Origin: an uncultured delta proteobacterium | GTDB taxonomy: Bacteria > Myxococcota > Myxococcia > Myxococcales > Myxococcaceae | Length of the DNA: 64,000 nucleotides | Reading direction: 5' to 3' | Assembly (NCBI GenBank): GCA_963771175.1 | Contig: CAVYSY010000032.1 | Span: 128,001 to 192,000 of the forward strand | Part shown: positions 1 through 64,000 of the stretch, piece by piece | Layout: each line of letters starts with the position of its first letter | Numbering within the stretch: the first letter of the stretch is position 1 | Notes under the pieces: model-generated | What the model saw: the letters and a program-made list of their open reading frames with translations, nothing else | Databases searched by the model: none | What the model was told of the DNA's origin: nothing | Made by a program: the position numbers and the translations under genes

Positions 1-236
1 CGTCGCCCACGAGGGTGTTGGCGCCGCCGCCGAGCACGGTGAGGGGCACGCCCTCCTCGCGCAGGAAGCGCAGCAGGGCCACCAGGGCCTCCGGCGAGCG
101 CGGGCGGACGAGCGCCTCGGCCGGGCCGCCCACGCGCACGCTCGTGAGGGGCGCGAGCGGCGCGTTCGCCGTCACGTCACAGCCGGACAGACGCCCCACC
201 CGCTCGGGCAGGGACGATGAGAGGACGCGCCACCAT
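1..236 (-). CDS. murB: UDP-N-acetylenolpyruvoylglucosamine reductase, N-terminal part (runs off window; probable frameshift near start)
   Basis: Minus-strand translation gives [21 protein letters not shown]...[14 protein letters not shown], the MurB FAD-binding N-terminus; lies directly after murC in dcw order. Confidence 0.85.
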
Positions 237-240
237 GCCG

Positions 241-1674
241 TTACGCGCCCTTCGCCGTTCCGTGCTGCTTGAGCAGCTCGAGCAGCTCCGGCCCCACCTG
301 GGTGATGTCGCCGGCGCCCAGGGTCAGGACGAGGTCGCCCTCGCGCAGCCGGGGCAGCAGCGTCTTCGCGACGTCCGCGCGCTTCTCCACGTAGGTGACG
401 TCGCGGTGGCCGTGGGCGCGGATGGCCTCGGCCAGCGCCTCGCCGGTGGCGCCGGGGATGGGCTCCTCGCCGGCCGCGTAGACGCTGGTGACGTAGACGC
501 ACGTCCGCGTCGTTGAAGGAGGTCGCGAACTCCTTCAGCAGGTCGTGGGTGCGCGTGTAGCGGTGGGGCTGGAAGGCCACCACGAGCCGCTTGCCGAAGG
601 CGCGCCGGGCGCCCGCGAGCGTGGCCTGCACCTCGGTGGGGTGGTGCCCGTAGTCGTCCACCACGGTGACGCCGGCCGCCTCGCCGCGCACGGTGAAGCG
701 CCGCTGCACGCCGCCGAACTCGGCGAGCGCGCCGCGCACCACGTCGAGGGGAATGTCCATCTCCTCGGCCACGGCGATGACGGCCAGGGCGTTGAGGGCG
801 TTGTGCGCGCCCACCATGCGCACGCGGAACTCGCCGAGCGGCTCGTCGCGCCGGAAGGCCTCGAAGCGGGTGGTGAAGCCCTCCAGCCGCACGCCCTCCA
901 GCCGGTAGTCCGCCATGTGCGAGCTGCCGTAGGTGACGAAGCGCTTCTCCAGGCGCGGCAGCAGCGACTGCACGTTGGGGTTGTCCAGGCACAGCACGTT
1001 GAGGCCGTAGAAGGGCACGCGGTTGCAGAAGGCCATGAAGGCGTCCTTCAGCTTGTCCAGCGTCGCCGTAGTGGTCCATGTGCTCGGGGTCGATGTTGGT
1101 GACCACGGCGATGGACGGGTGCAGGTGCAGGAAGCTGCCGTCGCTCTCGTCGGCCTCCACCACCATCAGCTCGCTCTGGCCCAGCCTGGCGTTGGAGTCG
1201 AGCACGTTCACCTTGCCGCCCACCACGGCCGTGCGGGTCCAGCCCCGCGGCGCTCAGCACGGTGGCCACCATGGAGGTGGTGGTCGTCTTGCCGTGGCTG
1301 CCCGCGACGGCGACGGCGTACTTGAGCCGCATCAGCTCGGCGAGCATCTCCGCGCGGGGGATGACGGGAATCTTCCGCTGGCGCGCGGTGACGACCTCGG
1401 GGTTGTCCTTGCGCACCGCCGAGGAGATGACGACCACGTCCGCCTTCACGAGGTTCTCCGCGCGGTGGCCCTCGAAGACGGTGGCGCCCAGGCGCTCGAG
1501 GCGGCGGGTCGTCTCACTGGCCTTGAGGTCCGAGCCGGACACCCGGTAGCCCAGGTTGAGCAGCACCTCGGCGATGCCGCTCATGCCGATGCCGCCGATG
1601 CCCACGAAGTGCACGTGCGCGGCATGGCGCGTCTTGAAGAGGCTCGCGGGCCTGGCGGGGCGGTTCGTCGTCAC
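241..1674 (-). CDS. murC: UDP-N-acetylmuramate--L-alanine ligase (several apparent frameshifts)
   Basis: [55 protein letters not shown] and [10 protein letters not shown] motifs spread over three frames; GTG start at 1674, TAA at 241-243. Confidence 0.93.
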
Positions 1675-1687
1675 GGGTGTCGTCTCC

Positions 1688-2908
1688 TCAGACCTGCTTC
1701 TCGTTGCCGCCAGCCTGCTGCTCGCCGCCAGCCTTCGGCTCGGTGCCGGGCTTCTTCTCCTTGCCCGGCTTCTTCGGGTTGGGGTCTTCACCCCGGGCCT
1801 CGGCCCGACCGGAGGGGCCGTACGTCTGGATCATCAGCTCCACGAGCACGTCCGCCAGCTCCTTGGCCGCCTCGGGACGCCCCAGCAGGCCCGCCTTCTT
1901 CTCCATCTGGCGGCGCTTCTCCGGGTCATCCTTGAGGCGGCGGATCTCCTGGGCGAGCTGCTGTCCCGTCAGCTCCGACTCGCGGAACATGAGGGCCGCG
2001 CCCGCCTTCACCAGCGCCTGGGCATTCACCTCCTGGTGGTTGTCCGTGGCGAAGGGGAAGGGAATGAGGATGCTGGCCTTCTTGGCCACCGTCAGCTCGG
2101 ACAGCGTGGTGGCGCCCGCCCGGCAGATGACGAGCTCCGCCCTGGCGTACGCGTCGGACATGTCCTCGATGTACTCCACCACCTGGGCCTGGGCGGTGAA
2201 GCCCTTGGCCGCGTAGCCCTGGCGCACCGTCTCGAGGTCCTTCTTGCCCGTCTGGTGCACGATGTGGAGCTGATCCTTGATGTCCTGCAGGTGGTCCAGC
2301 GCGTCGATCATCCGCTGGTTGATGCCGCGCGCCCCGAGGCTGCCGCCGAAGACGAGCAGGGAGAACTTCTCGTGCGCCACGCGCGAGCGCAGGAAGTTCT
2401 CCATCAGCGTGCGGCGGATGGGGTTGCCGACGAGCTGCACCTTGCGCGCGGGGAAGAAGGGGCGCGCCTCCTCGAAGGCGGTGAAGACGACGCGCACGAA
2501 CCGGCCGAGCACCTTGTTGGTGAGCCCCGGCAGCGCGTTCTGCTCCTGCACCGCGGTGGGGATGCCCATCAGCGCCGCGGCGAGCACCACCGGCCCGCTG
2601 GCGTAGCCGCCCACGCCCACCACCACGTCCGGCTTCTGGCGCTGGAGGATGCGGATGGACTCGATGAAGGCCAGGGGCAGCGCGAGCAGGCCCTTGATGA
2701 GGCCCACGAAGCCCTTGCCCTTGAGGCCCTGCGCCCGGATGGTCTCCAGCTTGTAGCCGGACTGGGGCACCACCCGCGCCTCGAGGCCGCGCTCGGTGCC
2801 CACGAACAGCACCTGGTTGGCGTGGTGCCGCGTCACCACCTCTTCGGCCAGGGCGATGCCCGGGTAGAGATGACCGCCCGTACCGCCTCCCGCGATGAGC
2901 ACCTTCAC
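1688..2908 (-). CDS. murG: Undecaprenyl-PP-MurNAc-pentapeptide GlcNAc transferase
   Basis: Intact ORF with [39 protein letters not shown] and HQEVNA motifs. Confidence 0.97.
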
Positions 2909-4074
2909 GCCGCCACCTCCCTCATGTCACCGCCGGAGCGAAAAGTCCGGTTGCCAGCGGGTTCCGCGCTGGCACTCAGCGAAAGCAATACACCGGCCGC
3001 ACCCATCAGCACCACCAGGGAGGTGCCCCCGTAGGACACGAAGGGCAGTGTCAGTCCTTTAGTCGGCAACAGGCCCATGGCCACGCACATGTTCACCGTC
3101 GCCTGGAAGGCAATGATGGAGGTGAGCCCCAGGCCCAGGTACGTGCCAAATGTCTCCGGGGCGGCGAGGCTCGCGCGGATGCCGCGCCAGATGACGATGG
3201 CGTAGAGCGACACCAGCAACACCACCCCCATGAGGCCCAATTCCTCGCCGATGATGGCGAAGATGAAGTCCGTGTGGGCCTCGGGCAGGAAGAAGAGCTT
3301 CTGCCGCCCGTCTCCCAGGCCCAGGCCGGTGAGGCCGCCCGAGCCGATGGACATGAGGGACTCGGCCACCTGGTAGCCGATGTCGTGCCGGTGGGCCCAC
3401 GGGTCCAGGAAGGCCAGCACTCGCTTCATGCGGTAGGGACTGGAGGCGATGGCCGCGTACGCCAGCGGCAGCGCCAGCAGCACCGAGCCCACCAGGTAGC
3501 TCACCTTGGTGCCCGCGGCGAACAGCAGCGCGAAGAGCAGGAACACCAGCAGCACCGAGCTGCCGAAGTCCGGCTGCAGCATGCACAGGCCCACCAGCAG
3601 GCCGCACAGCAGCAGGTGCGGCAGGAAGCCCACGGAGAAGGTGGCCACCTTCTCGCGCTTCTTGGCCAGCGAGTAGGACAGGTAGACGACCCAGGCGACC
3701 TTGGCCACCTCGGCCGGCTGCAGGCCGAAGCCCGGCAGGCGGATCCACCGCCGCGCGCCGCCCGCCGTGGTGCCGATGCCCGGAATCAGCACCAGCACCA
3801 GCAGCACCAGCGTCACCAGCAGCAGCGGATAGGCGAGCCGCGCCAGCCGGCGCCAGCCCACCTTCATCCCCACCGCCATCGCCACCACGCCCAGGCCGGC
3901 CGCCACGAGCTGCCGGTTGAGGAAGTAGAGGCTGTCACCCAGCTTGTCCTGGGCCATGACGGCGCTCGCCGAGTACACCATCACCAGTCCGAGCGAGACG
4001 AGTGACAGCACCGCGCACAGCAGCAGCGCGTCGAAGCGCACCGGGGCGGCGGAGGGAGCGGCGAGGACCTTCAT
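2905..4074 (-). CDS. ftsW: SEDS-family peptidoglycan polymerase FtsW
   Basis: Intact multi-TM ORF with GARRWI, QPAEVAK, QPDFGS, LPEAHTDFIF and LPTKGLTLPFVSYGGTS; between murD and murG. Confidence 0.96.
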   Translation of the reverse strand: MKVLAAPSAAPVRFDALLLCAVLSLVSLGLVMVYSASAVMAQDKLGDSLYFLNRQLVAAGLGVVAMAVGMKVGWRRLARLAYPLLLVTLVLLVLVLIPGIGTTAGGARRWIRLPGFGLQPAEVAKVAWVVYLSYSLAKKREKVATFSVGFLPHLLLCGLLVGLCMLQPDFGSSVLLVFLLFALLFAAGTKVSYLVGSVLLALPLAYAAIASSPYRMKRVLAFLDPWAHRHDIGYQVAESLMSIGSGGLTGLGLGDGRQKLFFLPEAHTDFIFAIIGEELGLMGVVLLVSLYAIVIWRGIRASLAAPETFGTYLGLGLTSIIAFQATVNMCVAMGLLPTKGLTLPFVSYGGTSLVVLMGAAGVLLSLSASAEPAGNRTFRSGGDMREVAA

Positions 4075-4089
4075 GGATTCAGAGCTCCC

Positions 4090-5456
4090 TCACGAGGCGT
4101 TTGAAGGTGTCGCCCCGGTGCTCGAAGTTCTGGAACTGGTCGTAGGAGGCACATGCAGGCGACAAAAGTACAGTGTCGCCGGATCTTGCCAGGGCCCTGG
4201 CCCGCCGTACAGCTTCCGCGAGCGTCCCGCAGGGATACACCGGGGCGCGTGCCCTCGTAGGCCTGGGCGAGGGTGTCGGCGTCCTGGCCGATGGTGAGCA
4301 CGCCCTTCACCTTGCCGCGCCCCTCGTCCACCATGGGCTGGTAGGGAGCGCCCTTGCCCTTGCCGCCGGCGATGAGGAGCACGTCCTTCTGGAAGGCGCG
4401 CAGGGCCACCAGCACCGAGTCCACGTTGGTGGCCTTGGAGTCGTTCACCCACTCCACGCCGTCCAGCACGCGCACGCTCTCCAGCCGGTGCGGCAGGCCC
4501 GGGTAGCTGTCCAGGCCCGCCTGCACGCCCTCGTGCGACACGCCCGCCAGCCGAGCCAGCAGCGCCGCCGCCATGGCGTTCTGTGTGTTGTGGGCCCCGC
4601 GCAGCGCACGGTTGGTGAGGGTGAAGGACTCGCCCTTGTCCCCTGCCCCCTCGAAGCGGAAGCCGCCGGGCCGAGCCACCGCCATGCCGGCCAGCTTGGG
4701 GGCCGCGGCCACCGGACGCCCGGTGAGGCTGAAGCCGTAGACGGGCACCTTCGCGGCCTCGGCCAGCCGCATCACGTCCGCGTCGTCCGCGTTCACCACG
4801 GTGAAGTCGCCCTGCGCCTGGTTGCGGAAGATGCGGGCCTTGGCCGCGCCGTAGGCCGCGTGGCTCTCGTACCGGTCGATGTGGTCCGGCGTGAGGTTGA
4901 GGATGGTGGAGCCGCGGGGCCGCAGCGCGTCGATGCCCTCGAGCTGGAAGCTGGAGAGCTCCACCACCAGCGCGTCCCACTCGCCGGGCGTGAGGGCCGC
5001 CTCGGCCAGCGGACGCCCGAGGTTGCCTCCCACGAAGGTGCGCTGCCCACCACTCTGGAAGAGCTCGCCGGTGAGCGCCGTGGTGGTGCTCTTGCCGTTG
5101 GTGCCGGTGATGCCGAGCAGCGGCACGTGCGAGAGGTAGCGCCCGGCCAGCTCCACCTCGCCCCAGACGGGCACGCCCGCGGCGCGCGCCTTTTGAATCT
5201 CCGGCAGCGCCAGCGGCACGCCCGGGCTCACCACCACGAGCTGCTGCGACTCCAGCAGCCCCGGCGGCGTGGGCCCGGTGACGAGCGTCACGCCCTGCGC
5301 CTTCAGCTCGCGCGCCGTCTCGCCCAGCGCCTCCTCGGTGCGAGCGTCCAGCGCCGTCACCCGCGCGCCCTTCGCCACCAAGAGACGGATGGCGGCCAGC
5401 CCGCTCTTGGCGAGCCCATACACCACTACCTTGCGGTCCTTCAGGTCAGGCGTCAT
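4090..5456 (-). CDS. murD: UDP-N-acetylmuramoyl-L-alanine--D-glutamate ligase (frameshift near C-terminus)
   Basis: [39 protein letters not shown]; the C-terminal [12 protein letters not shown] segment is in a shifted frame. Confidence 0.95.
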
Positions 5457-5472
5457 GCGCGCCTCCCTCTGC

Positions 5473-6656
5473 CTAGCGCAGCTTGAGCGACAGGAGCGCC
5501 ACGCCTCCGCAGAGGATGGCGACGATCCAGAAGCGGACGATGATCTTCGGCTCGGCGATGCCCTTGAGCTCGAAGTGGTGGTGCACCGGCGCCATCTTGA
5601 AGACGCGCTTGCCGGTGAGCTTGAAGGACGTCACCTGGATCATCACGCTGAGGATCTCCGCGAAGAAGACCCCGTGGATGATGGCGGACACCACCTCGTT
5701 CTTGGACAGCACCGCCAGCCCACCGAGCGCGCCGCCCAGCGCGAGCGAGCCGATGTCGCCCATGAAGACGGAGGCCGGGTAGGCGTTGAACCAGAGGAAC
5801 GAGATGCCCGCGCCCACGATGCTGGCGCAGAAGACGGCCAGTTCCGCGCCGCCGGGCACCTCGGGGACGCCCAGGTAGCTCCACAGGGGCTCGCCCACCA
5901 CGCGCGCGACGCCCCCCACCGTCTCCACGTTGGCGATGCGCGTCGCCGAGCCCGCCACGTAGCAGAGGATGGTGAAGGTGGTGGCCGCGATGATGGTGGG
6001 CATGATGGCCAGACCGTCCAGGCCGTCGGTGATGTTGACGGCGTTGGACGTCCCCACCACCACGATCCAGCGCGAAGAAGACGTAGAACCAGCCGAAGTC
6101 CGGGTTGAACCGGTGCGTGGGCACGAAGGGCAGCGTCAGCCGGGTGTCGATGAGCAGCTTCGGCCCGCTGAAGGACCCGTCCGGCCCCGTCCACGTGCAC
6201 ATCAACCCGAAGACGGCCACCAGGTAGAAGACCGTCTGGAGGACCATCTTGTACCGGCCGGCCAGCCCCTTGCGAGTTGCGCTTGGACAGCTTCAGCCAG
6301 TCGTCCAGGAAGCCGATGAAGCCGTAGCCCAGGGTGAGCAGCAGCGCCGCCCACACCGCGCGGCTCTTCAGGTCCGCGAAGACGAAGGTGCCCACCGCGA
6401 TGCACAGCAGGATGAGCGCGCCGCCCATGGTGGGCGTGCCCTTCTTCTTCTGGTGCGTGTCCGGGGTGTCCTCGCGCACGTTGCTCTGGCCGTGCTGCTT
6501 GAGGCGCAGCCGGGCGATGAGCCTCGGGCCGACGAGCATGCCCAGCAGCAGCGAGGCCACGCCCGCCGCGACGATGCGGAAGGTGGGGTAGCGCAGGAAG
6601 TTGAGCAGCCGCCCCGCGTCCGTGTCCTTGATCCACTCGTAGATGAGGAAGAGCAC
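5473..6656 (-). CDS. mraY: Phospho-N-acetylmuramoyl-pentapeptide transferase (frameshifted)
   Basis: [38 protein letters not shown] and [10 protein letters not shown] motifs across frames. Confidence 0.94.
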
Positions 6657-8068
6657 TCAGTGGCTTCCTCCAGGCGCAGCGGCACCGGTGAGGCCCGCGA
6701 CGACCCGCTCGAGCCGCATGCCGCGGCTCGCCTTGACCAGCACCACGTCCCCCTGCGCTTCAGCTGCGGCATCAGCCAGGACAACAGCGGCTCGACCTCG
6801 GTGAAGTGCGCCGCGCGCTCTCCCAGCCCCGCCGCCTCGTACGCCCTTGCGCGAGCGCGGCCCGAAGAACGCCACGAGCTGCGCCTTGCTCGCCGCGAGC
6901 GCACCCAGCTGCGTGTGCTCCTCCAGCTCGCCCGGCGCCCAGCTCCAGCATGTCTCCGAGCACCGCCACCGCCCGGCCACCGGGCTGCACCAGCGAGCGC
7001 AGCGTGTCCAGCGCCGCGGCCATGGAGGCGGGGTTCGCGTTGTAGCAGTCGTCCACCACGGTGGTGCCGTGCAGGCCATCCACCACGTTGAGCCGGCGCG
7101 CGTACGGCCTCGCCGCCTCCAGTCCCTTCACGCACTCCTCGGGGGAGTAGCCGAGCGCCAGGGCCAGCGCGAAGGCGCCGGTGGCGTTGAGGGCGTTGTG
7201 CTCGCCGATGAAGGACAGCTTCACCGGCCAGTCCTTGCCCTGCGTGCCGCACGGTGATGTGCAGCCCCTCGCGGCCGCGCGGAGCTGACCGCCGCGAGCC
7301 GCACGTCCGCGCTGCGTCGGCGCGGCCGAAGCCGAGCTTCTTCGCCCGGCTGCGCGCCGCCTGCTCGGGGATGAGCGGGTCGTCCACGTTCACCACCGCC
7401 ACGGCCTCGGGCGGAAGCTCCGGAACAGCTCGCCCTCGGCCTCGGCCACGCCCTCGATGCTGCCCAGCCCCTCCAGGTGCTCGGGCTGCACGACGGTGAT
7501 GAGGCCCGCGTCCGGCCGGACGACGCGGGTGAGCCGGGTGATTTCGCCGGGCTGGTTCATCCCCGTCTCGATGACCGCCGCCACGTGCGAGGACTCCAGG
7601 CGGAAGAGCGTGAGCGGCACCCCCACCTCGTTGTTGAGGTTGCCCTCCGTCTTCAGCGCGGGGCCGCGCGTGGCGAGGATGGCGCCCACCATCTCCTTGG
7701 TGGTCGTCTTCCCGTTGGAGCCGCCCACCGCGCCCACCGGAATCCGGAAGCGCTGGCGGTGCGCATGCGCGCCAGCGCCCCGAGCGCCGCCAGGGTGTCC
7801 TCCACCTCGTAGAGGACGAAGCCCTCGGGGAGCTGCGGGGAGTGCCCGGCCCTGCTTCACCACCGCCCCGGCCGCCCCACCGCTGGCGGCCTGGGCGAGG
7901 AAGTCGTGCGCATCGAAGCGCTCGCCCTGGAGCGCCACGAAGAGACAGCCCGGGCTCGAGGGCCCGAGTGTCGGTGCAGACGGCCGGGAACTCCGCCGCG
8001 GGCCTGCCGCCCCGCCGGGTGGCCCCGGTCGCCTGCACCACCTGCTCATCGGTGAATCGTGCGGCCAT
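6657..8068 (-). CDS. murF: UDP-MurNAc-tripeptide--D-Ala-D-Ala ligase (multiple frameshifts)
   Basis: [51 protein letters not shown] and [12 protein letters not shown] fragments. Confidence 0.92.
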
Positions 8069-8094
8069 AGAGGCTGCGGGAGCGGCTTCTCCGT

Positions 8095-9629
8095 TCAGGT
8101 GCGGATGGCGAGCGCCCGGGCCGCGACCTCGCGGTCGTCGAAGGCGATGCTTCTCGGCACCGACCTGCTGGTAGGTCTCGTGCCCCTTGCCGGCGATGAG
8201 CACCACGTCGTCCTCCTTGGCGAGCGCGATGGCCGTCTCGATGGCGGCCTTGCGGTCGCTCTCCACCAGGTAGCCGCTTCTCGCCGCTCTTGGCCTTGCC
8301 CGCGCTGATGCGGCGCAGGCCGCTCTTCTCCAGGCCCGGGGTCACCTGGGCGATGATCTCCTCCGGGTCCTCGTTGCGCGGGTTGTCGCTGGTCACCACC
8401 GCCAGGTCCGCGCCCTCGCCGGCCACCGCGCCCATCAGCGGACGCTTGCCCTCGTCGCGCTCGCCGCCGCAGCCGAACACCACGATGACGCGGCCCTTGG
8501 CCATGGCCCGCGCCGCCTCCAGCGCGCGCTTGAGGGCGTCGTCCGTGTGCGCGTAGTCCACCAGCACGGCGGGAGCCGCCCACCGGACCTGGTCTCCACG
8601 CGCTCCATGCGGCCGGGCACGCCCGCCATGCGCTCGATGCCGTCCTGCACGTCCTGCGCCGCGCGAAGCCCGCGCCCAGCGCGATGCCCGCCGCGGCGAG
8701 GATGTTCTCCAGGTTGTGCGGCCCGAGCAGCTGGCTCTTCACCGGGATGTCACCCGCGGGCGTCTTCAGCGCGCCCTTGATGCCCTGCAGGCGTGAAGGT
8801 CAGCGTCCGCGACGGAGATCTCCCCGTGCCCTGGCGGCTGAACTTCCACGCCATGCGCTTCTGGCCGCGCAGCTCGTTGTAGATGCGGCTCGCCGTAGGT
8901 GTCGTCGCCGTTGACCACCGCCACGCCGCCCTGGGAGCAGGTTCTCCACGAAGAGCTTGCGCTTGGCCTGGAAGTACTCCTCCAGGTCCTTGTGGTAGTC
9001 GAGGTGGTCGCGCGTCAGGTTGGTGAAGGCGGCCGCGCTGAAGGTGAGGCCGTGCACCCGCTCCTGCACCAGCGCGTGGCTGCACACCTCCATCACCACC
9101 GTCTCGATGCCCGCGTCCACCATCTCGCGGAGGATGCGGTGCAGCTCCAGCGGGTCCGGCGTGGTGTGCGGCGTCGTGGGGTGTGAACTGGCCGCCCAAG
9201 CGCTTGTAGCCCAGCGTGCCGATGACTCCCGTGGAGGCGTAGGCCGCGGTGGCCATCGCCTCGCAGCAGGTAGGTGGTGGTCGTCTTGCCGTTGGTGCCG
9301 GTGACCGCCCAGCAGCGTGAGCTGCTCGCGCCGGGCGGCCGTAGAAGTTGGCCGCGATGAGCGCCAGCGCCTTGCGGGCGTTGGACACCTTGAAGAAGGG
9401 CACCTGCGAGGCCGACCGGCTTCTCCGGCCACCACCGCCACCGCGCCGCGGCTGAACGGCCTCGCCCACGAACTGGGCGCCGTCCTCCTTCGTGCCCGGC
9501 ACGGCCACGAACAGGTCGCCCGGCTTCACCTTGCGCGAGTCCTGCGTCACCCCCGTCACGTCCACCGCGGTCCGGCCCACCCGAGGTCTGCTCGGCACCA
9601 CACCCTGCCAGGACATCCGTCAGCTTCAT
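8095..9629 (-). CDS. murE: UDP-MurNAc-dipeptide--diamino acid ligase (multiple frameshifts)
   Basis: [64 protein letters not shown] and [10 protein letters not shown] fragments; DNPR motif suggests meso-DAP specificity. Confidence 0.92.
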
Positions 9630-9684
9630 CGTTTCCCCTTCAACATGCTTGCTGCAAGCGCGAGGCCGAGCTCCGAGTGCGGCC

Positions 9685-11730
9685 TCATTGCCGCGTTGCC
9701 AGCTCGAACGTCACCCGCGCACCCTTCTCCACCAGCGCACCGGCGGCGGGAGTCTGCGAGACCACGCGTCCACTACCCAACAGCTGAGGCTCCAAGGCCG
9801 AGGCGAGCAGCTTGCGTCACCGCCTCGCGCCCTGCCTGGCCGACGACATCCGGAACGCGGATGGAGCCCGGCTCCACGTTCTCGGGGAGCACTTCTATCC
9901 ACCATGGGCCGGACCGGCGTCCGCCTTCAGGAGGCAGGCTGCCGGCCCCTGGCCGCCACCGGCAGAGCGCGTGGCACGGCAGCGGCACCTCGCGCGAGGG
10001 CGGGACGGCCAGGTGCGCCATGGCGGCTGTGAGCGATTTCCTTGAAGGCAGGGGCGGCCACCAGCCCCCCGTACACGTCCGTCTTCGGCTCGTCCACCAC
10101 CACGAGGATGACCAGCGCGCGGCTCCTCGGCCGGCACCATGCCCACGAAGGAGGCGATGCGCTTGTCCGAGTACCCCCGCGCCACGGGGTCCGCCTTCTG
10201 CGCGGTGCCCGTCTTGCCGGCCACCCGGTAGTCCTCCATGGCGGCCTTGGGGGCGGTGCCCTCCTTGGTGACCACGCTCTCCAGCATCCGGAGACGACCT
10301 GGCGCGCCGTCTTGGGGCCGACCGACCTGGCGCACCTCGGTGGGCCGGTTCTCCAGCAGCACCACGCCGTCCGGGTCGACCACCTTGGAGACGAGGTAGG
10401 GGCGCATCAGCACGCCGTCGTTGGCCAGCGCGCCGTAGGCGGCGGCCATCTGCACCGCGGTGGCCGTCATCCCCTGGCCGAAGGACTGGGTGGCCAGCGA
10501 GATCTCCGCCTTGGGGAAGGGCATCGACGCCGCGGCCCTCGCCCGGCAGCGCCAGCCCGGTGCGCTCGCCGAAGCCGAAGGCGTGGTAGGCCTTCACCAG
10601 CCGCTCGCGCCCCAGCTGCTGGGCGATCTTCGGCCGCGCAGATGTTGCAGGAGACCTGCAGCACGCCCTGCGGGGTGAGCCAGCCGTACTGGTGGGTGTC
10701 GTGGATGGTGTGCCGCCCGATGCGCCACGCGCCGTTCTCGCAGAAGAAGGTGTCGTCGGGCTTGACGGGCCTCGTCCTCCAGCGCGGCGGCGACGACGAA
10801 GGCCTTCATCGTCGAGCCGGGCTCGAAGGTGTCGAGCGCGGCGCGGTTGCGGATGCTGGCCTCGGGCCTCCGTCTCCGGCGTGTTGGGGTTGAAGCGCGG
10901 GTCGTTGGCGAGGGCGAGGATCTCGCCCGTGCGTCGGGTCCAGCACCACCGCCATGCCCGCCACCGCCCTTGGCCTCGTCCACCGCGCGGGACAGCGCCT
11001 TCTCGGTGACGTACTGGAGGTGCCGGTCCAGGGTGAGGGTGACGGAGGCGCCCTGGCGCTCGATGGGGTCCGCGGTGCCGCCCTGGGACGAGCAGCTTGC
11101 GGCCCTTGGCGTCGCGCAGGCCGGACAGGCGCGAGTTCTGCCCGCTCAGCTCGTCGTCGAAGGCCAGCTCCAGGCCCTCCAGCCCGTGGCCGTCGAGGCC
11201 CACCATGCCCACCACGTGCGCGCCCAGCTCGCGCTGCGGGTAGAAGCGCTTGGGCTCCTTGGTGAAGCCGATGCCCGGCAGCCCGAGCGCCTTCACCGCC
11301 TCCACCTCGCGCGGGCGTCACCTGGCGCTTCACCCAGGCGAAGCGCTTCGCGCGCGCGCGAGCCGCGCCGTGCAGCGTCCTCCGGGTCCAGCTTCAGCGC
11401 CTTGGCCAGCGCGCGCGCGGCCTGCTTCACGTCCGGCAGCATGGAGGGGTCCACCCAGACGGAGTCCACCTCCACGCTCTGCGCGAGCGGCGCGCCGCGC
11501 CGGTCGAAGATGTCACCGCGGCGGGCGGGGATCTCGATCTGCCGGACGTACTGGTCCTGCGCGAGCCCGCGCAGCTTGCTCGCGCTCGAACACCTGCAGC
11601 ATCACCGCGCGCCCAAGCGCCACGGCCAGCAGCAGGGCCAGGAAGAGCGCCGGCCAGCAGCCGCACCCGCAGCCGCAGCCAGCGCCCCGCTGGGGGGCTC
11701 CGGCGCCCGCGCCGTCTTGAAGTCCCTCAC
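9685..11730 (-). CDS. ftsI: Class B penicillin-binding protein FtsI/PBP3 with C-terminal PASTA domain (multiple frameshifts)
   Basis: RGDIFDR, KRFYPQ, GLEGLE, FEPGSTMKAF (SxxK), SCN, VAGKTGTAQK motifs and VPDVVGQ PASTA start; located between ftsL and murE. Confidence 0.9.
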
Positions 11731-11740
11731 CGAAGAGCCC

Positions 11741-12175
11741 TCAGCGCGACCCGGTGCGCTCCGCCACCGCACGCCGCGCGCGTCGCGGGCCTCCACGCGA
11801 GCGGTGCGCTTGTTGCCCGGCAGGCTCCGGCGCCAGGGCGACGCGCGCCGGCCCGCGGGCAGCGCCATGCCCAGCTTCTCGCGCGCCAGCTTCTCCAGCC
11901 GCGCCGGGGTCTTGAGCGTGGCGAGCTCCAGCTTCAGCCGGTCGTTCTCGCGGTGCAGGGCGCGGCTCTCGGCCTCGGCGCTTGGAGAGCCGGTAGCCCG
12001 CGTCCACCACCAGCACGCGGCCGGTCACGTGGACGATGCCCACCGCCGCGAACGAGGGCGAAGAGGGCCACGGCGGGCAGCAGGTGCAGCAGCACGCCGG
12101 CCACGGACACGCTCCACGTGCCCGCGTGCGGAAGCGCTGCCGTGCGAGCGCTCTCCGGCTTGACCGCGTGCTCAT
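11741..12175 (-). CDS. ftsL: Cell division protein FtsL-like (single TM plus coiled coil; frameshifted)
   Basis: Position between rsmH and ftsI; hydrophobic segment followed by [28 protein letters not shown]. Confidence 0.8.
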
Positions 12176-13110
12176 CGGATCCGCTCCACCGCGCGCAGGT
12201 GCGCGCTGCGGGCACCGGGGGTTGGCGTCGAAGCTTCCTCGTCCGAGGCGGCGAGCGCCTTGCGCGTGACCAGCGGCGAAGTCCCCCTGCCGTCGCCGCA
12301 GGCGCACACCGGCAGCCCGGGCGGGCAGGTGCACGGCGCCCACCAGCGCGCGGAAGGCCTCCTTCACCCGCCGGTCCTCGAGCGAGTGGAAGGAGATGAC
12401 GGCGGCGCGCCCGCCCACCTTCAGCAGCGTGGGCAGCGCGGCGAGCAGCGCGTCCAGCGCCTCCAGCTCGCCGTTCACCGCCATGCGCAGCGCCTGGAAG
12501 GTGCTTGGTGGCCACGTGGATCTTCTTGGGCCAGGCCTGCGCGGCACCGCGCGCTTGACGACCTCGGCCGCCTCCAGGGTGCGCGTGGGCGGGGCGCGCT
12601 TGAGCTCGCGGGCGATGCGCCCGGCGAAGGGCTCCTCGCCGTACTCGCGGAGGATGCGGCGCGAGCTCCGCCTCGTCCTCGTCCGCGATGAGCTCGGCGG
12701 CGGTGCGGCCCGCTGTCCCCCATGCGCATGTCCAGCGGCCCGTCGCTCTGGAAGGAGAAGCCGCGCTCGGCCACGTCGAGCTGGGGCGAGGACACGCCCA
12801 GGTCCACCAGCACGCCGTCCACCGGCAGCACGTCCGAGGCCAGCTCGAGCAGGTCGCCGAAGTTGCCCTGGCGGGCGCTGAAGCGCGGGAAGCCGGCGAG
12901 CCGGGCGCGCGCGCGGCCTGCGAGCGCCACGCGGGTCGCGGTCCACGCCGATGACCGTCGCACCCCGGGCGCAGCAGCGCCTCGCGTGTGGCCGCCGCCG
13001 CCCAGCGTGCCGTCGACGATCACCGTCCCCGCTCCCGGTCGAAGCACGTCCACCGCCTCCTTCAGGAGGACGGTCTGGTGGCTGAAGTCAGCCAAGGGGC
13101 GCTCCGGCAT
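12172..13110 (-). CDS. rsmH: 16S rRNA m4C1402 methyltransferase (frameshifted)
   Basis: [52 protein letters not shown] and [13 protein letters not shown] motifs. Confidence 0.93.
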
Positions 13111-13492
13111 CAGACGAAGGGAGCGCGCGCGAGCGCGAAGGCGGCCCGCGCGTCGTTCAGTGCGGGTAGAACTCGAAGACGTCGTGGGCGCCCGCGGCCC
13201 GGAAGATGGCGGACAGGTAGGGCGACAGGCCCGGACAGCTTCACGTCGCCACCGGCGCGCGGCAAGGCCTCGACGCGCGCCATCAGCGGCTTCACGCCGC
13301 GGTAGTCCAGGTGGCTCACCTCGCTGAAGTCGAGCACCACGTTGCGCGCGCCCCGCTGCATGCGGCGCACGAGCTCCTCGCCCAGCTCGGTGCAGCTCCT
13401 GCTCCGGACAGCTCCCCCTCGAGCAGCAGGGTCTCCACGCGCTCCACTCGATGCGCGCCGCGACTGCCCTGTGACTCAGCTATCTGGTTCAT
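13110..13492 (-). CDS. STAS-domain / anti-sigma-factor-antagonist-like protein (frameshifted)
   Basis: LLLEGEL...[21 protein letters not shown]...GGDVKLSG matches the STAS pattern; GGAGG-like RBS before ATG at 13492. Confidence 0.75.
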
Positions 13493-13556
13493 GTCGCCAC
13501 CTTCCCGGCTTTCGCTGCTTCGCGTCCAAAATTCAGCTACAGCGAGCTGCAGCCAG

Positions 13557-14011
13557 CTACAGCGATGCGCAGCTCGGTGAGCACCCGCATGACGTCCGCC
13601 TGGTCGGCTTCGCTGCGGGCCTCCTCCTGCGCCTTCGCCCAGCCTTCGCGAGCTCCACAGCTCGATGACCTTCACCATCCCCGCCCACACCAGGTCCTTC
13701 TCCAGCCCCGCGTGGGCGCGCAGCGACGGCGGAATCAGCACGCGCCCCAGCTTGTCCAGCGGGCACTCCTGGGCGCTGGCCACGTACAGGCGCATCAGCG
13801 TCTTCACCCCCGGCTCCATCGGGTTGCGCTTGGCCAGCGCGGCCTCCAGCGCCTCCCACTCGCGCACCGGGTAGGCGTGGAGGCAGGGGTCCAGCGCCGT
13901 GGTGATGATGAGCCGCTCGTCGTAGGCGCCCACGAGCGTCTCGCGCAGCCGGGCCGGGAGGCTGGTGCGCCCCTTCGCGTCGATCTGGTGCTCGTAGACG
14001 CCTCGGAACAC
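13557..14011 (-). CDS. mraZ: Division/cell wall cluster transcriptional regulator MraZ (frameshift near C-terminus)
   Basis: [23 protein letters not shown] and [10 protein letters not shown] (two DxxxR AbrB-like repeats); first gene of dcw. Confidence 0.95.
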
Positions 14012-14043
14012 GCGGAGAGATCCACCCTGTCAGCCCAGCCGAT

Positions 14044-14077
14044 CCACATTACGCCACCCCTTCCCACTCCGATCCAC
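14044..14077 (-). promoter_or_regulatory. MraZ operator: four GTGG boxes at exact 10-bp spacing
   Basis: CCAC at 14044, 14054, 14064 and 14074 on + strand (GTGG on coding strand), just upstream of mraZ; phased GTGG repeats are the established MraZ binding pattern. Confidence 0.8.
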
Positions 14078-14088
14078 TTGGGCGGCGG

Positions 14089-14117
14089 AAAATACGCGTG
14101 GCCCCCTACCCGGTCAA
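14089..14117 (-). promoter_or_regulatory. Sigma70-type promoter of the dcw operon
   Basis: Minus strand reads TTGACC-N17-TATTTT, ending just upstream of the GTGG boxes. Confidence 0.7.
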
Positions 14118-14354
14118 GAAATGCAACAGGTCCGTACAGACCCGTGTCTCCGGGGGGATGGGGGCGGGGGGGGTGGGTGGTGGGAAGAAGTGGAGGGGAG
14201 CGAACGGATTGACCCCGGCGGAAGGCCCCTGCATTACTGCCGCCGCTGAGCGCTCCCGCGGGGGCCGCTCTCGCCTCGTGTCCTGGCCGGGGGTGCGAGG
14301 GACTTCATCCGGACGAGCCCTCGGGCCGTCCTCAAGCAAGGAAGAGATACACGC

Positions 14355-14966
14355 ATGACGCGCTTCACTCGTCTCACGATGCTCTCGGCGATGGCGGCGG
14401 GCCTGGTGGCCTGCGGCGGCGGTGCGAAGCTGGGCGGTGGCAAGGACGGCGCCGCGCAGGCCGCGTTCCAGGCCTCGCAGCCGGCGGGCCGTGGTGGGAA
14501 GACCTCGCAGCAGCTCCTGGACAAGGCGCTGGCCAGCGGGGCCGCCAGCATCTCCGTCTCCGCCAACTGCGCCAACGGCGGCAGCGCGAGCCTGACGCTG
14601 GACGCGACCAACATCGGCCAGAACGGCGAGCTCAACTACTCCGTCACCTACGACGACTGCAACGAGGACGGAAAGAACGAGTACAACGGCACGATGGCGA
14701 TGTCGCTCAAGTTCACCACGGACATCAGCAACGGCACCGTCTCCGCCTCGCTCATCACCGGGATGAAGGGCAAGCTGACCATCGAGGGCGAGGTCTCCGA
14801 CTACATCGACGCGAACGTGAAGCTGTCGATGGACGTCAGCGCCACCTCGACCCATACGGGCAGCGTGAAGCTGGTGCTCGACGGCACCATCAAGACCAGC
14901 GAGGGCAGCTACGTCTACACCGGCGAGACCCTCAACATCACCGCCGGCGTGCTGCCGGAGGCCTAG
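14355..14966 (+). CDS. Hypothetical lipoprotein, Ser/Thr/Gly-rich and probably beta-rich
   Basis: Intact ORF with strong GC3 bias; signal peptide with LVAC lipobox. Confidence 0.8.
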   Translation: MTRFTRLTMLSAMAAGLVACGGGAKLGGGKDGAAQAAFQASQPAGRGGKTSQQLLDKALASGAASISVSANCANGGSASLTLDATNIGQNGELNYSVTYDDCNEDGKNEYNGTMAMSLKFTTDISNGTVSASLITGMKGKLTIEGEVSDYIDANVKLSMDVSATSTHTGSVKLVLDGTIKTSEGSYVYTGETLNITAGVLPEA

Positions 14967-14992
14967 TCGCCTCCTGAGCACAGCGGCACCCG

Positions 14993-15028
14993 AGGCCGGG
15001 TCTTCCGATTTGGAGGCCCGGCCTTCTT
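14993..15028 (+). terminator. Probable intrinsic terminator hairpin
   Basis: AGGCCGGGTCTTCC-GATTT-GGAGGCCCGGCCT followed by TCTT, about 25 nt after the lipoprotein stop. Confidence 0.55.
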
Positions 15029-15077
15029 CATGCCTTATGATCCACCCATCCATGCACCCAGCCAGGGAACAGCAGCC

Positions 15078-15800
15078 ATGAGCCAGACCGCGACCCAGAA
15101 GGCCCCCGCAGAGGTTCGCCTCAAGGTGACCTACAAGAAACCGGAAGCGCTGCTGAGCGAGTACACGCGCAGCGTCGGCCAGGGAGGCGTGACGCTGCAG
15201 GTGCAGAAGAGTCTGCCCATCGGCACGCGCTTCGTTTTCGAGATGCACAACCCCGGGGTGGCCTCACCGGTGGAGGTGCTGGGCGAGGTGGTGCGGGTGA
15301 CACCGCAGCCGGATGGGCGCTACATGATCACCGTGAAGTACGACCCGGGCATGGACCGAGGCGGACTGGACGCGGTGCTGCAGCGCATCTTCGACCTGCA
15401 GGAGTTCGAGAAGCTGCGCCGCTACCCGCGCATTCCGCTGCGCCTGCCGGCGATGGAGGAGGAGACGCCCTTCGCGCCGCCCTTCTTCGTGAAGGACCTG
15501 TCGCGCGGTGGCGTGGGGCTGGAGGTGGAGGCCCCGACACTGCCCCAGTCGGTGAAGGTGGGCATGCCCTTCCTGCTGGAGATGGACCTGACGCTGGGAA
15601 CGCTCATGCTGCACGGCGAGGTGGCGTGGACGTCCGCGGGTGGGCCGGAGGTGCTGCCCACCTTTGGCGTCAACTTCGGCACGTTGAGCCGGGACACCCA
15701 CGAGCGACTCGAGAAGCTGCTCTCCCTCGAGTCCCTCCCGCCGCCGCCCTGGCGGGCCCGCGTCTGCTTCGGCGTGGACGCGGTCATGAAGATGCCGTGA
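15078..15800 (+). CDS. Tandem PilZ-like domain protein
   Basis: N-terminal myxobacterial PilZ-like domain (YTRSVGQGGV...VEVLGEVVRV) plus second domain with RRYPR and DLSRGG c-di-GMP motifs. Confidence 0.75.
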   Translation: MSQTATQKAPAEVRLKVTYKKPEALLSEYTRSVGQGGVTLQVQKSLPIGTRFVFEMHNPGVASPVEVLGEVVRVTPQPDGRYMITVKYDPGMDRGGLDAVLQRIFDLQEFEKLRRYPRIPLRLPAMEEETPFAPPFFVKDLSRGGVGLEVEAPTLPQSVKVGMPFLLEMDLTLGTLMLHGEVAWTSAGGPEVLPTFGVNFGTLSRDTHERLEKLLSLESLPPPPWRARVCFGVDAVMKMP

Positions 15801-15803
15801 GCG

Positions 15804-17610
15804 CTACACCACGGCCAGCGGGTAGCCGCTGGCCTGCTCCACCGCCTTGAGAATCGTCTCGCGCAGTTCCACCGGGTCGTACGGCGTGAAGAGCTCCAGC
15901 CGAGCCATCTTGGCGAGGTGCTCCGTGAGCGCATCCCCCTTCACGGTGGCGCACAGCGCGCGCCGGGCCCGTTCGTAGGAGCGAGCATTGGCCTCGGTGG
16001 CGTACTGCCGCGTCATCGCCACCCGCGCCGCGTCGAGCTTCCCATCCGCCGCCGCCTGGCGCGTGCGCGTCACCATGGAGTCCAGCGCGTACGCGTCCAT
16101 CACCACGTCCGCCACCGCGGCCAGCACCTCCTGGTGCTGCTCGAGCTCCGGGCCGAACGTCTCCGCCGCCACCTTGAGCGTGTAGATGGCCAGCCGCTTG
16201 AGGCTCTCGGCCGCGTGCTCCTCCGCGGCCAGCTCGTCCTCCACTCGCGCCTTCGGCAGCAGCCCGTTCGCCAGGTCCTCCTCCACCGCCTGCGCCACCT
16301 CGAAGAGCGGCAGCGCGCCCTTCATCGTGCGCTTGAGCAGCATGCCCGCGATGAGCATGCGGTTGATCTCGTTGGTGCCCTCGAAGATGCGGTTGATGCG
16401 CGCATCGCGGTAGGCACGCTCCACCGGGTACTCCTCGATGTAGCCCGCACCGCCGTGGATCTGCACCGCGTCGTCCACCAGGTACCCGAGCGCCTCCGAG
16501 CCGTACACCTTCATGATGGAGGACTCGATGGCGTACTCCTCGATGGCGGCGATGAGGCGCGCGTCGTAGTCCGCGGCCGTCTTGTCCGCCCCGGCCAGTC
16601 GCCGCGTCCACCAGACCCGCCGTGCGGTAGGTCATGCTCTCCACCGCGTAGACGAGCGTGGTCATCCGCGCGAGCTTCTCGCGGGTGAGCGGGAACCGGG
16701 CGATGGGCGTCTTGAACTGCTTGCGCTCCTGCGCGAAGAGCAGCGCGTTGCGGAGCTGCAGCTTCATGGAGCCGAGCACGCCCGCGCCCAGCTTGAGCCG
16801 GCCGTAGTTGAGGATGTTGAAGGCGATCTTGTGCCCCTTGCCCACCTCGCCGAGCAGGTTCTCCCGGGGGATGCGCGCGTCCTCGAAGTAGAGCGGGCAG
16901 GTGGACGAGCCACGGATGCCCATCTTGTGCTCCTCGGGCCCCACGGTGAACCCGGGCGTGCCGCGCTCGACGATGAAGCCGGTGAACTTGTCGCCGTCCA
17001 CCTTGGCGAACACGACGAACACGTCCGCGAAGGCCGCGTTGGTGATGTAGAGCTTGGAGCCGTTGAGGAGCCACTCCTTGCCGTCCGGAGACAGCACGGC
17101 CTTCGTCTTGGCCCCCAGCGCGTCCGAGCCACTGCCCTGCTCGGTGAGGGCGTAGGCCGCGACGAGCTCGCCGGTGGCCAGCTTCGGTAGGTACTTCTGC
17201 TTCTGGGCGTCGTTGCCGAACCACACGATGGGCAGCGTGCCGATGCCCGTGTGCGCGCCGAAGGTCACGGACCAGGAGCCCAGCTGGCTCATGGCCTCGG
17301 CGATGAGCAGCGAGGTCGTCTTGTCCAGCCCGAGGCCCCCGTAGGCCTCGGGGATGTCGACCATCAGCAGGCCGAGCTCGCCGGCGCGGCGCAGCAGGTC
17401 GCGCAGCAGCGCGTTGTCCTTGGCCTCGATCTTATCGGCCCGCGGGAGGACCTGCTCCTCGGAGAACTGGAGCGCCGTCTTCAGGTAGAGACGCTGCTCC
17501 TCGGTGAACAGCTCGGGCGTGATGATGCGGACCTGGCCCACGTCGTTGAAGAGGAAGGCGCCACCGACGGGAACTTCGCCAGAGCGGGCCTGTTCGAGCA
17601 CTGCGGCCAT
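15804..17610 (-). CDS. Acyl-CoA dehydrogenase, long (FadE/ACAD9-like; one frameshift near 16590)
   Basis: YALTEQGSGSDA, LNGSKLYITN, KMGIRGSST, QIHGGAGYIEEYPVERAYRDARINRIFEGTNEI. Confidence 0.92.
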
Positions 17611-17761
17611 TCGAAATCCTCCAGGAGTCCGTGTCCCCGCTTGGGAGGCAGTTGTGCAACCGCATCCATCAAGGTATGGCGCGGTGCATCAGGGCGGTAG
17701 TAGCGAGAGGCCCGCCCCTTCTCAACCGAGGTTGACTCGGACTCGCGGAGGACGTGACGCC

Positions 17762-18103
17762 ATGAAGCTGTGCTGGAACGTACTGGGAGCAGTGGTGCTG
17801 GCGTTGGGACTCGTGGGCTGCGGCGCGACGGTAGGCGATGCCTGCACCACGGACGGCGACTGCGGAGACACGGGCATCTGCATCAACCGGGACTACACGC
17901 CGGGAGGCTACTGCTCGCAGGCCTGTGTGCCCGGCAAGGACGATACCTGTCCCTCGGGCAGCACCTGTGTGAGCGAGGGTGCCTCCAATGACGTGTCCGC
18001 CTGCTTCCGGAGGTGCTCGAGCGCCGCGGACTGCCGCCAGGGCTACCTGTGTATCGGTGACTTCAAGGGCAACCCCGCCGCCGTCTGCGTCGCCGAGAAC
18101 TGA
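17762..18103 (+). CDS. Small cysteine-rich lipoprotein
   Basis: GGAGG RBS; LVGC lipobox; 12 further cysteines in about 90 residues. Confidence 0.8.
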   Translation: MKLCWNVLGAVVLALGLVGCGATVGDACTTDGDCGDTGICINRDYTPGGYCSQACVPGKDDTCPSGSTCVSEGASNDVSACFRRCSSAADCRQGYLCIGDFKGNPAAVCVAEN

Positions 18104-18113
18104 GGCCCCTGCC

Positions 18114-18932
18114 CTACTGTCCCGCTGACACCCCGGCCACGGGAGCCCGGGGCGTCGGGTAGACGAAGCACAGCGTCTCGAAGAGGGGCTCGCCGGGCGC
18201 CACGTACACACCGCTGAGCGCCCGCGCGGCCTGGGCCAGCTCCGTGCCGAAGGACGGCACGAGGCAGAGGTCCTCGGACGTGGTGAAGCGCCCCTTCAGC
18301 TTCCCGAGCCCCTTGCGCAGCGTGGCGATGTCCTGCTTCCCCCCGCGCACGGGGATGGAGGGGCCGTTCGCATCGGGACCGGGGAGCTTGCCCACGCTGG
18401 TGGTGAGCTCGAAGCCGTCCTGCCGCTGGATGATGCGCAGCTTGCCGGGAGCGACCTCGGCGAGCCACGCCTGGAAGCCCTGCTCGTCCCGGAGCACCAG
18501 CGCGTAGGCGACCGGGGCGTCCGGGTGCAGCAGCCACACCTCGCGGGCGGAGTCGCGCAGGGTGGCGAACAGCTCGGACGTCTGCGCGAGGAAGGTGTCC
18601 GCGTCGGGCACGAGCAGCACCCCCTGCTCCTTCACGCGCTCGCGCAGCCGGGCCTGGTCCTCGGGCCGCGAGGGCACGAACCGCTCCCCGCCGAGCCGCA
18701 CGGCCTCTCCCGCCAGTTCCACCCGCATCGCCTTCTCGGGCACGGGCTCGCCGTACACCTCGGCCGGAGCCACCTGGAAGAGCGCGTCACGCCCGGCGCC
18801 TCCCGCCTCCGCGACGACCTTCGGCAGCGGTGGAGGAGAGAGCGAGGTGAGCGGCTCGGCCGGCTTCTCCTCCTTGCAACCCAGGAGTTGCAGCGCGACC
18901 CCGGCCACGAACAGCACCTGCTTCAGACTCAT
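18114..18932 (-). CDS. Hypothetical lipoprotein
   Basis: MSLKQVLFVAGVALQLLGC lipobox; ATG overlaps the stop of the upstream App1-like gene. Confidence 0.75.
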   Translation of the reverse strand: MSLKQVLFVAGVALQLLGCKEEKPAEPLTSLSPPPLPKVVAEAGGAGRDALFQVAPAEVYGEPVPEKAMRVELAGEAVRLGGERFVPSRPEDQARLRERVKEQGVLLVPDADTFLAQTSELFATLRDSAREVWLLHPDAPVAYALVLRDEQGFQAWLAEVAPGKLRIIQRQDGFELTTSVGKLPGPDANGPSIPVRGGKQDIATLRKGLGKLKGRFTTSEDLCLVPSFGTELAQAARALSGVYVAPGEPLFETLCFVYPTPRAPVAGVSAGQ

Positions 18933-19922
18933 GGCGTCCCCTGCTCCGCCCGCGGCACCGCCGGAGGAAACGCGGTGGAGATGCACGCGCGCCGGGCCAG
19001 TCCCGCCTGCGCGGCGTGCTCGGCGGCGGTGCTCGCGTCCTTGAAGAGGAACATGTCCTTGAAGCGGGCGGCGTCCTGGGTGTTGCCGGCGTCGCGGATG
19101 TAGATGGCGCGCACGCGGCCGGGGAACTCTTCTCGGATTTGCGCGTAGACCTCCGGGTCCTTCTCGCCCGAGTCGCCCACGAGCACCACCGGATGGGGGA
19201 AGCGCTGCAGCAGGCTCCGGATGAGGGGCTGCTTGTAGTCGGAGAGCGTGTTCGGCCCGAGGTCGCGCAGGTAGAGACCAAATCCCGCCGGGGAAGCCGT
19301 GGCGGGCGAGGAAGTCGCCCACCCGGGGCCCGAACTGGACGGGCGAGCCGCTCACCAGCGCGAAGGCGGGCACCGCCCCCGAGTCCGCGCCGAGGCACCC
19401 GTAGAAGCTCGCCATGCCGGGGACGACCTTCTGGGTGTCCGCATCGCGCAGCAGCGCGTTCGTCACCAGCTTGTCCGGCTGCGTCACCTCGGAGATGGCC
19501 ACGGTGTCGTCGAAGTCGGAGACGACGAGGAAGGGCGCGGCGTCCGCGATGACCTCCACCCGGGCGCTGGCGGACGTGTCGGCCACGCGCGCCTGGGCCT
19601 GGTGCCCGCCCACGGGGAACGGACGACCCGGCGGCGGCTGGAAGGTGACCTGGAAGTCGCCGTCCTCGCCGCTGGTGACCGTGGCCGAGACCCCCAGGAA
19701 GGACACCTCCACCTTGGCCCCCTTCTGATTCCGGATCGCCAGGCGCCGCAGGTTGCGGGAGAGCGCGGTGCTGCCATGCGGGGCCTCGGCGAGGACGCGG
19801 CCCTGGAGGGTGATGCTGTCGGGGCGACCGAGCGCCGGAGAGAGCAACACCCCGGGACCGGCGAGCGCCGTGGCGGAGGCAAGTGCGACGACGAGCGCGG
19901 CGAGACGGGAAGGAGCATTCAC
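18929..19922 (-). CDS. App1/DUF2183-family HAD phosphatase with signal peptide (frameshift near 19280)
   Basis: VVSDFDDTV (DxDxT), VSGSP and LVGDSGEKDPEVY are App1 catalytic-domain motifs; N-terminal Sec signal ending ATALA. Confidence 0.8.
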
Positions 19923-20101
19923 CAGGGAATCTCGTGGGCGAGCGTTGAGAGGCGGATGATAGCCGTGTGCGTCATCGTGACGGGCCGATGAACAGGCCTG
20001 GAGCGACCTGTAGCTGAAAAATTGATCTCCCCTGCCCCACCCCTACCCTGCCTTGCCACGAGTCATGCGCCCGGTTGGGCGCTCGCACGGGAGGTCCCAC
20101 G

Positions 20102-20308
20102 GTGAAGAAGCTCACGACGCTGTTGGTGCTCGGCGTGGCGGTGGTGGGGACGGTCGGGTTCGCCTCTCGGGGAGCGGCACGGTCCGAGGAGCCGTCAACC
20201 GAGGCCGAGTTCAACGCGGCGCTGGACGCCCGGCTGCATCAGGTGCTGGCCAACATACTCCAGTCGGGCCGCACGGAACCTCTGGCGTCGGACACGCTGC
20301 GCCGGTAA
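20102..20308 (+). CDS. Small hypothetical exported or membrane protein (68 aa)
   Basis: GGAGG RBS before GTG; basic-hydrophobic N-terminus KKLTTLLVLGVAVVGTVGFA. Confidence 0.55.
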   Translation: MKKLTTLLVLGVAVVGTVGFASRGAARSEEPSTEAEFNAALDARLHQVLANILQSGRTEPLASDTLRR

Positions 20309-20371
20309 GTCTTGGTAACTGAAGAGGGTTGGTGCTACGACCAACCCCAGCTCTCGCTCCACGAGGGGGAC

Positions 20372-21418
20372 ATGCCAGAAGGGTCCGCGTCACTCCAGCT
20401 CGCGGTTGGCGACCGGGTGGTCTACCCCAACCAGGGTGTCTGCCGTGTGTCCGCCATCGATGTGAAGGAGGTAGCGGGGCAGAAGCTCACCTTCGTCACC
20501 ATGCGCCGGGAAGAAGACGGCGCGGTGGTGATGGTGCCCCAGGCCAAGGTGATCTCCATCGGCGTCCGCAAGGTGGCGGGCCCCGAGGACGTCGACCCAG
20601 ATGTTCGACTTCCTGCGCTCCGACAGCGACAAGGCGGACCTGGACTGGAAGCAGCGCGCCCGGACCAACCTGGACCGGATGACGCAGGGGGGCCTGCTTG
20701 GCCTGGCCGAGGTGGTCAAGGGCCTCCAGGTGCTCAGCGAGCTGCGCCCACTGCCCACCAAGGAGCGCGAGCTGTACGACAACGCGCGCCACCTGCTGGT
20801 GTCCGAGGTCGCCGCCGCGCTCAGCACCTCCGAGTGCAACGCCGAGGACTCCATCGACCTCGTGCTCTTCCCGCCCGGCCGCGAGCGCCCCAAGCGCACC
20901 GCCGAGGAGTTCAAGGCCCGGCTCGGAGAGGGCGACGAGGAGCTCGGGCTGGATGCCGACCTGCTCGGGCTCGACGGCGACCTGGACCTGCCCCAGGAGG
21001 AGGAGGCGCCCGCCGAAGAGGAGGAGGAGGCCTCCGAAGAGGAAGGTGGCGAGGAGGAGGGCGAGCCCAAGGCCCGCAAGAAGGCCGCGCCGCCGGCTGC
21101 GGGTGGTGCGGAGGGCGAGGAAGCACCCAAGCGCAAGCGCGGTCGCCCGCCCAAGCCCAAGCCGGAGGGAGCCGAGGCCGCCGCGCCCAAGAAGCGTGGT
21201 CGTCCCCCCAAGCCCAAGCCGGAGGGAGCCGAGGCCGCCGCCGCCGAGGCCGCGCCCAAGAAGCGCGGCCGTCCTCCCAAGGCGAAGCCCGAAGGGGCCG
21301 AGGCCGCCGCCGCGCCCAAGAAGCGCGGTCGTCCTCCCAAGGCGAAGCCCCGGAGGAGACCGAGGAAACCGATCTGGATGCCGACCTCGATTCGGACGAT
21401 ATCGAGACCGATGAGTGA
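20372..21418 (+). CDS. carD: Myxobacterial CarD: CarD_CdnL_TRCF domain + acidic region + four AT-hook-like RGRP repeats (two apparent indels)
   Basis: LAVGDRVVYPNQGVCRV and DWKQRAR N-terminal domain; Glu-rich tract; four K(K/R)RGRPPK repeats; followed by carG as in Myxococcus. Confidence 0.92.
   Translation: MPEGSASLQLAVGDRVVYPNQGVCRVSAIDVKEVAGQKLTFVTMRREEDGAVVMVPQAKVISIGVRKVAGPEDVDPDVRLPALRQRQGGPGLEAARPDQPGPDDAGGPAWPGRGGQGPPGAQRAAPTAHQGARAVRQRAPPAGVRGRRRAQHLRVQRRGLHRPRALPARPRAPQAHRRGVQGPARRGRRGARAGCRPARARRRPGPAPGGGGARRRGGGGLRRGRWRGGGRAQGPQEGRAAGCGWCGGRGSTQAQARSPAQAQAGGSRGRRAQEAWSSPQAQAGGSRGRRRRGRAQEARPSSQGEARRGRGRRRAQEARSSSQGEAPEETEETDLDADLDSDDIETDE
21125..21350 (+). repeat. Imperfect tandem coding repeat (4 units) encoding the CarD AT-hooks
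   Basis: Repeated CCCAAGAAGCG(C/T)GG(T/C)CGTCC(C/T)CCCAAG...GAGGG(A/G)GCCGAGGCCGCC units. Confidence 0.85.
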
Positions 21419-21490
21419 CAGCCCCAGGGCCTGTGGGGCGCGGGCGAGAACCGCCGCCCGCCCCGAGGCCCGAGCCCGAGGTGACGCCCC

Positions 21491-22003
21491 GTGATTCGCG
21501 TCGTGACGCTGGACTCCTTCGACGAAAAGCAGATCGCGAAGCTCTGCCAGACGCTCTACACGGCGTTCGGCGTGGGCAGCGAGCACTCCGGCCAGAAGGA
21601 GGTGCCCGCGGGCATGTCCGAGCCGCTGGACGCCGAGAAGCTCCTGACGGAGATCAAGGGCGTCCGCGCCTACGCGGACGACAAGGTGCTCTTCCTCACC
21701 TCGCGCAAGCTGAAGGACCGCGAGCTGTCGAGCGGCACGGCGCCCACCACCGGCTTCGCCCTGTACGACAAGGACCGGGCCGTCATCAGCACCCACGGGT
21801 ACAAGGACCTCGAGACGGCCTTCAAGCCCGTGGCCCGCAACGCGCTGCAGCAGCTCGGCCACCTGTGGGACCTGCACCACTGCCTGGATCCGCGCTGCTC
21901 GATGTATCCGCCCTGGACGCCCTCGTTCGCCGCGGGTGAACCCATTTTCTGCACCTTCTGCCGCGACAAGAGCGAGCAGAAGATCCGCCTTGCGAAGTCC
22001 TAA
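21491..22003 (+). CDS. carG: CarG zinc-binding adaptor (archaemetzincin-like, non-catalytic)
   Basis: QQLGHLWDLHHCLDPRCSM-x16-CTFC matches the CarG His/Cys-rich motif; 170 aa directly downstream of carD. Confidence 0.88.
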   Translation: MIRVVTLDSFDEKQIAKLCQTLYTAFGVGSEHSGQKEVPAGMSEPLDAEKLLTEIKGVRAYADDKVLFLTSRKLKDRELSSGTAPTTGFALYDKDRAVISTHGYKDLETAFKPVARNALQQLGHLWDLHHCLDPRCSMYPPWTPSFAAGEPIFCTFCRDKSEQKIRLAKS

Positions 22004-22953
22004 ATCCATCCTGCGCGCCCTCCCCCTGGTGGAGCTGGGGGGGTTGCTGCTCGTCGCGCTCGCCTGCCTCGTCTTCCAGCTCCGACTGCCCGGCCGACTC
22101 CCCTCCGACGCGGACTACCGCACGGTGGCGGACTGGCTGCGCGCCGAGGCCCGCCCCGGCGACGCGGTGCTGCTCTTCCCCTGGTGGACCGAGACGGCCC
22201 GGCTCTATCTCCCGCCGGAGCTGCCGGTGTCGGCTATCTCGGCTCGGACCAGGACGACCTGGGCGCGCACCCGCGGGTCTGGGTGCTCGGCCAGCCGGAG
22301 CTGCCGCGAGCCGATGTGTCGGGCTTCCAGGCCGCCTTCCTGCCCCGGCGCACCAGGGTGGGAGCACCGCGCCGAGCGGGCAACCTGAAGCTGACGCTGT
22401 ACGAGAACGGCCGCCACCGGCCTCGACACTTCGTGGCCTCGGAGGCGTACGCGAAGGCCCGCGTCTACCTGGAGTCGCCGGACGGCACGCGGCGCGACTG
22501 CCCCTTCGACGGGCGCGTGCACCGCTGCCCCGGGCCGCCGCACCTCTACGTGGCCCCCGAGTGGCATGAGATCTACTACCAGCCGCGCCACTGCCTGTGG
22601 ATGCACCCGCCCGGTGGACAGCAGCGGCTGGTGGCCGAGTTCGACGGCGTGCCCGGCGGGCACGGCAGCTGCGGCTCGAGGGCGGCATCATCTGGGAGTA
22701 CGCCGTCCGCCACGAGCCGCGCCTGAGCACCACACACTTCGGGGTGGAGGACGCGGCCACACGCGAGTCACTGCTGGAGATCTCCCAGCCGGCGGGCCTG
22801 GAGGGCGTGCAGAAGGCATCGCGCGCGCTGCCGCCGGGCGGGCCTCGCACGGTGAAGGTGTGGGTGCAGGCGGAGAATCCGGACTCGCGACAGGTGTGCC
22901 TGGACCTCTTCGCGCTCGGGGACGGGGCCATCGTGTCCCGGGAGGGCACATGA
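21990..22953 (+). CDS. Hypothetical membrane-anchored exported protein (two frameshifts); resembles soluble domains associated with GT-C enzymes
   Basis: TM segment, then DYRTVADWLRAEARPGDAVLLFP and RVWVL; coding bias continuous across three frames; start uncertain. Confidence 0.55.
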
Positions 22954-24787
22954 CGAGCCGGGCACCGACTCGGGACGAGCGCTGGCTGGCGCTGGCGCTG
23001 TGGGTGCTGGCCTTCGTGGCGCTGTTGGCCACCGAGTCCGCGGTGGGCTTCACGCGCGACGAGAGCGTCTACTTCTACGCGGGCGAGAGCTACGCGAGCT
23101 GGTTCCAGCAGCTCTTCCGCGAGCCCGCGCGCGCCCTCACGGACGCGGCCATCGTCCGCGCCTGGGACTTCAACCACGAGCACCCGGTGCTGATGAAGGA
23201 GCTCTTCGGGCTCTCGCACCTGCTCTTCCACGAGACGCTGGGGTGGCTGCGCCCGGCGGCGGCCTTCCGGCTGCCGGCCTTCGCCCTGTCGGCGCTGGTG
23301 CCGGCCCTCATCTTCCTGCTGGGCAGCGCGGTGTACGGCCGCACCGCGGCCCTGTTCGCCGCGCTCTCCTTCCTGCTCGTGCCGCGCCAGTTCTTCAACG
23401 CGGAGCTGGCCTGCTTCGACATGCCGGTCGCGGCCATGTGGCTGCTCGTCGTCTACGCCTTCTGGCGCGCGCTGGAGGACCGGAACTGGGGCGTGCTGTG
23501 CGGCGTCTTCTTCGGCCTGGCGCTGTGCACCAAGCACAACGCCCTCTTCCTCCCCTTCGTCCTCGCGCCCTTCGCGCTGTGGCGCGCGTGGAGCTCCAGC
23601 GAGGGCCACCCGGCCGCGCGCACCGGGCTGTGGCGCGTCGTGGGGCTCTTCGCCGCGGTGGCGGTGCTGTACGCGCTGCTGGTGGTGAGCCTGGGCCCCG
23701 ACCGACTTCCAGCGGAAGTTCTTCCTGCTCAGCCCCCACACGCTGCTCTTCGTGGGGCTGGCGGTGGGCGCCCTGGGGATGCTGCACGAGCTCAACAAGG
23801 TGAACGCGCCCACGGCGCTCGCGCTGCTGCCGCTGGCGACCATGGCGGCGTTCGGGCCCGTCATCTTCTACCTGCACTGGCCCTACCTCTGGCACCACCC
23901 GGTGGAGCGCACGGCCTGGTACCTCGACTTCCACGCCACCCACAACCACTACGCCTGGTTCTACCTGGGCACGCTGCTGCGCGAGCCGCCCTTCCCGCTG
24001 GACTACGTGGTGGTGAAGACGGCGCTCACCGTGCCCACCAGCCTCTTCGTGCCGATGGTGACGGGGCTGGCTGGTGCTCGCCGGGCGCACGGTGCTGAGC
24101 CTCTTCCCGCGCACGCGCGAGTGGGTGCGCATGCCCTCGCTGGCGAGGGGCTGGTGGGCGTGAACGCGGTGGCCTCCATCCTCATCATCAGCCACCCCGA
24201 CGTGCCGCACTTCGGCGGGGTGAAGCACTGGCTGCCCGTCGATGCCCTTCCTGGCCCTGCTCGCGGGCGTGGCGGTGACGCGCGGCTGCGAGGCCCTGGT
24301 GGAGCGGCTGCGCCGCTCGCTGGCCGAGGCTGTCCCTGGCGGCGGTGGCGGCTCCCGTCTTCGCGCTGCTGATGCTGCCGGCGCTCATCGCGCTGGTGCG
24401 CGTGCATCCCGTACGGGACGAGCTACTACTCGGAGCTGGCGGGCGGCGTGCCGGGCGCGGCGTCGCTGGGGATGCAGCGGCAGTTCTGGTCGCAACAACG
24501 TGACCGGCGTGCTGCCGTGGATCAACGAGCACGCACCGCGCAGCGGGCGCGTCTTACCTGCACGAGGTGAACGGGCTACTCGTTCCGCGACTACCAGCGC
24601 AACGGGATGCTGCGCGCGCGACCTGCGGCCGGCGGGGCCCCTCGACGCGGACATCGCCGCGTACCAGTACCACCAGGAGTTCCGCGAGCACGAGTTCAAC
24701 GTCTGGCAGGCCTTCGGGACGCGGACGCCGGCCACGGGGCTGTACCTGGACGAGACGCCGCAGGTGGTCGTCTACCAGCGGCGCTGA
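22950..24787 (+). CDS. GT-C fold membrane glycosyltransferase (ArnT/PMT/GT39-like; multiple frameshifts)
   Basis: GFTRDESVY (DE motif after TM1), EHPVLMK, AAFRLP, FDMP, GLALCTKHN; many TM helices. Confidence 0.8.
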
Positions 24788-24927
24788 GTCATGCCGCGGC
24801 GCGTCGGAACGAAGTGGATTTCACGGACTGTTCAAGCGGAGACGACGAGGAACCCCCAGGGGCGGGAGCCCCGGATTCCGGGTTACGCTTGGGTCACAAC
24901 CGTGGTGGACGTCTCCAGGAGGGACAC

Positions 24928-25557
24928 ATGACTCGGTGGATAGGTGCCGTAGCGGTGGTGGCGCTGGGAGTGGTGGGCTGCCAGCAGGAGCAGAAGCCAG
25001 CGATTGCGCCGCGCGCGGAGCTCAAGACGCTGAGTGGCTCCACGGTGGAGTTCATCCCGAAGGAGGGGCAGCACCCGTACTGCATGCTCTTCACGGTGTC
25101 GGAGAAGGGCATCATCCGGCAGCTCACGATGACGCGCGAGAACCGGTCCATCAAATGCGATGCCGGCAAGCGCATCTACAACTCCAGCTTCCGCATCCCG
25201 GTCGAGGAAGGGTCGGTCCGGGCGTACATCTTCTTCTCGGACCAGCGCATCCAGGCGGGCTCGGTGGCGCAGCAGCTCTATGACCTGCGCGACAAGAAGC
25301 GGGTGACGGCGATGGACTTCCGGTTGCCGGGCGCGGTGTCGGTGGAGATGCTCGAGTTCACGCCGAAGGCGGGCGGCGAGCCGGTGACAGGCGCGGTGGT
25401 GGGCACCACGGACATCGCCGAGGGCGGCCAGACCGACGAAGCCGAAGTCGAGGAGCCCGGACAGGACCTGGCGCCGCCGAGCGACGGCGCGCAGCCGAAG
25501 CCCCCTCCCAGCGGTGACGACAGCGGCGCGAAGACGGCCACGGAAGCCGTGCACTGA
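24928..25557 (+). CDS. Hypothetical lipoprotein with acidic disordered tail
   Basis: AGGAGG RBS; MTRWIGAVAVVALGVVGC lipobox; intact frame. Confidence 0.75.
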   Translation: MTRWIGAVAVVALGVVGCQQEQKPAIAPRAELKTLSGSTVEFIPKEGQHPYCMLFTVSEKGIIRQLTMTRENRSIKCDAGKRIYNSSFRIPVEEGSVRAYIFFSDQRIQAGSVAQQLYDLRDKKRVTAMDFRLPGAVSVEMLEFTPKAGGEPVTGAVVGTTDIAEGGQTDEAEVEEPGQDLAPPSDGAQPKPPPSGDDSGAKTATEAVH

Positions 25558-25635
25558 GGCTGGCCCGTCGCCCGCCGAACGGGAGCCACCGCCCCACCCG
25601 GGCGGGGGCTTGCCGGCATCATTACCTTGCCGGCC

Positions 25636-27022
25636 ATGACCACCCTTACTGTCGACAATCCGTACACCGGGGACATCGCCTGTTCCGTCCCGCTCGCGGA
25701 TGAGGCGACCGTCAACACCCTCCTCGACCAGGCCCGTGCCGCCGCGAGGACCGTACGCTCGACTCCTCTCTCCGAGCGCAAGGCCTGGTGCGAGCGCATG
25801 GTCGCCGCCATGGAGGCACGCGCGGAGAGCATCGCCGCCGACATCTCCCGGATGATGGGCAAGCCGCTCGGCCAGGCGCGCAACGAGGTCCGCGGGATGG
25901 CCGAGCGCGCCCGCTACATGATCTCCGTCGCCGACGCGGCGCTGGCGGACATCGTGCTGCCGGACAAGGCCGGCTTCGAGCGCCGGATCATCAAGGAGCC
26001 GCTCGGGGTGGTGCTCGATCTCCCCGCCTGGAACTACCCGCTGCTCACGGCGGTGAACGTGGTGGTCCCGGCGGTGCTTGCGGGCAACGCGGTGGTGGTG
26101 AAGCACTCGCCGCGCTCGCCGTTGTGCGGTGAGCACTTCGCCCGTGCCTTCGCGGAAGCAGGCGCGCCCAGGCACCTTGTCCAGGCGATGCACTGCGACC
26201 ACCCCACCAGCGAGCGCATGGTGGGAGATCCGCGCGTCGACCATGTCGTGTTCACGGGCTCGGTGTACGGCGGCCAGAGGCTCGTCCAGGCAGCCTCCAA
26301 GCGCTTCATCCACATCGGTCTGGAGCTGGGCGGGAACGACCCGGCCTACGTGGCGCCGGACTGCGACTTCGACAAGACGGTGGAGAACGTGGTCGACGGC
26401 GCCATGTACAACGCCGGCCAGAGTTGCTGCGCGGTGGAGCGCGTCTACGTGCACCGCTCCCTCTACAAGCGCTTCATCGAGGCGTGCGAGACGCTCGTGC
26501 GCGGCTACGTGCTCGGCGATCCGATGAGTGACAAGACGTCCCTCGGGCCCATCGCCCAACCGAACCACCCGGCCGAGCTGGATCAACTGGTGGAGGACGC
26601 CCGCCGCAAGGGAGCCCGCGTGGTGGCCGGCGGCAAGCGGCTCCAGGTGGATGGCAAGGGCCGCTTCTTCGAGGCCACCCTGCTCGCCGATCTGGATCAC
26701 TCGATGCGGCTGATGAAGCAGGAGTCGTTCGGTCCCCTCCTCCCCATCGCCCCGGTGGACTCGGACGAGGAGGCGCTCGCGAAGATGAACGACTCGGAGT
26801 TCGGGCTGACCGCCAGCGTCTGGACGAAGGACCGCGAGCGAGCCGCCCGCTTCGCCACCCGAGCTCGAGTGCGGCACCGTCTACATGAACCGCTGCGACT
26901 CGGTCGACCCGGCGCTGCCGTGGATTGGCGTGAAGAACTCGGGGCGCGGGCACAACCTGAGCACCCTCGGGTTCGACCAACTCACCCGACCGAAGTCGAT
27001 CCACTTCCGGCTGTCGTTCTAA
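25636..27022 (+). CDS. Aldehyde dehydrogenase (frameshift near 26860)
   Basis: AWNYP, FTGS, LELGGND, GQSCCAVER, ESFGP and YMNRCDSVDPALPWIGVKNSGRG (shifted frame). Confidence 0.92.
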
Positions 27023-27079
27023 CCCCGGCGGTTCCCCCTGCCCTCGGAGAACCGCCGGCCGTCCGGTCGCGTTCTTCAA

Positions 27080-27106
27080 AAACCTGTCCGACAGTCGGAC
27101 AGGTTT
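27080..27106. repeat. Perfect 13-bp-arm inverted repeat (REP-like element or bidirectional terminator)
   Basis: AAACCTGTCCGAC-A-GTCGGACAGGTTT between convergent ALDH and ADH genes. Confidence 0.8.
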
Positions 27107-27150
27107 CTCGAAACCGCTCCCGGCAGGCCCACTGGCCCCGATGGGATGAC

Positions 27151-28335
27151 CTAGAACGACTCGCGCAGCATCGCGAGCAGGTCGTCCTGGGTGCACGGGC
27201 GCGGGTTGCCGCGGTGCGAGGCATCCACGAAGGACTTCTCGGCGATGCGCACCAGGTCCTTCTCCTGCACGCCCGCGTCACGCAGGCGCGAGGGGATGCC
27301 GATGGAGGCGTTCAGCTTGCGCACCCGGTCGATGGCGTTGCCCGCGAGCACCTCCTCGCGCGAGTTGGAGGTGTCCCCCATGGCCACCGCTACGCGAGCC
27401 AGGCGCCCGGTGCTGACGGGGCGGTTGAACTCCATCACCACGGGCAGAACGATGGCGTTGGCCAGACCATGGTGTACGCCGGAGATGGGCGTGAGCGCGT
27501 GTGCCAGCGAATGGCAGGCCCCGAGCCCCTTCTGGAAGGCCATGGCGCCCTCCATGGCCGCCACCATCATGTCGGTGCGGGCCATGAGGTTGCGCCCCTC
27601 CTCCACGGCCTTCGGGAGCGAGCGCGCCACGCGAGCGATACCGTCGATGGCCACCGCATCCGCCAGCGGGTGGAAGCCGTTGGACAGGTAGGCCTCCAGG
27701 CAGTGCGTGAAGGCGTCCATGCCCGTGGCCGCGGTGGGCCCCGGCGGCAGGCCGAGCGTCAGCTCCGGATCGCAGATGGCCGCCTTGGGCATGAGGAACG
27801 GGCTGAAGATGACCGTCTTGCGTCCGGTATCCGAGAGCGTCGCCACTCCCGAGCGGCTCACCTCGGAGCCCGTACCGGCCGTGGTGGGGATGGCGATCAG
27901 CGGCGGCATGTTGTCCCGCACGTACTGGTCCCCGCCCGTCGCATCGTCATAGCGCGACAGGGGAGGCTCGTGCGTGGTGAGGACCTGAACCAGCTTCGCC
28001 GCGTCGAGCGGGCTGCCACCGCCGAGCGCGATGATGCCGTCGCACTTGTTCGCCTTGTAGGCCTCCAGCCCCCCGAAGGCATCGCGCTCGGTGGGGTCGG
28101 GCTTCACCTGGTCGAACACCGCGAAGGCCACTCCGGCGCCCTTGAGCACGTCGTACAGACGCTGAGCCAGCCCCGCCTTCACCACCCCCGAATCCGTCAC
28201 CACCAGCGGGCGCTTCATGTTCAGCCTCGCCACCTGGGCGGGCAGTCGCTGCAGCGCGCCGGCCCCGAAGACGACCTTCGTCGGCCAGGACATCTCGGTG
28301 ATGCGCGGCTCGCTCGGCATGTCGAACGGTTTCAT
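27151..28335 (-). CDS. Iron-containing alcohol dehydrogenase
   Basis: Intact ORF with GGGSPLDAAK, IPTTAGTGSE, DAFTHCLEAY, HSLAH and HHGLAN. Confidence 0.93.
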   Translation of the reverse strand: MKPFDMPSEPRITEMSWPTKVVFGAGALQRLPAQVARLNMKRPLVVTDSGVVKAGLAQRLYDVLKGAGVAFAVFDQVKPDPTERDAFGGLEAYKANKCDGIIALGGGSPLDAAKLVQVLTTHEPPLSRYDDATGGDQYVRDNMPPLIAIPTTAGTGSEVSRSGVATLSDTGRKTVIFSPFLMPKAAICDPELTLGLPPGPTAATGMDAFTHCLEAYLSNGFHPLADAVAIDGIARVARSLPKAVEEGRNLMARTDMMVAAMEGAMAFQKGLGACHSLAHALTPISGVHHGLANAIVLPVVMEFNRPVSTGRLARVAVAMGDTSNSREEVLAGNAIDRVRKLNASIGIPSRLRDAGVQEKDLVRIAEKSFVDASHRGNPRPCTQDDLLAMLRESF

Positions 28336-28344
28336 TCGGTGTCT

Positions 28345-29806
28345 CCTGAATGAGCTCCATGTAGCGCTCGAGCTCCCAGCTCGTGACGGCGCGCTCGTAC
28401 TGCCGGGCCTCCCACTCGCGCGTGCGCACGAAGTGGTCCAGGAACTCCTCGCCCAGAATCAGCTTCGCCCGCTTGGACGCCTTCAGCAGCGTCACCGCCT
28501 CCTTGAGCGAGCGCGGCAGCATCGGCGCCTCGGCCGAGTACCCATTGCCCACGCACGGAGCGGGGGGCTCCACCTCGTTCTCGATGCCCCACAGGCCGGC
28601 CGCCAGGCTCGCCGCCATGCCGATGTACGCGTTCATGTCCGCGCCCGTCTGGCGGTACTCGATGCGCATCGACTTGGGGCTGTCCCCGATGATGCGCACC
28701 GCCGTGGTCCGGTTCTCCCAGCCCCACGTGGCCGTCACCGGCGCCCACGTGTTCTCCACGCTGCGCTTGTAGCTGTTCACCGTGGGCCAGTAGAGCGCCG
28801 TGAACTCCGGCATCAGCGCCATCAGCCCGCCGATGTAGTGCCGCATCGTCGTGCTCATGCCGTCGGCCGACTCGGGGTCATGGAAGGCGTTCTCGTCCTC
28901 CTTGAGCGTCCACAGCGACTGGTGGAGGTGCCCCGAGCACCCCGGCAGCTTTTCGTTCACCTTGGCCATGAAGCAGGCCGTCAGCCCGTGGCGCGAGCAG
29001 ATCTCCTTCACCACCGTCTTGAAGAGCGCCGCCTTGTCCGCGGCCTTCTCCAGGTCGTCATAGCGGATGGCGGCCTCGAAGACGCCCGGGCCCGTCTCGG
29101 TGTGGAAGCCCTCCAGCTCCAGGCCGAAGTCCCGGCACCCGTCGATGAGGGCGTGCACCAGCGGCGCGCTGAGCGACGTGCGCAGCCACGAGTAGCCGAA
29201 CATGCCCGGCGTCAGCGGCGTCAGGTTCGCGAAGCCCTTCTCCTTCAGCGACTGCGGCGTCTCCTTGAAGATGAAGAACTCGTACTCGGCGCCGAACCTC
29301 GGCAGGAAGCCCATGTCGCGCGCGCGCTGACCCATCTTCCGCAGGAGCTGCCGCGGGCTCGGCTCGAAGGGCGAGCCATCCGGGTTCACGAAGTCCAGGA
29401 GGAAGGCCGCGGTGTCCGGCTCCCACGGGATGATGCGCCCGGTGGAGATGTCCACCCTGGCATGCCCGTCCGGGTAGCCGGTGTGCCAGCCCGTCACCCG
29501 CGTGTTGTCCAGCAGCTCGTCCGTGATGTCCCAGCCGAACACCACGTCACAGAAGCCGAGCCCGCTCTTGCTCGCGGAGAAGAACTTCTCCAACGACACG
29601 TACTTGCCGCGCCAGACGCCATCCACGTCCACCGCGCCAAGCTTCACCTGCCGCACGCCCTGCTCCTCGAACCACTTGTGCAGCAGGTCCGTACCCGAGG
29701 CCTGGCGCAGCGCTCTGACGGAGCCGCGCTCCTTCTCCTTCGAGCGAGCACGCCTGCCCGCCGGCTGCGGCAGCGAAATGACCTTCGCCTTGGAACGGTT
29801 CGCCAT
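28345..29806 (-). CDS. Glutamine synthetase-like gamma-glutamyl-amine ligase (native stop apparently lost to an indel; end approximate)
   Basis: DVDGVWRGK, GAEYEFF, HTETGPGVFE, SGHLHQSL, VNSYKR, WGWENRT, RIEYR; no C-terminal adenylylation segment seen. Confidence 0.88.
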
Positions 29807-29895
29807 TGGCTTTTTCACCTTCATGGAAACTCCAAGCGGCAGCCGAAGCTAGGGAGCGACATACGATGCGGCAACCCGACCCACCGAGAGGCGCG

Positions 29896-30633
29896 ATGAA
29901 GAACGTTCTCCTGTTGAAAGCCGGTGATGCGGCCCACTCCGTACGTCTAACCGTCGGTGACTATGAGCGCTGGTTCGTGGAGTCGCTCGCCCCGGGTGGG
30001 TGCCAGTTCGACATCCTCCACGTCCACCGGGGAGCCAGGCTGCCCGGCAGCGCCGAGGGCTACGACGCGGTGATGATGACGGGCTCCCCGCTGTCGGTGA
30101 CGCAGCCGGAGCCGTGGATGGAGCGCGCGGCCGGGTTCATGGTGGACGCGGCGGCCCACGACGTGCCGGTGCTCGGGGTGTGCTTCGGGCACCAGTTGCT
30201 CGCGTACGCGCACGGGGCCCGCGTGGTGCGCAACCACCAGGGGCGCGAGATTGGCACCGTGGAGGTCACCCTGAGCGAGGCGGGCCGGGAGGATCCGCTC
30301 TTCGACGGAGTGCCCGAGCGCTTCACCGTCCAGGCCACCCACGAGGACATCGTCGAGCAGGCCCCGGAGGGCACGACGGTGCTCGCGGGCAATGCGAACA
30401 CCGCCGTGCAGGCGCTCGCCTTCGGCCCCCTCATCCGCGGCGTGCAGTTCCACCCCGAGGTCCAGCCCGAGGCCATGCGCGCCCTCATTCTCGCCCGCGA
30501 GGAGAAGTTGGAAGTCGAAGCAACCCAGCGGGGTTGCTCGCCCGGAGAGCGAGTGCCCCGGCTGCTGGCCGGGATTGCCCCCTCGCCCGCCGGGCGGCGC
30601 ATCCTCCAGAACTTCCTGGAGCGGTTCACCTGA
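29896..30633 (+). CDS. Class I glutamine amidotransferase-like protein
   Basis: MTGSP, VLGVCFGHQLL nucleophile elbow and GVQFHPE catalytic His-Glu. Confidence 0.9.
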   Translation: MKNVLLLKAGDAAHSVRLTVGDYERWFVESLAPGGCQFDILHVHRGARLPGSAEGYDAVMMTGSPLSVTQPEPWMERAAGFMVDAAAHDVPVLGVCFGHQLLAYAHGARVVRNHQGREIGTVEVTLSEAGREDPLFDGVPERFTVQATHEDIVEQAPEGTTVLAGNANTAVQALAFGPLIRGVQFHPEVQPEAMRALILAREEKLEVEATQRGCSPGERVPRLLAGIAPSPAGRRILQNFLERFT

Positions 30634-30659
30634 GGGCGCGGCTGGGGTAGGTACACGCC

Positions 30660-31118
30660 ATGGCCTCCCGCTGGGACTACCTCTTCGAGACCAAGCCGGT
30701 GCCGCTCATCGACCACCTCATCGAGGAGGTGGCGAAGCTGCTGGCGAAGGATCTCGACCGCTGGCCGCCACCCGTCCAGGAGATTGACCTGGAAGTGGGT
30801 GGCCAGTTCGCGCCCCTCTTCACCGAGCCCCCGCCGCGCCCGTCCCGGGCCGTGTACGACGAGGCCTTCCGCCTCTCGCGCTGGGAGCTGGCCCGGGAGC
30901 TCGACGCCTACGACGACTACATGCGCAACAAGCGCTACCTGGCGCAGGGCCTGGCCCCCACGGATCGGCTGACCCTGCTCTTCCTCAACCGGTGGATCGT
31001 CGACCAGATGCTCGGACTGGGAGAGGCCACGGAAGGCCGCGTCAATCGCCGGCTCATGCAGCAATGTCTCGACCGCCTGGAAGCTCGCTTGCGGATGGTT
31101 CAGACGCCCTTTGCTTGA
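30660..31118 (+). CDS. Hypothetical protein
   Basis: Intact 152-aa ORF with typical GC3-rich codon usage; no motif recognised. Confidence 0.7.
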   Translation: MASRWDYLFETKPVPLIDHLIEEVAKLLAKDLDRWPPPVQEIDLEVGGQFAPLFTEPPPRPSRAVYDEAFRLSRWELARELDAYDDYMRNKRYLAQGLAPTDRLTLLFLNRWIVDQMLGLGEATEGRVNRRLMQQCLDRLEARLRMVQTPFA

Positions 31119-31150
31119 GGCCGGGCGGCCCCTCTGCGATAAGCCGCGCC

Positions 31151-32350
31151 ATGCTGCAGCCCCACGACCACGATGCCCCGGCGGAAAGCCGCAAGCGCCT
31201 CCTCATCCTGTTGGGGCTGTGGGCGACCATCGCCGTCATCCTGTTCGCCTTCCGCTCGGTGCTGCTGCCCTTCGCGAGCGCCGCGCTCATCGCCTACCTC
31301 GTCCACCCGCTGGTGACGCGCATCTCCCGGGTCCAGGTGCGCGGGCGGAACGTGCCCCGCTGGGTGGCCATCCTGGTCATCTACGCGCTCTTCTTCGTGG
31401 TGGCGTACCTCTTCTTCATCGCCATGGTGCCCCAGCTCTACCGCGAGCTGGCGCGCATCAGCCGCGACGGGGTCGCCTTCGTCAACTCGCTCACGCCCGA
31501 GCGCGTCCACGCGCTCGCCAACCAGCGCCGAGGAGTGGCTCCGGGCCAACGGCATCCCCGTGGCCATCACCACGCCCCAGGAGAGCCGCTCCGGAGCGCC
31601 CACCAACGGCGTCGCCCTGAACCTGGAGCAGCTCATCCAGGATGGCGCCGCGAGCCTGTCGGCCCTCACCCGCGAGCACCTGGGCGACATCGTCACCGTG
31701 TCGCGCAACATCGTCACGTCGGTGCTGGCCGGCGTGTTCATGCTGTTCTTCATGCTGATGGTCGCCGCGTTCTTCTCCATCGACGCGCAGGCCATCGTCG
31801 CGGCTACGTCACCAGCCTCATCCCGGCCGAGTACGCCGCCGACGCGCGGCTGCTGCTCGAGCGCATCGACCGCTCGCTGTCCGGGGTGGTGCGCGGCCAG
31901 GTGACCATCTGCCTGGTCAACGGCGCGCTCACCTTCGTGGGGCTGCTGCTGTTCGGGGTGAAGTTCGCCTTCCTGCTGGCCACCGTGGCCACGCTCTTCA
32001 GCCTCATCCCCATCTTCGGCACCATCCTCAGCTCGGTGCCCATCGTGCTCATCGCGCTGTCGGACGGCTTCCAGAAGGGCTTCGCCATCCTGCTGTGGAT
32101 CGTCGGCATCCACGCGCTGGAGGCCTACTTCCTCAACCCGAAGATCATGGGCTCGGCGGCGCGCATCCACCCGGTCATCGTGGCCTTCAGCCTGATCGCC
32201 GGGGAGAAGCTCTTCGGCCTGGTGGGCGCGCTCTTCGCGGTGCCCGTGGCCTCCATCGTGGTGGCCTGCTTCGACTACGCCCGCATCAAGGCGCAGCCGA
32301 GGCCCGGGACCCTCGTGCTCGAGCCCGTCCAGCCGCCCGAGCAGCCCTGA
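31151..32350 (+). CDS. AI-2E family (PerM/TqsA) transporter (two compensating frameshifts)
   Basis: AALIAYLVHPLV, VRGQVTIC, SLIPIFG, LEAYFLNPKIMG...IHP and GLVGALFAVP. Confidence 0.88.
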   Translation: MLQPHDHDAPAESRKRLLILLGLWATIAVILFAFRSVLLPFASAALIAYLVHPLVTRISRVQVRGRNVPRWVAILVIYALFFVVAYLFFIAMVPQLYRELARISRDGVAFVNSLTPERVHALANQRRGVAPGQRHPRGHHHAPGEPLRSAHQRRRPEPGAAHPGWRREPVGPHPRAPGRHRHRVAQHRHVGAGRRVHAVLHADGRRVLLHRRAGHRRGYVTSLIPAEYAADARLLLERIDRSLSGVVRGQVTICLVNGALTFVGLLLFGVKFAFLLATVATLFSLIPIFGTILSSVPIVLIALSDGFQKGFAILLWIVGIHALEAYFLNPKIMGSAARIHPVIVAFSLIAGEKLFGLVGALFAVPVASIVVACFDYARIKAQPRPGTLVLEPVQPPEQP

Positions 32351-32374
32351 GACGCTCGGGCGGGCGAGCCCGGC

Positions 32375-32689
32375 TCAGCCCTGGCAGGCGGCCTCGCAGC
32401 GCGAGTCGCGGCAGATGACGAGGCAGCGACCGCAGTCGAGGCCATTGACCGGGCACGCGCCGTCACACCGCACGCCGCTGCAGTTGGGCCCGTCCTGGAC
32501 GTGGGTGGGGTTGGTGCCCTGGCCGCAGCACGCGTTGCCCGTGCAGTCCGAGTCCGTGTAGCAGACGCGGTTGGACAACGGTGCCGGGTTGTCGCCGAAG
32601 TCGTCGTCGACTGGGCCGCACCCGGCGGCCACTCCGAGCACCGCCCCCAGAGCGAGGGCGATGAGGGAACCAGAGCGGGTGCGGCGCAT
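32375..32689 (-). CDS. Small cysteine-rich lipoprotein
   Basis: AAGC lipobox; 12 further cysteines; starts 11 nt after the rho stop. Confidence 0.8.
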   Translation of the reverse strand: MRRTRSGSLIALALGAVLGVAAGCGPVDDDFGDNPAPLSNRVCYTDSDCTGNACCGQGTNPTHVQDGPNCSGVRCDGACPVNGLDCGRCLVICRDSRCEAACQG

Positions 32690-32700
32690 ATGTCGACTCC

Positions 32701-34325
32701 TTACCGGTTCATCGAGCCGAGGAATTCGGCGTTCGACGCCGTCGGACGCATGTGCTTGAGCACAAATTCCATCGCGTCGATCGGCGTGAACGGGTGCAGC
32801 ACCTGACGCAGCGCGGTGATCCGGATGAGGTCCGACTGGGACAGGAGCAGCTCCTCCTTGCGCGTACCGGACTTGTTGATGTCCAGCGTCGGGAAGATGC
32901 GCTTCTCCATCAGCTTGCGGTCCAGGACGATTTCCGAGTTACCGGTGCCCTTGAACTCCTCGAAGATGACCTCGTCCATGCGGCTGCCGGTGTCGATGAG
33001 CGCGGTGCCGATGATGGTGAGGCTGCCGCCCTCCTCGATGTTGCGCGCGGCGCCGAAGAAGCGCTTGGGCTTGTGCAGCGCGTTGGCGTCCACGCCGCCG
33101 GACAGAATCTTGCCCGAGGGCGGCACCACCGTGTTGTAGGCGCGCGCCAGACGGGTGATGGAGTCGAGCAGGATGCACACGTCGTGCTTCTGCTCGACCA
33201 GGCGCTTGGCCTTGTCGATGACCATCTCGGCCACCTGCACGTGACGCGTGGCGGGCTCGTCGAAGGTGGACGACGACCACCTCGCCGCGCACGTTGCGCT
33301 CCATGTCCGTCACTTCCTCGGGCCGCTCGTCCACGAGCAGCACGATGAGGTAGACGTCCGGGTGGTTCTTGCGCGATGGCGTGCGCGATGTTCTGCAGCA
33401 GCACCGTCTTGCCCGCCTTCGGCGGCGCCACGATGAGGCAGCGCTGGCCCAGGCCGATGGGGCAGAACATGTCGATGATGCGCGTGGTCATCTCCGACCC
33501 CTCGTGCTCCAGCTTGAGCTTGCGGGTCGGGTAGAGCGGCGTGAGGTTGTCGAAGAGGATGCGCTCGCGGGCCGCCTCGGACTGCGGGTCGGCGAAGTTG
33601 ATCTTGTCCACCTTCTGCAGCGCGAAGAAGCGCTCGCCCTCGCGCGGCTGGCGGATGGGGCCCGTCACCGTGTCGCCCGGCCGCAGGTTGAAGCGGCGCA
33701 CCTGCGACGGCGAGACGTAGATGTCGTCCGGGCTCGGCTGGTAGTCGCTGTCCGCGCTGCGCAGGAAGCCGAAGCCGTCGCTCGAGCAGCTCCATCACGC
33801 CCTCGGCGTGCACCTCGAACTTCTTGTCCGCGATGCCCGACAGCAGCGCGAAGATGAGGTCCTGCTTCTTCAGGCCCTGGTAGCCCTCGATGCCGAAGTC
33901 GTGGGCCATCTTCGCCAGGTCGGTGATCTTCATCCGCTTCAGGTCATTGAGCTTGATGACCTGCATCGGCGCGCCATCGCGCGTCACCTCGGTGACGACG
34001 GGCGCCTCGACCGGCTCGGGAGCGGCGGGCTGCTCGCCGGGTTCCTCTTGACCTCGGCGGCGCGAACCTCCTGGTACTCCTCGTCGCGCACGGGGTGGGA
34101 GGGGATGGGCGTCAGCACCGGGCGTGGCGTCTCGGCGACCTCGGTGGACGCAGAGGCCTCGACCTCGGTGTCCTCTTCCCGACGGGCCGCCGTCCGGCGA
34201 CGCGCCGGCTTCTCGGTGTCATCCCGGTCCGCCGCCTTGGCCCGCGTCGTGCGACGCTTGGGCTTCTCCTCTTCGGAGGGAACGACTTCCAGGACCTTCT
34301 CTTTGGGGGAACGGGCTTTGGCCAT
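32701..34325 (-). CDS. rho: Transcription termination factor Rho with N-terminal charged extension (frameshifted)
   Basis: [60 protein letters not shown] and [10 protein letters not shown]. Confidence 0.96.
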
Positions 34326-34500
34326 GATTCAGGGGGGGCTTGCTGGCAGGCGCCCGGAGGGGCGCGCACAGCGATGACGTGGAAAATGTCCGTGGGGTAC
34401 GCGAGACGCGAAACACCCTCAGGGGGACACCCGGGCTCCCGTCTCTTGCCGGGACCTCACGAGTGGTGGAACCTTGGTACTGGGAAGAGATGGCGCCTGA

Positions 34501-37417
<2,917 letters not shown>

Positions 37418-37990
37418 CCCCGGAGGAGCCCTGGCTCCTGGCCGGCCGGCAGGCCTCCCGTGCTGCCGACCGGCCGACATTTTCCATGTCTCGCCTTTAC
37501 AGGTCGTATCAGGCGTGAAAACCTTTTGGCGTTTTCGGGGCTTGGGACGTTCTACCGAGGGTGGAGCGTTTGGGCCTCCAGGAGATTTTTGAGACGGGTG
37601 CGTTCCCGGCATACCAGGGCGCGCCGGCTGCACCGGGCCTCTATCGCCCCCCCAAGGCGCCCACGGATGGGCACCGACCGGGTGAGGAAGGAAGAGGCTG
37701 GGCGGCACGGGCGTCAGGGGTCCTCGAACGCTCGGTACGGAAGCAAGTCCCCGCCCGGCAGGGTGCCGGACAGCCGCGGGGCGACATGAACTCGGAGGAG
37801 CAGGTCGTGGTCCCCTCAACCTTCACCCGTGCGGAGACAGCCGGCCCCCGGAGATTCGGGCCGTCGCCTACCCGCGTGCGTGAAGGAGCCGGGGCCGCCT
37901 CTCCCCTCGCAGCGCGCTCGGAAGCGGGAGACGCCGTCGCCTCCCGTCCGCCGGAGCTCACGCATCCGCGCGCGCGCCCAGGATTCATCA

Positions 37991-40641
37991 ATGAGCAGCA
38001 TCCTCGTCATCAACGCGGCGGGCCGGGAGACCCGCGTGGCGCTCGTCGAGAACGGCCACATCGCGGAGTTCTACCTCGAGCGTAAGAAGGACAAGGGCGT
38101 CGTCGGCAACATCTACAAGGGTCGCGTGGTCCGGGTGCTCCCGGGCATGCAGGCGGCCTTCGTGGACATCGGGCTGGAGAAGGCCGCCTTCCTCTACGTC
38201 AGCGACGTCGTCTACGACCCGGACTTCGCGCGCGCCCAGTTCGAGCTGACCGAGGGCGAGCACGACGAGGACGCCCCGGACGTGCCCGAGGAGTCGGAGG
38301 CCGTGGCCGCCGAGGCCGCCCACGACGCCGGCGCCGACGTGCAGGCCGAGGTCCACGAGCACGCCCACCAGCGGCGAGGTGGCCGAGCGTCGCGTCCAGG
38401 AGCCGGAGCCCCAGCCGCAGGAGCCGAGCGCCGCGCCGAGGAGCCCGAGCGTCGCGCCGAGGAGCCCAGCGCGCCGTCCGCTGAGCGGCGGCCGCGCCGG
38501 CCGAGCCCGGTCCGTCGTCACGGCCACGCCCGAGCCGATGAGCCGCTCCGCCGGTGCCGGAGGCACCGACGGAGGCCGCGCCCGTGAGCGTGGCGGCCCA
38601 GGCGTGCCTCGGAGCCGGTCGCGGCGATGCCCGCCACCGAGGGCTCGGTGGCCCTGGCGCTCCCGCCGGAGCCGACCCCGGTGACTCCGAGCGAGCCCGG
38701 CGCCGCGGCGGCCCCCGCCCCTGCGCAGACCGAGACCGCCCCGCGCCCGGCGAAGCCCGAGACGGCCGCCGGTGAGCGCCGCGCCCCGCGTGAGCACCGC
38801 GAGGCCGCCCGCGAGGCCCGCGAAGGCCGCCGCGAGCAGAAGGACCGCGAGCGCGAGAAGGATCGGGAGAAGGACAAGGGCCGCAAGCAGCGCGAGGAGC
38901 AGCAGCGCAAGCGCGACGAGGAGAAGTCCAAGCCGCGCAAGTCGGCGAAGATCGAGGACCTGCTGAAGGTGGGCCAGGAGGTCGTGGTCCAGATCTCCAA
39001 GGATCCCATCGGCACCAAGGGCGCGCGCCTCACCTCGCACATCTCCATCCCGGGCCGGCACCTGGTGTTCATGCCCACGGTGGACCACGTGGGCATCAGC
39101 CGCCGCATCTCCAACGAGAAGGAGCGCAAGCGGCTGCGCGAGATCGTCGACCGGCTGCGCCCGCCCGGGACCGGCTTCATCGTGCGCACGGTCGCGGAGA
39201 ACGTGCCGCAGGAGAAGCTGGAGACCGACATCCGCTTCCTCATCGAGGTGTGGAACCAGGTGGTGCGCCGCAACGAGAAGCGCGGCGGCCCCGGCCTGCT
39301 GCACCCGGACCTCGACCTCATCCTGCGCGCCACGCGCGACCTCTTCGCCGCACGACGTGGAGAAGCTGGTCGTCGACGACCGCGAGGAGTACGAGCGCAT
39401 CCTCGGCTTCGTGACCGCGCAGGACCCGGCGCTCAAGGACCGGGTGGTGCTCCACGAGTCGGACGAGCCCATCTTCGACGCCTACGGCATCGAGCAGGAG
39501 ATCAGCCGCGCCACCCAGCGCAAGGTGTGGCTCAAGAGCGGCGGCTACCTCATCATCGACCAGGCCGAGGCGCTCACCGCCATCGACGTCAACTCCGGCC
39601 GCTACGTCGGCAAGAAGAGCCTCGAGGAGACGATCACCAAGATCAACGTCGAGGCGGCCAAGGAGATCGTCTACCAGCTCCGGCTGCGCAACATCGGCGG
39701 CATCATCATCTGCGACTTCATCGACATGGAGAAGCCGCAGAACCGCGACAAGGTCTTCAAGGCGCTGCAGGAGGCGCTGGGCCGGGACAAGGCCAAGACG
39801 AACGTGCTGCGCATCTCCGAGCTCGGCCTGGTGGAGATGACGCGCAAGCGCGTGCGCGAGTCCATCGGCCGCATGCTGCACGAGGACTGCGCGTACTGCG
39901 ACGGCCAGGGCTTCGTGAAGACGGCCACCACGGTGGCCTACGAGATCTTCCGGGAGATCCGCCGCGAGGCGCCGGACTACAAGGACCCCACGCTGGTCGT
40001 CAACTGCAACGCCGAGGTGGCGCGGCTGCTCCAGGGCGAGGAGCGGCAGGAGCTGCGGCACCTGATGGACCGCTACAACAAGTCCATCCAGGTGAAGGCG
40101 CAGCAGAACTACCACCGCGAGCAGTACGACATCTACGGCCGCAGCGCGCAGGGCGGGGACCACAAGGTGGCCTCGTCGCCGGGCTCGGGTGATGGCGAAC
40201 TGTCGATGCAGCGTCGGCCCGAGAGCGGCGGTGGCGAGCGCGGCTTCCGCTCCGAGGGTGGTGGCCGCGACCGGGGCGGAGACCGGGGTGGCCGTGACCG
40301 CGACCGGGGTGGTGACCGCGACCGCGGTGGTGACCGTGACCGGGGCGGAGACCGGGGCGGCCGTGAGCGCGATCGGGGTCGGTGAACGGGGCGAGCGCGA
40401 CCGGGGTGGTGACCGGGGTGCCCGTGACCGCGACCGGGGTGGTGACCGCGGCGGCCGTGAGCGCGACCGCAACCGGGGTGGCGAGCAGCGTCGGCCCGAG
40501 CAGCGCGAGGGGCGTGGTGGACAGCAGCCCCAGCAGCAGCAACAGCAGGCGCAGTCCGGTGGCGAGCAGGCGCAGTCCACCGGCGGCACCCCGCCGACGT
40601 CCTCTGGCGGCGGCGGCAACGAGTCCGGCGGCAATAGCTGA
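37991..40641 (+). CDS. rne: Rne/Rng family endoribonuclease with large insertion in the S1 domain and disordered C-tail (frameshifted)
   Basis: GNIYKGRVVRVLPGMQAAFVDIG, KDPIGTKGARLT, AIDVNSG, LRNIGGIIICDFIDM and CAYCDGQG Zn-link. Confidence 0.92.
40255..40482 (+). repeat. Low-complexity coding repeat encoding DRGG/RDRDRGG units
   Basis: Multiple GACCG(G/C)GG(T/C)GG(T/A/C) units in the rne 3' end. Confidence 0.85.
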
Positions 40642-40647
40642 GCTCGA

Positions 40648-40673
40648 CGGGCCCTCTCGCTCTGAGAGGCCCG
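40648..40673 (+). terminator. Hairpin immediately after rne stop (possible terminator or processing stem)
   Basis: CGGGCCCTCTC-GCTCT-GAGAGGCCCG; no U-tract. Confidence 0.4.
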
Positions 40674-40751
40674 GGGAGGGTACGGACCCCATCGGTCGAG
40701 CCTCCCCCACTGGCCGAGCCTCCCTGGCATTGGCTAGCCTGGGCCCACCGG

Positions 40752-42166
40752 ATGCGGTCCTTCATTCCCCTCTTCCTTCAGCGACTGCACGCCCACGCAC
40801 TCGAGTGGGCCCGCCGCACCTGGGCCCCGCTGTCGCGGACGCGGACAGGCCGCTTCGCGGCGGACACGGTGCTGGCGGTGCGGACCCTGGCGCGCGGTTT
40901 CCAGGGCGAGAACATCCGACTGCGGGCCGCGGCGCTCACCTACATCAGCATCTTCTCGCTGATTCCGCTGCTGACGGTGGTGCTGGCACTGCTGGGGGCC
41001 TACCACCAACAGTCCTTCCAGCGAGCGCCTCCGGGAGCTCATCTTCGCGGTGCTGGCCCCCGGCGTGCGCGAGGAGTCGGCGGCCTTCCTCGAGCGCTTC
41101 CTGCAGCCGGGCCACACGACGGCCATCGGGAGCGCGGGCTTCCTCGGTCTGCTCTTCTCGGCGGGCTCGCTGCTGCAGAACATCGACGTCTCGCTGAACG
41201 AGATCTGGGGCGTGAAGAACCAACGCCCGTGGCTGGTCCGCACGCTCACCTACGCGGGGCTGCTGCTGCTGGGGCCGCTGATGCTGGCCATCTCGTTCGC
41301 GGGGACGGGCGTGGTGCGCTCCTTCCTGGAGGGCACCCACACCCCACTCTTCCTGGACCTGTTCGAGCTGCTGTTCGGCGCCCTGTCTCCCCTCGCGGCG
41401 GTGGGTGGGCTCACCCTGCTCTACTACGTGACGCCCAACACGCACCTGCGCATCCGGTCGGCACTGGCCGGCGGACTGGTGGCGGGCGCGGCCTGGAGCG
41501 TGGCGCGGCAGGTGTACACGGAGGCCGCCGCGTACAGCTTCCGCCACAACCCGCTCTACGCCTCGCTGGGCGCCCTGCCCATGTTCCTGGCGTGGCTGTA
41601 CGTGGACTGGCTCCTCATCCTCATTGGCGCCCGTCTCTCCTACGTGGTGGAGCACGCCACCTTCCGGGACTCGCTGTGGGCCTTCGGGGCCCACCCCCGG
41701 GCGCGGGAGCTGGTGGGCGCCCGGATTGCCCAGGAGAGCACGCTGGTCTGGTTCGACGGAGGGACGCCCCGCCCTCCCCCGGGAGCTGGCCCTCCGCCTC
41801 CGGGTCGCCGAGTCGCTCGTCCACGAGGTGGTGGACGACATGGAGCGGGCGGGCCTCATCGAGCGCCATCGCCGAGGAGGCATCCTGCCGGCCCGCCCAC
41901 CGGCCGAGCTCACGCTGGCCGACGTGACGCTCGCCGTCCACGGCGTCTACAACCCCTCCGAGCCCGATGCTCCGAACACCCCACGAGCCCCCGGCTTCGA
42001 GCCGGTGGACGCCTTCTTCAGCGAGGCGGACCGCTCCGGCCTCGACGTGCTGCGCCGGACCCGGTGGCTGGACCTCGCCATCCTGGTGCGCCCCGGGCTC
42101 GCGACGGAGGAGGCGATAGCTGCCCCGGCACCGGCCCCAGCCGCGACTGGAAGCGGAAATCCGTAA
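40752..42166 (+). CDS. YihY/BrkB family inner-membrane protein with C-terminal Rrf2-like winged helix (two frameshifts)
   Basis: RAAALTYISIFSLIPLL, LNEIWGV, LYYVTPN, YASLGALPMFLAWLY; C-terminus RELALRLRV...MERAGLI...GGILPARPPAELTLADV. Confidence 0.85.
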
Positions 42167-42196
42167 CGTTTCTGGGAGGTTGGCGGGCCTCGTGGC

Positions 42197-42224
42197 TTGC
42201 ACGCGGGATTCGTTCTGTTATCGT
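42197..42224 (+). promoter_or_regulatory. Possible sigma70 promoter for the IHF/HU gene
   Basis: TTGCAC-N16-TATCGT with TG extended -10, in an AT-richer intergenic patch. Confidence 0.4.
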
Positions 42225-42290
42225 TTCGGCATTCGACCACGGGCCAAGCGCCCTGTTTCCGAGGGGTTACGCGGTTTGCGGGAGCGAGCG

Positions 42291-42633
42291 ATGCTCAAGT
42301 CCGATCTGATCAACATCCTCGTCGCCAAGCGGGGCATGACCCAGAAGCAGGCCGAGGCCACGATCGAGACGATCTTCGAGTCGATGAAGGAGGCGCTCTG
42401 CCGCGGGGAGAACATCGAGATCCGCGGGCTGGGCGCCTTCCACGTGAAGAACTACCAGGGCTACCAGGGCCGCAACCCCAAGACGGGCCAGGTCATCCCG
42501 GTGAAGCCCAAGCGCGGGCTGCTCTTCCGCACGGGCAAGGAGCTGCGCGACCGGGTCAACCGGCCCGCGCCCCAGACCGCCGCAGGCCGACATCTCCTGC
42601 AACCCCAAGAGCGGCAGCGGCAGCAACTGCTAG
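42291..42633 (+). CDS. HU/IHF family nucleoid protein (IHF-beta-like; end approximate, probable indel in tail)
   Basis: MLKSDLI...IEIRGLGAF...GRNPKTG...FRTGKELRDRVN. Confidence 0.9.
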
Positions 42634-42642
42634 CCGGCCCGC

Positions 42643-44746
42643 TCAGCGCCTCATGCGGCACGGCGCGACGAGCCGCCCGAGCGGGCGGATCTGCAGGTCC
42701 AGGTCGAGCTCGCCGTAGGTCAGCACCGCCACGTCGGGGAACGCGCCCTCGCACAGCTTGCGCAGCGGGCGCCGCACGTCCGGCGCGGTGAGGCAGCACG
42801 GCGTCCGCCGCCGGCGGCGATGCGCCGCACCCCCTCGAGGATCGCCGCCACCCGCTCGGGCTCGGGCGCCGGCCCGCGAGGCCCCGTGGCGCGCAGCGTC
42901 TCCTCGATCGCCGGGTCCACCAGGTAGGCGTACAGCGGCCCGGACGGGGCGTACTTGTGGCTGAGGTAGCGGTGCAGGGCCTGGCGGCAGCGCTCGGCGA
43001 GGGCCGTGGCATCCCCCTCGGTCGTGGGCGAGACCAGCGCCTCGAGGATGGCGCGCATGTTCCGGATGCTGACCTGCTCCTGCACGAGCTTGCGCAGCAC
43101 CTCGGTGAGCAGCGGCAGCGGCACCTTCTGGAGCGCCTCCTTCACCAGCGCCGGCGCCTGTGACTCGAGCCCGTCGAGCAGCCCCTGCACCTCCTGGACG
43201 CCGAGGAGCACCGCCGCGCGCGCCCGGACGAGGCTCCGCAGGTGCTCGGCGATGAGCTCCCCCGGGCGCCGCACCGCGACCTGCGCCATCTCCAGGCGCT
43301 GCGCGCCCGTCCTCCGGCACCCGGCTGATGGGCCTGCCGGTGGCCGGGTCCACCGCGGGCTCCGCCTTCACCTCGAGGAAGGCGAGCTCCTCCGGCTGCG
43401 CCAGCGCGTAGAGCGCCCCGGGCACGACCTGTCCCATCCGCCGCGGGGACCTCGTCCACCAGGATGCGGTAGGTGCCCGCCGGCAGGTACGCGGCGTCGG
43501 TGCGGACGCGGATGCCCGGCACCCGCACGCCGAGCTCGAAGAAGAGCTCGTCGCGCAGCCGGTTGAGCTCCTGGTGCACGAAGGCGCCGCCCTGCTCCTG
43601 CGCGATGGGCGTGAGATCCGGCGCGAGGTCGAGGGTGAGCGGGGACACGCCCACCGGCGCCACCGTGCTCTCCGGGGGCGCTCCCGGTCCGCCTTGAGCC
43701 GCCGCTCCTGCCTCGGGCTTGCCCGTCGGCCGGCTCCGCGGCGGCGTCCTCCTCCGCGGCGGCGGCCTTCACGTACTTGAGGCGCATGCGCGAGTCCTCC
43801 CAGCGGCAGCGCCCAGCCCGAGGAACGTCAGGTGCGGCATCCCCGGCATCGCGGCGAGGGCCACGCACAGGCCGGCCACGACCCAGAGCGCCTTGCGACT
43901 CGCCGAAGAACTGCGCGCCGATCTCCGCGCCCAGCGAGTCGTCCTCCTTCTCGGAGGCCACGCGCGTGACCACCAGGCCCGCGGCGACCGCGATGCACAG
44001 CGAGGGAATCTGCGAGACCAGGCCGTCGCCGATGGCGATGAGCGCGTAGGTGCGAGGCCGCCTCGGCCAGCGTCATCCCGTTCTGCAGCACGCCGATGCA
44101 GATGCCGCCCAGGAGGTTCACCGCGACGATGACCAGGCCGGCGATGACGTCGCCCTTCACGAACTTCATCGCGCCGTCCATCGCGCCGAACATCTGCGAC
44201 TCGCGCTCGAGGTCGCGCCGCCGCGCGCGCGCCTGCGCCTGGTCGATGGCCCCCGCGCGCAGGTCGGCGTCGATGGACATCTGCTTGCCCGGCATCGCGT
44301 CCAGGGTGAAGCGCGCGGAGACCTCGGCCACGCGCTCGGCGCCCTTGGCCACCACCAGGAACTGCACCAGCGTGAGGATGGCGAAGATGACCGCGCCGAC
44401 GACGTAGTCGCCCGCGCACCACGAACTCGCCGAACGCCTGGATGACCTCGCCCGCGTGTCCCTCCGCGAGCGCCAGCCGGGTGGAGGAGACGTTGAGCGC
44501 GAGCCGGAAGAGCGTGGTGACCAGCAGCAGCGTCGGGAAGGACGTGACCTTCAGCGCGTCCCGCGCGTAGAGCGCCGCCACCAGCAGCGCCACCGCCGCC
44601 GCCAGGTTGATCGCGAGCCCCAGGTCGAGCAGCCAGGCGGGCAGCGGGACGATCAGCGCGCCGAGCATGGCGGCCATCGCCACGGCGAGCACCACGTCCG
44701 AGGACTTCGCGAGCCCGTCAGCGAGCATCTTCACCAGTTGGTTCAT
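42643..44746 (-). CDS. sctV: T3SS export gate SctV/FlhA family (multiple frameshifts)
   Basis: [63 protein letters not shown] and [13 protein letters not shown]. Confidence 0.93.
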
Positions 44747-45800
44747 GACGTCTGCCTCCGTGGACGGTCGTCCACGTCCGCGCTCCGTGCGCGACCCGCA
44801 GCACCGCCGCGGCGGCCTGGTACAGCTCCTCGGGGATCTCCTCGCCCACGTCGTAGTGGATGAGGCTGCGCGCCAGCGGCGATGTCCCGAACCACCGGGA
44901 TTCCCAGGCGAGCGGCCTCTCGCCGCAGTGCGAGCGCGTCCTCCTCGCGCGCCTTGGCCACGAGGTAGGGCGCCTCGCACTCCTCCGGGGCGTAGCGGAG
45001 CGCGACCGCGATGTGGGTCGGGTTGACGACCACGACGCGTCGGCCTTTTGCACCCCTCGTGCCGGGCCTCCCGGCGCCAGCTGCCGGTGCAGCGCCTTGC
45101 GCTGGCCCTTGTGGTGCGGGTCACCCTCGCTCTCCTTGTGCTCCTGCTTCACCTCCTCGCGGCGTCATCATCAGGTCCTTGACGTGCCGCCGACGCGCGA
45201 GCAGCGAAGTCCCCCACGCCCAGCACCAGCAGGACACACGCGAGCCGGGTGACGAGCGGCCCGAGCCGGTCCCAGGACAGCTCCAGCGCCAGACGTCCCC
45301 TCGCAGCCAGGCCGTGCGGAGCACGTCCGGTGCCGGCCTCCACGGCCGCGCTCCAGACGAGCCACACCACCACCGCGGCCACCAGCAGCGCCTTGCCCAC
45401 CTCGATGAGCGGCTCACGCTGAAGAGCGCTTCAAGCCCGCCGCCGGGTTGATGCGCTCGAGCTTCGGCGTCACGTGCTCCGCGTTGCAGCTCGAAGCCCG
45501 ACCGTGGCCACGGACACCGCCAGGGACGCCAGCAGCGCGCCGACCGAGCACGGGGCCCACCAGGAGCACCGGCATCGCGCCCCGCCTCTCCAAGGCCCCC
45601 GTGGGCTCGCTGGTCGAGCAGCAGCCGGGCCGTCCAGTCCTGCAGCCGCGCGAAGCCCGCGCCCGCCGAGGCGGTGAGGCCGAGCAGCTCCTCCGAGCGT
45701 CACCGCGCTGGAAGAGAGGAGCCGGCTGCGGGGCATCTGCCCCTTGCGGCGCGCCTCCCGCAGCCGCTTCGCGCGAGGGCTGCTCGGTCTTCTCGCTCAT
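44743..45800 (-). CDS. sctU: T3SS switch protein SctU/FlhB family (multiple frameshifts)
   Basis: MSEKTEQPS, PKLERINPAAGLKR, EHKESEGDPHHK, VVNPTHIAVALRY autocleavage motif and EEIPEELYQA. Confidence 0.9.
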
Positions 45801-46600
45801 CGCGCCAGCTCCGCCAGCCGCAGCAACGCGGCGTCCACCGAGAGGACGCCCGCGAGCAGCCGCTCACAGAGGATCCCCACGCCGAGCCACAGCAGCGCCG
45901 CCGCCGCCGAGGATGCGCAGCGGTGCGCCCACCTCCTGGAGGTTCACCTGGGGCGCGGCGCGCGAGGCCAGCCCGAGCGAAGCAGTCCACCGCCATCACC
46001 GCCGCCGCGACCGGCGCCCCCACCGCGAGCCCGGTGGCCATCGCGCCGCCGACCAGCGCCACCACGTGCAGCGCCGCCGCCTCGGTGGGCACGATACGCG
46101 CCCAGCCGCACCCACGCCGAAGCCACGCACCAGCCCCGAGAGGACGATGCGGCAGCAGCCCTCCCGTCACCACCAGCGCGACGAGCAGCTGGTAGAGCCC
46201 GTCGCCGGTGGCCGACTCGCGGCGTCCCGGCCACCGGCAGGCTCGCCTCCGCCGAGGTGCCGCGGAAGAGGTCGATGAAGCGCCCGCCCATGCGCGCCGC
46301 ATCGAAGGGCAGCGCCGCGACGAGCCCCACCGAGGTGCCCGTAGGCGAGCTCCTTCAGCGCCAGCGCCGCGCAGCTGCAGCGGCGTCTCCACGGGCGCCG
46401 GCAGCGCCACTCCCGCCACATGGTGCAGGAAGAGCGAGAGGCTCAGCACCAGGGCGAGCTTCACCGTCGTCGGAGCGGCCTGGCCTCCGAGCAGCGGGCA
46501 GAGGAAGGCGACCGGCAGCAGGCGCGCGGAGCACAGGGCCACGGCCACCACGTCGGGCCCCAGCAGCGTCGAACTGCGCGCGGAGGAGCGCGAGGTTCAC
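45797..46600 (-). CDS. sctT: T3SS export apparatus SctT/FliR family (frameshifted)
   Basis: ARLLPVAFLCPLLGG, ARMGGRFIDLFRG, RAAPQVN; position between sctS and sctU. Confidence 0.85.
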
Positions 46601-46866
46601 GCCGCCACCTCGGCGATGACCAGCAGGAGCTGGTGCGTGAAGCGGGTGAGCTGGCCGGCAATCCAGGGGCCGGCGAGCACCAGCGCCAGCACCGCCGCGC
46701 ACAGCTTGGGCACCACCGAGAGGGTGCTCTCCTGGATCTGGGTGGTGGCCTGGAAGAGGCTCATGAGGAAGCCCACCACCAGGCTCGCCCCGATGGGCGG
46801 CAGCGAGGCGAGGACCATCAGCAGCAGCGCCTCGCGGCCGAGCGAGAGCAGGACGTCCTGGGTCAT
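46597..46866 (-). CDS. sctS: T3SS export apparatus SctS/FliQ family
   Basis: Intact 89-aa ORF with VGFLMSLFQATTQIQESTLSVVPKL. Confidence 0.93.
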   Translation of the reverse strand: MTQDVLLSLGREALLLMVLASLPPIGASLVVGFLMSLFQATTQIQESTLSVVPKLCAAVLALVLAGPWIAGQLTRFTHQLLLVIAEVAA

Positions 46867-46870
46867 GGCG

Positions 46871-47601
46871 TCACCGGTACCCGAGGATCAGGCCCCGGGC
46901 GAGCAGCGCCCAGCCGTCCACGGCGACGAAGAGGAGGATCTTGAAGGGCAGGCTCACCTGACTCGGCGACAGCGACTGCATGCCCAGCGCGAGCAGGACG
47001 TTGGCGATGACCATGTCCAGCACCAGGAACGGCAGGAAGACGAGGAAGCCGATCTGGAAGGCCTCCTTGAGCTCGGTGATGACGAAGGCCGGGATGACCA
47101 CGAAGAGGTCCGTCCTCGTGGACCTGGTCGCGCCTCCTCCGGCGGCCGCAGCTCGCGCGCGAGGTCCACGAAGCGCGCCCGCTCCTCCGGCGCTGCCGTG
47201 CTTCACCAGGAAGCCGCGCAGCGGCTCGGTCACCTGCGCCGCGGCACGCGAGGAGCTGCGCACCCGAGCTGGGTCTCCTGGTAGGCCACCTGCCCCACGT
47301 CGTACATGCGCTCCATCACCGGCGCCATGATGTGGCCCGTCAGCACCGCGGCGAGCCCGGTGAGGACGATGGTGGGCGGCGCCTGCTGCGTGCCCATCGC
47401 CGAGCGCGCCAGCGACAGCACCACGGCGATCTTCGAGAAGCTGGTCAGCATCAGCACCGCGAAGGGCAGCAGCGACATCAGCGCCAGCATCCCCATCATC
47501 GACAGCGGGCTGCCAGCGAAGGACATCTGCGAGAACGACGGCTCCGCCGCCGAGGCCAGCCCCGGCACGAGGACGCTCAGGACGAGCAACGCGCGGCTCA
47601 T
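46871..47601 (-). CDS. sctR: T3SS export apparatus SctR/FliP family with N-terminal signal-like peptide (frameshifted)
   Basis: [40 protein letters not shown] and [15 protein letters not shown]. Confidence 0.93.
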
Positions 47602-48003
47602 GACAGGGTCTCCTTCGCCGACAGATGCGTCACCGTCCGCCGCCGGGTCCGCGTCTTCACTCGCTTGGGAGCCTGCGCCCGGCGGATCTCCGCGAAGGAG
47701 TCCCCGTAGGCCACGAGGTAGCGGCTGCCCGTCCACCTCCACCAGCGCCAGGCCGCAGCGCTGCGACAGGCCCGTCCGGGACACCACCTGCAGGCGCTCG
47801 GAGAGCGTGAAGCGGGACTCGGCCCGACCACGTCGCACCAGCCACCAGCCGAGCCCCGCCAGGGCCACCGCCCCGAGCAGCCCCCGGGCCACCGACGTCG
47901 CCGACATGCCCCCCAGCGGCGCGAGCGCGGCCAATCCCAGGATGAGGCCACACGCCAGCAGGACCTTGGTCCTCGGAGACGTGGAATCGAGCAGGGTCTT
48001 CAT
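47598..48003 (-). CDS. FliO-like membrane protein (one frameshift)
   Basis: TM helices then [22 protein letters not shown](SRYLV), matching the FliO beta-domain pattern; sits between the FliN-like and FliP-like genes. Confidence 0.65.
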
Positions 48004-48011
48004 GGGCGCGC

Positions 48012-49166
48012 TCACGGCAGCAGGGTGAGGATGCGGGCCCCCACCTCGCCCTCGATGTCCACGAGCTCGGCCCTCGCCACCGCCCGATCCCCCACTCGCA
48101 GCAGCACCGGCTCGCTCGCGTTGATGCGCAGGGGCAGCAGCGCCCCCGGCTTGAGCCCCGCCAGCTCCGAGAGCGGCAACGACAGCCGCGTCAGCTCGAT
48201 CTCCACGTCCACCGGCAGCGGGGGCATCCCCTCGCTCCGCTCGTTCACTTCCACCATGTCCGACTCCTGGAAAAGTCCGCGCCTGTGCGCGCGGGTCAGC
48301 GAGAAACCCTCGGGGCCAAAGTCACCGGCCAGCTCGAAGCCGCGCAGGACGAGGCGCCCGGTCCCGAGCAGCTGCGCTCCCTCCCGGCGCAACCCCTCGA
48401 AGAGGACGACATCCCCCAGCCCCAGCGTCTCCAGCGCCTCACGAGGCAGCGACGTGCGCCCCACGAAGCAGCGCGCGCCCAACCGCGCCGACAGCACCTC
48501 GGGAGCAATCTCCGGGTCGTGCTCCGCCGGCAGCTCCTTCAGCGCCCCCTCGAGGACCACCGCGGGCAGAAGCAGCCTCCCTCCCGCCGTCGTCCCTCCC
48601 ACCGACACCGTCAGCTCCACGCCCAGGTGACGCTGCCGGGCATCGAGGCGGGCCAGCGCCTCCGTGCGATTCATCGTCACCCCGGTGAGGCGCGGGCCGA
48701 ACCGCCGCTGCAGCTCCTCCTGCCCGCGCAGCGCGTACAGCGCCGACAGGCCCAGGAAGGCGAACGAGGCCTCCTCCAGTCGCGTCAGGCCCGTGATGGG
48801 GCCGGGCTTCGTCCCCGCTCCAGCCAGGCGCTCCAGCGCGGCGAAGAGCACCGGCGGCTCCAGCTCCAGCACCGCCGTCCCCCCCGTGGCCGACAGGTCC
48901 ACCAGGGCGAAGGCCGCCGTGTGCGCCAGCCCCGTCGCCGGCATCACCACCGCCTCCAGCAACCGCGCCTCGGCCCGGACGGGGCACCCCAGTTCCTTGC
49001 CGAGCGACTCGCACACCATCTGGAGCGCCTGTCGCGCGAGCCGTACCACCCGCGGCCGCTCGTTCAGGGTCATGTGGGCGCGCGACAGCCGGCGCGTGCC
49101 GAGTCGGCGCAGCCGCATCGGCTTCAACGTCGTGGACCGGGTGGTATCTCCAAGAGGACTTTGCAT
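48012..49166 (-). CDS. sctQ: T3SS sorting platform / C-ring protein SctQ (FliM/FliN SpoA domain)
   Basis: Intact ORF; C-terminal LPVDVEIEL...LKPGALLPL...VARAELVDIEGEVGARI SpoA domain plus an upstream SpoA-like repeat. Confidence 0.88.
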   Translation of the reverse strand: MQSPLGDTTRSTTLKPMRLRRLGTRRLSRAHMTLNERPRVVRLARQALQMVCESLGKELGCPVRAEARLLEAVVMPATGLAHTAAFALVDLSATGGTAVLELEPPVLFAALERLAGAGTKPGPITGLTRLEEASFAFLGLSALYALRGQEELQRRFGPRLTGVTMNRTEALARLDARQRHLGVELTVSVGGTTAGGRLLLPAVVLEGALKELPAEHDPEIAPEVLSARLGARCFVGRTSLPREALETLGLGDVVLFEGLRREGAQLLGTGRLVLRGFELAGDFGPEGFSLTRAHRRGLFQESDMVEVNERSEGMPPLPVDVEIELTRLSLPLSELAGLKPGALLPLRINASEPVLLRVGDRAVARAELVDIEGEVGARILTLLP

Positions 49167-49280
49167 GGTTCGCTCCGTGCTGCGGACAAGCCGCTCCTGT
49201 TCACGGCCGATGCCAGCGGCCGCGCCTGCGAAATCGAGGGTTTGGACGTCAGGGGGAGTCCGGGACCGGGACGGGGGGTC

Positions 49281-49772
49281 TCAGCGCGTGGCTTCTCGGA
49301 TGAGCCGCTCGGCCAGCGCACACACCGCCGGGGTCGCCGCCGCGTCGGGCGGCTCCACCTGGCGCTCCGGAAAGAGGCTGCGGTGGTAGGGCGGCAGCCT
49401 CCGGAAGATCTCCCGCCGCAGCACCTCCGGCGCCTCCTCCATCACCGCCCTCAGCCGCGCCGCGGCATCCGGCCGCACGCCGAAGTCCACCGCCACTCGC
49501 GCCTGCCTCCGCGCCGAGGAGAGCGCTTCGAAGCCCGCCAGGTGCGCCTTCGCCTGCCGCGCCTCGGGCTCTCTCAAGCCGTCGAGCAGTTCCTTCGCCT
49601 GCCCCTTCCCGAGGACCAGTGCCACCAGAGCAATCCGCTCCAGCGGCAGGGAGGTCGGAGGTGGGGGCCTCGCCGGCTCCGGACGCGTCGGAGCCCGAAC
49701 CACCACCGTCTGGACCTGGTCCTGCGTCTTCGCCCCGGGACGAGGAATCCGGGTGATGCGCGTCGCCTCCAT
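49281..49772 (-). CDS. Hypothetical helical protein, positional SctK or FliG-like candidate
   Basis: Intact 163-aa ORF between sctJ and sctQ; LERIALVALVLGKGQAKELLDGL loosely recalls the FliG N-terminal repeat. Confidence 0.55.
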   Translation of the reverse strand: MEATRITRIPRPGAKTQDQVQTVVVRAPTRPEPARPPPPTSLPLERIALVALVLGKGQAKELLDGLREPEARQAKAHLAGFEALSSARRQARVAVDFGVRPDAAARLRAVMEEAPEVLRREIFRRLPPYHRSLFPERQVEPPDAAATPAVCALAERLIREATR

Positions 49773-49791
49773 GGCTCACCCTCCCCGAGGC

Positions 49792-50586
49792 TCACGCCAC
49801 CTTGCGCGCGGGCCCGGGAGTCACCACGGGACGCGCGGGGGCCGAAGGGGTGGTGGGCCTGGCCTCCGCCATGGCTCGGTAGTGCCGCAGGCGCAGCGTC
49901 ATCAGGATCAGCCCCACCGACAGCCCCGTGACGAACAGGGCCAGCACCGTCAGCAGCACCCGCAGCCGCGTCAGCGGAGAGGTCGCCGGCGTGGGTGCCA
50001 CCACCCTCGTGGACACCTCGTCCACCATGAGCGACACCGACTCGGCGGAGAGCCCCTCCACGCCTCCCGCGATGAGCGAGCGCAGCATCTCCCGCGAGCC
50101 CTTGATCTGCTCCGCATGGCCCGGCGCCACGCGCAGCATCGCCGAGGCCTTCGAGGGCACCGCCTGCTGCCCGGGCCTCGGTGGCGGAGGCACCACCAGG
50201 TGCACCCGCGCGAGGATGACCCCCTCCACCGTCTGGAGCGTCGTCTCCAGGCCCCGTTCCATCACCCGCACCCGGCAGAGCTGCTCCTCCACCGGCGTGC
50301 GCACCAACCCGCTCCCGCCAAAGACGTCACAGCCCTCGTCGGCGGTGGGCCTCGGCAGCCCCAGCTCCGCGAGGATCCGCACCGCGTCCGAGGACTGCTC
50401 CTCGGTCACCTCGATGGCCCATGTGGGCTTCTTGCCCGCCTCGGGCACCTTGCGCGCGTCGAGCCCTCGCTCGACGAGCACCGTCTGCAACTCGTTGGCC
50501 TGGCGCTCGTCCAGGCCGTGCTGGATTCGCTCCCGGCAGCCGGTGGCGCACAGGAGCAGGACGAAGAGACAGCGTCGGAAGAACAT
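49792..50586 (-). CDS. sctJ: T3SS inner-membrane ring lipoprotein SctJ (YscJ/PrgK family)
   Basis: ATGC lipobox, GLDERQANE, GLPRP, LETTLQTVEGVILARVHLV, KASAML, GVEGL and C-terminal TM. Confidence 0.92.
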   Translation of the reverse strand: MFFRRCLFVLLLCATGCRERIQHGLDERQANELQTVLVERGLDARKVPEAGKKPTWAIEVTEEQSSDAVRILAELGLPRPTADEGCDVFGGSGLVRTPVEEQLCRVRVMERGLETTLQTVEGVILARVHLVVPPPPRPGQQAVPSKASAMLRVAPGHAEQIKGSREMLRSLIAGGVEGLSAESVSLMVDEVSTRVVAPTPATSPLTRLRVLLTVLALFVTGLSVGLILMTLRLRHYRAMAEARPTTPSAPARPVVTPGPARKVA

Positions 50587-50596
50587 GGGGAACTCC

Positions 50597-51094
50597 TCAC
50601 ACCTGGGTCTGCAGCACCTGCTTGACGCCGCCGGTCGCCTTCTCGACGACCTTGCCGGCGAGATCGAGCTCCTGGCTCGCCCGGTACACGTGGGCCTGGA
50701 GGGCGATCAGCTCGTTCGGCGTGAACGACTTGCCGGACTGGGCCAGCTCCAGGACGTGGTCCAGCCGCTTCTGCGCCTCGCTCACGCGGTCCAGCATCTG
50801 CACCGCCTGCTGAGACCGCGCGGACTGCACCGAGTCCACCTTTCCCCCGGCCTGGACCTCCGAGGTCCCCGCCGAGGCCCGCTCCACTCCCTCCGCCTTG
50901 CACGTCCCGCGCGGCGCCTCCGTCCGCTCCGCCGGTGCCGGCCTCGGCGAGCCCTCGGTGGCGACCTGGGGCCCCGGCTGCTTCGCCTGCCCCTTCACCC
51001 CCTCCAGCACCTTGCCGAACTGCGCCTTCCCCGAGGGCTCCAGCGCGGGCGTTGCTCCCGCCCCACCAATCGCCCCCACCTTGTCGATGGCCAT
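50597..51094 (-). CDS. Probable T3SS inner-rod protein SctI-like
   Basis: C-terminal TPNELIALQ...ELDLAGKVVEKATGGVKQVLQTQ fits the YscI/PrgJ/HrpB2 pattern; immediately upstream of sctJ. Confidence 0.7.
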   Translation of the reverse strand: MAIDKVGAIGGAGATPALEPSGKAQFGKVLEGVKGQAKQPGPQVATEGSPRPAPAERTEAPRGTCKAEGVERASAGTSEVQAGGKVDSVQSARSQQAVQMLDRVSEAQKRLDHVLELAQSGKSFTPNELIALQAHVYRASQELDLAGKVVEKATGGVKQVLQTQV

Positions 51095-51106
51095 GGCTCG
51101 CCGCCC

Positions 51107-51598
51107 CTATCGGATGTTGTTGATGGCGGCCTTCGCCGAGTCGTGGCGGACCTTCATGATGTTGGAGATGGCGTTGTGCGCGCGGCTCTCCGCCTGCATC
51201 TCGTTCTGCAGGTTCATGTAGGCCAGGTTCATCTTCGCCCCCTCGGCCTGCATCTCCTTCTGCGCCGCGAGCAGGTCCCACTGGTCCCCCTTCCCCGTGC
51301 TGCCCGTCAGGCCCCCCGCACCGCTCGTGCCTCCTCCCGCCCCTCCCACGCCCCCGGGCGTCGGCATCGCCGAGGCACCCCGGATGGACGAAGTCGCCCC
51401 CGACACCACCGAGCTGACGCTCGACACCGCCGCGCTCACCGCCGCGCCTCCCGGCACCAGCGACGCCATCACCCCGGCTCCCGACCTCACCACCTCCTGC
51501 GCCGTGCGCGCGAACACCGTGCCGAAGTCGTTCTGCGGCGTCTGCCGCGCCACGGTGGGGGTGATGGACAGCGAGCCAATCCGATTGCCGTTCTCCAC
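51107..51598 (-). CDS. Putative T3SS needle/filament subunit (SctF-like C-terminus, Gly/Ser/Ala-rich N-terminal extension)
   Basis: GGAGG RBS before GTG at 51598; C-terminus NAISNIMKVRHDSAKAAINNIR resembles the PrgI C-terminus; gene order F-I-J. Confidence 0.6.
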   Translation of the reverse strand: MENGNRIGSLSITPTVARQTPQNDFGTVFARTAQEVVRSGAGVMASLVPGGAAVSAAVSSVSSVVSGATSSIRGASAMPTPGGVGGAGGGTSGAGGLTGSTGKGDQWDLLAAQKEMQAEGAKMNLAYMNLQNEMQAESRAHNAISNIMKVRHDSAKAAINNIR

Positions 51599-51638
51599 GT
51601 TGAAGCCTCCTTGCGCCTGGGTCTCGCGCCGGGGCTTC

Positions 51639-51655
51639 TTCAGCCGGCGTGCCAG
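51639..51655 (-). promoter_or_regulatory. Possible sigma54 promoter of the T3SS-like operon
   Basis: CTGGCACG-CCGG-CTGAA: perfect -24 element, imperfect -12, about 40 nt upstream of first gene. Confidence 0.45.
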
Positions 51656-51835
51656 CCGCCGGGCCGAGTCATCTCGGGTACTTGGCGTCAGCCGCTGCTC
51701 GCGCAACCCTCCACGCGGCGGAGCGCACGTCCGCGCACGTGGACGGTCGGGTGGACGGCCCGGGACGAAAAGTTGCGACCCCCGGGGGCTGCTTCAGACT
51801 GGTAGTCCCCTGTCGCACCCAGAGGAGCCGCCCCA

Positions 51836-52161
51836 TGACGCCGTCCCACGCCCCCACCCGTCTCGCCGAGCGCTACCACCCGCGCGTGGAGGCCAATTGG
51901 ATGGTCAAGGTCCACCTCGGCGAGCGCATCGTGCTCGTCAAGGCGCGCGACCTGTCCATGGCCGGCCTCTTCCTGCACGGCCACCCCGCGGACTCGGTCA
52001 AGCAGCTCACCCTGACGATTCCCCTGCCCCAGATCGCCGACATCACCACCACGTGCACCATCGTCCGCCGCGAGGCGCACGGCGTGGCGCTCGAGTTCGC
52101 CAAGCTGGACTGGGACCACATGCTCCTGCTGGCGCGCTACCTCCACCCGCGCCTGCCCTGA
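51836..52161 (+). CDS. Stand-alone PilZ domain protein
   Basis: ERYHPR (RxxxR) and DLSMAG (DxSxxG); GAGGAG RBS. Confidence 0.85.
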
Positions 52162-52183
52162 GCGACCCCCGGGCCTCGACGCC

Positions 52184-52576
52184 TCAGGCGACCTTGCGCA
52201 GCCGCTCCACCAGCGCCATCAGCTCCGCGCCCTTGAAGGGCTTCTGGATGTAGCCGTCCGCTCCCGCCAGCGTCGCGCTCTCCACGTCCGACTTCTTCGA
52301 CTTGGCGGTGAGCATGTAGACCGGCACCTTCGACGTCGTCGGATCGCTCTTGAGCATCCGGCACACCGAGATGCCGTCGAGCTGCGGCAGCACCACGTCC
52401 ATCAGGACGAGCTGGAAGGGGCGGCTCTTGGCCAGCTTCAAGCCCTCGATGCCGTTGGCCGCGCACACCACCTCCACGGCCCCGTCGCTCAGCATGCGAG
52501 CGCACGAGCTCCCGGATGACGGGCTCGTCCTCGACCAGCAGGATGTGGAAGGGCGTCTGCCAGGTTGGCAGACCAT
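52184..52576 (-). CDS. Single-domain response regulator (CheY-like; frameshift near 52500)
   Basis: ILLVEDEP, LVLMDVVLPQLDG, YMLTAK and GADGYIQKPF. Confidence 0.9.
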   Translation of the reverse strand: MVCQPGRRPSTSCWSRTSPSSGSSCARMLSDGAVEVVCAANGIEGLKLAKSRPFQLVLMDVVLPQLDGISVCRMLKSDPTTSKVPVYMLTAKSKKSDVESATLAGADGYIQKPFKGAELMALVERLRKVA

Positions 52577-52581
52577 GGGAT

Positions 52582-55170
52582 TCACTCGTAGGCGAGCGCT
52601 TCGACGACGTTCAAGGTGGCCGCTCGCCGTGCCGGATACAGCCCGGCCAGGATGGCGCACAGGGTGGATGCAGCCCCCATCGTCAGCGCCAGCCGGGTGG
52701 GAAAACATACGGGGAAGCTCCACCCCGTGGCCTGGCCTCCTACCACCTCGGTGACCATGACGCCCATCCAGAGGCCCGCCAGCGCCCCGATGAGCCCTCC
52801 TGACAGGCCGATGAAGGCGGCCTCTCCCACGAAGAGCTCGGACGATGTGGGACCGGCGCCGCGCCCACCGCTCGCAGCAGGCCGATCTCCCGGGTCCGGT
52901 CCAGCACCGCCGCCAGCAGCGTGTTGACGACCCCCAGCAGCGCCAGCAGCACCGCCACCACCTCCATGGCGTAGGTGACGGCGAAGGCGTCGTCGATGAG
53001 CGCGGTGGCCTCGTCGCGCAGCTCGGCGTTGGACAGCACGTAGAGGTTGTACTGGCGCTCGCCCCACGCGCTCGGTGATGGTCGCGGCGGAGCTCGTCCA
53101 GCTTGCGCGGGGTCCGACAGGTACAGCTCGAAGGTGTCCACCCGGTCGTCCTGGAAGTGCTCCATGGTACACCTCGCGCGACAGGAAGACGATGCCCTGG
53201 TCCGAGGTGTAGTCCACCGCGACGGCGCCCACCGTGTAGGTGCGCGCACCGGTGGGCGTGGACATCTCGAAGGTGCTCCTCCACGTGCAGGTCCCGCCGG
53301 CGCGAGAGGTTCTCGGAGATGGTGACGCGCCCGGCCAGCCGCTCCTCGTGCGTGGGCAGGCGGCCCTCGAGGAGCTCGGGCCGCCCGTAGCGCTCGTAGA
53401 TCTCGGGGATGAGCGAGATGACGTAGATGCGCAGGCCCAGCACGTCGTGGGGCAGCACGCGCACCCGGTCCACGCTGTGCCACCCCGGGCAGCGTCGCGA
53501 GCTCCTCGCCCAGGTCCGGCGCCATGGGCTGGTTCTGCACGCCGGCCGATGCTTCGCCGACGAGGTGACGAAGAGGTCCGCTGGCACCGACTGGTCCAAT
53601 CCACCGGTGCGCGGCGGACTGGAAGGAGCCCACGAAGCCGGCGAGGCACACCGACATGGCCACGCCGATGGCCAGCGCGGACACCGGCACCGCCGTGCGC
53701 CCGGGCGCTCGGGCGAAGTTGTCCGCCGCCAGCCGGCCGCTCACTCCCAGCAGCGCACTCGCCCGGCCGCCGGTAGAGGCGCCACAGCCCGCGCAGCACC
53801 AGCGGGCGACAGCAGCGTCGCCCCCATGAGCACGAGGAAGATGGCGAGGTAGCCGCCCACGGGCAGGTTCTCCACGGGGCGTCGGCAGCCACGTGGCCGG
53901 GTAGACGAGCAGCGAGGCACCCCAGCCCCGAGCACCGTGGGCAGCGACGCGCGTCGCCCACCTCCGCGCCCTGGCGCCGCGTCCCGGCGCAGCGCCTCCA
54001 CCGGCTGCACGCTCGAGGCCACGCAGCGCCGGACGCAGCGCCGCGAACCACTGCCCAGCACCCCGAGCGCCACGCCCAGCCCCAGCTCCAGCGGGCCCAC
54101 CGTCACGTCCCTCGCGTTCACCTTCACGTAGAGGCTGGAGATGGCACTCGGACACCGCAGCCGATGGCCCCCCGGCCGACGAGCACGCCCAGCGGCAGCC
54201 CCAGCACCGTGCCCAGGCCGCCCAGCACCAGCGCCTCCAGCGTGAAGAGGGCGCGGATGCGCAGGCGCGTGGCCCCCAGCGCTCGCAGCGTGCCAATCTC
54301 CCGCCGCCGCTGCACCACGCTGATGGCGATGGTGTTGTAGACGAGGAACACCCCCACCAGCAGCGCCACCCCGGAGCCCAGGTTCAGCCCCAGCTGGAAG
54401 CTGCGCACCATCGTCTCCACCGTGCCCCCTCGGCGCGACGGGCGCTCCACCTCGAAGCCGCCGCCCAGCGCCTCTCGCAGGCGCGTCCCGCACCGCCTCC
54501 ACGCCCACCGCCGGGTCCACCGCCACGTCGATGCGGTCCAGCACCCGGTCGCGTCCGAAGGCCGCCTGCGCCGAGGCCACGTCCATCACTCGCCACCGAG
54601 CCGCCGAAGGCCTTCACCGGCCCCGCCTCGCGGATCAGGGCGTGCACGACGAAGTCCTGCGGTCCACTCCCGGTGACGAGCTGGAAGGAGTCCCCCACCT
54701 TCAGCCCGTGCTCGCGCGCGAAGCGCTCGGAGACGAGCATCCGGTCCGTCGAGTTGAGGAACTCCAGGTCGTCCGAGAGCCCGCCGAGGTCCCGGTCCAC
54801 GCCCTCGTAGGTGCGGAAGTGGCCGTCATCCAGCAGGTCCACGCCCATGACATAGAGGCTCTCGCCCGGAGCGCCCTTCACCGGCGACGATCACCGTCAG
54901 CGCCCCCGAGGCGTGCGCCACCCCGGGCACCGCTCGCACCCGCTCGAGCACGGACTCGTCGAAGCCCGTCTGCGCGCCCGCCACCGTGAGGTCCGCCTTC
55001 CCGGCGATGGCGTCCACCGTGGAGCGGAACGCGTCCATCACCGAGCGGTTGATGGACATCACCCCCACCATGGTCGCCACGCCCACGGCCACGCCCAGCA
55101 CCGTGAGGCCGGTGCGCAGCGGCGAGCCCAAGAAATGTCGCAGGGAGATGAGCCGGAGCAGCGCGAGCAT
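52582..55170 (-). CDS. ABC transporter permease with duplicated MacB/FtsX domains (many frameshifts)
   Basis: RTGLTVLGVAVGVA, ISVVQRRREIGTLRALGAT, VLDRTREIGLLRAVG and AGLYPARRAATLNVVEALAYE. Confidence 0.88.
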
Positions 55171-55247
55171 GTCCGGCCTACCTTACCCGCTCCGCGGTGC
55201 CCCCGGGTGGACGGGCGCTCGGAGGGCGGACAGGCAGGCGTGCTGGC

Positions 55248-58200
55248 TCATGGCTCGGGCATCGACGAGCGGGCGTCCGCGGCCGGGGCGGGCGGTGAGA
55301 ACCGGCGCAGGAAGGCGAGGTTGTCCCTCAGCGAGTCGTCGTAGGGCCGCACGTTGCCCCGTGGGGTGCGGTACTCCAGCAGCAGGTTGTCGTCCGTGGA
55401 GACGCGCGCCTCCAGGTGCCGGCCAGAGTCCGTGGGGTTGGCGAGCATCCGGTCCACGTCCTCGGGGCCCAGTACCCTCGATTGCAGCAGGTCCTCCGCC
55501 CTCGACTCGATGAGGGTGAGGAACGGCTGGAGCGCCGGCGTCTGGTTGATGCGCGCGAGCGTCCCCGCGTCCGGCCCGCAGTCCCACGCACAGGCCACCA
55601 GCACGCCCTGGTTGCCCACCACATAGAGCCACACGCGGGGAAACTCCGCGCGCAACGTGGAGACGACCGAGAGGATGTCCTCGTGCGACAGTCGGTGGAG
55701 CTGCACCCATTGCTGCAGCACGCCTCGCTCACTCAGCGCCCGCCGAGCGGTGCCGTAGAACTCCCGGTTGTAGAGGTTGGCCGCCCCCGCGAACCAGATG
55801 CTGGACACCTCCATGCCGATGAAGTCGTAGGCCCGCGCGGAGAGCAGGAGGAAGTTGCGCCCATCCGTGACGTGCGTCTTCACCTGGGGCCGGTCCAACA
55901 CCCCTCCGTTGACGCTCGGGAAGTGCGCGCGCGCCATGTCCACCATGTCCCGGCTCAGCTCCACGACGTCCAGGTGCTCGAAGCCAGCGTCGCTGGCGAT
56001 GCGCGCGGAGACACCCGTGCCAAGGCCGATGATCGCCGCGTGCCCTCGCTCGGGCACGTGGAGCAGGGGCACCAGCGAGAAGGCAACCTGGGCCTGCATC
56101 TCCCGATGCTGGCTGTCGTCCCCCTGGAACTTGCCGTTCGTCAGCATCGTGCGGACCGGCGTGCCATCCGGGTCCTTGGACTCGGCGATCGTCGTCAGCC
56201 CCCCCTCGACGCTCTCCCGGTGGTCGATCACCCGGCCCCACCCCTGGGCCTGGAAGTAGACGTTGGCCCCGGAGCTCAGCGCATCGAGGTCCAGGGAGGC
56301 CGGCTGGAGCGCCAGCAGCTCCAGGGCGAGTGCCGCGGTGACGAGGGGCACCGGGGCCTTCCAGGCTCGCGCGGCCAGCAGCGGCACCGCTCCCAGGAGG
56401 AGACAGGCCACCGCGAGCAGTTGCAGGGTGCGCAGCGAGCCCAGCACGTCCACGAGCACCAGTCCGCCCAGGATGGCGCCCACGATGTTGCCCAACGTGT
56501 TGAGCGCGGCGGCCCGGCCCATGGCGACCACGCGCGCCCCGGGCCGGCTCGCGCCCACGCACTCCATGGCCAGCGGGTAGATGGCGCCGATGAGGACGGC
56601 CGGAGGCACCATCGCCAGACAGCAGACGACGAAGCGGACGAACTCGCGGGCGGCGAATCCTCGCGTGGGCGGGTGGTCGCCGAAGCTCGCGAAGTAGCCC
56701 GGCACCGCCGCCCAGAGAAAGGAGCCGGCGAGCAGCACGGTCGCCAGCACCAACTCCAACAAGGCCAGCCGCTCCAGCACGGCCCGCGTGCTCGCCAACC
56801 AGCGTCGGCCGAGTGCGGCGCCCGAGGCCAACCCCACGAGAAAAGCGAAGACCATCAGCGAGAACGCATAGGCGCTGTTGCCCGCCACCACCGCGAGCAG
56901 ATGGATGTACGTCGTCTCCAGCGCGAAGGTGACGACACCGCCCACGCCGAGCAGCACGAGACCCACGCGCCCCAGGGTGCCCGCGGGAATGGAGGACGCG
57001 GACGGCGCCGACACGGGCTCCTCCGCCGGAGCCGCGGCCGGAACTCCCCGCGGCCCTCGGGCGAGCCCCAGTCCCACGAGCGCGACCAGCAGGTTGAGCC
57101 CCACGGCGATCCAGGTGGACAGCCGCACCCCGAACGCGGGCAGCAGCGCGTAGCCCGTGAGCAGCGCGCCGAGCGCGGCCCCGAGGGTGTTGAGGCCATA
57201 GAGGAGGCCGACGGCCCGGCCGAGCGACTGCCGCGCGTCGGTGAGATGGCGCGCCAGCAGCGGCATGGAGATGCCCATGAGGAGCGTGGGCGGCAGCAGC
57301 AGCCCCAGGGCGAACAATCCCTGGAGCGGCATGAGGCCCGTCGAGGACGGAGGCGAGCCCCGCGCGACGAGCACGTAGAGGGCGTGCGCCCACTCCATCA
57401 GGAAGGGCGAGAGGGCGCACCAGAGGGCGATGCCCGCCTCCACGAGCGCATAGGCCCGCACCGGGTTGGAGACGCGGGAGCCCCACCGGCCCCCAAGCCA
57501 CGAGCCCAGGGCGATGCCTCCCATGTACGTCGCCAGCACGAGCGTCGAGGCCCGCGAGGTGCTCCCGAAGGCCAGTCCCAGGGACTTGGCGAAGATGACC
57601 TCGTAGCAGAGCCCCGCGAAGCCGGAGAGGAAGAACATGGCCCCGATGGCCCACGTCTGGACTCCGGGCACGGCCTCCCGCGCCGACTCCTCACCCGCCT
57701 CGGGCACCAGCTCGGTGGCACGAGGACTCCGCGCGAGGCGCCACTCGCCCCACAGCGTGCCCGCCACCGTCAGCGCGAACGCCGTCCACGTGCCGAGCGG
57801 CGACAGGCACAGCAGTCTGGGTGCGAAGCGCAGCACCAGCAGCCATGCGACCACGGCGGTGATGGAGCCCACCAGCACACGGGCGCGGGTATGGGCGGCC
57901 TCAGGCGCGAGCGGTGTGCACAGGGCGAGCACGGCCAGGGTGAAGGGCAGCGCCACCACCAGGTCCACGGTGTAGTGGAAGCCGAAGCCCAGCGTGGCCA
58001 GCAGCGTCAGCCCGAGGAAGGCCCCGAAGAGCCCTCGCACCCACGGGCGCAGCCCCCGGGTGTACCAGAAGGCGATGAGCGCCCACGCGGTGTGCAGCGA
58101 GGGCATGCAGTTGCGCGGCTCGAGCGACTCCACCGCCATCGTGGAGGTGGCCAGGAGCTTCTCCAGAGGGAATGCGCCCTGCGCATGCTCGGCCCCGAAG

Positions 58201-58958
58201 GCGTGGATGGGGCCCACCACGGGGAAGAGCAGGTAGAGGACGTAACCGCTGGCGGCCACCCACAGGAACGCGCCGAGGGGCGAGGCCTGTCGTCCCGAGG
58301 GCGGATCCCTCCGCAGGGCGGTGATGACCGGGAACACCAGCGGCAGCGCGCTATAGACGAGCCCGCAGAGCCGCTCCAGCCAGGGCGTGCGGAGGAAGAG
58401 TCGGTACAGCGCCGGCTCCGGGGCCCACCCCAGCGAGACCTCGATGGCCTGGAGCGCCCCATCCAGCGTGGTGGGGCGCAGCAGGAAGGTGAGGCTGAGG
58501 AAGAAGCTCAAGAGGGGCACGACGCTCGCGAGCAGCAGCGCCTCGAACAACCGCGCTCGGGACTCCCACCGCCGCTCGATGGGGCCCCGGAAGCTCCCGA
58601 TGGTCAGCGCCCCCAGGGCGAACAGGCCGAGGAAGACGAGGAACGGCACCAGGCGCGCCTCCCCGAGGAAGACGCACCACGCGGCGGCGAACTCGAGCCC
58701 TCCCGCCACCACCCACACCAGCGTCTTCCGCGACGGCCGCGTGGCGAGCAGCAACGGCACCGCCCCCACGATGGCGCTCGCGAAGAAGGGCTGGTCGAGC
58801 AGCACGGCGAAGACCCGGTGCGGCAAGTGCCCGATCCCGAGCGCCCCGAGCACCTCGGCCACGAGGAAGAGCAGCCCCATCCCGAGCAAGAGGCCCCCCA
58901 GACGTCGGGCGCTGGCCTCCCACGAGGCGGTTGAATCCGGGGGAACGGGAGGGGACAT
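55248..58958 (-). CDS. Fusion protein: PAP2_3/AUR1-like membrane phosphotransferase + multi-TM domain + spermidine-synthase-like SAM-binding domain
   Basis: Intact 1236-aa ORF: FPVVGP, NCMPSLHTAW and GFHYTVDL; FFLSGFAGLCYEV and YGLNTLGA; IIGLGTG, VVELS, DGRNFL, NLYNREFY and STDDNLLLEY. Confidence 0.85.
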   Translation of the reverse strand: MSPPVPPDSTASWEASARRLGGLLLGMGLLFLVAEVLGALGIGHLPHRVFAVLLDQPFFASAIVGAVPLLLATRPSRKTLVWVVAGGLEFAAAWCVFLGEARLVPFLVFLGLFALGALTIGSFRGPIERRWESRARLFEALLLASVVPLLSFFLSLTFLLRPTTLDGALQAIEVSLGWAPEPALYRLFLRTPWLERLCGLVYSALPLVFPVITALRRDPPSGRQASPLGAFLWVAASGYVLYLLFPVVGPIHAFGAEHAQGAFPLEKLLATSTMAVESLEPRNCMPSLHTAWALIAFWYTRGLRPWVRGLFGAFLGLTLLATLGFGFHYTVDLVVALPFTLAVLALCTPLAPEAAHTRARVLVGSITAVVAWLLVLRFAPRLLCLSPLGTWTAFALTVAGTLWGEWRLARSPRATELVPEAGEESAREAVPGVQTWAIGAMFFLSGFAGLCYEVIFAKSLGLAFGSTSRASTLVLATYMGGIALGSWLGGRWGSRVSNPVRAYALVEAGIALWCALSPFLMEWAHALYVLVARGSPPSSTGLMPLQGLFALGLLLPPTLLMGISMPLLARHLTDARQSLGRAVGLLYGLNTLGAALGALLTGYALLPAFGVRLSTWIAVGLNLLVALVGLGLARGPRGVPAAAPAEEPVSAPSASSIPAGTLGRVGLVLLGVGGVVTFALETTYIHLLAVVAGNSAYAFSLMVFAFLVGLASGAALGRRWLASTRAVLERLALLELVLATVLLAGSFLWAAVPGYFASFGDHPPTRGFAAREFVRFVVCCLAMVPPAVLIGAIYPLAMECVGASRPGARVVAMGRAAALNTLGNIVGAILGGLVLVDVLGSLRTLQLLAVACLLLGAVPLLAARAWKAPVPLVTAALALELLALQPASLDLDALSSGANVYFQAQGWGRVIDHRESVEGGLTTIAESKDPDGTPVRTMLTNGKFQGDDSQHREMQAQVAFSLVPLLHVPERGHAAIIGLGTGVSARIASDAGFEHLDVVELSRDMVDMARAHFPSVNGGVLDRPQVKTHVTDGRNFLLLSARAYDFIGMEVSSIWFAGAANLYNREFYGTARRALSERGVLQQWVQLHRLSHEDILSVVSTLRAEFPRVWLYVVGNQGVLVACAWDCGPDAGTLARINQTPALQPFLTLIESRAEDLLQSRVLGPEDVDRMLANPTDSGRHLEARVSTDDNLLLEYRTPRGNVRPYDDSLRDNLAFLRRFSPPAPAADARSSMPEP

Positions 58959-59056
58959 GCGCCCAGTGTAGCCCGGGAAATTCCAGGGGCAGAAGCAAGG
59001 GAGCGAGCCCTGGGCATGGCGCTAATATGCCGCCCCCCAACCCGCAGGAGCCTCCC

Positions 59057-59563
59057 ATGTCCGAGAAGAGCCCCGCCGCGCCCAAGTCCCCGCTCTCCCG
59101 CGCCGCCGATCGTGCCAGCGTCCCCGAGGAGTCGCAGCAGCACCCGCTCAATCCCAACTCGGAGATCCGCGGCCAATCGCTGAGCGACCTCGTGGGCCTG
59201 CGCCGCACCGGCGTCCACCTCCTGCGCATCCCTCCCGGCAAGGAGTCCTTCGTCTACCACTCGCACCAGCTCGAGGAGGAGTGGATGTACGTGCTGTCCG
59301 GCCGCGGCATCGCGGAGATCGGCGACGCGCAGCACGAGGTGGGCCCCGGCGACTTCCTCGGCTTCCCCACCCCGTCCGTCGGGCACCACCTGCGCAACCC
59401 CTTCTCCGAGGACCTCGTCTACCTCTCCGGCGGCGAGCGGCGCGAGATGGAGGTCGCCGACTTTCCTCGTCACAACAAGCGCATGGTCCGCGTCGGGCCC
59501 AACGTCACCCTCTGTCCGCTCGACCAGGTGGAGACGTTCACCATTCCCGGAAGCAATGACTAA
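59057..59563 (+). CDS. Cupin domain protein
   Basis: YHSHQLEEEWMYVLSG and GPGDFLGFP...HHLRN metal-binding cupin motifs; AGGAG RBS. Confidence 0.88.
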   Translation: MSEKSPAAPKSPLSRAADRASVPEESQQHPLNPNSEIRGQSLSDLVGLRRTGVHLLRIPPGKESFVYHSHQLEEEWMYVLSGRGIAEIGDAQHEVGPGDFLGFPTPSVGHHLRNPFSEDLVYLSGGERREMEVADFPRHNKRMVRVGPNVTLCPLDQVETFTIPGSND

Positions 59564-59575
59564 CTTCAGGGGGCG

Positions 59576-61270
59576 ATGAACCAGGCCCCTCCGCACAGCC
59601 TCGACGCCTTCGTCCGACTCCGCGCCTCGTTCTTCGAGCGCTACCTCCAGACCCAGCCCGAGGAGGCCACCACCCTCGGGCTCCACCACCTGGATGATCG
59701 GCTGAAGGACCTCTCCTCCTCCGCGCTCGGCGACGAGTACGCCTTCCATCGCGACGTCCTCGCGCGGCTCGAACGGCTGCCCCCAGAGGAGCTCCCCCCG
59801 GAGGCCCAGCTCGATCGGCTGGCGATGCTCGGCGTCACCCGGTTCCACGTCCACGCCTACGAGGACCTGCGCAGCCACCGGCGGAATGTCGAGCTGTCGA
59901 CCTATCCGCACACGATGCTGCAGTACCAGATCGGTCAGGCCGAGACGGCCGAGGACTGGTCCGCCATCGCCAGCCGGACCGCGCGCATCCCCACCTTCCT
60001 CCGGCAGCAGGAGCAACTCCTCGCCGAGGGTCTCGCCACGGGCGAGCTGCCGGACGTCCACATCGTCCAGGACTTCGAGGAGGACCAGCTCCCCGTCATC
60101 GTGCGCTACTTCGACCACCTCCCGGCCCTGCCCGGGGCGCACCAGGTGACGCTCTCGGGAGCCGATTCCCGGGCCCTCCAACAGGCGTCCTGGGACGCTC
60201 GGGAGGCCTTCGCCACCCACCGCCAGTTCCTCCGCGAGCGCGTGCTGCCCCACGCGCGCCCGGGTGTCGTGCTCGGCGAGGACGAGTACCGGTGGCGGCT
60301 CCAGCACATGTTCGGCCTCACCGCCTCGCCCGAGGAGTTGGTGCGCCAGGCCGAGGACGTGCTCGCCCGGGCCCAGGAGTCCATCGTCCAGCTCGCCGGC
60401 CAGCTCGGCGCGCCCCTCTCCAACCTGGCCGAGGCCCGCGCGCTCCTCGCCCAACTGGAGACGGAGAGCCCCGCTCGGGACGAGGACGTCATCCCCCTCT
60501 ACCGGGGGCTCATCGAGCGCGCCGAGACCTTCATCCACGAGCAGGGGATGTTCAACGTGCCCGCCGGCTACCGGCTGGGACTGAAGTACCTGCCCCCGGG
60601 CATGGTGGACGTGCGGGGCACCAACTGGCCCGCGCCGCTGCTCGACTCGCGCAAGGTGGGCTGGTTCGTGCTGGCCCCCATGGCGGCTGCCCACCCCACC
60701 GTCTGGGCCGCGCTGCTCGCGGTGCACGAGGGCATCCCGGGCCACTTCCTTCAGAGCGTCGCCTGGCAGCGCGGCTTCTCCCAGCACCCGGCCCCGGTGC
60801 GCTTCCTCCTGGTGACGGACCACGTGGCCATGGCGCGAAGCCACTTCGGCCCCATGCTCAACATCGAGGGCTACGCCACCTACGCCGAGGAGCGGATGCG
60901 GCGCGCGGGCTTCTACTCCGCCCCCGAGGCCCTCACCGCACTGGTGGCCCGGGCGCTGCGCGCGGTGCGCGTGGTGGTGGACATCGGCCTCCACACCCGG
61001 CGCATGAACGACGAGGAGGCGGTGCGCTACCTCGTGCACCACGCCTGCATGCCGGAGCCCAACGCCCACCGCGAGGTGCTGCGCTACAAGCGCATCCCCC
61101 TGCAGGCCATCACCTACCTGCTCGGCGCGCTCGAGTTCGAGCAACTGGAGGCGGACTGCCGGCGAGAGCGTGGGAGTCGCTTCGACGAGGCCGCCTTCCA
61201 CGACGAGCTCTTCTCGTTCGGCCCCGTGCCTCCCGCGCTCCTGCGGCGCTTCATGCTGGCCGCGCCGTGA
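59576..61270 (+). CDS. DUF885 family protein (zincin-like), no signal peptide
   Basis: PEEATTLG, HEGIPGHFLQ, EGYATYAE, RAVRVVVDIGLH and EVLRY...QAITYLLG. Confidence 0.88.
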   Translation: MNQAPPHSLDAFVRLRASFFERYLQTQPEEATTLGLHHLDDRLKDLSSSALGDEYAFHRDVLARLERLPPEELPPEAQLDRLAMLGVTRFHVHAYEDLRSHRRNVELSTYPHTMLQYQIGQAETAEDWSAIASRTARIPTFLRQQEQLLAEGLATGELPDVHIVQDFEEDQLPVIVRYFDHLPALPGAHQVTLSGADSRALQQASWDAREAFATHRQFLRERVLPHARPGVVLGEDEYRWRLQHMFGLTASPEELVRQAEDVLARAQESIVQLAGQLGAPLSNLAEARALLAQLETESPARDEDVIPLYRGLIERAETFIHEQGMFNVPAGYRLGLKYLPPGMVDVRGTNWPAPLLDSRKVGWFVLAPMAAAHPTVWAALLAVHEGIPGHFLQSVAWQRGFSQHPAPVRFLLVTDHVAMARSHFGPMLNIEGYATYAEERMRRAGFYSAPEALTALVARALRAVRVVVDIGLHTRRMNDEEAVRYLVHHACMPEPNAHREVLRYKRIPLQAITYLLGALEFEQLEADCRRERGSRFDEAAFHDELFSFGPVPPALLRRFMLAAP

Positions 61271-61700
61271 AATCGGCGAGCCAGCCCAGGTAACGCGTAT
61301 CGCCCCCGCCCTGGCCTCGCACGCGGTGGAGGCCCCGCTTGAAGAGGGCGTAGGTGCGGAAGAAGGCCGCGAGCCCCACCCTGTCCACCGCTCGCAGGGG
61401 CCGCGTGCTGCAGATGACCTTGGGGTCGGCGCACCCGGCGTCGAGGAACTTGATGACCCCCACCACGGGAACGCGCACGCGCTCGCCCCGGCGCAGGCGA
61501 GGGCCGAGCACCACCACATCCAGCGGATCCCCATCTCCCGATTGAAGCCCGGGGATGCAGCCGTAGTTGTAGGGACATGGCAGCGGGGAGATGAAGTCCA
61601 CGCTCCCGTCGGCCCGCCGCTTCACCAGGGACCAGCGGGGGGACTCGACGAGGACCTCGGGCTCTCGCGGGAGCTCCGGCGGAAGGGCGAAATCGAACAC
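61251..61700 (-). CDS. Family I inorganic pyrophosphatase-like protein (short)
   Basis: PYNYGCIP, DGDPLDVVVL, DPKVI and FFRTY. Confidence 0.85.
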   Translation of the reverse strand: MFDFALPPELPREPEVLVESPRWSLVKRRADGSVDFISPLPCPYNYGCIPGLQSGDGDPLDVVVLGPRLRRGERVRVPVVGVIKFLDAGCADPKVICSTRPLRAVDRVGLAAFFRTYALFKRGLHRVRGQGGGDTRYLGWLADFTARPA

Positions 61701-61954
61701 CCGGGCTGTCTAGCACGAGAAGTCCCCTTGCTCGTCCGGCGTCCGAGGGAGCCGGCCCTCGCGTGGGCCCGGTGCTCCCTCCCGCGAGCGTCCGCCTTCG
61801 TCCGTGAGGGAACGCTCGCGGTGGAAGGTGCTCCACACAAGGCATGGGGCTCTGTGAACCCGGGCACGGCGGCATCCCTGGAAAGTTTGACCGCCCCTGG
61901 CTCCGGCCCGGGCGCCTGTCCACCTCCTCTCCTCAGGCGGGAAAGGAGCGTGCG

Positions 61955-63676
61955 ATGCGGGGGCGTTGGGGACTTCTCGGCCTACTGGCCGTGGTGGCGT
62001 GTACGGGGGGAGGGAAAGCTCCCATGGAGCTGGGCCACGCGGAGTGCACGGACGTGACCCAGGGCTCCCTCCCCGAGCGGGAGCTGGACGCAGCCTCGGG
62101 GGATGGTCGCGAGGCCGTCATCGTGCGCTACCGCTCCGGCGCCCGGGTGAGCGCGGCCAGAGTGCAGCGCCTCGGTGGCCAGGTGAAGGCGCAGTACCAC
62201 TCCGTCTCAGCGGTGGCCGCGCGAGTGACGCCCGAGGAGCGCGCCCGGCTCGCCGCGGATCCGGACGTGGAGCGCATCGAGCCGGACCTGGAGCTGCGAC
62301 CGCTCGGGTTGCCCGTGCTCGCACCGACCGCGTTGCTCGCGGCTCCCAGGACGACCGGCTCCGTGGATGAGTACACCGCCACGCTGCGGCTCGTGCAGGC
62401 GCCGAGTGTGTGGGACGCCAACGAGGACGGCGTGCTCGACCCGGGAGCCCCGACGGGCGAGCGCATCAAGGTGTGCATCATCGACAGCGGCATCGACCGG
62501 CGGCACCCCGAGCTGGAGGCGGCCTACACGGGCGGCCATGACTTCGTGGACGACGACGAGGACCCGAGCGACGAGACGGACGGCGTGCGGGGCATCGGCC
62601 ACGGCACACACGTGGCGGGCATCATCGCGGCGCAGCTCGGCTCGGGGGGCACGACCTACCCGGGCATGAGCCCGGGCGGCATGGTGGGCGTGGCCCCCGG
62701 GGCGGAGCTGCTGATCGCCCGGGTGCTCAACGTGCAGGAGCGAGCCAGCGTCAGCGACGTGCTCTCGGCGCTCGAGTGGTGCCAGCAGCAGGGGGCGAAG
62801 GTCGCCTCGCTGTCACTCGGCAGCCCGGCGGACATGGGGAGCACGGCGCGGGATGCCTTCCAGGCCGCGTACGATGGCGGGATGCTCATCGTCGCGGCGT
62901 CGGGGAACGACAGCGACCCCGATCACGAGGCGCCCCTGAGCTACCCGGCGGCCTTCCCCTCCGTGTTGGCCGTGGGGGCGGTGGACTCGGCGGAGGAGGT
63001 GGCCTCCTTCTCCAACCGGGGCCAGGGGCTGAGCCTGGTGGCGCCCGGCGTGGAAGTGCTCTCCTCCGTCTCCGTGAAGGGGGCCACCGTATCGGCGCTC
63101 GACGTGGAGGGGGAAGCGTATCGCTCCCGCTCGCTCATCTTCGCACCGGCCGGCGAGTTCACGGGCGAGCTCGTCGATTGCGGCGTGGGCGAGTCCCGCG
63201 GGTGTCTGGCCGGCTCGTGCGAGGGCTTCGTGGCCTACGTGCGGCTGATTCCGGGCAACTCGCCCGCGCGCATGGCGAACAACGTCATCAAGCAGGGCGC
63301 GAAGGCCATCATCGTCGGTGCCGACGAGTCCGAGACGCTGGAGTGGCAGATAGCGCTGGACGGGCCGGGGAAGAAGTGGGTGCCCACGCTGGCGGTGGGC
63401 CGCGAGTCGCGCGCCACCGTGCTCAAGAACCTGGGCAAGCAGGTCCACGTGAACCTGCAGGGGGTGGACTACGCGTGGTTCCCGGGGACCTCGATGGCGG
63501 CCCCCCATGTATCGGCGGTGGCGGCGCTCGTGTGGAGCGCGCGGCCGACGATGAAGCCCGCCGAGGTGCGTGAGTTGATGGAGCGCACCGCGAAGGACCT
63601 GGGCGAGCCGGGTCGCGACCCGAGTTACGGCTACGGGCTGGTGCAGGCGAAGGCGGCGCTCGACGCGCTCAAGTAG
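61955..63676 (+). CDS. S8 subtilisin-like serine protease lipoprotein with I9-like propeptide and PA-like insert
   Basis: AVVAC lipobox; catalytic IIDSGID, HGTHVAG and GTSMAAPHV; AASGN oxyanion motif. Confidence 0.93.
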   Translation: MRGRWGLLGLLAVVACTGGGKAPMELGHAECTDVTQGSLPERELDAASGDGREAVIVRYRSGARVSAARVQRLGGQVKAQYHSVSAVAARVTPEERARLAADPDVERIEPDLELRPLGLPVLAPTALLAAPRTTGSVDEYTATLRLVQAPSVWDANEDGVLDPGAPTGERIKVCIIDSGIDRRHPELEAAYTGGHDFVDDDEDPSDETDGVRGIGHGTHVAGIIAAQLGSGGTTYPGMSPGGMVGVAPGAELLIARVLNVQERASVSDVLSALEWCQQQGAKVASLSLGSPADMGSTARDAFQAAYDGGMLIVAASGNDSDPDHEAPLSYPAAFPSVLAVGAVDSAEEVASFSNRGQGLSLVAPGVEVLSSVSVKGATVSALDVEGEAYRSRSLIFAPAGEFTGELVDCGVGESRGCLAGSCEGFVAYVRLIPGNSPARMANNVIKQGAKAIIVGADESETLEWQIALDGPGKKWVPTLAVGRESRATVLKNLGKQVHVNLQGVDYAWFPGTSMAAPHVSAVAALVWSARPTMKPAEVRELMERTAKDLGEPGRDPSYGYGLVQAKAALDALK

Positions 63677-63680
63677 CTCA

Positions 63681-63709
63681 CCCCTCTGTGGGCGAGGGTC
63701 AGGGTGGGG
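63681..63709. repeat. Degenerate REP-like extragenic element
   Basis: CCCCTCTGTGGGCGAGGGTCAGGGTGGGG right after the protease stop; resembles the CCCTC...GAGGG-GGGTGAGGG elements of GC-rich bacteria. Confidence 0.35.
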
Positions 63710-63727
63710 ATAGTCTCCCGGTGAGCC

Positions 63728-64000
63728 ATGCCCACCGAGCCCACCCTGCTGCGCTACATGACGCGCTTCCGCTGCATCGCGGAGCGCTGTGAGGACACCT
63801 GCTGCAGTGGGCTCCGGGTGCCCGTGAGCGAGGCACACTGGCACCGGATGCAGGCGGCGGTGGCGGGCAGCCCGGAGGAGTCGGAGCGCCTGTATCAACT
63901 CGTGCTCCCGAACCCAGACGGGGCCTCCGCCACGGAGCACGCCTTCATCCAGATGCGCCCGGACGGGCACTGCCCCTTCCTGGACACGGAGCGGCTCTGC
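63728..64000 (+). CDS. FliB/YkgJ-type cysteine-cluster protein (flagellin lysine-N-methylase family), truncated by window end
   Basis: My translation: MPTEPTLLRYMTRFRCIAERCEDTCCSG...DGHCPFLDTERLC (Cx4Cx3CC and CPFL motifs); absent from the supplied ORF track because it has no stop in the window. Confidence 0.8.
   Translation, partial: MPTEPTLLRYMTRFRCIAERCEDTCCSGLRVPVSEAHWHRMQAAVAGSPEESERLYQLVLPNPDGASATEHAFIQMRPDGHCPFLDTERLC

Follow-up and report, generated by a model that had tools for sequence, protein, structure and literature searches.

Do the T3SS of myxobacteria, which have been described as machines without a needle, carry a relative of the needle protein SctF? Abby and Rocha (2012), two reviews from 2023 and 2024, and Herrou et al. 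(2025) state that myxobacterial T3SS loci lack a needle homologue, and the loci have also been described as having neither secretin nor translocon. Published evolutionary and mechanistic models rest on this absence: they propose that SctF was lost in the Myxo branch and that the tips of Tad pili substitute for the needle.

The locus examined here lies in a 64,000-nucleotide stretch of myxobacterial DNA (the window). Its initial annotation placed a hidden needle gene (gene 1, encoding P0001) and a hidden inner-rod gene (gene 2, encoding P0002) at the head of a "supposedly needle-less" system, a description that agrees with the papers from 2012 to 2025. The word "hidden" held for one of the two genes. 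We found no named myxobacterial needle gene in the literature searched, where gene 1 is unannotated, while the SctI gene had already been named both in the public annotation and in the 2023 review. Relative to the papers searched, the new element is therefore the needle-like gene 1.

We consider it reasonably probable that the product of gene 1 is an extended and divergent SctF relative, that the product of gene 2 is SctI, and that together with SctJ they head the myxobacterial T3SS operon, working by the mechanism proposed below.

Gene order and distribution of the gene 1 family

The two genes occupy exactly the coordinates stated initially (Table 1). They are encoded on the minus strand, and gene 2 is separated from sctJ by 10 nt. 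The N-terminal part of the window's sctR is FliO-like. Pfam matches in the export-gate genes are scattered across frames, with several of these genes split by frameshifts in this assembly; in relatives (loci L006 and L010), sctR is a single frame. The gene between sctJ and sctQ matched no Pfam or NCBIfam family. Pfam and family scans found no secretin gene in the window from about 26 to 64 kb or in the long-cluster stretches scanned; the papers state that these loci lack one, so that an exit from the cell is not obvious. No ATPase gene was found in the window's cluster (26–64 kb scanned).

Table 1. Features at the head of the T3SS operon and its surroundings, in window coordinates
Feature	Coordinates	Strand	Details
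PilZ-domain gene, divergent	51649..52161	+	PilZ E 1e-7
GGAGG ribosome-binding site	51606..51610	-	7 nt upstream of the gene 1 GTG start; read from sequence
Gene 1 (P0001), extended SctF-like	51107..51598	-	163 aa, coordinates include stop; first gene of operon
Gene 1, conserved N-terminal region	51419..51598	-	Residues 1–60; motifs R.G.LSITPT..RQTP..DFG.V.A and PG..V.SAAVS
Gene 1, F25-G-T-V-F29, candidate gate-recognition-type motif	51512..51526	-	F followed four residues later by a hydrophobic one
Gene 1, variable Gly/Ser/Ala/Thr-rich linker	51290..51418	-	Residues 61–103; pLDDT 51–64
Gene 1, C-terminal helical domain	51110..51289	-	Residues 104–163; SctF-like part is the last 33–35 residues
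Gene 2 (P0002), SctI-like inner rod	50597..51094	-	165 aa plus stop; 12 nt downstream of gene 1
sctJ, inner-membrane ring lipoprotein	49792..50586	-	Pfam YscJ_FliF E 4e-18, above cut-off
Conserved gene between sctJ and sctQ	49281..49772	-	163 aa; homologue in 65/80 loci
sctQ	48012..49166	-	FliMN_C E 3.7e-17
sctR, sctS, sctT, sctU, sctV	42643..48015	-	FliP, Bac_export_3, Bac_export_1, Bac_export_2 and FHIPEP matches

Gene 1 is a real and strongly conserved gene with a fixed place before sctI and sctJ across the phylum. Among 80 fetched loci, a gene 2 homologue followed the gene 1 homologue in all 80 (adjacent in 79), with sctJ downstream in 78 and sctQ in 72. A PilZ homologue was present in 67 of these loci, always upstream of the gene 1 homologue on the opposite strand and directly upstream in most. 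Gene 1 thus shares with SctF genes its position directly upstream of sctI and sctJ. The initial annotation had likened this needle-rod-sctJ order to prgI-prgJ-prgK; the order itself holds in 78 to 80 of the 80 loci, and the reference that it reproduces here is mxiH-mxiI-mxiJ, as annotated on pCP301 (Shigella).

The family is unnamed and comprises 1493 clusters at 50% identity. Of 301 Myxococcota genomes sampled, 252 carry a member and 266 carry SctJ. The two co-occur: within the source organism's own taxonomic family, each was found in 109 of 115 genomes, and the same six had neither. An unpublished genome (G196) with both is counted in these figures. For the M. xanthus orthologue, RNA support is thin: in the raw reads of one run, depth was low in either orientation, at 11–45 in the sense-consistent one against 7–35 in the opposite one. 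Contigs from three RNA libraries also cover the M. xanthus locus, a coverage that does not demonstrate transcription.

A C-terminal tail shared with needle proteins

Gene 1 ends in NAISNIMKVRHDSAKAAINNIR, directly before the stop. The initial annotation had compared this end with a 22-residue string given as the PrgI C-terminus and counted 11 identities, ungapped and flush with the stop. The string recurs verbatim at the end of a needle protein encoded on a Providencia alcalifaciens plasmid (L117), from which the tail of Shigella MxiH differs at two positions. The count itself stands on these two proteins in place of PrgI, as each gives 11 of 22 identities, ungapped and flush with the stop (12 of 33, also flush, for MxiH over a longer span). 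Three further SctF proteins gave 9–10 flush identities out of 22.

We compared these values with two backgrounds. In 200,000 composition-preserving shuffles, identities never exceeded 9, against the 11 observed, and the BLOSUM62 score across the final 33 residues never exceeded 40, against an observed 44. The source genome has 86,660 stop-to-stop frames with a length of 60 aa or more; among them, gene 1 ranked first against the MxiH tail with a score of 44 (mean -29.9, sd 10.6), and no other frame surpassed 7 of 22 identities. The best-conserved columns of gene 1 and the needle proteins also coincide (Q131/Q51, K149/K69, D153/D73, I159/I79, N161/N81, and R163/R83). Gene 1 has in common with SctF (MxiH, PrgI, YscF, EscF; PF09392, TIGR02105) the last 33–35 residues, these Q, K, D, I, N, and R positions, and a conserved C-terminal helix, which runs to the final residue and carries the conserved polar residues of the family. 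BLASTP found no match between gene 1 and MxiH.

A match to needle profiles, a check suggested in the initial annotation, was obtained with hhalign. An alignment of 123 gene 1 family sequences matched five canonical SctF proteins at E 3.3e-4, with a probability of 38%, over 35 columns ending at both C-termini, and it matched MxiH alone at E 0.0012. Across the comparisons with SctF, probabilities were 18–38% and only the last 33–37 residues aligned, flush at both C-termini in every case. The crossed controls were negative, with E 0.39 between the gene 1 family and MxiI and E 0.52 between the SctI-like family and SctF. The profile link from gene 1 to SctF is specific and real, if modest.

Searches with the single protein fell below curated cut-offs. 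The gene 1 protein had no match to PF09392 at E up to 1, short of the SctF family cut-off, and none to TIGR02105. A six-frame search with PF09392 gave gene 1 10.3 bits and E 7.6 (cut-off 29.4), a match that we discounted, as the same threshold also yields matches in 6 of 14 control genomes. The final 33 residues of the protein match HrpF at E 0.041. When the 123 family members were scanned against Pfam at E up to 0.1, 33 families were matched, of which 25 were listed and the other eight had at most one member each. The commonest specific families were HrpF (17 members), T3SS_needle_F (12 members; best PF09392 E 0.0019), and HrpA_pilin (4 members), all sub-threshold. Flg_bb_rod, Flg_bbr_C, FliE, the EspA family, FlgM (anti-sigma), and gatekeeper families were absent among the 25 listed of 33.

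HrpA pilin (PF09589) and HrpF (PF06266) are the other weak Pfam matches, below cut-off. Compared with them, gene 1 has no plant-associated context, and no counterpart was found for its conserved N-terminal block. HrpA is presented in PMC3459982 as a longer, divergent stand-in for SctF.

The Pfam needle cut-off is reached by distant, full-length members of the family. Small-genome Myxococcota encode bridging proteins of 149–160 aa that can be aligned with the gene 1 family across 130–131 columns (probability 96.8–97.4%, E 2.4e-10 and 1.4e-11). Their PF09392 scores are 25.6–30.2 bits, for a cut-off of 29.4; of four bridging members, three were flagged as passing it, but two of these three only when adjacent matches in the frame were counted in. 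Positions 93–156 of the gene 1 family HMM span the whole of a 72-aa needle-like protein (45 bits). In the source genome, 189-aa paralogues match PF09392 at E 1.3e-5 to 3.3e-5 (positions 20–71), and BLASTP pairs gene 1 with one of them across 64 aa, of which 36% are identical (E 2e-7). These paralogues are not adjacent to sctI-sctJ; the one scanned, in locus L003, lies between two SycD/LcrH-type TPR genes, one of which is above cut-off. They have a gene 1-like tail and are similar in length to EspA, a protein of roughly 190 aa that polymerises via its C-terminal helix.

Against PDB sequences, phmmer with both proteins gave no relevant match, and the family profiles of both found no needle or rod protein. 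The best PDB profile match, a haemolysin BL component (E 0.009), covers the low-complexity part only and was rejected. The ESM Atlas returned only unnamed Myxococcota clusters, of which the cluster at rank 12 carries PF09392 on 11% of its members and serves as a lead only.

An extended protein rather than a canonical needle subunit

Gene 1 is not a canonical SctF. Whereas SctF has about 80 residues, gene 1 has around 100 additional N-terminal ones, in which a block of conserved motifs is followed by a Gly/Ser/Ala linker. It starts with GTG, and its homologues share this start position (M-ENGNRIG). The columns of the N-terminal motifs are invariant or nearly invariant in both the close-relative and the 123-sequence alignments. 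F25 in particular is nearly invariant across the family (consensus FGxVL), and FG.V[LMFW] is also present at residues 26–30 of the SctI-like protein. By comparison with PMC8983047, F25–F29 may represent a GRM. The linker differs in length and sequence among homologues, and residues 40–103 are 72% G/S/A/T. Residues 100–163 include zero proline, so the protein has no PxxP turn. Length, composition, and proline count all agree with the initial description of a 163-aa protein with a Gly/Ser/Ala-rich N-terminal half and no PxxP, and the C-terminal motif is kept in orthologues, the final 19 residues being invariant or nearly so in 23 relatives.

A first AF2 model, built from 23 close relatives, had a pLDDT of 53 and was set aside. 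The better model predicts a single straight helix at residues 105–162 (58 residues, pLDDT >90) with no hairpin, preceded by N-terminal helices at 25–44 and 52–70 (pLDDT around 80 for residues 11–40). SctF, in contrast, is a two-helix hairpin of about 70–90 aa with a PxxP-type turn. Searching the PDB with this model, Foldseek returned one row at E 9.8, which is no match, and VIA-align against 48,161 chains recovered nothing beyond generic coiled coils, with Z at most 5.9. Since a single long helix resembles any long helix, fold searches have no discriminating power here, also for the comparison with needle protomers suggested in the initial annotation. A complex prediction for P0001 95–163 with P0002 95–165 scored 0.01 (mark 0.32) without control pairs, and it speaks neither for nor against binding.

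Gene 2 as a probable inner rod protein

Gene 2 ends in GGVKQVLQTQV before the stop. It matches PF17001 (T3SS_basalb_I) at E 0.0019 and 19.1 bits (cut-off 32.4) and NF038054 (T3SS_SctI) at E 0.066 and 13.3 bits (cut-off 39), in both cases below the cut-off. BLASTP found no match to MxiI. With hhalign, 53 columns close to the C-terminal end of the gene 2 family aligned with MxiI (E 2.5e-4). Like SctI (MxiI, PrgJ, YscI, HrpB; PF17001, NF038054), gene 2 combines an alignable C-terminal helix with a position between an sctF-like gene and sctJ; unlike MxiI, which has 97 aa, its 165-aa product has a long Pro/Ala/Gly-rich N-terminal half. Together with the YscJ_FliF match of the following gene, the MxiI alignment bears out the initial proposal of an SctI-type gene followed by sctJ. 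The public annotation assigns gene 2 to the YscI/HrpB family, and the 2023 review gives its M. xanthus homologue as SctI.

Precomputed labels place PF09392.17 on the SctI-like family (116 of 120 rows listed), a conflicting label that was not reproduced with PF09392.15 or hhalign. The gene 1 and gene 2 families matched each other with an hhalign probability of 5.9%, and we therefore claim no paralogy between the two genes. A 126-aa gene that follows a family member in locus L090 was considered as a further SctI and rejected (hhalign E 0.19).

Long clusters and other genomic settings

M. xanthus carries a gene 1 family member in both of its T3SS clusters, at L122:9807-10391 in the ATPase-bearing long cluster and at L022:1800-2255 in the short one. 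In the long clusters of M. xanthus and the source genome, a gene 1 paralogue is followed by a TPR protein and then by SctI and SctJ. The TPR protein matches LcrH/SycD and SctY in both genomes, and CdsG (E 2.4e-4) in the source genome's copy only. A needle-like gene preceding a TPR chaperone-like gene recalls yscF, which is followed by yscG, and such chaperones serve subunits otherwise prone to polymerise. The long clusters also encode a protein that scores above the Flg_hook (FliK) cut-off, with 32.1 and 32.7 against 29.8; its gene is situated between sctQ and the gene that is named FliJ/SctO in M. xanthus. In a small-genome lineage, the gene 1 family member lies two genes from a sigma-70-family gene.

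Proposed mechanism and alternative readings

In the mechanism that we favour, the SctI-like and SctF-like proteins would be early substrates of the export gate SctRSTUV, and the FG.V[LF] motif about 25 residues from the N-terminus of each may dock on SctU. SctI would form the first axial layer on SctRST. The SctF-like protein would then stack on SctI via its C-terminal helix, in which the positions under the strongest conservation are those that needle proteins conserve as well, and build a periplasmic axial stub or filament, with its N-terminal 60 residues and the Gly/Ser/Ala linker held outside the helical core. The export, docking, polymerisation, and filament end point of the gene 1 product are inferred.

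We put forward a more far-reaching version tentatively, as possible rather than probable. The extended SctF-like subunit would be exported and polymerised on SctI as an axial filament, and a FliK/SctP-like ruler would set its length in the long cluster. The filament would remain periplasmic or be passed to another envelope machine (e.g. the Kil Tad apparatus), and the N-terminal domain would be a new decoration or a built-in partner helix. Given the basal position of the myxobacterial systems among injectisomes, the needle would then be older than the secretin.

The alternative that fares best, which we nevertheless regard as unlikely, is that gene 1 encodes a second rod-type or adaptor layer, present in few copies as one or two helical turns on SctI, where it would close or lengthen the periplasmic channel of a machine that stops short of the outer membrane. 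Such a machine would suit the lack of a secretin or translocon in the papers' accounts and in the family scans (window from about 26 to 64 kb, and long-cluster stretches). The SctF-like part of gene 1 is the C-terminal helix only, SctF and SctI are alike in build, and the AF2 model shows a lone long helix with no hairpin. Flagella, moreover, stack several short rod layers. The tail nevertheless resembles SctF and not SctI, and the long clusters point to a longer polymer on two counts: their FliK-like ruler is above the Pfam cut-off, and FliK-type rulers measure a growing polymer, while the chaperone-like TPR protein encoded after the paralogue suggests a subunit that needs to be kept from polymerising.

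A convergent or spurious resemblance, with gene 1 encoding a coiled-coil protein of the operon that shares no common descent with SctF, seems improbable to us. It would account for direct profile scores that all lie below curated cut-offs, for hhalign probabilities of at most 38%, and for structure searches that match any long helix. It sits poorly with the shuffles and the genome-wide ranking, with alignments flush at both C-termini in every comparison, with the negative crossed controls, with bridging members at or just under the PF09392 cut-off, and with a gene order as in Shigella. Least probable of all is an exported non-structural substrate (a regulator, gatekeeper, or sigma-factor partner) whose needle-like tail enters or plugs the channel: the nearby sigma-70-family gene in the small-genome lineage, 60 conserved N-terminal residues that exceed the needs of a plain secretion signal, and the predominance among the weak matches (17 of 123) of HrpF, which is not known to be the pilus subunit itself, would fit it, but the invariant place before sctI-sctJ and the co-occurrence with SctJ suit a core structural part, and no FlgM or gatekeeper family was among the 25 listed of 33.

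Implications for myxobacterial T3SS

If gene 1 encodes a needle relative, the reconstruction of how injectisomes originated from flagella would be altered. The protein would also be a structural candidate for the passage of substrates past the inner membrane in the T3SS of M. xanthus, a system that is required for prey lysis. Because both M. xanthus T3SS clusters carry a gene 1 family member, the question is directly approachable in this organism. Myxobacterial machines described as needle-less may thus build an axial filament from a relative of the needle protein, encoded by the first gene of their operon.

The needle-like gene and its operon

The initial annotation held that hidden needle (SctF-like) and inner-rod (SctI-like) genes, here gene 1 and gene 2, head a supposedly needle-less myxobacterial T3SS. 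In a Pfam scan of ~26-64 kb of the window, ATPase, stator, SctD, and secretin genes did not turn up, and this is therefore a myxobacterial T3SS locus of the short type. Between 26000 and 48100, housekeeping and T3SS genes alike are broken across several frames and are single frames in relatives, which points to assembly indel errors rather than gene decay. Unlike these split genes, genes 1 and 2 are intact.

Features of the window with its short T3SS locus, and of the long loci in the same genome (G000) and in M. xanthus
Feature	Location	Strand	Remarks
PilZ-domain gene	51649-52161	+	divergent from operon
Gene 1	51107-51598 (stop included)	-	GTG start, GGAGG seven bases before; 163 residues; C-terminus NAISNIMKVRHDSAKAAINNIR
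FG.V[LFM] of gene 1	51512-51526		residues 25-29
Gene 2	50597-51094	-	165 residues; start 12 bases past gene 1 stop
FG.V[LFM] of gene 2	51005-51019		residues 26-30
sctJ	49792-50586	-	10 bases after gene 2; Pfam YscJ_FliF E 4e-18
Conserved 163-aa gene	between sctJ and sctQ		no family
sctQ, sctR (FliO-like N-terminal part), sctS, sctT, sctU, sctV	downstream to ~42.6 kb		
sctR	46871-48015		split over frames
sctV	42643-45124		split over frames
ligA	34545-36473		split over frames
rho	32704-33794		split over frames
Long locus, G000 contig C33, first part			sctV; 189-aa needle-like gene + chaperones; small FlhB-C-terminal-like gene; frame with SctT- and SctU-like parts; sctR; FliO-like gene; sctQ
Long locus, G000 contig C33, second part			FliK-like gene; sctL; FliG_C-like 523-aa gene; sctJ; SctI-like gene; TPR gene; second family member; two unknown genes
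Long locus, M. xanthus, 1-5			family member (PF09392 E 0.0078); TPR protein (LcrH/SycD, SctY); SctI-like; SctJ; 721-aa FliG_C-like protein
Long locus, M. xanthus, 6-10			SctL; SctN (661.7 bits, above cut-off); FliJ/SctO; 313-aa Flg_hook (FliK) protein; SctQ

The C-terminus of gene 1 resembles needle tails

We compared gene 1 with MxiH (Shigella plasmid pCP301) and the matching parts of four annotated plasmid needle genes. The PrgI tail given in the initial annotation is, letter for letter, that of a Providencia needle protein; MxiH departs from it in two residues. The claimed 11 of 22 identities, ungapped and flush with the stop, hold for both the Providencia protein and MxiH; three other needle proteins share 9-10 of 22 in the same way. 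Shuffling the same residues 200,000 times never gave 11 identities (maximum 9) or the BLOSUM62 score of 44 between the last 33 residues of gene 1 and MxiH (maximum 40). Slid along the remainder of the gene 1 protein, the MxiH tail gave at most 4. Among all 86,660 frames in the window's genome (stop to stop, 60 aa or longer), gene 1 scored best against this tail (mean -29.9, sd 10.6), followed by four copies of a 189-aa paralogue, with a second family member in seventh place.

A word-indexed search found 509 relatives of gene 1; among the 120 listed, none carries a Pfam domain, and the names, where given, are all “hypothetical protein” except for one JGI reductase-like label. A profile built from 23 relatives and run over 1.84 billion representatives collected 1493 clusters at E ≤0.001 and 558 at E ≤1e-10. 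Three parts recur among its members: at the N-terminus a block with ..RQTP..[DE]FG.VL.. and PG..V.SAAVS; next a variable Gly/Ser/Ala linker; and finally the C-terminal 60 residues, with SN[IV][ML]K[VT][RK]HD[ST]AK.AI.N[IV][RH], which are always the end of the protein.

Profile comparisons give a modest link to SctF

Neither PF09392 nor TIGR02105 matched the gene 1 protein, BLASTP gave no alignment with MxiH, and PDB sequence searches with the protein and two profiles returned no needle protein; the sole Pfam-type match was HrpF (E 0.041). Profile-profile comparison of the family with five SctF proteins gave E 3.3e-4 and a probability of 38% over 35 columns ending at both C-termini, and with MxiH alone E 0.0012, a modest link to SctF. 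Judged by crossed controls (gene 1 family against MxiI, E 0.39; gene 2 family against SctF, E 0.52), the link is specific. The gene 2 family matched MxiI at E 2.5e-4 over 53 columns, and the support for the SctF-like label on gene 1 is therefore of the same order as that for the accepted SctI label on gene 2. The gene 1 family and SctF are most conserved at the same columns: Q, K, D, I, N, and the last R. When 123 members were scanned singly, the commonest specific Pfam families were HrpF (17), T3SS_needle_F (12), and HrpA_pilin (4), all below cut-off.

Myxococcota with small genomes have proteins of 149-160 aa that bridge the two groups. These align with the family at a probability of 96.8-97.4% over 130-131 columns (E 2.4e-10 and 1.4e-11) and score 25.6-30.2 bits against PF09392 (cut-off 29.4); the cut-off was flagged as exceeded by three of the four, two of them only with neighbouring in-frame matches. 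In a BLASTP comparison (E 2e-7), gene 1 aligns with the 189-aa paralogues, whose scanned copies match PF09392 at E 1.3e-5 to 3.3e-5. The family HMM also spans a complete 72-aa needle-like protein (45 bits).

Proteins of this needle size, ~72 aa, are encoded by three tandem genes in one genome (loci L107/L111, G168:C78:17147-18241), and match positions 5-70 of PF09392 (E 6.7e-4) and the new-family HMM (43-45 bits); the same contig holds sctJ (G168:C78:3331-3900). In a 2.5-Mb Myxococcota genome, G042 (L090:271-1941(-)), a 149-aa family member (PF09392 27.9 bits) precedes a 126-aa gene, after which comes a sigma-70-family gene.

Predicted structure and a candidate export motif

The AF2 model of the gene 1 protein, built with 123 sequences, has a mean pLDDT of 75.5 and a pTM of 0.37. 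Helices are predicted at 25-44, 52-70, and 105-162, the last above 90 pLDDT and residues 11-40 near 80, with no hairpin where the PxxP turn would sit. Foldseek and VIA-align searches with the model returned nothing past generic long helices.

An F-G-x-V-[LFM] element is present in both proteins, ~25 residues in from the N-terminus. In the gene 1 family F25 is nearly invariant, and 25 gene 2 relatives show no variation at F26 and V29. Evans et al. in 2013 reportedly gave F-x-x-x-hydrophobic as the gate-recognition consensus. We hypothesize from these sequence patterns that the shared element may be a candidate SctU docking motif. According to Bryant et al. (PMC8983047), early flagellar subunits dock on FlhB through a small hydrophobic gate-recognition motif. 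These authors state that it is conserved in SctI, SctF, SctP, and OrgC and place it 30 or more residues away from the N-terminus, whereas the element described here lies slightly nearer to it.

Gene context and distribution across Myxococcota

We sampled 80 loci from species-representative genomes, M. xanthus included, all Myxococcota-titled except for three odd labels. A gene 2 homologue follows the family member in 80 of 80 (adjacent in 79), with sctJ downstream in 78 and sctQ in 72. In 67 loci the opposite strand carries a PilZ homologue upstream, directly so in most, which hints at c-di-GMP control of the window-type T3SS. Locus L032 (BNCN01000001.1, titled Comamonas sp. KCTC 72670), is a typical myxobacterial locus with 56-73% identical proteins and gene order kept; the label or assembly may be wrong.

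Among 301 sampled Myxococcota genomes, the family occurs in 252 and SctJ in 266 (251 and 265 of 300 without the unpublished genome G196, positive for both). The weak SctJ matches from families f3 and f5, at E 1e-14 to 1e-20, could be FliF of flagella. By genus the counts are 104 and 112 of 136, covering most sampled families of the phylum. In the window's own taxonomic family each is present in 109 of 115 genomes, and the same six lack both. Papers from 2012 and 2024 (PMC3459982, PMC10849154) state a restriction to Cystobacterineae; the needle-like family and SctJ are found more widely here.

Many NCBI records call gene 2 relatives “ATP-dependent helicase HrpB,” which apparently confuses two proteins that share the name HrpB. 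A precomputed PF09392.17 label on 116 of 120 listed gene 2 relatives was not reproduced with PF09392.15 or hhalign.

In one M. xanthus RNA run (raw reads), depth over the short-cluster orthologue was 11-45 in the sense-expected orientation versus 7-35 in the other, a weak indication of low expression; the neighbouring PilZ gene was clearly stranded (up to 120 versus 16-23).

The long cluster and the 189-aa paralogues

Another T3SS locus, longer than the first, is present in the window's genome (G000:C33:262001-292000; L118, L119), and M. xanthus AM003 has two family members. In the former, the second family member is 31% identical, the TPR gene has LcrH, SctY, and CdsG matches, and the FliK-like gene scores 32.1 bits for Flg_hook (cut-off 29.8). 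The M. xanthus 313-aa protein (L122:967-1905(-), G301:C374), in the sctP position between FliJ/SctO and SctQ, scores 32.7 against the same cut-off. The M. xanthus order is that of Yersinia, yscF-G-(H)-I-J...L and yscN-O-P-Q. Where a polymer is built and measured, a chaperone-like gene behind the subunit gene and a protein of the ruler type would be expected. Judged by its SctN, SctL, and LcrH homologues, the M. xanthus locus would be the cluster mxan_2434-2464, which has been studied under the name T3SS*; passages of the M. xanthus T3SS literature mention no ruler.

Four copies of the needle-like protein ending ...SNVIKMRGETQKSIIGNIR are present in G000 (L001-L004; C28 twice in tandem, C33, C31), 189 aa long in the three with the ORF read, the L004 copy being known from an identical PF09392 match alone. 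The L003 copy (L003:1495-2064(-); TIGR02105 E 3.9e-4) lies between two SycD/LcrH-family TPR chaperone genes, one above cut-off (111.2 versus 104.8 bits). From sequence, these paralogues resemble filament- or translocator-type T3SS substrates that have chaperones.

A proposed divergent SctF-type subunit

Passages of Abby and Rocha (2012; PMC3459982) describe myxobacterial systems without SctF and secretin, remark that SctF “should have been found,” and suggest that they might make a periplasmic or extracellular structure. In the corresponding parts of two reviews, SctD, SctJ, and SctI are listed with no needle homologue (2023; PMC10433427), and needle and translocon homologues are given as none (2024; PMC10849154). 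Herrou et al. (2025; PMC12075869), in the part concerned, describe a locus without secretin, needle, and translocon and propose that the tips of Tad pili may take the needle's place. In the literature searched, whose scope left aside supplements and Thiery et al. 2022, which may bear on the point, no paper names a needle gene in myxobacteria.

The proposal of hidden needle and rod genes stands for an SctF-like tail on gene 1 and for gene 2, which is the known SctI. Gene 1 is not a canonical member of the SctF family, because its protein falls short of the SctF profile score and departs from the needle size with turn. The best reading of gene 1 is an axial subunit of the SctF type, extended and divergent, and we infer that its product works as a needle or rod subunit. 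The family is widespread and unannotated, and it is directly testable in M. xanthus.
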